Positions 1 through 35,010 of a DNA stretch of 35,010 bases are shown here, piece after piece. The stretch is from a virus (taxonomy: Duplodnaviria; Heunggongvirae; Uroviricota; Caudoviricetes). Positions within the stretch are counted from its first letter, which is position 1, and each line of letters opens with the position of its first letter. Made by a program: the position numbers and the translations under genes. The notes beneath the pieces were generated by a model. That model did not search any database, was not told where the DNA came from, and worked only from the letters and a program-made list of their open reading frames with translations. The stretch lies in IMG/VR virus record IMGVR_UViG_3300045988_019110, positions 1 to 35,010 of that record; one strand, written 5' to 3'.

Positions 1-23
1 CCCTATTATATTGGGGTGTGCAA
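1..23 (-). promoter_or_regulatory. truncated copy of the TTGCAY-17-TACTAT promoter family, oriented leftward out of the window
   Basis: Bases 1-24 (ccctattatattggggtgtgcaag) match 34811-34834 and the reverse complement of 21713-21735; the -10 would lie beyond the window edge. Confidence 0.3.
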
Positions 24-130
24 GTAGTGTGCTAGAATAAGTTTGCGCCTAGTGTCGCACACGAAAAGCGGGTGGTTCCCGTCTGGCGCGTCAATCTTAA
101 CCTGTAACCTCTTAACCAAAGGATTAAAGA

Positions 131-547
131 ATGAAACTTTCTGATTTTTATTTTGCCGATAAACACGCAGAAGGCCGCCGTATGCCCATTTTACTGCCGA
201 GTGGTGAAGACTCCGGTGAATGGTTGCAGGTGATGGGGCCTGATTGTGACGTAGCGGTTCGCGCCGGGCGCGCCTTTGTATCGGCTAACTTCGCGTTGAA
301 AGAGCAACTCGAAGAGCTTGATGCGAAATGCAAAGCAAAGAATGACTGGACCGAGTACAACGCAAAATATAACTGGATGGCGGAAGACCTAAACCGGCAA
401 CTGGCGGTTGAAGTTGTGACAGGCTGGTCCTTTGATGACGCGTTCTCTAAAGAGGCTCTGGCGGAACTACTCGGTCAGTACCGAGGGCTCGCGGAAGAAG
501 TGGTTAAATACCACACCAAGCTCCGAGAAGAATTATCGGTAAAGTAG
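131..547 (+). CDS. tail assembly chaperone (gpG-like position)
   Basis: 138-aa ORF immediately upstream of the tape measure gene; assignment by synteny only. Confidence 0.45.
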   Translation: MKLSDFYFADKHAEGRRMPILLPSGEDSGEWLQVMGPDCDVAVRAGRAFVSANFALKEQLEELDAKCKAKNDWTEYNAKYNWMAEDLNRQLAVEVVTGWSFDDAFSKEALAELLGQYRGLAEEVVKYHTKLREELSVK

Positions 548-555
548 ACGCGCTG

Positions 556-909
556 TTGAAATATTTTTCGTGGCTCTATATCGAACGACAGAAGAAGCAG
601 AAGTTTGATGATATATCTAAGGGCCACGAAGCGGCGTTAGTAGCGATGGGTATTATCGAAAAGGCGGAACGTAAGGAGCTAAAAGGCCCGGAGTGTCCGC
701 CTGTTTTTTACCCGTTACTAGCTAAATACCGCGCCATTAAATTTCAACAGCGCGAAACAGCAGACCAGGTAGTTGTCTACCCGAGGGGGATGCTATCATG
801 GGGTGACTTACAGGACTTCAAGGCAGCTACCGGGACAGACGTTAGTTTCTTTGAAGCGGATTTAATTATGGCGCTAGACGCCGTGTTCGAGGGCCGAGAC
901 GATGGCTGA
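556..909 (+). CDS. possible -1 frame extension of the tail assembly chaperone (gpGT-like) or separate small protein
   Basis: -1 frame is open from 451; track start is TTG; 3' end overlaps the tape measure start (ATGGCTGA); no canonical slippery heptamer found. Confidence 0.3.
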   Translation: MKYFSWLYIERQKKQKFDDISKGHEAALVAMGIIEKAERKELKGPECPPVFYPLLAKYRAIKFQQRETADQVVVYPRGMLSWGDLQDFKAATGTDVSFFEADLIMALDAVFEGRDDG

Positions 910-3232
910 TACCGCATCGCTGGTGGCGAGAGTAACGGCGGAAGGCGCCGCTACTGCCGCCAAGCAATTAGATAACTTTGCCGCAAGTGCAACAAAGGCC
1001 GAAGCCGCTACCGATAAAATGACTCCAGCGGTTAAAGAAGCCGCGGCAACTACCCCTAAATTCGGAAGCGCAGTAACAAACGTTTCCTACCAGTTGCAGG
1101 ACTTTATCGTCCAGGTAAGCAGCGGGCAGTCCGCTTTACTTGCATTTAGTCAACAAGCGCCACAATTGTTGTCCGGCTTCGGCGCACTTGGAGCTGTGCT
1201 TGGTATCACCGCGGCTGCTACCAGTGTGTTGTATAACGCTTTTGGCTCGACTAACGAAGCCACTAAAAACCTTGAGTCATCTACTAAGGCCCTTAACGCC
1301 GTTATCCAGACATCTAAAACCGGCGTCACGGAGTTATCTGACAGTTACATCCAACTGGCTACCGGCGTAGAAACGGCAACCGCGTCACAGGCACAACTTG
1401 AAGCGGGCATTGCTGGCGCGGAAAACACGATTGCGGCTATGAACGCTAAGCTGAAAGAGACGGCTGACATTAGTTATTTGATGTCTGGTTCTATCACTGG
1501 CGCTAATGATTCTCTGCAAAAAGGGCAAACCAACACATCCAGTTACACTGGATTCCTGTCGAGTCTGGCGGACCAGTTCGGTGTAACAAAACAGCAGGCG
1601 GAAGAGTTAATCCCGTTACTGGCGAGTGTAGCTGAGAAGCCTACACAAGATAACGTGCTGGCGCTTACCACTCGTATGGGCGAGCTTAGCTCGGCTACAG
1701 ACAGCAAAGTTACCCCGGCGTTTCGTAATTTCCGCGCAGAGCTTCTCAACGCGATTGCTACACAAGACACTGCTAAAAAGTCGTTAGATATTCTCAAGGC
1801 GGCACAATTAGGCCAGGCAGAAGCAACTAACTCCAGCACCGAAGCAACTAAGCAGAACATCACTAAGATGATTGAGTATGCTCAGGCTCAGTTGCAGGGT
1901 GCTAAAGCTGTGCTCGCATTTAACGCTGCCCAGGACAAACAGCAATTTGCTCAGTCCGGTGCTACCGCAGAGCAGATAGCGCAGTACAACGAATTAATCA
2001 ACAAGCAGTACGAGAAAGACGTTGCCAACTACGATGCTGCGCAGCAGAAGAAAGCAGAGGCCGAAGCTAAATCGGCAGCGGCCCGCGCTAAGTCCGAAGC
2101 CGACCGACAAGCCGCGCAGGAAAAACAGGCAGATGCTTTCCTAGCGTCGCTAGAGAGAGGGCAGAGCGACCAGCTAAAAGCTATAGACGCTGCGGAATCC
2201 CAAAAGCTACAGACACTTGATGATTATCGGGCTAAAGATTTAGTAAGCCAGCAGGAGTATGAGGCGGCTAGGCTACTTATCACTACTGACGCCGCCCGGG
2301 CACGACAGAAAGTAGAAGACAGCGTCACACAGAAGCAACAAAAAATAACAGCGTCTGTGGACCCGATAGCTAAGTTGCAACAGGAGCGTGAAGCTCGTCT
2401 TAAGGTGATTGATGAGTATGAGCAGCTTGAGACCGCCAATCATGAAACAGCGTTAGCCGCGCGACAAGCTGCGGAAAACACTTACAACGAGGGGCTGCGC
2501 GCCGCCGCTGAGGAGAACTTCCGCGCACAAAGTATGTGGAACGATATGCTGCTTGATGGGTTGGATGCGGTTGCCGGTGCGACTACGAACAGTATAGTCG
2601 GTCTTCTCAACGGCACCCAATCTGCGGAGGAGGCCGCTAAGAACCTTGGCAATGCGTTGCTGTCTTCTGTAGTAGGTAGCCTGGTAGAAATGGGTGCGCA
2701 GTACCTCACAAATATGATTATCGGTCAGACGGCTAACGCCGCTATGGTTGCTTCGTCCGTTGCATCAGGCACTGCCGTCGCCGCGGCATGGGCACCAGCC
2801 GCTGCTATGGCGTCTTTGGCATCCTTTGGGGCTAACGCCGCGCCGGCAGCAGCCGGTATTTCTTCGACCACAGCATTGGCTGCAGGATTAGCACTAACTG
2901 GCGTGCGTGAGCAAGGAGGCCAAATGAACGCTGGCGGCAGCTACCTGGTTGGGGAGCGTGGCCCTGAGATTATCAGGATGCCAGGGGCCGGGCGCGCGGT
3001 GAACGCAAGCCAAACACGGCAACAGTTAAATGGCAACAGTAGCAGAAATGGTGGCGATAACGTCACCATCGTCAACAACACCACCGGACGCGTTGATTCT
3101 GCCGTAACGGAACGTGATGACGAAGGTCGTTTACGTATTATAATCAGTGAAACAGTAGCGTCGCAGTTACAGGATAACAACTCACCGATTTCTAAAGCTC
3201 GCCGCGCTACCCGCGGTCAGCCTGGGTATTAA
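902..3232 (+). CDS. tail tape measure protein
   Basis: 776-aa Ala/Gln-rich, coiled-coil-like protein with Gly/Ala-rich hydrophobic segment near the C-terminus; position after chaperone ORFs. Confidence 0.85.
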   Translation: MADTASLVARVTAEGAATAAKQLDNFAASATKAEAATDKMTPAVKEAAATTPKFGSAVTNVSYQLQDFIVQVSSGQSALLAFSQQAPQLLSGFGALGAVLGITAAATSVLYNAFGSTNEATKNLESSTKALNAVIQTSKTGVTELSDSYIQLATGVETATASQAQLEAGIAGAENTIAAMNAKLKETADISYLMSGSITGANDSLQKGQTNTSSYTGFLSSLADQFGVTKQQAEELIPLLASVAEKPTQDNVLALTTRMGELSSATDSKVTPAFRNFRAELLNAIATQDTAKKSLDILKAAQLGQAEATNSSTEATKQNITKMIEYAQAQLQGAKAVLAFNAAQDKQQFAQSGATAEQIAQYNELINKQYEKDVANYDAAQQKKAEAEAKSAAARAKSEADRQAAQEKQADAFLASLERGQSDQLKAIDAAESQKLQTLDDYRAKDLVSQQEYEAARLLITTDAARARQKVEDSVTQKQQKITASVDPIAKLQQEREARLKVIDEYEQLETANHETALAARQAAENTYNEGLRAAAEENFRAQSMWNDMLLDGLDAVAGATTNSIVGLLNGTQSAEEAAKNLGNALLSSVVGSLVEMGAQYLTNMIIGQTANAAMVASSVASGTAVAAAWAPAAAMASLASFGANAAPAAAGISSTTALAAGLALTGVREQGGQMNAGGSYLVGERGPEIIRMPGAGRAVNASQTRQQLNGNSSRNGGDNVTIVNNTTGRVDSAVTERDDEGRLRIIISETVASQLQDNNSPISKARRATRGQPGY

Positions 3233-3235
3233 ACT

Positions 3236-3730
3236 ATGTCTTCTTTAAGATTCCCTATGTCCCTTCGTCCGATAGTGTCGAAGGGGTACTCCCAGACCAG
3301 AGGGGGTAATATCTGGCGCACCGAGGTTCAGGGCGGATTACCTCGTCAGGGGCGAGACACGTACTTTGAGCCGGTGCCGATTAGCGTGACGCTTGTCGTG
3401 TCTTCTCTCGGGCGTCAGGCGTTTTATAGCTTCCTGAACAACATCGACGGCGGGGCGTCCTCGTTTATCATGCCGCATGATACGGGTATGGGCATCGAGG
3501 ACCACCAGGTACTTATCACGTCAACGATTAGTGACAGCACCGACGATGGCAAGAACTGGGTCATTACTTTCACCGCCACGGCAGAGCGCACAGCAATTCA
3601 GGAAGATACATGTCTTACGAAGAATCTGCCTGATTTGTTCGGCTGCTATGGGGATTGCTTAGGCGGATTCCTTAAAGCATACGGAACCGCGCAATCAACG
3701 TTTCCACGAATTTGGGACCCGATGCAATGA
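3236..3730 (+). CDS. minor tail protein (gpM-like position)
   Basis: 164-aa ORF directly after the tape measure gene; synteny. Confidence 0.45.
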   Translation: MSSLRFPMSLRPIVSKGYSQTRGGNIWRTEVQGGLPRQGRDTYFEPVPISVTLVVSSLGRQAFYSFLNNIDGGASSFIMPHDTGMGIEDHQVLITSTISDSTDDGKNWVITFTATAERTAIQEDTCLTKNLPDLFGCYGDCLGGFLKAYGTAQSTFPRIWDPMQ

Positions 3731-4242
3731 GCCAGGAATCAGTAGAAGCCGCATATCGCCGTAAACTGGCATCTAACCCGGACGGCGAACTGGATTACAT
3801 TACTCTTGAAATAACGCACCCGCTTCTCTCGAAGCGGTGGTTACTCGTGCGTGGGACGTCTGACCTTACCGCCACTCTTGAAACTGGCGAAACTGTTACG
3901 TTCGAGGCCACGCCTATGGACGCCAAGAACGCCGCAAACAATAATGACATGGACCAGACGGCCTCGTTCTCACTGCCAGATGTTCTTAACATTCTCGATG
4001 AAGAGATGGACCGCATCCCGTATAGCAATACAGAGTTACCTAAATTCATATTCCGCCGTTATGTAAGCACGGACCTGTCGTACCCGTGCGATGGCCCGGT
4101 GATATACGAATTGCAGACGTTGACGCAAGAAAAAGGCGTGTTCACCGCCGAGACCGGAACGCCTATGCTCAACCAACGGCAGACAGGAATCCTGATGACG
4201 CCGGAAGAAATACCACTGTTGCGAGGGGTACTTTTGTCATGA
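3727..4242 (+). CDS. minor tail protein (gpL-like position)
   Basis: ATG at 3727 overlaps upstream stop (ATGA); N-terminus MSQESVEAAYRR; synteny. Confidence 0.45.
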   Translation: MSQESVEAAYRRKLASNPDGELDYITLEITHPLLSKRWLLVRGTSDLTATLETGETVTFEATPMDAKNAANNNDMDQTASFSLPDVLNILDEEMDRIPYSNTELPKFIFRRYVSTDLSYPCDGPVIYELQTLTQEKGVFTAETGTPMLNQRQTGILMTPEEIPLLRGVLLS

Positions 4243-4604
4243 GTATCACTGACTATACGGGCCTCCCTTATGACTTCCGTCGTTACAATTGTTGGCATCA
4301 CGTACGCAGGGTGCGCGGCGATGTTGGCCTAGCTACCCCGACTTTCGACGTAACATCACCAACTGCGATAGCCTCGGCGTTTGATGCAGGACACTCCGAC
4401 CCGAAAGGTCTGGAACGTGCCGCCAGTCCGCAGAATTATGATGCCGTGTTGCTTGGCACTTATCACAGGGGGCGTGTAGTGTGGCACGCAGGCGTGTATT
4501 ATGACGGTATGGTAAGCCACTGTGAGTTAGCGTCCAGACAAGTGCGTCTCGACCGCCTGGACGATTTGCGCGACACATATCAGGAGATTGAATTTTGGCG
4601 ATAG
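4239..4604 (+). CDS. tail assembly protein, NlpC/P60-like (gpK-like)
   Basis: ATG at 4239 overlaps upstream stop (ATGA); YNCWHHV motif with Cys/His typical of NlpC/P60 peptidase fold; synteny. Confidence 0.5.
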   Translation: MSITDYTGLPYDFRRYNCWHHVRRVRGDVGLATPTFDVTSPTAIASAFDAGHSDPKGLERAASPQNYDAVLLGTYHRGRVVWHAGVYYDGMVSHCELASRQVRLDRLDDLRDTYQEIEFWR

Positions 4605-7144
4605 TCATCCACTACACCCGCAACGAAGACGGGACGTTCTCGCAAAAACGGCATAACGACTCGCCGCTGAATTTCGTCGTAAACCATATCCCTGATGGTG
4701 TACCGTTTCGCGTTTTCCTCGAAGAGATAGGAGAGGATAACGACGTAACAGAAGATTTCGACGCATTAAAACAGGATGCCGTTTTCCACATCCTGGAGGG
4801 GGCTGGGGGCGGCGCTATCAAGGGTGTGATGAAAGTGTTCAGTATAATCCTTAAACCGCTGGCTAAATTACTCACACCGTCAACAAAGGGCGCGTCTAAC
4901 AATCTCGCTAACCAGCAAGCGGACTCGCCGAATAACAGCCTGACAGACCGAAATAACAAGGCCCGACCATACGAGCGAACTTATGACATCTGCGGCCGGG
5001 TGCAGACGATACCTAATAACCTTATGACCACCTATAAGGTTTTCGATAATGCAGGACGTATCATCGAGTACGGCTACTATGACGCCGGGCGTGGGTATCT
5101 TGACGTTAAAGCAGAAGACATCACCGACGGTGACACCAAAGTCCAGGAGATAACCGGAACTTCTGTAGCGGTGTATGCCCCGTACACATCACCCAATAAC
5201 ACAAGCTCTCCGCAACTTCTTGTTGGCGAACCTATCGACCAAAAGTTGTATATCACCATCGCATCTAATGAAGTAGACGGTGCGGTACTGAAAGCTCAAA
5301 ACGGCATAAGAGTAAACCCAAGCGATACCGGAGAGATATCACTGCAAGGGACAACAGGCATTGTACGTGATGCAACCGGGGATTCCGCGTTTACAGAAAT
5401 TCTGTCAGTTGGCGATGTGGCCGTTTTCAATCTCATTCTGGTAAAAGATGTTGCCAACGTAAGCGGCAATTATACAGTTACTTACGTCGATGATTTCGAG
5501 GTTAGAGTCGCTGTAGGGGGTATGCTCACCGAATGGCAGAAGTTGCCGTCTGGTTTTACCCAGCTGACACAGGGCAATGAGGCGTGGATTTCACCCTCAA
5601 ACACATATGATAAGTCATTGACGGACTGGACGACGCTAAACCGTCTGCCGGTAGAGCGCATCGTTGCTAATATCGCCGCCGCTAATGGCATGTATAAAGA
5701 CAATGGCAGTAAACTAAGGGCCTCTGTCACCGTCGAGTTGCAGTACCAGTTACTAGATGCAACCGGAACGCCTTACGGGCCTGTATATAGTAAGCAGGGC
5801 ACCATCTCAGGGCGCTCTTCTGATTACACCGGTGTGACAATCTACGCGGACCTGCCATCGGCGTCTAATGTTCGTGTACGGGCGCGCAGGGTGACAAATC
5901 TTGACCTTGCTTTCGAGGGTACAGTCGTAGACGAGGTTTCGTATATAAACCTGTACGGGCAAATACGCGACACCACACCTAACTACGGCAACAGAACCAC
6001 CGTACATTCCGCGCGTAAACAGACGCCCAGGGCCGCAGAGGTTAAACAGCCACAATTGCGAATGGTGGTAACTGAGATGGCGTACAAGTACCTCGGTAAC
6101 GGTGTTTTTGACTCTGTAAGAACGCCAAACACGCAAGCGGTACAGTCGCTGATTCGTCTCGCCCGTGACCCGGATGTCGGCGCGTTGAATCTGACAACGG
6201 CGAATATGGATAAACTGTTAGCAGTACAGAGCGAAATTGAGAGTTATTTCGGTAGTGCATCCGCAGGAGAATTTTGCTATACGTTTGATGATTACAAAAC
6301 TACGATGCAGGACATAGTAACTACGATAGCGGAAGCAATTTTCTGTACCCCATATCGAAGAGGTGCAGATATTCTTCTGGACTTTGAACGCCCGCGGATT
6401 GGCCCCGAGATGGTATTCACCCATCGCAGCAAAACTACCGCTACGGAGAAGTGGACGCGCACGTTTAACGACGCTCAGGTATACGACAGCCTTAAGTTTT
6501 CCTACATCGACCCAGATACTAACGTCAAAGAGACTATTAGCATTCCAGCTGAAGGTGGTGTTAATACCGAAACGTATGACTCCAAAGGTATACGTAATTA
6601 TCGTCAGGCGTACTGGGCGGCGTACCGTCGGTATCAGAAGAACCTGTTGAAGAAAGTCACGGTATCCTTTACGGCGACAGAAGAAGGGATTTTTGCGATG
6701 CCCGGGCGCGCGGTAAGTGTGGTGAAAGGTTCTCGCATGGCCCCTCAGGATGGCTATATAATCGCCGTTAACGGCCTGACGCTTACGCTATCGCAACCAG
6801 TTACATTTACCCACGGAGATGACCATTCACTCATCCTTAAGAAGCGTGATGGCGGTGTTCAGAGTGTTGCAGTTGTGCCAGGAAGTCACGACCGTGAAGT
6901 GATTATGTTATCCGCGCCGCAGGAGGCAATTTACACAGGGAATAGCGCACTAAAAACTGAGTTTTCATTCGGCAACGAAGCAAGGCATAATGCTCAGATG
7001 ATTCTTGTTTCTACAGTTGACCCGGCAGACGACAGAACAGTTAAGATTACCGGGATTAACTATGAAGCAGATTTCTATAAATACGACGGCGTCGCACCTT
7101 TCGGTAGCGGTTTCTCCGACGGATTCAGCAACGGTTTTAGTTAA
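4595..7144 (+). CDS. tail tip / host specificity protein with gpI-like N-terminal region
   Basis: 849-aa ORF after the gpK-like gene; N-terminal Gly-rich hydrophobic stretch (EGAGGGAIKGVMKVFSIIL) resembles lambda gpI; track start is TTG. Confidence 0.5.
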   Translation: MAIVIHYTRNEDGTFSQKRHNDSPLNFVVNHIPDGVPFRVFLEEIGEDNDVTEDFDALKQDAVFHILEGAGGGAIKGVMKVFSIILKPLAKLLTPSTKGASNNLANQQADSPNNSLTDRNNKARPYERTYDICGRVQTIPNNLMTTYKVFDNAGRIIEYGYYDAGRGYLDVKAEDITDGDTKVQEITGTSVAVYAPYTSPNNTSSPQLLVGEPIDQKLYITIASNEVDGAVLKAQNGIRVNPSDTGEISLQGTTGIVRDATGDSAFTEILSVGDVAVFNLILVKDVANVSGNYTVTYVDDFEVRVAVGGMLTEWQKLPSGFTQLTQGNEAWISPSNTYDKSLTDWTTLNRLPVERIVANIAAANGMYKDNGSKLRASVTVELQYQLLDATGTPYGPVYSKQGTISGRSSDYTGVTIYADLPSASNVRVRARRVTNLDLAFEGTVVDEVSYINLYGQIRDTTPNYGNRTTVHSARKQTPRAAEVKQPQLRMVVTEMAYKYLGNGVFDSVRTPNTQAVQSLIRLARDPDVGALNLTTANMDKLLAVQSEIESYFGSASAGEFCYTFDDYKTTMQDIVTTIAEAIFCTPYRRGADILLDFERPRIGPEMVFTHRSKTTATEKWTRTFNDAQVYDSLKFSYIDPDTNVKETISIPAEGGVNTETYDSKGIRNYRQAYWAAYRRYQKNLLKKVTVSFTATEEGIFAMPGRAVSVVKGSRMAPQDGYIIAVNGLTLTLSQPVTFTHGDDHSLILKKRDGGVQSVAVVPGSHDREVIMLSAPQEAIYTGNSALKTEFSFGNEARHNAQMILVSTVDPADDRTVKITGINYEADFYKYDGVAPFGSGFSDGFSNGFS

Positions 7145-7156
7145 AGAGGACTCTAT

Positions 7157-9031
7157 ATGTCAAGCGGATGCGGTGACGTTTTAAGCCTGGCGGATTTACA
7201 GACCGCCAAGAAACACCAGATTTTCGAAGCTGAAGTCATCACTGGTAAATCCGGTGGTGTTGCAGGTGGTGCGGATATTGATTATGCAACTAACCAGGTT
7301 ACCGGGCAGACGCAGAAGACCCTCCCAGCTGTTCTTCGCGATGCCGGGTTTTCTCCTGTGTCGTGGGATTTCTCAACAGGCGGCACACTGACTGCCGCCG
7401 ACCGTGGCAAAGTTGTCTATGACCCCGTAAGTAAAACGTGGTATTCGTACGCAGGTACGTTGCCTGTTGTGGTTCCTGCATCCTTTAACCCGGTTGGTAA
7501 CGCGGACTGGAAGCCTCAGACTGACCCAAAATTGCGTACTGATTTGGCTAACACATCGAATGAAGCCTTGGGTGACGCATTAATTGGAACAAAGCAGCCT
7601 TTCACAAACTCATCTTCTCGCACTCAGCACGATAAAAACCTTGATAGAGTTAGTATTCTTGATTTTTTAGGGGCAAAAGGTGATGGAGTTACTGACTGCA
7701 CGGCAGCAATACAGGCCGCAGCCAATTATTCAAAAGCCTCCGGTAAGGCGATATATTTCCCGGCTGGAAACTATCTGATTAAAAACTCAATTAGCATTCC
7801 AGTTGGCGATCATTACAGTAAGAACGGTGTTGTTTTTATCGGTGATGGGAAAGGTTCTACGCGTATTACCAAGGATACTGTTGGAACCATCAACGCAACA
7901 TATAACGCTATCTTCTTGGTTGATGAGGGTTACAACTTCACGCTCAAAGGAATCTTGTTATATGACCAGACAGATGAATCTTTCGGCGTAGTTTTCACTA
8001 GCTGGTTTAGCGGATTCTATGCAGATGATTTCTATACTTTCGTAACCCATACCGGGATTTTGTGCGTTGGCGACTTTTTTATAAACAGCATTACGAATGG
8101 GATGCTTGATGGGGGACAAAATGGTTTCTATATGGCTAAATCAGGCACCACAAACCAATTTGACGGTCTATTTGCCGCAGGGCAATCCGGATACGGCTTC
8201 CAGTTAACTGGTGGATACTCCCGGGTCGGTGCGCTTGCGTGTGACAGCTGTAAAGGCACTCCGTACCATTTCAAAGGATTCATCGGCTCTGTCGGCAGCC
8301 TCGGCGCAGAAAATCCAGATGATTATCGTCAGGATGGTATCGTTAAATTGTCTGTGGCATCCCAGGTAGTAATCGACAAAGTATATACCGTTGCCATTCA
8401 CCTGAAAGACACCGCTTCATTTATATCTCTTGCTGGTGACTGTACTCTTACGCTTAACGAGCTGATTATTTCTGGCGGGCAGTCTACCGGGTACTTATAC
8501 GACGTTATCGCCAACTCGTACTTGACGCTGGGCGTAAAGATGCCGGATGGCTTTACTTTGAAGGGTAACAGGTCAGAGGGCGTTGTTTTTACCGGGCGAT
8601 TTGGGGACGATGTTCGACATTTCAAAAACAGTAACATGGACGTATCATGGCTTGGCCGTTATGACCTTTATGGTAAATCATACTCAGCTGCATTTCCTAA
8701 GGCTATCCACTTAAATAGTTATGGTCAGCCACGCAGGGCCGGTGCTGACGGTTCTGTTAACAATGACTATGCAGTTAGACCTAATCGTGGTGACATATTT
8801 CTGGAGAATAACCCAGCAGTTAATCCGTCTGCTGGTTACATAATTCTTAACCCTGGCTCAGGGTCTTTGATGGATGCAACATATGCGAGCATTCCTATCC
8901 GTATAGGTGGAACGACAGCACAGAGACCAGTAAAACCGCCACAGACCACAATGTATTTCGATATGACACTTGGGAAGCCAGTCTGGTATTACGGAACTGG
9001 CTGGGTTGATGCTACTGGAGCTACGGTATAA
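7157..9031 (+). CDS. tailspike protein with pectate-lyase-like right-handed beta-helix (polysaccharide depolymerase candidate)
   Basis: 624 aa; N-terminal virion-anchor-like region; FLGAKGDGVTDCTAAIQAAANYS motif typical of pectate-lyase-superfamily depolymerases; RBS aagagga upstream. Confidence 0.7.
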   Translation: MSSGCGDVLSLADLQTAKKHQIFEAEVITGKSGGVAGGADIDYATNQVTGQTQKTLPAVLRDAGFSPVSWDFSTGGTLTAADRGKVVYDPVSKTWYSYAGTLPVVVPASFNPVGNADWKPQTDPKLRTDLANTSNEALGDALIGTKQPFTNSSSRTQHDKNLDRVSILDFLGAKGDGVTDCTAAIQAAANYSKASGKAIYFPAGNYLIKNSISIPVGDHYSKNGVVFIGDGKGSTRITKDTVGTINATYNAIFLVDEGYNFTLKGILLYDQTDESFGVVFTSWFSGFYADDFYTFVTHTGILCVGDFFINSITNGMLDGGQNGFYMAKSGTTNQFDGLFAAGQSGYGFQLTGGYSRVGALACDSCKGTPYHFKGFIGSVGSLGAENPDDYRQDGIVKLSVASQVVIDKVYTVAIHLKDTASFISLAGDCTLTLNELIISGGQSTGYLYDVIANSYLTLGVKMPDGFTLKGNRSEGVVFTGRFGDDVRHFKNSNMDVSWLGRYDLYGKSYSAAFPKAIHLNSYGQPRRAGADGSVNNDYAVRPNRGDIFLENNPAVNPSAGYIILNPGSGSLMDATYASIPIRIGGTTAQRPVKPPQTTMYFDMTLGKPVWYYGTGWVDATGATV

Positions 9032-9036
9032 TGTAA

Positions 9037-9056
9037 GGCCCCTCACGGGGCCTTTT
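9037..9056 (+). terminator. rho-independent terminator between convergent tail and replication modules
   Basis: GGCCCC-tcac-GGGGCC hairpin followed by TTTT, directly after the tailspike stop. Confidence 0.5.
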
Positions 9057-9058
9057 CT

Positions 9059-9196
9059 CTACTCTTCTGATAACTTCTCCAGTACAAACGCCAGTTGCGC
9101 ATTAGCGGCGTCTCTTTGCTGCCGTAGTCGTAGAACCTCCTCTTCGAGTTCCTTGATACGTTTTTGCAATGCCGGAATCGGGGCTGTGATGTTCAT
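9059..9196 (-). CDS. small coiled-coil protein (45 aa), last gene of leftward operon
   Basis: ATG overlaps the SNF2 helicase stop (ATGA coupling); heptad-like MNITAPIPALQKRIKELEEEVLRLRQQRD; not in ORF track (<60 aa). Confidence 0.3.
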   Translation of the reverse strand: MNITAPIPALQKRIKELEEEVLRLRQQRDAANAQLAFVLEKLSEE

Positions 9197-10617
9197 TTCT
9201 TACTCCTACGTTTCATATACTCAAGGAGGATATCCTGCACCTGTTTTTTCTCGTCGGTGCGTGAAGTGACAACAGAATCTAACGTATCTTTAGCAATAAT
9301 CTTGTAGATAAAAACGGGGCGATTGTGCCCAGATTGCTTTTGTCGTGTTGGACCTATGCGCTCTATAACCTGCAAATAGTGCTCAAGGTTCCATCCCTGA
9401 CTGAAAAAAGCCATATGATGGCCGCCGTCTTGTAGCGATATACCATGCCCGGCTGACGCAGGATGCACGCATAATATTTCGATTTCACCGCGGTTCCACG
9501 CTTCCATCTGCTTATTACCCTTCGCACCTTTGGCAAACGCCTGGGCCTGCGGGAATCGCTTAAGGATGCGCTCCAGTTCGTGCTTAAACTGATAGGCCAC
9601 CAGTAACGGCGCTCCCTGTAACTCCTCGACAATGGACTCCAGAGCATCCAGTTTCGTGTCGTGTACTTTCTCCCAGTCTTTCGTTGCTTCTCCGTCTGGC
9701 CCTGACACATACACGGCACCAGATGCAATCTGCAAACACTTCGACGTCTTCGCTGCCGCGTTAGCCGCTTCAACTTCCCCGCTTTCCAGTTCTGCGAATA
9801 ATTTCTCCTCCATATCGATGTACGCCTGACGTGCTTTCTTAGGCAGGTCGATTTCAACCGGCACGATAATAGGCGCCTCGCAACCGAACCACTCGGCGGC
9901 GTCAATCGTGAGACTAACGTCCTTCATCTTCTGGTGGATTTCAGTATCCGCACCCGGGCGCGCATGATATTCACGCGCCATCGCCGACTTACCTTTCTGT
10001 ACCGAGTTAAACCAGCGGTCTGTGAATGCCGTGTACGATGAACCGAGGCGCTCGCCCGCGTCGATAAACCAGTTCTGACCCCACAGGTCTTTGAGGCCGT
10101 TGGGTGATGGTGTGCCTGTCAGGTTAATGAACCGCTTAACTTTACCAAATGCCACTTTGCTAAGCGCCTTTGCCCGCTTGCTTCCACCAGAACGGCTGCG
10201 GAATGACTTAAGCTTCGTGCTTTCATCGGCAACGATAACGGTAAAAGGCCAGTCATCTTTGCCGTAGTAGTCAATCAGCCATTCAATAACTTCGTAGTTT
10301 GTGCACACCACGTTAGCGTCAGACTCCAGCGCCGCGATGCGGCGCTTCTCTGAACCGGTCGCATCAACGACACGAAGACAAGGAAATTGCCATTTCTCTT
10401 GTTCTGCTGGCCATGTGCCAGACGCAACACGCAACGGGGCGAGAATTAACACGCGGTCGTCATCATTAAGTTGGCCGTTGCGGAACAGTCTGTTTAGAAC
10501 CCACATTGTCGCGGAACTTTTGCCCGCGCCCATCGAAGCCCAAATATTACAGCGCGGATGTCGCAGCATGAACGAAGTCATGAGCTTCTGGTACTCGCGC
10601 CTTTGAAACTTAGACAT
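9193..10617 (-). CDS. SNF2/DEAD-like superfamily 2 helicase
   Basis: Walker A-like ASMGAGKSS and DExx-box VIVADESTK; start re-set to ATG at 10617 (GAGG Shine-Dalgarno), since track N-terminal extension overlaps the upstream gene. Confidence 0.7.
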   Translation of the reverse strand: MSKFQRREYQKLMTSFMLRHPRCNIWASMGAGKSSATMWVLNRLFRNGQLNDDDRVLILAPLRVASGTWPAEQEKWQFPCLRVVDATGSEKRRIAALESDANVVCTNYEVIEWLIDYYGKDDWPFTVIVADESTKLKSFRSRSGGSKRAKALSKVAFGKVKRFINLTGTPSPNGLKDLWGQNWFIDAGERLGSSYTAFTDRWFNSVQKGKSAMAREYHARPGADTEIHQKMKDVSLTIDAAEWFGCEAPIIVPVEIDLPKKARQAYIDMEEKLFAELESGEVEAANAAAKTSKCLQIASGAVYVSGPDGEATKDWEKVHDTKLDALESIVEELQGAPLLVAYQFKHELERILKRFPQAQAFAKGAKGNKQMEAWNRGEIEILCVHPASAGHGISLQDGGHHMAFFSQGWNLEHYLQVIERIGPTRQKQSGHNRPVFIYKIIAKDTLDSVVTSRTDEKKQVQDILLEYMKRRSKK

Positions 10618-11293
10618 GATTGGCCTCGTAAACTGCTTTTGCGAAACCTCGTGGGGTGAGGCTGCGGATTGTCTTTGTTCTGGCGCTCTTTCCGCCGAGT
10701 TTAGCCCAACCAGGGTTATCCCCGCTATCAGCGGCAACTACAGCAACGTCGGGCATAACAAACCCATTGCCTACCCATAGGCACGTCTTTTTAACATAGG
10801 CATCCCGCGCTGGGATAACATCCGGAAACATTGGATGCGTGTCGTCTTCCGGTAGATAGCCGCCGTATTCGTGCGGGTTGAACACATAATCAGGCTTACG
10901 CCATAAAGATGAAAGAACACTAACCGGGTTCTCAATCATATAGGGTACGTTATACTTTTTAGCCAGACGTGCCGCCACTTTGCATGTAATCACGGCCTCT
11001 ACCTGAAACGTCGGGTTATTCTTGCGCTTAGCTTCGAAATGGCGCGACCCACTAACGGCTAAATCCGTGCATGGGGGGAACGAAAAAATAATATCTGGCG
11101 CAACCTCGAAGTCGAATTTATTATCAATCCACGCGTTTATATAGTGGATGTTCTCGTGTTCAACCCTCGCGCCCAATCGTGCGTAGTCTCCGTGGTCCGC
11201 GCCATCATAGTTGAAACAATAGCAAGTATGGCCTGCTTCTGCCCACGGCCGGGCCATAAGGCCCGAACCGTCAAACAATGACCAGACAATCAT
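10610..11293 (-). CDS. compact DNA cytosine-C5 methyltransferase-like protein
   Basis: 227 aa with motif I-like LFDGSGL, motif IV-like FPPCT (catalytic Pro-Cys), motif VI-like IENPV and GNGFV near C-terminus; ATG overlaps upstream stop. Confidence 0.5.
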   Translation of the reverse strand: MIVWSLFDGSGLMARPWAEAGHTCYCFNYDGADHGDYARLGARVEHENIHYINAWIDNKFDFEVAPDIIFSFPPCTDLAVSGSRHFEAKRKNNPTFQVEAVITCKVAARLAKKYNVPYMIENPVSVLSSLWRKPDYVFNPHEYGGYLPEDDTHPMFPDVIPARDAYVKKTCLWVGNGFVMPDVAVVAADSGDNPGWAKLGGKSARTKTIRSLTPRGFAKAVYEANHV

Positions 11294-11481
11294 TTAGCCA
11301 CCAGAACTAACTCTTTACGCCCGAACGCCGTAACGTTACCGGTTACATCTTCGATAACCAGTTTACCGTTCGACTCGACGTACACCGTATCAACGGCAAC
11401 AGGACGACGGGTCTTAACGTTGAAAATCATGTCGCCAGGTACGATGTCACGTGCTGGTTTACGGTCATATTCGTATTTCAT
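11290..11481 (-). CDS. hypothetical protein
   Basis: 63-aa ORF with AGGA RBS; translationally coupled to downstream gene. Confidence 0.4.
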   Translation of the reverse strand: MKYEYDRKPARDIVPGDMIFNVKTRRPVAVDTVYVESNGKLVIEDVTGNVTAFGRKELVLVAK

Positions 11482-11520
11482 TTCTCAATTCCTTATAGTT
11501 AAGGCCCCGAAGGGCCTGTA

Positions 11521-11775
11521 TTAGTTAGATAATTCGGCTTGAACTTGCTTAATAAGTTCTCTAGCCGTTGTGAAGTCTACAGACAGACACTTAGCGACGT
11601 CTTCGGTCAGCACTTTGCAGCCAACTGACCCGAAACCGAGAATACGGTTTACCTCAGAAACCTTCATGGACCATGAGTAATTAGCCGACGCGCCAGTGTA
11701 TTTACCGATTCGAACAGATGAATCGATTGAACCCATAATCATGGTGTTTACTGACAGTTGAAGTTCGATAGCCAT
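11521..11775 (-). CDS. hypothetical protein, first gene downstream of leftward promoter P1
   Basis: 84-aa ORF with aagga RBS, immediately downstream of the TTGACA-17-TATAGT promoter. Confidence 0.45.
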   Translation of the reverse strand: MAIELQLSVNTMIMGSIDSSVRIGKYTGASANYSWSMKVSEVNRILGFGSVGCKVLTEDVAKCLSVDFTTARELIKQVQAELSN

Positions 11776-11777
11776 TT

Positions 11778-12095
11778 TTATAATTCCTTATATTGTTGGG
11801 GTATGTGCTTACTATAATAGCTCGCTATTAGGGTGTCAACCTGTTTAACCGAACCAACGACAAAAACATTCGCGCCACGTTTTCGGAATCTTTCATGTTC
11901 ACGTAACTGGTGCGGGTCTGGCTTCGTGTTTTCGTCTTTCTTCACCTCGACGAACCAGACGATGCCGCCAGGGAGAATTACCAGCAGGTCGGGAGCGCCG
12001 GAACGTCCTTCGTAAGACAGCTTACGAACGAGGCCCCCCAGGGCCTCGAATCGCTCTTTTGCGTATTTCTGTATTTTGCCCTCAGGCGTACTCAT
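11778..12095 (-). CDS. VRR-NUC domain nuclease
   Basis: 105 aa; PD-(D/E)XK-type motif GAPDLLVILPGGIVWFVEVKK typical of VRR-NUC. Confidence 0.6.
   Translation of the reverse strand: MSTPEGKIQKYAKERFEALGGLVRKLSYEGRSGAPDLLVILPGGIVWFVEVKKDENTKPDPHQLREHERFRKRGANVFVVGSVKQVDTLIASYYSKHIPQQYKEL
11811..11839 (-). promoter_or_regulatory. sigma70-type promoter P1 (TTGACA-17-TATAGT) with palindrome in spacer
   Basis: On - strand: TTGACA (11839-11834), 17-nt spacer containing AATAGCgaGCTATT, TATAGT (11816-11811); overlaps the 3' end of the VRR-NUC ORF. Confidence 0.5.
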
Positions 12096-12297
12096 CTATA
12101 CACCCCTCGCGTTTCGTATGTTCAATACCGCAGCGCGGACAGATTCGGCGGTCTTCTTCATAGAACCAGTAGATTTTCATTCCAGCACCCATAGATAAAT
12201 TGCGATGAACATGCTCAATATGGCAACCATCATGCCGTATTGCCCCTCGTGACAGTAGACACCGGCGGCGAATCCCGCCAGTACCGCGATAATCAGT

Positions 12298-15200
12298 TTA
12301 CTTGGCATAACGTTTTAACTCCTGACCTTCTGCTACAAGAGGAAACCCCTCGGCCCATTCCGGTAATTCACACATCAACCGCTCGAGTTCAGCGACATTG
12401 TATTCCGGCGCATCTGGAGTTTCGCACACCAGTTCATCGTGTACCGAGAGTACGATAGGATACCCACCACGCTCAACGTTAATCATCGCATAGGCAAGTA
12501 AATCACGGCACAGCGCCTGAACAATGTTTTCGCAGGCCTTGCCGCCGTGTGTGTACAGGGTAGTCCATTGGCGGGTTAACTGGTTTTCGCCTTGATACTT
12601 GATTCGCACATTCGTGTTTACCCGTCCGTCTTCATCTGTTTCCTTTGTCACACTAACCCCGATTCCCGGATAGGAAAGGATACGACCTGACGGCAACTCC
12701 ATACACAACCACCAACCCGGAACCTTCCTGCCGGATGAATCAAATTCTACAGTGCGCCATATGCGGATAGCCCTTTCCCCGTTCCTGCGCAAGTGCGCTC
12801 CCGCCCAAAATTCACGACCAGGGTTACGAACAGCGGCTAAAATTCCGTCTTTAAGGTCGCGCCAGAAAGCTACTGTTTCCGGGTGTGACTCGCGCCACAT
12901 ACGCTTGATCGCGTCGCATGTGCGCCACACTTTCTTGTCCAGAATATACGACGGTCGGTCGTCCTTTTCGCCCGGATGCGGCGGTCGCTTTGCTTCCTGG
13001 ATACGCGCCCACTCATAACCGCGTGCGGTAGCTGCCCATATGTGGTCAGGGAATGTACCGTCCATTGTTTTAGCCATCTCAATAAGGTCGAGGCCTAAGT
13101 TTTTGGCGAACGTAACGAACGCTCCGACACCCCCCTCATAGCCTAGGCCAAGCTCGCAGTTATGCGCCACAAGAAAGCCAGAGTCTGAGGCTATAAGAAA
13201 ACGGTTGCCGTCTTCCACATCAATCAGGTCGTACACCGGCTCGCAGTAGGTTAATTTCCCGCTCAAGTTCAGCAATGCGGGCAACGGCTGCATCGTACTT
13301 TCGTTGAAGCTCGGGTATTTGCCGTCTGTTTCGGCAGTTTTCAGAACGGCTGACAAACCGAATGTTTCCAGGTTCGTAGTTACCGTCTGTGTCGATTCTA
13401 TCCATTTCGAGGTTCGGGTCATCCCAGCCTTCCAGAGTTTGAACATATCTAAGAAAAGACCTTTTATCAGTCCTCCACTGGTCGAATACCGTGATGCCTC
13501 TTGCCCCGTAGTTTTTATAACCCTTATCCCTGGGGCTTGTTGTTCGCGTGATCGCCGCTGACAGCCGGTTGAGTAATCGCGTTCTGTGCGCATCATCCGG
13601 CATTGCGTCTTCGTAGCAGAAATACTGTTTACGATATTTTTTTGTTGCTTCAAGGGCGCAGCGGTTGCATTGAGTGGTTTTACCAGCTCTGACGTTGTCA
13701 TAATAGACCCGCCCCGGCATCTCTCCGCAATCACATTGGACGAGTAGTTGTCTTTGGCCTTGTCGTTTTGGTAACTCGCGCAGGATAACCAAGCGTCCAT
13801 ACCTCTCTCCAGGGCGAGGCCCATCATATATCTGTTTGAAGCGAGTTGCTTTGCCTGCTTCCAGGAATGCGCCAAGATTTTGTGGTCTTCGGTCATTAGC
13901 ACCCCGTCCACATTTATTACCGGTTTCCACCCCATAAGGTGCGCGCCTTTTGTATTCACCCATTTTTCACCGCTCCATACTTTATCTGTTGATGTAACCG
14001 CCATAATATCCTTAAATCCGCCATTGGTCAAAACTTGGGTATGGCGGTGAAGGCAGGCCTTACCAATCTGGCGTAAATCTTTACGTTCCTTCTTAATGTC
14101 GTCTGGGTCCATTCCGAACATCTTGCCCGCGGTTACACAATAAATGTCCAGTCCGGCACGGAACGTATCGAGCGCGGTTTCTTCACCTGCCAGCCACGCA
14201 AGTCCGCGGCCTTCAACGTTAGAGTAATCGGCAACAACAAACTTATGTCCTGCTTCCGGTATGATGCAGCTGCGAACCGTCGATGCCGTTAGCTTGGCTA
14301 CGTCAAATCGGCGGTGAGCACGACCCTTAAGTAACGCTGAAATGCCTTTATCCAGTTCATCATCATGATAGTACCCGCGGGCCAAGTTCTGCGGCTGGAA
14401 GCCTTTACCTGCCCATCGCAGAGTACGTTTTGCCCCACCGTACTGCAGGCAACCGCGACGGCGGTCGTCCGACGAGCGGCCTAACAGCAATGGGTTGTAT
14501 TTCGTGGACGCTGTTGACGCGGCACCGAGGCGCATTTCGATAATCGTACGGGCATCGTCCGGTAAATCATCGTCCGCCAACAGGTCATTCAGCGTCGACT
14601 TCTGTGCGTTGTGGATGCGGTGTGCGGGGGCAAGTTCACGCAGAATAGGTAGAAAGTCTTTACCAGTAAGTGAGCCGCCGTATTTGCGTTGGGCTTCTTC
14701 CTGTAACTGCGCTTTGTGTTTCTCCACAGCTTCAATCGCGGCTTCCGCCAGTGCAACGTCAACCTTAAACCCACGGTCATTGATTAACTGGTCCAGCTCC
14801 AGTACACGGTCCTCGAACTCTGAGTTACCCCACCGCGGCAGTTTATGGAAGACTTCACGCATCGCAGTGATGTCGCTCACGGCGTACTTGATGAACAGTG
14901 CCCACTCGTCCGGGTGTGTTTCGGCGGTGTAACGGCGGATTTTGTAGTTCTTCGGCGTCGGTTTAGAAAAACGCTTAATCAGCGCCTTGCCGCGTTTATC
15001 TTTCGCGTTGTCCGCGGATACACCCAGCACTTCACATAGCGCATCAAGCGAACCTGGTAGCGCGTGACGAAACGCCCAAATCATCGTATCAATGGTGTTG
15101 CTTACAGGAATGTCAAAGCCCCAGCAGTGCTTCATGATGAGCCTGTCGAACATTGAGCCGTTGTGCCACACCATCTTGATGCGGCTGTTTGGCTTAACCA

Positions 15201-15396
15201 GGCGGCGCAAGGCGCGATGCAAATCCCCCGGCATGTCGCTGCCGTCGGTGCAGTCCCATACCTGCACAGGCTCGTCGTCAAAAGCATAGGTACAGATAAG
15301 CACTTCTGTAGTCGGATGCTCGGCGTAAGCGTAGGAGCCGACTTTCTTTAAATTGGCTTCGGAGAATGTTTCAAAGTCTAAGAACAGGTAACTCAT
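12298..15396 (-). CDS. DNA polymerase, family A, with 3'-5' exonuclease domain; intein-containing
   Basis: 1032-aa ORF; N-terminal exo motif LFLDFETFS; motif A VVADYSNVEGRGLAW; motif B split as RQIGKA / CELGLGYEGG by a ~299-aa insertion with intein hallmarks. Confidence 0.85.
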   Translation of the reverse strand: MSYLFLDFETFSEANLKKVGSYAYAEHPTTEVLICTYAFDDEPVQVWDCTDGSDMPGDLHRALRRLVKPNSRIKMVWHNGSMFDRLIMKHCWGFDIPVSNTIDTMIWAFRHALPGSLDALCEVLGVSADNAKDKRGKALIKRFSKPTPKNYKIRRYTAETHPDEWALFIKYAVSDITAMREVFHKLPRWGNSEFEDRVLELDQLINDRGFKVDVALAEAAIEAVEKHKAQLQEEAQRKYGGSLTGKDFLPILRELAPAHRIHNAQKSTLNDLLADDDLPDDARTIIEMRLGAASTASTKYNPLLLGRSSDDRRRGCLQYGGAKRTLRWAGKGFQPQNLARGYYHDDELDKGISALLKGRAHRRFDVAKLTASTVRSCIIPEAGHKFVVADYSNVEGRGLAWLAGEETALDTFRAGLDIYCVTAGKMFGMDPDDIKKERKDLRQIGKACLHRHTQVLTNGGFKDIMAVTSTDKVWSGEKWVNTKGAHLMGWKPVINVDGVLMTEDHKILAHSWKQAKQLASNRYMMGLALERGMDAWLSCASYQNDKAKDNYSSNVIAERCRGGSIMTTSELVKPLNATAAPLKQQKNIVNSISATKTQCRMMRTERDYSTGCQRRSREQQAPGIRVIKTTGQEASRYSTSGGLIKGLFLDMFKLWKAGMTRTSKWIESTQTVTTNLETFGLSAVLKTAETDGKYPSFNESTMQPLPALLNLSGKLTYCEPVYDLIDVEDGNRFLIASDSGFLVAHNCELGLGYEGGVGAFVTFAKNLGLDLIEMAKTMDGTFPDHIWAATARGYEWARIQEAKRPPHPGEKDDRPSYILDKKVWRTCDAIKRMWRESHPETVAFWRDLKDGILAAVRNPGREFWAGAHLRRNGERAIRIWRTVEFDSSGRKVPGWWLCMELPSGRILSYPGIGVSVTKETDEDGRVNTNVRIKYQGENQLTRQWTTLYTHGGKACENIVQALCRDLLAYAMINVERGGYPIVLSVHDELVCETPDAPEYNVAELERLMCELPEWAEGFPLVAEGQELKRYAK
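13159..14055 (-). other. intein inserted in PolA motif B
   Basis: Pol-frame residues 448-746: N-terminal CLHRHTQVLT (block A), LMTEDHKIL (block B), C-terminal VYDLIDVEDGNRFLIA...FLVAHN followed by +1 Cys (blocks F/G). Confidence 0.65.
13220..13963 (-). CDS. HNH endonuclease-like ORF nested inside the intein in an alternate reading frame
   Basis: 247-aa ORF, different frame from the polymerase; ATG with GGAG 9 nt upstream; motifs GRLVIL...CDCGEM...CNRC and YKNYGARGITVFDQW...DRIDTDGNYEPGNIRFVSRSEN. Confidence 0.5.
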   Translation of the reverse strand: MGEYKRRAPYGVETGNKCGRGANDRRPQNLGAFLEAGKATRFKQIYDGPRPGERYGRLVILRELPKRQGQRQLLVQCDCGEMPGRVYYDNVRAGKTTQCNRCALEATKKYRKQYFCYEDAMPDDAHRTRLLNRLSAAITRTTSPRDKGYKNYGARGITVFDQWRTDKRSFLRYVQTLEGWDDPNLEMDRIDTDGNYEPGNIRFVSRSENCRNRRQIPELQRKYDAAVARIAELEREINLLRAGVRPD

Positions 15397-15412
15397 TATT
15401 TTCGACCCTTAG

Positions 15413-15434
15413 TAAAAAGGCCCAATGAAGGGCC
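15413..15434 (-). terminator. rho-independent terminator (- strand) between SSB-like gene and polymerase gene
   Basis: On - strand AGGCCC-ttcatt-GGGCC hairpin followed by TTTTT. Confidence 0.45.
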
Positions 15435-15455
15435 TTAGTTAAATTGATTCAGTTA

Positions 15456-16091
15456 TCAACGGCGACGACGTTCGCGGCGAGGTGCTTCATCTTCTTCTTC
15501 GTCTTCGTCTTCCAGGTCGTCGGTGCTTGCTACTACACTGGAACCCCCGAAGCGTTTACCTTCGCCCGCATACTTGATGCCGAGGATGGTAGCGCACAAG
15601 TTTTTCCATTCTTTGTGCCACCATAGCTCTACAGATACGTTTGCTACACACCCGCTGTATACCTGCTCGCCTTCTACTTCCTGCCCGTCGATGTTGAAAT
15701 CAGGCTCGGTTTGTTTTTCGCCTTTAGCTGAGGTCATAATTACAGGTTGGCGGTTGTTAGTAGCGCGGAAATACAGACCTTCTTCAAAATCTTCAATCGG
15801 ATTGTCACGCATTGCCAGGTCACGGACGCAGCATTTGTCTGCGTGGTGGTCTACGCCGTAGTTGGCCTTCATCCATTTTTCAGCAGCAGCTGTCCCGATT
15901 GCCTCTGTTACAACTTCCAGAGCGGTGTCGTAAAGCGCGTCGATTTGAGGGTGGTCAGGCTGCATAAGAACCGTAACCTGATATTTGCCCTTAATCAGTT
16001 TACCTGTTTTCTTGTCCTCAGAGTCGGCAGCACGTTCAAATACGTTAACCCATGCAGTGTTTACTTTACGCAGATTCAGTTTCAGTCCCAC
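15456..16091 (-). CDS. putative ssDNA-binding protein (DUF2815-like) with acidic C-terminal region
   Basis: 211 aa, GTG start with GAGGG RBS; acidic tail DDLEDEDEEEDE; sits between Cas4-like exonuclease and PolA, a position typical of phage SSB in this module type. Confidence 0.4.
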   Translation of the reverse strand: MGLKLNLRKVNTAWVNVFERAADSEDKKTGKLIKGKYQVTVLMQPDHPQIDALYDTALEVVTEAIGTAAAEKWMKANYGVDHHADKCCVRDLAMRDNPIEDFEEGLYFRATNNRQPVIMTSAKGEKQTEPDFNIDGQEVEGEQVYSGCVANVSVELWWHKEWKNLCATILGIKYAGEGKRFGGSSVVASTDDLEDEDEEEDEAPRRERRRR

Positions 16092-16154
16092 AGTTCAGCC
16101 CTCATTAAGTTTAGATTTTAAGTTTACTCCGGGAACCGCCCGGCCAGTGATTTA

Positions 16155-16183
16155 ACTATAATAGCTCGCTATTCGGTAGTCAA
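16155..16183 (-). promoter_or_regulatory. sigma70-type promoter P2 (TTGACT-17-TATAGT) with palindrome in spacer
   Basis: On - strand: TTGACT, 17-nt spacer containing GAATAGcgagCTATT, TATAGT; near-identical to P1. Confidence 0.5.
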
Positions 16184-16187
16184 CACT

Positions 16188-17444
16188 TTATTCTAAATCT
16201 TCTTCACTAACCTGATTCCACTCAGGACGTTTGTCGTCTGCCGTTGCTACGCATGGCGCGCCCGGCTTACGGGTAATAAAGTCTTTCAGTTCTTCTTCCG
16301 GTATGACTTTAATAGCTTCGGTCGGTGTCATCAGCACTTCTTTAGTCAGCTTATCGCCGTAGAGTTCTGTTACTTTCTCCGTGTCTTTCCACGCACGGTT
16401 GCCCATTTTACCTTCAACCAGCTTGTACCCAGGAACTTTCTTACCAGAATGCAACGCGGCGGCCATAGCTTTCTCAACCTTGTCGATGTGCTGGCGCAAC
16501 AACGGCAACTTCTCATACTCAGCGACGAGTTGCTCCGGCGTAAGTTCAAGCGCGAAGTCGTCTTCAAGTTCTTCCGCCAGTACAGAATTAACGGTTCTTG
16601 TACGCGCGGCGCACTGTTCTGAGAACCGGCACCACTGACAACCATCGACAGACGGCTTGAAGTCCGACGCTTTCAGGTTCTTCTTGCCGCGGGAATAAGC
16701 ATCAAGGGCCAACAGCGCCCGTTTCTGCGCGAACTTAGCGAACAGTTCCAGACCTTCGACCGAGATGTCCCACTCCGACGCGCCGCCAGCGTACGGCTGG
16801 AAGATTACCAGACGAACAACTTTGATGTTATAACGTCTCTTGAGTCGGCGATAAACACCGAGAGCGTAAAGCATAAGCTGCTTGTTTTCTTTCGCTTCAA
16901 CACGATGCCGTCCTGTTTTCAGGTCGCCGATAATGAGCATGTGCTCGTCGGTGTTAGCCTGTTCCTGAACGGCAACAAGGTCAGCAGTCCCGAACGTCTC
17001 GACGCCTTCGTAACCCGGATGCAATACCTCAGTAAGATTGACGCGCATCTCGAGCTTGGAATAAGTCGCGACATCGATAATCGGTTTGCAGTAGTCGGTG
17101 TACTTTCGCACCTGCTCAATCATGTCGGCCGTAATCAGTACCGCGCCTTTCATCGGGCTGATTAGCGCCTTAATCTGGCCTTTACCCTCATCCAGCACGT
17201 AAGCACCGACTTCACGCTCTAACGGCAACGCGGTTCCTCGAATATAGGCGTTGAGATGGACCTCAGCTATGGTGTGGCACGCGGTCCCCGTAACAGCAGC
17301 TTTACCTGACGTGTTAGGAATATCTTTTTCACAGGCCAGTGATGCACTGCACGTCAGCCACTTTTTAGCGCCTGACGGCGACAGTAAGGCGTGCACATCA
17401 TTATTGCCGCCACGTTCCTTTAAAATCATACCCTGCTCTCCCAC
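16188..17444 (-). CDS. PD-(D/E)XK Cas4/RecB-like exonuclease (DUF2800-like)
   Basis: 418 aa; N-terminal LSPSGAKKWLTC motif and C-terminal Cys cluster CQWCRFSEQC typical of Cas4-like iron-sulfur nucleases. Confidence 0.6.
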   Translation of the reverse strand: MGEQGMILKERGGNNDVHALLSPSGAKKWLTCSASLACEKDIPNTSGKAAVTGTACHTIAEVHLNAYIRGTALPLEREVGAYVLDEGKGQIKALISPMKGAVLITADMIEQVRKYTDYCKPIIDVATYSKLEMRVNLTEVLHPGYEGVETFGTADLVAVQEQANTDEHMLIIGDLKTGRHRVEAKENKQLMLYALGVYRRLKRRYNIKVVRLVIFQPYAGGASEWDISVEGLELFAKFAQKRALLALDAYSRGKKNLKASDFKPSVDGCQWCRFSEQCAARTRTVNSVLAEELEDDFALELTPEQLVAEYEKLPLLRQHIDKVEKAMAAALHSGKKVPGYKLVEGKMGNRAWKDTEKVTELYGDKLTKEVLMTPTEAIKVIPEEELKDFITRKPGAPCVATADDKRPEWNQVSEEDLE

Positions 17445-17698
17445 TGGTCAATTAAATGTCGTGTCTTATGGTCACAATGCATAGCCCAGCCATACATAGA
17501 CTCGAAGACATAAAAGTCAGGTTTGGCGAAAGTCGTGCGCTTAATCTGTGACACGTGACGGCCTATATCTTTAGGCCGCGGTACTTTGCCTAAGTACGCC
17601 ATCTCTTCCATCAGGTGCGCACCGGACGGCGCACGTAACAGCCATAGCGCCTCCGTGTTATCCCGCCTGTCAACGGCGCGGTAGAGTTGGTAAATCAT
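17426..17698 (-). CDS. hypothetical protein
   Basis: 90-aa ORF overlapping the downstream gene start by 19 nt. Confidence 0.35.
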   Translation of the reverse strand: MIYQLYRAVDRRDNTEALWLLRAPSGAHLMEEMAYLGKVPRPKDIGRHVSQIKRTTFAKPDFYVFESMYGWAMHCDHKTRHLIDQWESRV

Positions 17699-17740
17699 AT
17701 TTCCGACCCTCAGTTAAAGCGGCCCGAAGGCCGCCTATAG

Positions 17741-18223
17741 TTATTCTTCTTCGAAATACTTGTTCTTGATTGCCGTCAGGCGTTCCAGGTACTCGGCCAG
17801 GTCTTCGTCTTTAATCGCGGTAATCTTCATCTTCTTACCGGTGAACTCTTCCAGCAGTTCGTCGGAATCATCACACGCGGCATCGCTAGGACCTTCGTTA
17901 ATCGCATCGTCGATAGCCTGAATCTGGCCACGAAGAGACTTGTAATCGACTTCTTCTTTCTCTTCTTCCGGCTCTGGCGTCGGTTCCTCTACTTTAGCTT
18001 TACGCGGCTTGCGTTTTGGCTTCTCTTCTTCCGCCGGTTTGGTGTCAACGATGTCTTCACCTTCGACCGGGATTTCTTTTGTTGTCTCGATTGTTGCGGT
18101 TTGTTCAACGACCCCGGCGACTAATGCAGTTTTTGCAACATTAACTTGTTTTGCACTGTTCGCAGCAATCAGTTCATGTGCAACTACGAAACGTTCCAGT
18201 AATTTTAAAAATTGTTCTAACAT
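17741..18223 (-). CDS. acidic, low-complexity early protein of unknown function
   Basis: 160 aa, Glu/Asp-rich with a short basic KPKRKPRKAK patch; first gene downstream of promoter P3. Confidence 0.45.
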   Translation of the reverse strand: MLEQFLKLLERFVVAHELIAANSAKQVNVAKTALVAGVVEQTATIETTKEIPVEGEDIVDTKPAEEEKPKRKPRKAKVEEPTPEPEEEKEEVDYKSLRGQIQAIDDAINEGPSDAACDDSDELLEEFTGKKMKITAIKDEDLAEYLERLTAIKNKYFEEE

Positions 18224-18254
18224 TTGTTTCTCTCCTCTCGTTTGGTATGGGCTA

Positions 18255-18284
18255 ACTATAATAGCTAACTATTCAGGTTGTCAA
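18255..18284 (-). promoter_or_regulatory. sigma70-type promoter P3 (TTGACA-18-TATAGT) with palindrome in spacer
   Basis: On - strand: TTGACA, spacer containing GAATAGttagCTATT, TATAGT; divergent from the HTH gene at 18349. Confidence 0.5.
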
Positions 18285-18348
18285 TGGGCTTTCCTAAAAT
18301 AATTAATATGGTACTATTCACATATCAACTGACTAAGGAGTAATTGAC

Positions 18349-18564
18349 ATGCAACCATCTGAACTAGGCATCCGTGTAGAGCAACGCCGCAAAGAACTCG
18401 GCATCTCTCAACGCCGTCTGGCGGTCCTGGCTGGCGTTTCCCAGGGCGCGATTAATCAGCTGGCGCTCGGTGTAACTCAGGACGTACGCCCGGCAACACT
18501 GTTCAAGCTGGCGGAAGTGCTGGAAGTAGACGCCAAGTGGCTGGCGTTCGGTGAAGGGGCTTAA
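18349..18564 (+). CDS. XRE-family helix-turn-helix transcriptional regulator (Cro/CI-like)
   Basis: 71 aa; classic HTH GISQRRLAVLAGVSQGAINQL; AGGAG RBS; lone + strand gene between - strand operons. Confidence 0.7.
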   Translation: MQPSELGIRVEQRRKELGISQRRLAVLAGVSQGAINQLALGVTQDVRPATLFKLAEVLEVDAKWLAFGEGA

Positions 18565-18578
18565 GCCCCTTTCTTTTT
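18554..18578 (+). terminator. rho-independent terminator after HTH gene
   Basis: Palindromic GGGGCTTAAGCCCC hairpin overlapping the stop codon, followed by TTTCTTTTT. Confidence 0.5.
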
Positions 18579-18580
18579 AC

Positions 18581-20821
18581 CTATTCTAAATCCTCCTCTG
18601 TCACCACCAGCATTTCATTCGGCTCATATATCGTCTTTGGTCTTAATCTGTCACCCATCTTTTCCGGTATCCGGTAGGTGCCCGGTATAACTTCACCGTT
18701 AACATCGCACCCTAACATCAACTCACCGTCTTTCAGCATCTTCTCGAGATGATGGTTGGTTATGGCGTGGTCGCCCGAATTCGCCACTATCTGCCGTTGT
18801 GTAAAACCTCGTCCGGTGTCGTCTGACTGTTGCAGGTCCTCCAGCGCGGCAAGTATTGATTCCTTACGCCCTTCATCCTTTCCACGTTTTACAGCGTTCT
18901 TTACGTTTTCTTTACCTTCTTTCGTCAGCCCTTCTTCCCGCTCTTTCTCCTCGTCAGTTTTGAACGGCTCGAAACCCCACGGCATCAGCACAAGCGCCTT
19001 GTGCGGCTCAGGCAGGTCCAGGTTTACGATTGTGCCGTATTCCTCTGTGCTACCCAGGAACTCAACCGCACGGTACTCTTTCGGCGGTGGTGCTTCACGG
19101 AACTGTACCGACTCCAGCACCATGCCAACCGTCTTCTGTTGAGGCCCGTGCTTAAATTTAGAGTGGTATACGTTTATCTGACGGTCGGTAGCGCGTTCAA
19201 TTGTCAGTTCCACGTCAACGCCCGCATACAGCGCGCCGCTGCCACGGGCTTTCTTTCCGCCCTTCGGTGTGTGGTGAACAACACCTACCGCGGCTTTAGT
19301 CGCATCACGCACTTCTTTCAGGATGGCGATAACTTTACCCATACCGATTGCCGTTGATGAACTGTTCTCGTCAAACTTATCAATCGTCAGGGCCAGGGTC
19401 TGGTTGAGGGTGTCAAACGCGACCATGCCGATAGGTTCATCGCCAGCGGTTTCACGCATTAACTTAATCAGGTTTTTCAGTTTTCCGACTTCGCCCATGT
19501 CGATGACATGTACATAATCTTTACCTTCCTCTCCGTATTTAGCCGCGAGTGCATCAATACGTGTGCGGGTAGCCGCGCCACCCTCACCGTCGATATAGAA
19601 ATGGTGACAGCGCTGGGTATCCGCCCCTGCGAAGCGATAGCCAGCGGCGCTAAGGTACATCACCCCCAGCGTATAGAATGATTTGTACGTGCCAGATTCT
19701 CCGACGATATCCCAGATACAATCCGACGGCATGTACCCTTCTACGACGAAATCAGCCTTTACCGGTTCTGGTAATTCGTCCTCCTCGAAGTCCTCGTCGT
19801 CTTCCAGGTCGTCCAGGCTGCATGAAACGGATTCACGCGCACCCCATCCGATAGCCTCAGCCACTTCACTAAACGGCAGCCCGGTCGCGTCGCACGCATA
19901 CTTCCACACCTCTTTCGGTGACATGCCTTCGGTTGCCGTAATGTCGGTGTCGTGAATCATGGTTACGTTCGGTGCTTCGTAGCCCTCTCGCGGGAAACAC
20001 AGCAGGAAGTCGTCCGGCCGCGGTGTCGGGTCGCTGTAGTTTTCCGCATGTTCTGGTGTGGCGGGCATCTTAAGGCCGCGAGGTGTCATGACACCGCCGT
20101 ACTCAAAAGCCAGTGCCTCGAACGCGTCTGTAAACGCGGTGCGCAGTTCTTCCGGTATCTGGTAATCCGATGCGCTGCTCACCTCGTAATCCGGGATGCC
20201 TTCCAGTAACTCATCCGGGTCAATCAGGTCGTTGCGACGCGACCAGATAACCTGAGAGCCAACCGGCGGCAGGTACATCGGTTGGGACAGAGTAAACCCG
20301 CTGCGGTCAGCGCCCATGCCTTTGAAGAAGTGCTCCAGCAATCCATGACGAACACGGATGATGTCGCCACCCTCAACAGGACTGGCCAGCGGCATGACGA
20401 CACGAAAGCGCGGAGACTCATCGGTATGGGATGCCGTGGTATATAGGCACATCGCCTGGCGGCTGCGCTTAACCAGGCGCACAGCTTCCTGATACTCTTC
20501 CGGCGTTGCACTGTCGAAGTCCAGATACGCCAGCGACGATTTGCTTACAGACGCATCACAGCGATAGAAGAAGCCTTTACGCGCTTGCTTAAAGTCGCCG
20601 GTTTCCAGGTCTTTTACGGTGCTGTGAGTAGAGTCGCACGCGGCGGTGATATATCCCGGCGCGGTCTTCGGGTTAATCCCGTCTCGGACAGAATCGAGCG
20701 GCTGGATTAACTCTTTCAGGTCGTCCAGTGTTGCCGTGTGTGTAGTTCTGACGTTTATATCCTTTTTCTCTGCTCGCGCGTTGCGGCGTGACCACGAGTA
20801 GGATAAAATTACATCGGACAT
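18581..20821 (-). CDS. primase-helicase (AEP-type primase-polymerase N-terminal domain fused to RecA-like helicase)
   Basis: 746 aa; AEP-like motifs AYLDFD and TTASHTDESPRF; Walker A GESGTYKS and VVHHTPKGG-type helicase motif. Confidence 0.7.
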   Translation of the reverse strand: MSDVILSYSWSRRNARAEKKDINVRTTHTATLDDLKELIQPLDSVRDGINPKTAPGYITAACDSTHSTVKDLETGDFKQARKGFFYRCDASVSKSSLAYLDFDSATPEEYQEAVRLVKRSRQAMCLYTTASHTDESPRFRVVMPLASPVEGGDIIRVRHGLLEHFFKGMGADRSGFTLSQPMYLPPVGSQVIWSRRNDLIDPDELLEGIPDYEVSSASDYQIPEELRTAFTDAFEALAFEYGGVMTPRGLKMPATPEHAENYSDPTPRPDDFLLCFPREGYEAPNVTMIHDTDITATEGMSPKEVWKYACDATGLPFSEVAEAIGWGARESVSCSLDDLEDDEDFEEDELPEPVKADFVVEGYMPSDCIWDIVGESGTYKSFYTLGVMYLSAAGYRFAGADTQRCHHFYIDGEGGAATRTRIDALAAKYGEEGKDYVHVIDMGEVGKLKNLIKLMRETAGDEPIGMVAFDTLNQTLALTIDKFDENSSSTAIGMGKVIAILKEVRDATKAAVGVVHHTPKGGKKARGSGALYAGVDVELTIERATDRQINVYHSKFKHGPQQKTVGMVLESVQFREAPPPKEYRAVEFLGSTEEYGTIVNLDLPEPHKALVLMPWGFEPFKTDEEKEREEGLTKEGKENVKNAVKRGKDEGRKESILAALEDLQQSDDTGRGFTQRQIVANSGDHAITNHHLEKMLKDGELMLGCDVNGEVIPGTYRIPEKMGDRLRPKTIYEPNEMLVVTEEDLE

Positions 20822-20878
20822 ATTATAATTCCTTCAGCAAGTAATTTGGCCTCGGCGCTCTAACGTCGGGGCTTTCTT

Positions 20879-21112
20879 TTATTCCAGGTCTTCTAAAGTA
20901 GCGGTCATTCCGCGAACTTCAGCGACAGCACTATATTTCCCGCCGACATTTTTCACGACACCGGATTTAACCAACACCTTCAATGACCCTTCAATGATGG
21001 CGGAACTATAGTACTTAAAATAACTGCGGCGCAAGTCGATAACACTGCACGACCCTTTTTTACGTGTTAATGAAACGACCGCCGTAAATACGCGTGACTG
21101 GAACTCGGTCAT
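20879..21112 (-). CDS. hypothetical protein
   Basis: 77-aa ORF translationally coupled to the upstream HTH gene; C-terminus LEDLE. Confidence 0.4.
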   Translation of the reverse strand: MTEFQSRVFTAVVSLTRKKGSCSVIDLRRSYFKYYSSAIIEGSLKVLVKSGVVKNVGGKYSAVAEVRGMTATLEDLE

Positions 21113-21279
21113 TTCACGTTCTCCTTAATCCACGCTTCCACTTTCTCCGGGTCAAACGTACCTGGCTGCCGGCGGCCCATAATGCGGGTACAGCAATCAG
21201 GGAACTTCCCGCTCTTTAACCAGTTATTCAGCGTGCGACGAGTAACCCCGATGCGCTCTGCTACTTCATTCTGCGTCAT
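21109..21279 (-). CDS. AlpA-like helix-turn-helix DNA-binding protein
   Basis: Start re-set to ATG at 21279 with GAGGG RBS; MTQNEVAERIGVTRRTLNNWLKSGKFP HTH; candidate TTGATT-17-TATACT promoter upstream. Confidence 0.5.
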   Translation of the reverse strand: MTQNEVAERIGVTRRTLNNWLKSGKFPDCCTRIMGRRQPGTFDPEKVEAWIKENVK

Positions 21280-21620
21280 TCTCAAACCCTCATTATCAGT
21301 TAACAAAATCGAGTATACATTGCGAATAATGGGAAATCAAACATAATCGCACCTATTGACATTATGAAAATCTTCGTTTAAGGTGCTTCTATATCTTAGT
21401 TACTTTGATTCTTGTTCACCTTGTAAACCCCGCCGAAAACGAGCGCCCAACGCGAAGTGTTAGGCGGCAGTTTACTGAACATAAGAATTATCGTAACTTT
21501 CCTTCCTTAATATCTCCGGTTGCCCTGGGCAAGCTCTATTCTCATCGGCAGCATATCTCTTAAGTAACTGATTTTCTTAATGTACCGTAGATTCACAACC
21601 GTAAAAATGTAACCCTTACC

Positions 21621-21647
21621 GGGCAGGCTTAAGGCCTGCCCTTTAGT
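21621..21647 (+). terminator. terminator-like hairpin inside the 470-bp early intergenic region
   Basis: GGGCAGGC-ttaag-GCCTGCCC 8-bp stem followed by TTTAGTT on the + strand, with no + strand ORF upstream. Confidence 0.4.
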
Positions 21648-21713
21648 TACCAAGTAATAAGAATAAAGGCACAACCCTACCTGAAGAATCACAACGGCAA
21701 TGTAACTATTCTC

Positions 21714-21742
21714 TTGCACACCCCAACATAATAGGATACTAT
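21714..21742 (+). promoter_or_regulatory. sigma70-type promoter (TTGCAC-17-TACTAT) for rightward small-gene operon
   Basis: TTGCAC 21714-21719, 17-nt spacer accccaacataatagga, TACTAT 21737-21742; same element family as 23326, 34832(-) and window start. Confidence 0.45.
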
Positions 21743-21776
21743 TCACTTATCGAAACGAGACATAAGGAATTCAGAA

Positions 21777-21995
21777 ATGAACAAAGCGACCGCAAGCGTA
21801 GTTTCCGCAATCAAAGAAGTTTACGGCATCGATATTTCAGAGCGCGTAATTATCGGGAACAAACGCAACTTCTTTACGTTCGACACCGACGGAATGGATG
21901 AAAATGATTTTAACAACGTACAACGTTTCGCTAACGATAAAGGGCTTCGTAACGAGCCTGCGGGTTACAAGAAATTCGCTATCTACTTTAAATAA
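21777..21995 (+). CDS. hypothetical protein
   Basis: 72-aa ORF with aagga RBS, first gene after promoter. Confidence 0.45.
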   Translation: MNKATASVVSAIKEVYGIDISERVIIGNKRNFFTFDTDGMDENDFNNVQRFANDKGLRNEPAGYKKFAIYFK

Positions 21996-22004
21996 GACAG
22001 AGGA

Positions 22005-22199
22005 GTGAGGGTTATGTTTAAGAAGGGTCAGTTGGTTAGGGATAAAGTTAGCGGTGATTTATTCACTGTAATAGAGTCGAAGTTAATGTGGTTCGGTTTT
22101 GTAGAGGTTAATAGCGTAGCTGGGTTTGGTAAAGGGTTACTCCGTAAATGTGATTTAGAACTCATCGGCAACAATTTTAAATTCAAAGGGGCGAAGTGA
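22005..22199 (+). CDS. hypothetical protein
   Basis: 64-aa ORF with gaggag RBS. Confidence 0.45.
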   Translation: MRVMFKKGQLVRDKVSGDLFTVIESKLMWFGFVEVNSVAGFGKGLLRKCDLELIGNNFKFKGAK

Positions 22200-22438
22200 T
22201 GCAAATAATAATTACAGATAACACAGTTACCTACGAAAAAGGTGGCGACAATACTCTGGAGAGCATAGGCGTAAATATAGGTGACGTTTTTGATGTGCTT
22301 GGTACTGTATCGGGCGGCTGGTGGATTAAGGTTGGACGCAACAAAGTTCCGGTAACTAAGGCCGAAGCGGAAATATACACAACGGCATCGAATCATGATG
22401 CTCGTGCGGACGACTCTGAGGGAGGTTGCCGTAAATGA
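22196..22438 (+). CDS. hypothetical protein
   Basis: 80-aa ORF, start overlaps upstream stop. Confidence 0.45.
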   Translation: MMQIIITDNTVTYEKGGDNTLESIGVNIGDVFDVLGTVSGGWWIKVGRNKVPVTKAEAEIYTTASNHDARADDSEGGCRK

Positions 22439-22626
22439 GAATTCGTATAACTGATATTGATTATGTGGACCCGCGCGATGGTGACAATTTGCCGCTTAGT
22501 TACTGTGGTGTTGCCCTCGGTGATGAGTTCGAGGTTATCCATGCAGGGACTGACATGTTCATTATTGAGTATGTAGCGGGGTATATGGTCGTGCACTCCT
22601 GTGAATGCGAAGTTCTGGAGGACTAA
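22435..22626 (+). CDS. hypothetical protein
   Basis: 63-aa ORF, start overlaps upstream stop. Confidence 0.45.
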   Translation: MRIRITDIDYVDPRDGDNLPLSYCGVALGDEFEVIHAGTDMFIIEYVAGYMVVHSCECEVLED

Positions 22627-22629
22627 GTT

Positions 22630-22824
22630 ATGAACCCATATAACCAATTTCGTTTGCGCCGTCTGATTGGTGGTCTGCGCGCAGCCGAGTTTGTTGTTAA
22701 ATGCTGGGGGAAAGCTGAGATATCCTATAGACAGCCGTGGCATTTGGCTCACGCTAAGGCGGTAGCGCAGTACCGTGAGTACAAGTTAAACAGTTTCCTA
22801 AAGCACCATGGGGTCGAGTTATGA
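22630..22824 (+). CDS. hypothetical protein
   Basis: 64-aa ORF in tightly packed operon. Confidence 0.4.
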   Translation: MNPYNQFRLRRLIGGLRAAEFVVKCWGKAEISYRQPWHLAHAKAVAQYREYKLNSFLKHHGVEL

Positions 22825-22964
22825 GAGAAGCATTCGAACGGTGGGCTGTCGTTGAGGGCCTACCTGTTAACAAGGGTTCGAAGAAAGAGTACCTGAACGT
22901 TAAGACGCGTCTCGCGTGGCGGGCGTGGAAAGCTGGTGTGTTGTTTATCGCGAATCAGAGGTGA
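22821..22964 (+). CDS. hypothetical small protein (47 aa)
   Basis: ATG overlaps upstream stop (ATGA); fills the gap to the next gene; not in ORF track (<60 aa). Confidence 0.3.
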   Translation: MREAFERWAVVEGLPVNKGSKKEYLNVKTRLAWRAWKAGVLFIANQR

Positions 22965-22967
22965 GAT

Positions 22968-23165
22968 ATGGGTGAGTGGATTAAGTGCAGTGAGCGGATG
23001 CCAGGTGATTTTGAAGATGTGCTGGTTTCAGACGGGGTTGACGTTGAGGTGATGTGGTGGGATTGCGACGGTTTCTGGGATTGTTGGGCGCCGCGTAACT
23101 CAAATATCAGTAGTGAGGATGTTACCCACTGGATGCCGTTACCAGAGCCGCCATCGCTGGCGTAA
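22968..23165 (+). CDS. DUF551-like protein
   Basis: 65 aa with Trp-rich core and C-terminal HWMPLPEPP motif characteristic of DUF551 phage proteins. Confidence 0.5.
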   Translation: MGEWIKCSERMPGDFEDVLVSDGVDVEVMWWDCDGFWDCWAPRNSNISSEDVTHWMPLPEPPSLA

Positions 23166-23210
23166 CAGGTGGTGTAACAGGTCAATAGTTTGGGATTTTA
23201 CTGAGTGACT

Positions 23211-23240
23211 TACGCTGCTACACAGCAGCGTATCATTTTT
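23211..23240 (+). terminator. rho-independent terminator
   Basis: ACGCTGCT-acac-AGCAGCGT hairpin followed by a T-rich tract (atcatttttctcattttt). Confidence 0.5.
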
Positions 23241-23325
23241 CTCATTTTTGTTCTATTTCACCAAACGCAACAATCGAAGCGACTATTGCAGGAGATGCAA
23301 CAATACAAACACCAATAAAATTTAC

Positions 23326-23354
23326 TTGCACACTTATATAGAATAGGATACTAT
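23326..23354 (+). promoter_or_regulatory. sigma70-type promoter (TTGCAC-17-TACTAT) with perfect GAATAG-N4-CTATTC palindrome
   Basis: TTGCAC 23326-23331; TACTAT 23349-23354; palindrome GAATAGgataCTATTC overlapping the -10. Confidence 0.45.
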
Positions 23355-23385
23355 TCAGTTACACAAACGAGAGGAGAGGCAGAAG

Positions 23386-23535
23386 ATGGTTACTTTGATG
23401 ATTATGGAATTTGAAAACAGCACCGCAACTTATCGCGAGATGACTATGGTGCAGGCGTACCACCTGGCCTCAAACGGCAACTTCTACAAGGCTCAAATCA
23501 TCAACGAGTTTGGGGTGATTGACTATGAATTTTAG
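23386..23535 (+). CDS. hypothetical small protein (49 aa)
   Basis: ATG with GAGGAGAGG RBS; not in ORF track (<60 aa). Confidence 0.35.
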   Translation: MVTLMIMEFENSTATYREMTMVQAYHLASNGNFYKAQIINEFGVIDYEF

Positions 23536-23797
23536 AAGCTACACCGTTACCGTTGATTTTGAGGGGCTGGAATTGCCCCTCCCAAATAACTATCGGTATA
23601 TAACCCGTGACCGTTTCGGATTTATCCAGGGGTGGAGGAACAAACCAACAGACACTGAGTTTGGGATGTCGGGCGGAGAAGAGATGCCGATCACTTTCGG
23701 GCATCAGAGTAGCAACGAAGAACTTAAAACGGTTATTCGTAAGTATCGCCGCCGCGGTAACACCGGCCTTATAGCGATAACAGGCGCTGTTGAATAA
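23519..23797 (+). CDS. hypothetical protein
   Basis: 92-aa ORF (track start TTG; ATG at 23525 is an alternative start). Confidence 0.4.
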   Translation: MTMNFRSYTVTVDFEGLELPLPNNYRYITRDRFGFIQGWRNKPTDTEFGMSGGEEMPITFGHQSSNEELKTVIRKYRRRGNTGLIAITGAVE

Positions 23798-23816
23798 ACG
23801 AGAGGAGAGACAGAAG

Positions 23817-24503
23817 ATGAGTAGCAAAAACGAAGTATTCGAGTACCTGATTGACCAGTTACGGCAGCAGGTAACTAAGAAAGATGTCATATCTTTCAAT
23901 GTGTCTGTGCGTATATCCGACCTTGATGATGTCAAGCAGGTAATTCACAACCTACAGCAGCATATCGCCGGTAAGGACGATGAAATACGAGCGCTGAAAG
24001 ACAGTTTACGGCAGCAGGTAAATAACAGTCCGTACAAGCAACAGTGCGAAGACCTGGCGCATGAGGTGCAGTCACTCAAGAATCAGTTACGTGATGCGTC
24101 GGCGCGGATTAAGGAACTAACCTGTGCGCTGGATTGCGCTGAAAACGAGGTTATGTGTCTTCGTTCAATCGTTGACCTGGACCCTAAAGGCGCGATTGGG
24201 TACATCCGGCGGGCAAATAGTGCAATGACTGACATCCTGCGCCGCCAATACCTTAGCAAAGCACTTGAGGAACTCGGATGTAAGGATGCGCCAGAACAAT
24301 CCGGTCGCAGAAAAGAAGATACTCAGGGATGCGGGCATGACTGGGTTCTGGATGAAAAAGGGGACTACTTCGTTTGTGCTAAATGCGGTGAGCAAGAAGC
24401 TGAATTAGTTGATTGCCGGCACACTAATACCGTAGGTTTGCGTAAAGGTTTCGCCCCAGGGTTTACTAAAAAGTGTCTGGATTGCGGGGCTAAACTTAAA
24501 TGA
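23817..24503 (+). CDS. coiled-coil protein with C-terminal Cys-rich zinc-ribbon-like motifs
   Basis: Start re-set to ATG at 23817 with GAGGAGAG RBS; heptad-rich middle; CGHDW...CAKCG...C...CLDCG at C-terminus. Confidence 0.5.
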   Translation: MSSKNEVFEYLIDQLRQQVTKKDVISFNVSVRISDLDDVKQVIHNLQQHIAGKDDEIRALKDSLRQQVNNSPYKQQCEDLAHEVQSLKNQLRDASARIKELTCALDCAENEVMCLRSIVDLDPKGAIGYIRRANSAMTDILRRQYLSKALEELGCKDAPEQSGRRKEDTQGCGHDWVLDEKGDYFVCAKCGEQEAELVDCRHTNTVGLRKGFAPGFTKKCLDCGAKLK

Positions 24504-24703
24504 CCAGCATCCTCTTTATCTGGGTACTGTCCGGGGGCCAGATGCACCTCGCGGCAACAGAAACGTTTTATTCTATGGAGGCGTGCCAGTCAGCGGCACG
24601 CGCCGCAGAGAACGCGCACTTCCTGTTTCAGGGCGACAAGCCAAACGATTCAGAGGTACGTGCTATCTGCTCACCTAAGCGACTTGGTAAACAGGAGAAG
24701 TGA
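24500..24703 (+). CDS. hypothetical protein
   Basis: 67-aa ORF, hydrophobic N-terminus, coupled to flanking genes. Confidence 0.4.
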   Translation: MTSILFIWVLSGGQMHLAATETFYSMEACQSAARAAENAHFLFQGDKPNDSEVRAICSPKRLGKQEK

Positions 24704-24882
24704 TTATGGTACAGAGATATTCTAACAACGGTTTTTGTGTACCGGATGCCGACGGTAGATACGTCAAATACGAAGACTACGCGAAACTTGAAGCCGAGTT
24801 GCAGAAATACAAAGACCAGTTCCCGGGTTATGCCGAGTGCGCGAACTGTGGGTCAATTACACATGTGGAAGGGGTGGAGTGA
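24700..24882 (+). CDS. hypothetical protein, paralog A (MVQRY family)
   Basis: 60-aa ORF; shares MVQRY...VKY.DY..LEA.L with the next gene. Confidence 0.4.
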   Translation: MIMVQRYSNNGFCVPDADGRYVKYEDYAKLEAELQKYKDQFPGYAECANCGSITHVEGVE

Positions 24883-25076
24883 TGGTACAGAGATATGAGG
24901 TGAACGCGTGGGGCCGGCCAGAGCCTGAGATGGTTAAGTACGCATATGGGGATTATGTAGAATATGATGATTATCTTAAACTCGAAGCAAAATTACGTGA
25001 ATTCGCTGAACAGGTAATGTATGAACCTTGTTCTAAAGTTACTGAAGAGATGGCGCGTGAGATTCTCGGTATATGA
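24882..25076 (+). CDS. hypothetical protein, paralog B (MVQRY family)
   Basis: ATG at 24882 overlaps upstream stop (TGATG); N-terminus MVQRYEVNAW; tandem paralog of 24700..24882. Confidence 0.4.
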   Translation: MVQRYEVNAWGRPEPEMVKYAYGDYVEYDDYLKLEAKLREFAEQVMYEPCSKVTEEMAREILGI

Positions 25077-25366
25077 GCCTTGCAACTGACATCCTGAAAC
25101 GAAGCGGCATTGCGCCGCTGTCGCCGAGAGCTAAAACGCAGATATACAAGCGACGTCGTAACGCGCTGTACCCTGAGATTCAGGCCAGACGCAAAGTAGT
25201 CCGCGCCTGTGGGTTCCAGAACGGGAAGGCCGTGAATCTCGGTGAGTTTAAAACAAAGGAACGCGCGGCAATCGCTAACCGGTTATTTAATTACTGGAAA
25301 TCGCTGGGATACGATGATATTCCGACGAAACCACAGAGACGACAATACATCTGGAGACATAAATGA
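25073..25366 (+). CDS. hypothetical basic protein
   Basis: 97-aa Arg/Lys-rich ORF, coupled to the downstream gene (ATGA). Confidence 0.45.
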   Translation: MSLATDILKRSGIAPLSPRAKTQIYKRRRNALYPEIQARRKVVRACGFQNGKAVNLGEFKTKERAAIANRLFNYWKSLGYDDIPTKPQRRQYIWRHK

Positions 25367-25803
25367 CTACTATCGCGTTCGATGGAAAGACAATGGCCTG
25401 TGACACGCGTGTTGTGTGCGGAAGTAACTGCTACAACACAGACACAAAGATTTACGAGAATGAGTTTGTTGTTATTGGGGTGGCCGGAGATGCGGGGGTT
25501 GGTATCCTTTTAGTGAAGGACGACGGTATTCTTCGACCACAGCCCTACGACTTCGATTTCGAAGCCCTGGTGTTCGTGAAAGACACAGAAAAAGTGTATA
25601 AAGTCGCGTTTTATAAATCGTGGGATTGTGCGCTTAGTTCGGTTATCCCTGTTGCTGATGTGTACGCCGCCGTAGGGTCTGGCTCGCCATATGCCCCGGC
25701 GGCTATGTACTTAGGTCATACAGCGACACGTGCGATTACTGTAGCCTCCCAATTCGACACTAACACCGGAGGCAAGATTATTGTCAAACCGTTATTAGGA
25801 TAA
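25363..25803 (+). CDS. HslV/proteasome beta-subunit-like Ntn-hydrolase peptidase
   Basis: 146 aa; N-terminal MTTIAF (Thr nucleophile position), VVIGVAGDAG and AVGSGSPYAPAA motifs closely mirroring HslV KVIAGFAGG and AIGSGGPYAQAA. Confidence 0.55.
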   Translation: MTTIAFDGKTMACDTRVVCGSNCYNTDTKIYENEFVVIGVAGDAGVGILLVKDDGILRPQPYDFDFEALVFVKDTEKVYKVAFYKSWDCALSSVIPVADVYAAVGSGSPYAPAAMYLGHTATRAITVASQFDTNTGGKIIVKPLLG

Positions 25804-25862
25804 TTCCTACACGTGGTATCCTCCAGTTACTGCATACTTAATACGCACCTGGAGGATTCATC

Positions 25863-26171
25863 TTGGATAAATTTACTGAAACAGTGACAGGCTGGCTTCT
25901 CGCTGCCGCGCTAGCCGGAGGGGTAATCGGACTACGACAACATAAGTCCGTTATTTCTGGCCCCATCGACGGCTTCTGCTTTATTGCAACTGGCTTCACT
26001 TGCGCCGTATTTGGCGCACCTCTGGCAGCTCAATGGTTCGGTATCACGGGTGACCGTGAAATCGCGGGCCTGGGCTTCATCATTGCCATTCTCTGGATGC
26101 CTATCTATTCCCGCCTTTCTGGCATCGTCGCCGGAGAATACATCGCACGTCGAGGAGGCCCGGATGAATGA
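25863..26171 (+). CDS. holin-like membrane protein
   Basis: 102 aa with predicted transmembrane helices; TTG start with GGAGGA RBS; immediately upstream of endolysin region. Confidence 0.45.
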   Translation: MDKFTETVTGWLLAAALAGGVIGLRQHKSVISGPIDGFCFIATGFTCAVFGAPLAAQWFGITGDREIAGLGFIIAILWMPIYSRLSGIVAGEYIARRGGPDE

Positions 26172-26436
26172 GTTATTCTGGTTCGGCGGTATGCTGGCAA
26201 TCGGAGGCACATCGCTGTTTAATGTATACCACTCCAGCGTTGACGACGGACTATTTGGTAGGGTGCTCTATATCCTGACCGCTATTGTCTGTGCCGCCGG
26301 ATGTATCCACCTGTTACAGGGCAGCATGTCGCCCACGCTGCCAGAGACATTAATCACATTAGTTGCGCTGCGTCAGATTCGCCAGGCGTGGCTGGCATAC
26401 GGAGGACATAAGCGTGTCTCGAAACATTTCAGATAA
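26164..26436 (+). CDS. membrane protein (second holin / antiholin candidate)
   Basis: ATG at 26164 overlapping upstream stop; two hydrophobic segments (FWFGGMLAIGGTSLF, VLYILTAIVCAAGCI). Confidence 0.4.
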   Translation: MNELFWFGGMLAIGGTSLFNVYHSSVDDGLFGRVLYILTAIVCAAGCIHLLQGSMSPTLPETLITLVALRQIRQAWLAYGGHKRVSKHFR

Positions 26437-26902
26437 TGGGCTGCATTTCACCGCCGCATTTGAGGGGTTCCGGGGAACTGCGTATCGCGCTACGCCGAAC
26501 GAAAAGTACCTGACTATCGGGTACGGTCACTACGGCCCAGACGTAACACCCGGTAAGACCATCACACCGGGGCAGGGCCTCCTGTTACTGAATCGCGATA
26601 TGGCTAAGGCCGTGGCTGCGGTTGATGCAGCAGCGCACCATTCGCTGACACAGGCGCAGTTCGACGCGGTGTGTGACCTGGTCTATAACGCGGGTGCTGG
26701 TGTGATTGGGGTTAATACTGGCACGGGTAAGGCGCTGCGTTCTGGTGATATTGCGACGCTGCGTGCTAAGCTGGCGCTGTTTATCAACCAGAACGGCAAA
26801 CCGCTACTAGGCCTGCGTCGCCGTACTGCGGGTCGGCTGGCGCTGTTCGACGGTAAACCGTGGCAGGAGGCTGAGGCTATTGGGCGCGCGGTGAAAGGTT
26901 GA
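26414..26902 (+). CDS. endolysin, T4-lysozyme-like (GH24-type) muramidase
   Basis: GTG start with GGAGGA RBS; EGFRGTAYRATPNEKYLTIGYGHYG motif typical of phage lysozymes. Confidence 0.65.
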   Translation: MSRNISDNGLHFTAAFEGFRGTAYRATPNEKYLTIGYGHYGPDVTPGKTITPGQGLLLLNRDMAKAVAAVDAAAHHSLTQAQFDAVCDLVYNAGAGVIGVNTGTGKALRSGDIATLRAKLALFINQNGKPLLGLRRRTAGRLALFDGKPWQEAEAIGRAVKG

Positions 26903-26967
26903 CACCTAAGACCAATCCGACGATACTTAAATCACCTCCTGCTCCATCCCTCTGCTCTCCAGTTTTA

Positions 26968-26999
26968 TCCCGGCCCTGACCCAGCCGGGATTTTTTTTT
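26968..26999 (+). terminator. rho-independent terminator after lysis cassette
   Basis: CCCGGC-cctgaccca-GCCGGG hairpin followed by a 9-T run. Confidence 0.6.
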
Positions 27000-27021
27000 A
27001 TCTATTTTCTGTAATGACTAG

Positions 27022-27050
27022 TTGACTATTACCTACGACCCTACTATATT
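27022..27050 (+). promoter_or_regulatory. sigma70-type promoter (TTGACT-17-TATATT)
   Basis: TTGACT 27022-27027, 17-nt spacer, TATATT 27045-27050; followed by AACGAGA leader and ATG at 27084. Confidence 0.5.
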
Positions 27051-27083
27051 TACTTCGCCGACAACGAGAACGGGGTAGAGAAG

Positions 27084-27233
27084 ATGAAAATCACAGATAC
27101 CGAAGCATTCAAAGACGCACAACTGATGGCACGCATCGCCGTTAGTAACCTGAGCAACAGCATTCCGGCGGACGCGTTCTGGTTCGCTGCGATGCAGACA
27201 CTGAAAGCAGCTTATGCAGGAGAGAAGAAATGA
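27084..27233 (+). CDS. hypothetical small protein (49 aa)
   Basis: ATG with purine-rich RBS; stop overlaps next start; not in ORF track (<60 aa). Confidence 0.35.
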   Translation: MKITDTEAFKDAQLMARIAVSNLSNSIPADAFWFAAMQTLKAAYAGEKK

Positions 27234-27427
27234 AAGTTAAAGCCACTAAAATTCTCTGGTTAGCCGCCCTTGACTATGTCACAGAGGGTAAAGTGTATGA
27301 TGTATACAACCCGACAGCTACTGGTTTCGGTTATATAGTATCCGACGACGACTGCGATATTTTCATAGACTTTGGTAACGATGATGGTGACGGTTTCCAT
27401 GGCGTTAAATGGGAGATTGTAGAATGA
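27230..27427 (+). CDS. hypothetical protein
   Basis: 65-aa ORF with ggagag RBS. Confidence 0.4.
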   Translation: MKVKATKILWLAALDYVTEGKVYDVYNPTATGFGYIVSDDDCDIFIDFGNDDGDGFHGVKWEIVE

Positions 27428-27585
27428 GCGAACAAGGCCCAGTAAGCCAGCCGTTACGAGTAGGTCGTAAAGTCAGTAACGTCCCGTTCCCGACACGCGA
27501 GGAACTGATGAAACGCAACAGTTTCCCGGGGCCGGACAAGAACAAGTATCTCAATCGCATGTGGGGAGAGCGTAAAAATGACTGA
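27424..27585 (+). CDS. hypothetical small protein (53 aa)
   Basis: ATG overlaps upstream stop (ATGA); stop overlaps next start; not in ORF track (<60 aa). Confidence 0.3.
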   Translation: MSEQGPVSQPLRVGRKVSNVPFPTREELMKRNSFPGPDKNKYLNRMWGERKND

Positions 27586-27814
27586 CCGCGAATACGAAAA
27601 GATGATGGTAGAGGCTGTTAACGGCGGCGTAGACATCGGACACGTTATGTACGTCCTGAATACTAAAATCGCGGTAGCCGAGCAAATGGTGGAGTCGCTT
27701 TATGAGACACGCCGTGAACTGATTAACCGCTTCAACCTGAACAAGGGGCGCGCTATTTCTGACGATTTTGATGGGGATTACCGAAATGGTGATTTTTATG
27801 AGGGAGCCGAATAA
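27578..27814 (+). CDS. hypothetical protein
   Basis: 78-aa ORF in coupled array. Confidence 0.4.
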   Translation: MTDREYEKMMVEAVNGGVDIGHVMYVLNTKIAVAEQMVESLYETRRELINRFNLNKGRAISDDFDGDYRNGDFYEGAE

Positions 27815-28104
27815 TGCCTAAAATCACAATTGCATCACTCGAGCGCCGTATTCTGGTGCTTGAGTCGGAGAAGCAGACGTTAGGCGGACAACTGTCAATT
27901 AACGGCGAGTTTCAACTGGAGGCGTTTAAAGAGCTTCTGGCTATTAAGGCCCAAGAACCGAACGTGTACGCGGGGTTGTTCGTCGGTGAAGATAGTTCTT
28001 CTCTGGCTTACTACAACACGGCAACCGCAGCTTCAAAGGATGGGGCGGATGTAATAATCCCTCTGTATGACAATGTTGTTGGGCCAGAAGATGAAAGAGC
28101 CTGA
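27814..28104 (+). CDS. hypothetical protein
   Basis: 96-aa ORF with ggagcc RBS. Confidence 0.4.
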   Translation: MPKITIASLERRILVLESEKQTLGGQLSINGEFQLEAFKELLAIKAQEPNVYAGLFVGEDSSSLAYYNTATAASKDGADVIIPLYDNVVGPEDERA

Positions 28105-28273
28105 GCCAGTAGTTATCGATGGCGTCCTGTGGAAACCTTACGCGGTTAACCACATCGACGCCGACGGGAAGAAGTTCAGCTTCTACATTTTTGCAATCAG
28201 CCGCGAGCACGCCGCCTGTGTGGTAAACGATATACGAGAAACGGCGTGGCTTGGTGATGAGATAGTGGGGTGA
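28067..28273 (+). CDS. hypothetical protein
   Basis: 68-aa ORF; start uncertain (ATG at 28067 or 28091). Confidence 0.35.
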   Translation: MTMLLGQKMKEPEPVVIDGVLWKPYAVNHIDADGKKFSFYIFAISREHAACVVNDIRETAWLGDEIVG

Positions 28274-28360
28274 GAGTATGAGTCTCGAGGTGGTTATCGG
28301 TCTGGTGGGTCTTAGTTACTTCGTTGGGCTATTGGTTGGGTTTCTGTGGGGTAGATACTA

Positions 28361-28642
28361 ATGGCACGCACTGTTGCATCGAGATTCACTGATATTGAAT
28401 CTGCGATAGAAGAAGCTGTTTATAGCAAATTCTGTAACCCCTCTGCGACACATAACTACGGGGTTATCATTAAATACGGCAAGTTTGAAATCAGGAGAGT
28501 GCGCGCCGATCGTCCGCACGAGTTTTTATGGACCACAGAAAGCCTAGTCCCGCGGTGCCACGTTTACACAAGTGGCGCGCACACTATTTTTGTGGACATC
28601 ACTAAGAAAGACATTACTGTCACTAAAGGAGAGACAAATTGA
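28361..28642 (+). CDS. hypothetical protein
   Basis: 93-aa ORF. Confidence 0.4.
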   Translation: MARTVASRFTDIESAIEEAVYSKFCNPSATHNYGVIIKYGKFEIRRVRADRPHEFLWTTESLVPRCHVYTSGAHTIFVDITKKDITVTKGETN

Positions 28643-28875
28643 TTACCAGCATCCCTAAACTGATTGAAGAGTATGGAAATATGTCTGAGCCCTGCCGACA
28701 AACCGGCATCTGCGAAATGACAATTGCGAAGTACAGCAAAGACGTGAATTGCGAGCGCCACGTAATTTATAACAACCGTCTTATGACGCACGTTAAGACA
28801 AGTCCGGTGTTATTCACGCGCCGTGGTATCACTAAAACTGAGCAACGCATTGCTAAAGAGGAGAGCGGGGGATGA
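28639..28875 (+). CDS. hypothetical protein
   Basis: 78-aa ORF, start overlaps upstream stop. Confidence 0.4.
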   Translation: MITSIPKLIEEYGNMSEPCRQTGICEMTIAKYSKDVNCERHVIYNNRLMTHVKTSPVLFTRRGITKTEQRIAKEESGG

Positions 28876-29054
28876 TTGATATTTTGAAAGTTACAAATGC
28901 CGTTGGCTGCCTGGTGTTTTGGTTGGCGTTTCTCGGTGTGCTGATAAAACAACCGACTTTGTTTAACAGTCTTCCTAGTTATCTGTGGTGGCCTATGTTT
29001 TTAGGCATGGTTGTATCAGGCGTGGCGGGCATCCTTTTGTGGTTTTTCAAATGA
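28872..29054 (+). CDS. small membrane protein
   Basis: 60-aa ORF with two hydrophobic segments (VGCLVFWLAFLGVLI, WWPMFLGMVVSGVAGILLWFF). Confidence 0.4.
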   Translation: MIDILKVTNAVGCLVFWLAFLGVLIKQPTLFNSLPSYLWWPMFLGMVVSGVAGILLWFFK

Positions 29055-29326
29055 GATTACTAATAATACCTAACGCCTGGGTTATCGCTGTAGCTAACGA
29101 CCATTACGGTGGCGACGGTAAAAGAGCACAACGACACGGCCTATATAACTGATTGGAGAGTGAAAAATGATTGAATTTGATGATGTTTTATTTGAGAAAT
29201 ATAACGGAAGGGTGTTTTTGACTGTGATGTACGGTGTTTACTCAAAGTCCTTTGACGGGTTTTCGAAAGCAGATTGTATAAATCAACTACTATCGTGGGT
29301 CGCAAGACGCAAATAACCAATAACAA

Positions 29327-29348
29327 GCCCTCTACGGAGGGCTTTTCT
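29327..29348 (+). terminator. rho-independent terminator before packaging genes
   Basis: GCCCTC-tacg-GAGGGC hairpin followed by TTTTCTGT. Confidence 0.45.
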
Positions 29349-29442
29349 GTACATCCCACCCAATCCACTTATATAATCCCTTTAGACGCGTAGGGCGCGT
29401 CTGGTGCGCTCTGATGGTCAGACGCATATGCAAGGGGATTCT

Positions 29443-29952
29443 ATGAAGCTGAAACTCAAGCAGCCATCGCCAGAGGTGGTGCAAGCTGCACATGAAGAAG
29501 CTGTTAGCGCAAACCGCCGACGTAAAAGACCGCGTGGCAAACAGAGCCTTTATCAATCATCCCGTAATTCCGCCGCGTTGTGGGACCCGGACTATTGCGA
29601 CGCGTTAATCGAATTCTTCGACCGCACGTCATGGGAGCTTGTGCCCACGTCTAAGGGTGACGAACGCCCACTGATTCAGGATAAACCACCGTCACTGGCC
29701 CGCTTCGCCTTACACATCGGCGTCACTATCCCGATTATTAAGCTGTGGTTGCGCGAGATTCCTGCATTTGCAGAAGCCTGGGAGACAGCACAGGCGCTGG
29801 AAGAGGCGTACTTCACCGAGACCGGGGCCGCGGGTATATCTGCTACGTTTGCCGCGGCTAAGCTGGGGCTGAATAAGAAAGAAGAATCGACTGGCGAGGG
29901 TTCCGAACCTATCGAGATTCGTTTCGTTAAAGCTGTTAAACCGGGGGGGTGA
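29443..29952 (+). CDS. terminase small subunit
   Basis: Start re-set to ATG 29443 with AAGGGGA RBS; basic N-terminus and HTH-like segment; immediately upstream of large terminase. Confidence 0.55.
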   Translation: MKLKLKQPSPEVVQAAHEEAVSANRRRKRPRGKQSLYQSSRNSAALWDPDYCDALIEFFDRTSWELVPTSKGDERPLIQDKPPSLARFALHIGVTIPIIKLWLREIPAFAEAWETAQALEEAYFTETGAAGISATFAAAKLGLNKKEESTGEGSEPIEIRFVKAVKPGG

Positions 29953-29955
29953 GTA

Positions 29956-31191
29956 ATGGATATCCCATTAACAGAACCCCAACAGGACTTTGTATTCAGT
30001 ACAAAAACACATCCGGCTATTGTCGCAGGACTGGGGGCGGGTAAGTCCCGCGCGGCAACGATGCGCCTTTTGTATCTTATGTTGCGTGAGCGCGGGATAA
30101 ACACCCTGTACACCATGCCTACGTATGACCTGTTGAAGCTGCGCGCCATCCCTGGTGTGGTTGATGACCTGAATATGATGGGGCTTAAGTACGACCTCAA
30201 CAAATCAGAATACAGTATCCACGTTAAGGGGTACGGTACTATGTTTTTCAGGTCATACGACAACCCGAACCGCCTAATCGCTTTTGAAGTAGCCCATTCT
30301 GTCGCCGATGAACTTGACGTTCTTACTAAAGAACAGGCGTCTCTGGTGTGGCGTAAAATTTCAGAGCGTACCCGACAGCCTTGCAGAGGGGGTAACAGTA
30401 TTGCTGCTGTGACTACACCTGACCAGGGATTCTCTGGATTTGTGTATGACTATTGGGTTACTAACGCTGACAGTTCTACGGAACTGATTAAGGCGTCTAC
30501 ATTGTCGAACCCATATTTACCTGAAGGCTACGTCGAACAGATACGCAGGAACTACGACGCGGCTTTGGCTGATATGTATATCAACGGTGAATTTGTCAGT
30601 TTGACGGCCAATAAGGTGTATCACTATTTCAAACGAAGCACACACGACTCCACTCGCACCTTGCAGAACGGAGACGCTCTGCACATAGGGTTGGACTTTA
30701 ATATAGGCGGATGTTGCGCCACTGTGAGCGTTATCGAAGACGGCAACCCGACGGTTGTTGATGAGTTTGTCAGCCATAATACCGACGACTTCGTCAATAA
30801 TGTCAGGATACGGTATCCAGGCCATACGGTTACGGTTTACCCTGACGCCTCTGGTCGCTCAGGCCACACTAACGCATCATTATCCGACATAGGTATCATC
30901 GAAAAAGCCGGCTTACGTGTTAACGCTCCAAGTAAGAACCCATTCGTTAAAGACAGAATAAACGCGGTTAACGCTCTTTTGTCACATAGCCGTTTGAGGG
31001 TTAACACTTCAAAATGCCCTAAATTAACGCAGTCACTGGAGACGCAGGGGTATAACGATAATGGCGAACCGGAGAAGTTTAAAACTCACCCCGCTATCGA
31101 CGACTGGAACGACAGTTTAGGTTATTGTATGCATAGGTTGTTCCCTGTGGTCCGCCCTGTTATCAGTACACCAGTTCGTTTCGCACTTTAA
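29956..31191 (+). CDS. terminase large subunit
   Basis: 411 aa; N-terminal ATPase Walker A-like AIVAGLGAGKSRAA; C-terminal nuclease-like region; followed by portal gene. Confidence 0.75.
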   Translation: MDIPLTEPQQDFVFSTKTHPAIVAGLGAGKSRAATMRLLYLMLRERGINTLYTMPTYDLLKLRAIPGVVDDLNMMGLKYDLNKSEYSIHVKGYGTMFFRSYDNPNRLIAFEVAHSVADELDVLTKEQASLVWRKISERTRQPCRGGNSIAAVTTPDQGFSGFVYDYWVTNADSSTELIKASTLSNPYLPEGYVEQIRRNYDAALADMYINGEFVSLTANKVYHYFKRSTHDSTRTLQNGDALHIGLDFNIGGCCATVSVIEDGNPTVVDEFVSHNTDDFVNNVRIRYPGHTVTVYPDASGRSGHTNASLSDIGIIEKAGLRVNAPSKNPFVKDRINAVNALLSHSRLRVNTSKCPKLTQSLETQGYNDNGEPEKFKTHPAIDDWNDSLGYCMHRLFPVVRPVISTPVRFAL

Positions 31192-31203
31192 GAGGATTAT
31201 TCA

Positions 31204-32685
31204 ATGTTAACTATGAACGGTCAGAATCAGGGTGTTAAGACCAAACACCGGGAATGGCTGCATCACTTCGATAAATGGCAGAAGGTGCGACACGCCCTAG
31301 AGGGTGACCTTATTCGCTATCTCCGTAATGTTGGGAAGAACGAGCCTGACCCGGCCTACGCAGCACAGCGCCAGGAAGAATACGAGAACGGTGCTATTTG
31401 CTACAACTTCACTAAACGTACCCTGGCAGGGATGGTCGGTAGTGTCATGCGCAAAGACCCTGAGCAGATTATCCCACCTGAACTGGAGTACCTGTTACAT
31501 AACGCTGATGGTTCCGGTGTCGGTCTGTGGCAGCACGCGCAGGATACGCTGATGGAGATTGACTCAGTGGGTCGTGGCGGGTTGCTGGTGGACGCGCCGG
31601 AGACAGCCGCGGCAACTGCGGCAGAACAGAACGCAGGGTTATTAAACCCGGTCATCGCATTCTACACCGCAGAGAACATCATCAACTGGCGACTGACACG
31701 CATCGGTTCAGTTAACCGCGTGACGATGGTCGTGCTGCGTGAGGTATGGGAATACTCAGAACCGGGCGCAGAGTTCGAAACAAAGTTCGGCGAGCAATAC
31801 CGTGTCCTTGACCTGATTGACGGTCGCTACCGTCAGCGCATTTACCGCTTCGATGCCGAAGGTGGTGCTCAGGGTGGAGTAATCGAAATCTTCCCGAAAC
31901 TAGGCGAACAGTTACGCGGCAAAATCCCGTTCACGTTCATTGGGGCGAGCAACAACGACGCCACTATCGACGATGCACCTTTGCTACCGTTGGCCGAGCT
32001 AAACATAGGGCACTTCAGAAATTCGGCTGATGTGGAAGAGGCCAGCTTTATAGTAGGCCAACCGACACTGTTCATTGCCCCCGGCGAGAATATGAGCATG
32101 GAGCAATGGAAAGAAGCCAACCCCCACGGCATCCGCATGGGGTCGCGTTCAGGGCATAACATCGGCTCCGGTGGCAATGCGTTTCTGGTTCAGGCGGCGG
32201 AAACTAACCTCGCCAAGCAGAACATGCTGGATAAAGAGAATCAGGCCATCCAGATTGGCGCGCAGCTTATTACTCCGACGCAGCAAATCACCGCAGAATC
32301 GGCCCGCCTGCAACGCGGCGCTGATACGTCAGTTATGGCGACAATCGCACGTAACGTAAGCATGGCGTATACCGATGCATTGCGCTGGGTGGCTGCGATG
32401 CTTGGATTGCGCGAGGGAACAGAGATTGAGTTCAAACTGAACATGGAGTTCTTCCTGCAGCCCATGACCGCTCAGGACCGTGCACAGTGGATGGCGGATA
32501 TCAACGCTGGCCTGTTACCGGCTACTGCTTATTACGCGGCATTGCGTAAGGCGGGGGTGACTGACTGGACCGACGAGGATATCCAGAACGCTATCGAAGA
32601 CGCGCCGCTGCCGTTAAGTGCTGTTACTCAGGTGGCAGGAGAGATTCCGCAGTCGGCGCAGCAACAACAGGAAGCCGCCCAGTAG
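31204..32685 (+). CDS. portal protein
   Basis: 493-aa ORF directly downstream of large terminase, with aagagga RBS; size and position typical of portal. Confidence 0.7.
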   Translation: MLTMNGQNQGVKTKHREWLHHFDKWQKVRHALEGDLIRYLRNVGKNEPDPAYAAQRQEEYENGAICYNFTKRTLAGMVGSVMRKDPEQIIPPELEYLLHNADGSGVGLWQHAQDTLMEIDSVGRGGLLVDAPETAAATAAEQNAGLLNPVIAFYTAENIINWRLTRIGSVNRVTMVVLREVWEYSEPGAEFETKFGEQYRVLDLIDGRYRQRIYRFDAEGGAQGGVIEIFPKLGEQLRGKIPFTFIGASNNDATIDDAPLLPLAELNIGHFRNSADVEEASFIVGQPTLFIAPGENMSMEQWKEANPHGIRMGSRSGHNIGSGGNAFLVQAAETNLAKQNMLDKENQAIQIGAQLITPTQQITAESARLQRGADTSVMATIARNVSMAYTDALRWVAAMLGLREGTEIEFKLNMEFFLQPMTAQDRAQWMADINAGLLPATAYYAALRKAGVTDWTDEDIQNAIEDAPLPLSAVTQVAGEIPQSAQQQQEAAQ

Positions 32686-32698
32686 TAAGTTCACATAT

Positions 32699-32719
32699 AG
32701 CCCCGAAAGGGGCTTTCTT
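32699..32719 (+). terminator. terminator-like GC hairpin after portal gene
   Basis: GCCCC-gaaa-GGGGC hairpin followed by TTTCTTA. Confidence 0.35.
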
Positions 32720-32724
32720 ATAGT

Positions 32725-33801
32725 ATGCTATTAACTTTAGCACCACAGGGTTTATCTATGAGCTTACTTACATCCCTAATCAGCCACCAGATTTGGCTGC
32801 AACGCACCGCATCCGGTGAAGTGAAAGACCTCGCACCGTTCATTAAGGAGATGCGGGACGAAATCAAACGGCAGGTGCTGCTGTTTGGTGACGACGGGCG
32901 CAGCACTGCGCGACTGAATAAACTGTTACGCGACCTCGAAGAAGCACTGACAGGACTTACTGGTGACTGGCAAACAAAGCTGACAGAAGACCTCAAGGAA
33001 CTGGCGGCGTATGAGGCCGAGTGGAACGCAAAGACCCTTACCGCCAACGTGAATGCGGAATTTGTTACACCTACCGCCGAACAGGTGTGGGCTGCCGCTG
33101 AGTTTCAACCCTTATCGTTAAGCGACAAGCCTGTTGACTTCACGAAGCTGATGTCGGGCTGGGGCGAAACCGAAGTCGCGCGCCTTGTAACCGGCGTTAA
33201 GATGGGCTTTGTACAAGGCCAAACCACACGGCAGATTGTTAAGAATGTCGTAGGCGCTGGTGGCCTGGCCGACATCTCTGAACGTAACGCTGCGACGGTA
33301 ATCCGCACCGCGCTATCTCACGTGTCCAACGAAGCCCGTAACGAGACGTACCGCCAGAACGCCGACATCATCGGGAAGTACGAGTGGGTGTCAACATTGG
33401 ACAGCCGTACCAGTACGATTTGCAGAGCCAGAGACGGAATGACGTGGGAAATTGGTAAAGGGCCGATGCCCCCCGCCCATCCGAATTGCCGGTCGTGCAC
33501 GGCTCCGGTAATCAGTTCAGAGTTCGACTTCCTCGATAAAGGCGCAAAGCGCGCGGCTAAAGGTGCGGACGGCGGCACTCAGGTAAGCGCGGACACCACT
33601 TACTACGAGTTCCTTAAACAACAACCGGCGTGGTTTCAGGATGAAGCGCTCGGCCCGGTGCGGGGTAAGATTTTCCGTAACAGCGGTATATCGCCGGAAG
33701 AGTTTCGCGTAATATCTGTAGATGGTTTCGGGAATCCGCTCACGCTTAAGCAGATGGCGGAACTCGATAAACGTGTTGCTGATTATCTGAAAGGGGGTTA
33801 A
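32725..33801 (+). CDS. head morphogenesis protein (SPP1 gp7 / Mu F-like)
   Basis: 358 aa; PPAHPNCRSC motif characteristic of the Mu F-like minor head protein domain; position after portal. Confidence 0.65.
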   Translation: MLLTLAPQGLSMSLLTSLISHQIWLQRTASGEVKDLAPFIKEMRDEIKRQVLLFGDDGRSTARLNKLLRDLEEALTGLTGDWQTKLTEDLKELAAYEAEWNAKTLTANVNAEFVTPTAEQVWAAAEFQPLSLSDKPVDFTKLMSGWGETEVARLVTGVKMGFVQGQTTRQIVKNVVGAGGLADISERNAATVIRTALSHVSNEARNETYRQNADIIGKYEWVSTLDSRTSTICRARDGMTWEIGKGPMPPAHPNCRSCTAPVISSEFDFLDKGAKRAAKGADGGTQVSADTTYYEFLKQQPAWFQDEALGPVRGKIFRNSGISPEEFRVISVDGFGNPLTLKQMAELDKRVADYLKGG

Positions 33802-34262
33802 TGATGGGCTTTTTCAAAGTAACTGATGTTCCGTCGCGTCGCGTAGTCCAGTACGCCCGCGTGTCTGGCTCCGGTGAGAACGTGGTGTTTATTGAGGATG
33901 AAAGTGTACTAGGTACACCAGTAGACGATATGCCGTTTGCGGACAAGACCGGTATTTCGCTACCTGCGGCGGGTATGCTTTACGAGATTCCGTATCTGGC
34001 GGATGTGGGCGATGTGTATTTCTCAGTGCAACCGCAGGACACTGAACTGGCGGACGGAAGCGCAACTATCACTGTCGATGTTAAGGCAGGCAAAGCACCC
34101 TATGCTTTGACATGGTACAAAGACGGCAAGGAAGTGGTCAACGCCCCGGAAGAGGCTTTGTCTCTGACGGTTAATGCAGCCGGCGAATACTTCGTTAAAG
34201 TCGCCGATGCCGACGGCGTGGAGGCGGTAAGCAAAGCGGCGAAGGTTACTAAGCCAGAATGA
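33801..34262 (+). CDS. structural protein with Ig-like C-terminal domain (decoration/scaffold-associated candidate)
   Basis: 153 aa; C-terminal YALTWYKDGKEV...AGEYFVKV pattern resembling Ig-like domains; aaggggg RBS. Confidence 0.4.
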   Translation: MMGFFKVTDVPSRRVVQYARVSGSGENVVFIEDESVLGTPVDDMPFADKTGISLPAAGMLYEIPYLADVGDVYFSVQPQDTELADGSATITVDVKAGKAPYALTWYKDGKEVVNAPEEALSLTVNAAGEYFVKVADADGVEAVSKAAKVTKPE

Positions 34263-34265
34263 TAA

Positions 34266-34293
34266 AAGGCCCCATAATGGGGCCTTAGTTTTG
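34266..34293. terminator. bidirectional terminator between convergent genes
   Basis: AGGCCCC-ataat-GGGGCCT hairpin flanked by A-run and T-rich tract. Confidence 0.5.
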
Positions 34294-34295
34294 CG

Positions 34296-34484
34296 CTAAC
34301 TCAGCCTTTCGATTATAAGTTCAGCCAGTGCAACAGCTTCATTCGCGTCAAAGACGGCATAACCATCGCCAATATCCATTTGGCAACCATCAATGCCAAA
34401 GAAATCTATTCTGCAATCACGGCCATCTGAATCCTGAAACTCCGCAACAACATTACCAATTTCGTCACGTTTTATTTTAAACAT
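34296..34484 (-). CDS. hypothetical acidic protein
   Basis: 62-aa ORF on - strand, second gene of reverse-oriented cassette. Confidence 0.4.
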   Translation of the reverse strand: MFKIKRDEIGNVVAEFQDSDGRDCRIDFFGIDGCQMDIGDGYAVFDANEAVALAELIIERLS

Positions 34485-34496
34485 TTGAGACCTCTG

Positions 34497-34775
34497 TTAG
34501 CGATAGACTGTACCGACACTAAAACCATTGACCATTGTAGGGTTCTGCATCAGACCTTTGTTTACTTTTGCTTCCCATACTGTGGGGGTAATCACTACAT
34601 CACAACGTTTGAACGACTTCTTCAGAATTGCTGCAAATCTTTTAGCAGCCGATTCGGATTTGCAAGTAACTGAAACATAGATTCTGTCCAGACCAAAAAC
34701 CGTAATTTCGTGGTAAGCAATGCCGGATTTCACCAAAGTTTCTTTAATAGCAGCTTTATCTGCCGGTGTCATCAT
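34497..34775 (-). CDS. hypothetical protein
   Basis: 92-aa ORF with GGGAGG RBS, downstream of - strand promoter at 34804..34832. Confidence 0.45.
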   Translation of the reverse strand: MMTPADKAAIKETLVKSGIAYHEITVFGLDRIYVSVTCKSESAAKRFAAILKKSFKRCDVVITPTVWEAKVNKGLMQNPTMVNGFSVGTVYR

Positions 34776-34803
34776 TTAAGCACCTCCCGTTTAAGTTATC
34801 CGA

Positions 34804-34832
34804 ATAGTACCCTATTATATTGGGGTATGCAA
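34804..34832 (-). promoter_or_regulatory. sigma70-type promoter (TTGCAT-17-TACTAT) driving reverse-oriented cassette
   Basis: On - strand: TTGCAT, spacer accccaatataataggg, TACTAT; followed by palindrome CTATTCGAATAG at 34881-34892 in the same region. Confidence 0.45.
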
Positions 34833-35010
34833 GCGCGAACACCAACTATTCCAGTTATTCCGCTCAATTGTAGATGTTGGAATAAACTATTCGAATAGTT
34901 GACTTTTCACTGAAAATATGATAAGCTCCACCTGAGCTTGTGAAGTATGAACAAGCGACCGCGGCGCGGGCAGGTAACGGAGCGGGACGTAAGTCCTGAG
35001 TGTAGTTACG

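Follow-up and report, generated by a model that had tools for sequence, protein, structure and literature searches.

Proteasome-type threonine proteases are normally cellular, compartmentalised machines. BPH (beta-proteobacterial proteasome homologue) and the 20S beta subunits, which are 185-240 aa long, possess both pairs of helices and assemble into 14-mer double rings, and the 20S beta subunits in addition carry propeptides and need alpha rings. HslV (ClpQ), which forms a dodecameric double ring, is the peptidase subunit of bacterial HslVU, and the C-terminal tails of HslU insert into pockets between HslV subunits, for which the named residues are Phe54 and Phe57 on helix H1 and Ala79 and Lys80 on helix H2 (PMC6429459). 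A survey of proteasome homologues has described a further type, PPH, of about 140 residues, which is found in Caudovirales and in prophage regions, of Proteobacteria and a few other phyla, and belongs to group I, radiating from BPH alongside HslV (Fuchs, Alva, & Lupas, 2021; PMC8665760). PPH proteins have neither a propeptide nor the S12/H5 elements, and the lack of helix H2 is a feature unique to PPH and RPC (PMC8665760).

A gene of this type lies in the window, that is, the whole stretch of phage DNA analysed here (35,010 nucleotides). Its identification as an Ntn-hydrolase in a first-pass annotation, made from the sequence alone, was correct but not a new observation, since the family was described in 2021 and homologues were already annotated. 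Indeed, GenBank and RefSeq label them "peptidase HslV family", "HslV family peptidase", "ATP-dependent protease" or "Ntn hydrolase domain protein", an annotated example being SEP1_gp49 of Jerseyvirus Ent1, and an identical protein carries a JGI HslV label. With the PPH description, PHROG 1040 and these labels in place, the new call adds nothing to the identification of the family. The interest rests instead on function. A phage version of 146 residues that has an intact predicted site and is devoid of the unfoldase-docking helices raises the question of what constitutes the minimal functional proteasome fold, and also what phages use a proteasome-type enzyme for. A literature search for experimental work on PPH or on HslV-like proteins of phages yielded genome descriptions and the 2021 bioinformatic survey and nothing else, so that it would be useful to have this large family characterised for the first time by biochemistry or genetics.

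The gene and its neighbourhood

The gene (Table 1) encodes the protein MTTIAFDGKTMACDT...VVIGVAGDAG...AVGSGSPYAPAA...KPLLG, in exact agreement with the length, the MTTIAF start and the motifs that had been reported for it. Placement of Thr directly after Met, central to the original claim, is secure because the ORF is without any further in-frame start 5' of the ATG, a Shine-Dalgarno sequence precedes it, its ATG shares bases with the TGA of the ORF before it and 117 of 120 close homologues begin MTTIAFDG. This overlap also suggests translational coupling with the preceding gene. One close homologue of the 120 starts MATIAFDG, which replaces the nucleophile Thr by Ala (Thr2Ala), and one starts MTAIAFDG; these may be rare inactive variants or sequencing errors.

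Table 1. Features of the PPH locus and of other loci in the window discussed in the text
Feature	Position	Strand	Remarks
DNA polymerase A ORF	12298..15396	-	1032 aa
In-frame insertion in DNA polymerase A	13162..14058	-	299 aa, residues 447-745; found by tblastn
phrog_6094 gene	23790..24503	+	237 aa; same small-gene block as the PPH gene
97-aa gene	25073..25366	+	Unassigned function, phrog_9632; overlaps PPH start; same run of small same-strand genes
Shine-Dalgarno GGAGA	25353..25357	+	5 nt before ATG; direct sequence reading
PPH-type proteasome-family Ntn-hydrolase gene	25363..25803	+	146 aa; ATG-initiated ORF
ATGA overlap	25363..25366		PPH ATG with TGA of preceding ORF
Thr2 codon	25366..25368	+	HslV Thr1 (hhalign, mature HslV numbering); alignment pre-selected for T/S, the unbiased figure being MT starts in 135/149 new, unselected representatives
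Asp14 codon	25402..25404	+	HslV Asp17 (hhalign); kept in 130/132
Lys29 codon	25447..25449	+	HslV Lys33 (hhalign); kept in 132/132
Gly42 codon	25486..25488	+	Second Gly of FAGG; proteasome Gly47 position, by motif position; kept in 131/132
FYKSWDCALSS insertion	25609..25641		Residues 83-93
Gly105-Ser106-Gly107 codons	25675..25683	+	HslV Gly-Ser124-Gly; each Gly in 132/132; Ser106 is S in 121/132 and T in 8/132
Asp132 codon	25756..25758	+	Within D-x-x-T-G-G; proteasome Asp166 position, by motif position; kept in 126/132
Hairpin between PPH stop and holin start	25813..25861	+	RNA fold -22.2 kcal/mol, z=-3.1
Holin Shine-Dalgarno GGAGGA	25851..25856		In hairpin 3' arm, 6 nt before TTG
Holin	25863..26171	+	TTG start; PHROGs 2359, 2508 and 7/33703 across lysis cassette
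Holin	26164..26436	+	
GH24 lysozyme-type endolysin	26414..26902	+	Pfam Phage_lysozyme 2.4e-26

The surrounding DNA is that of a Kagunavirus-like siphophage of the Guernseyvirinae, and a 2.5-kb segment around the PPH gene is matched at 80-99% identity by 318 phage records, mostly of Salmonella and Escherichia phages. The PPH gene is the last of a run of small, mostly unannotated genes on the same strand. Another product of this block, the phrog_6094 protein, has no Pfam match; it has a coiled-coil-like middle and several C-terminal CxxC pairs, a pattern that suggests a zinc ribbon.

Directly 3' of the PPH gene lie two holin genes and an endolysin gene. The PPH stop and the first holin start are separated by a predicted hairpin, identical in sequence in phage K-01, whose 3' arm contains and would sequester the holin Shine-Dalgarno sequence. 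At the same position in Jerseyvirus Ent1, whose PPH protein is about 62% identical, there is a canonical terminator with a 12-bp stem and a U-run, annotated as such in the record, and the 3' arm of this terminator contains GGAGA ahead of the holin GTG. The hairpin marks where the PPH gene block gives way to the lysis cassette, and may both end transcripts and control translation of the holin. A close relative with a complete genome, the Escherichia phage vB_Eco_K-01, encodes a Mu F-like head morphogenesis protein along with a scaffolding protein and has no annotated prohead protease; its Rz-like spanins belong to the head module, which lies far from the holin-endolysin cassette.

Family and fold

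As a single sequence the phage protein falls below threshold in searches for proteasome relatives. Specifically, Pfam PF00227 (Proteasome) gave E=0.21 and 11.6 bits (gathering score 22.4), and the best proteasome chain in the PDB gave E of about 0.7. PHROG 1040, "peptidase HslV family", was matched at E=4.5e-36, and a pairwise BLASTP comparison with E. coli HslV recovered the GSG-PYA-AA block (E=8e-4). An exhaustive profile search against 1.84 billion cluster representatives, run as an independent test of the PHROG label, returned 253 proteins at E<=1e-10 and 4,174 at E<=1e-3, the latter being representatives of 50% identity clusters, among which more distant members of the proteasome family may be counted. 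Among the matches listed, nearly all are 135-165 aa long and align from residue 1.

From the matches a diverse alignment of 132 sequences was built, about 30-40% identical to the query and pre-selected for T or S at position 2. At E<=0.01 the resulting profile matched 206 distinct PDB sequences; the 60 best are all HslV, 20S beta or BPH, headed by T. maritima HslV (5.2e-12), beta5 (1.3e-10) and BPH (1.6e-10), and 79 of the 132 members individually match Pfam Proteasome (best 3e-11). Comparison of the family profile with E. coli HslV (sequence from NC_000913.3) by hhalign gave 97.4% probability and E=1.3e-11, with the quoted motifs of the phage protein falling on the corresponding HslV motifs. 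On this alignment evidence, together with the BLASTP match, the likeness to HslV motifs first noticed in the sequence is real and not due to chance. The diverse alignment also produced a usable structure model with the alpha-beta-beta-alpha Ntn fold of proteasome beta subunits and HslV, so that the comparison with HslV and 20S beta subunits that had been proposed as a check bore out the Ntn-hydrolase fold.

Some candidates were discarded along the way. A model built from 25 close homologues (77-100% identical) was spuriously all-beta, with a pLDDT of 37.5. The best single-sequence match in the PDB, 4-carboxymuconolactone decarboxylase 4g9q (E=0.008-0.014, residues 75-135), was rejected as chance because it falls on a subfamily-specific insertion, is absent from the best 60 matches of the diverse profile and is without fold-search support. 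A Pfam Malic_M match (E=0.19) was regarded as noise.

The protein agrees in each respect with the published description of PPH. It has 146 residues, which is also the family median length, an MT start and no propeptide; its model ends in a strand (139-143) after H3/H4, with no S12/H5; helix H2 is absent both by DSSP of the model and as a gap against HslV; and it is encoded by a tailed phage. Both have in common a length of about 140-146 aa, the MT start, a Thr/Asp/Lys triad, a Gly at the oxyanion position and the missing H2 and C-terminal S12/H5 elements; both belong to tailed phages of Proteobacteria and have BPH and HslV as nearest relatives, and nothing about the phage protein is different in kind. 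It is assigned to the PPH type, whose published reference is WP_042125023.1, on the published descriptive criteria and PHROG 1040. About 400 phage genome records contain a relative, including phages of Salmonella, Escherichia, Pseudomonas, Rhizobium, Aeromonas, Erwinia, Vibrio, Brevundimonas and others, and 40 viral structure clusters in BFVD have the same fold at E<=1e-3.

Among family members, those of the Guernseyvirinae have the shortest H1 region: 25 residues lie between Gly42 and Ala68, where the family median is 32. An invariant insertion of about 8 extra residues, FYKSWDCALSS, is also common to them; it is located in the S7/S8 hairpin before the GSG strand and is missing from most other family members. 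This segment has a marginal match to a repeated motif of 4g9q, which is probably chance.

Catalytic site and HslU docking

Membership of the proteasome-like superfamily follows at the sequence-profile level from the family profile, the single sequence being sub-threshold, and is accompanied by an N-terminal nucleophile Thr, provided that Met1 is removed, and by equivalents of Asp17, Lys33, Gly47, Ser129 and Asp166. A check on the catalytic Thr, Lys and Ser had been suggested at the outset, and Thr2, Lys29 and Ser106 prove to be conserved, as do the Asp and Gly positions (Table 1). All of these positions are invariant within Guernseyvirinae. Given this invariance and the conservation across the 132-member alignment, the active site looks intact and under selection. 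The C-terminal D-x-x-T-G-G resembles 20S beta subunits (Asp166/Ser169/Gly170) more than HslV. As for exposure of the nucleophile, Thr is a permissive second residue for host methionine aminopeptidase, and E. coli HslV, which also has an MTT start, matures by removal of Met1.

The region after the AG motif is where the phage protein departs most clearly in anatomy from HslV, than which, as had been pointed out, it is shorter, by 30 residues. HslV and 20S beta subunits have at this point two long helices, H1 and H2, whereas the phage model has one six-residue helix (46-51). By DSSP the model has lost H2 and half to most of H1, and in the hhalign alignment HslV residues from about 59 to 79 are without a counterpart. 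The apical H1/H2 structure that forms the HslU C-tail pocket of HslV (Phe54, Phe57, Ala79, Lys80) is therefore not present as such, its H2 part being gone. Phe54 and Phe57 align to the hydrophobic residues Ile48 and Val51, where a remnant of the docking surface may persist. Deletion of the stretch that comprises the end of H1 and, on H2, Ala79 and Lys80 argues against use of host HslU, and its canonical use by the phage protein is unlikely.

Neither of the NCBIfam HslV equivalogs, TIGR03692 (cut-off 157.75 bits) and NF003964 (cut-off 137 bits), was matched at E<=0.01. The absence of an HslU-like ATPase, also recorded in the first-pass annotation, holds for the window, which encodes no HslU-like unfoldase, and extends to the complete genome of vB_Eco_K-01, in which no HslU- or ClpX-type gene is annotated. 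The sole P-loop proteins found are the replicative helicase-primase and SNF2 helicases, and the large ORFs of the window encode DNA polymerase A, a PD-(D/E)XK nuclease, the helicase-primase (AAA_25), an SNF2 helicase, terminase, portal and a Mu F-like protein. Compared with HslV, then, the phage gene has no adjacent hslU; its product, set beside 20S beta subunits, has no propeptide. The missing helices, the lost HslU pocket, the failed HslV models and the lack of a phage unfoldase collectively indicate that the protein is a member of the proteasome superfamily and not an HslV orthologue.

Predicted activity, alternative roles and a putative intein

The explanation that we consider likely, with good though not full confidence, is that the gene encodes a stand-alone, HslU-independent threonine peptidase of PPH type, a minimal member of the proteasome beta/HslV superfamily (peptidase family T1) whose activity is predicted. 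Removal of Met1 by host methionine aminopeptidase would expose Thr2 as an alpha-amino nucleophile, as is expected from established knowledge; the other members of the triad would be Lys29 and Asp14, with the oxyanion hole provided by Gly42, and Ser106, Asp132 and Thr135 would brace the site. Since the apical helices that form the tail-binding pocket for HslU are missing, the enzyme probably works without HslU, and may do so as a cytoplasmic threonine peptidase or amidase with a possibly non-canonical oligomeric state. As the product of a small accessory gene block that ends just before the lysis cassette, it would be made before lysis and would act on host or phage proteins. Isolated proteasome-type subunits are usually inactive until assembled, which counts against activity of a single subunit. 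A bolder version holds that no active proteasome-type enzyme known is more reduced than the Guernseyvirinae PPH, which has next to nothing of the first helix pair and carries the invariant insertion specific to its subfamily; it would be free of an unfoldase, arranged in a novel ring or in none, and would cleave a specific host target or a phage lysis regulator. We regard this as rather doubtful. If it were true, the host target might be, for example, an immunity or stress-response protein, and the conserved position at the early-to-lysis boundary would reflect control of timing.

Several other roles can be set against the stand-alone peptidase. The first-pass annotation had offered dependence on host HslU as its second option, and in that case the phage protein could replace host HslV or co-assemble with it, giving a hybrid ATP-dependent protease, driven by host HslU, that redirects host proteolysis. 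HslV is indeed the best match in both sequence and structure, the host E. coli encodes hslVU and the two pocket phenylalanines have hydrophobic counterparts; with the pocket stretch deleted, the stand-alone option is nevertheless favoured and the hybrid is improbable. The neighbourhood of the gene invites a different role, as a lysis accessory, which would either attack the peptide stems of peptidoglycan as a second lytic enzyme once the holin has triggered, or adjust the timing of holin and antiholin as a protease. Amidases occur among the Ntn hydrolases, and the gene directly precedes holin-holin-endolysin in Kagunavirus as well as in Jerseyvirus, although the two proteins are only about 62% identical. 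The location next to the lysis cassette was thus correctly described at first pass, but it carries little functional weight, because a stable hairpin (Kagunavirus) or terminator (Jerseyvirus) intervenes and family members in other phages have unrelated contexts. In Microbacterium WaterT and Pseudomonas Medea1 they are among small accessory genes upstream of terminase, in Medea1 adjoining a HicA-like gene; in DSL-LC04 the neighbour is an HNH gene, in Salmonella SPAsTU a tRNA array, and in jumbo phages the gene is isolated. None of the eight other-phage records examined has an annotated lysis gene beside the family member, and no partner gene recurs across them; PADLOC gave no match, and thus no connection with known defence systems. 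In a single collinear subfamily, descent alone would be expected to produce a shared gene order, and adjacency to the lysis cassette is most simply a Guernseyvirinae trait acquired in this way. We hold a lysis role to be very unlikely.

At a slightly lower level of probability again, the protein could act in vivo not as a hydrolase but as a ligase or transpeptidase like connectase, or as some other non-proteolytic Ntn enzyme. Lowest in rank, and hardly credible, is a role as the prohead maturation protease missing from these phages, which the first-pass annotation had already thought unlikely. In its favour, the close relative's complete genome has no such protease annotated. Against it, the PPH gene is outside the head module, a scaffolding protein is present in these phages, and heads designed in this way can often do without a protease; in addition, the head modules of the phages that carry family members differ greatly. 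We know of no prohead protease with an Ntn fold, which also counts against this reading.

A separate observation concerns the DNA polymerase A of the window, which is longer than the 750-aa polymerase of vB_Eco_K-01 by virtue of an in-frame insertion (Table 1) placed exactly within the K-x-x-x-x-G-x-x-Y-G motif. The insert begins with Cys (CLHRHTQVLT), has TEDH inside and ends in VAHN, followed by Cys, and judged by their residues these segments are the classic intein block A, B and G signatures, respectively. No Hint or endonuclease domain was matched in the insert by Pfam at E<=1, for which reason it is called divergent, and the insertion is probably a divergent intein.
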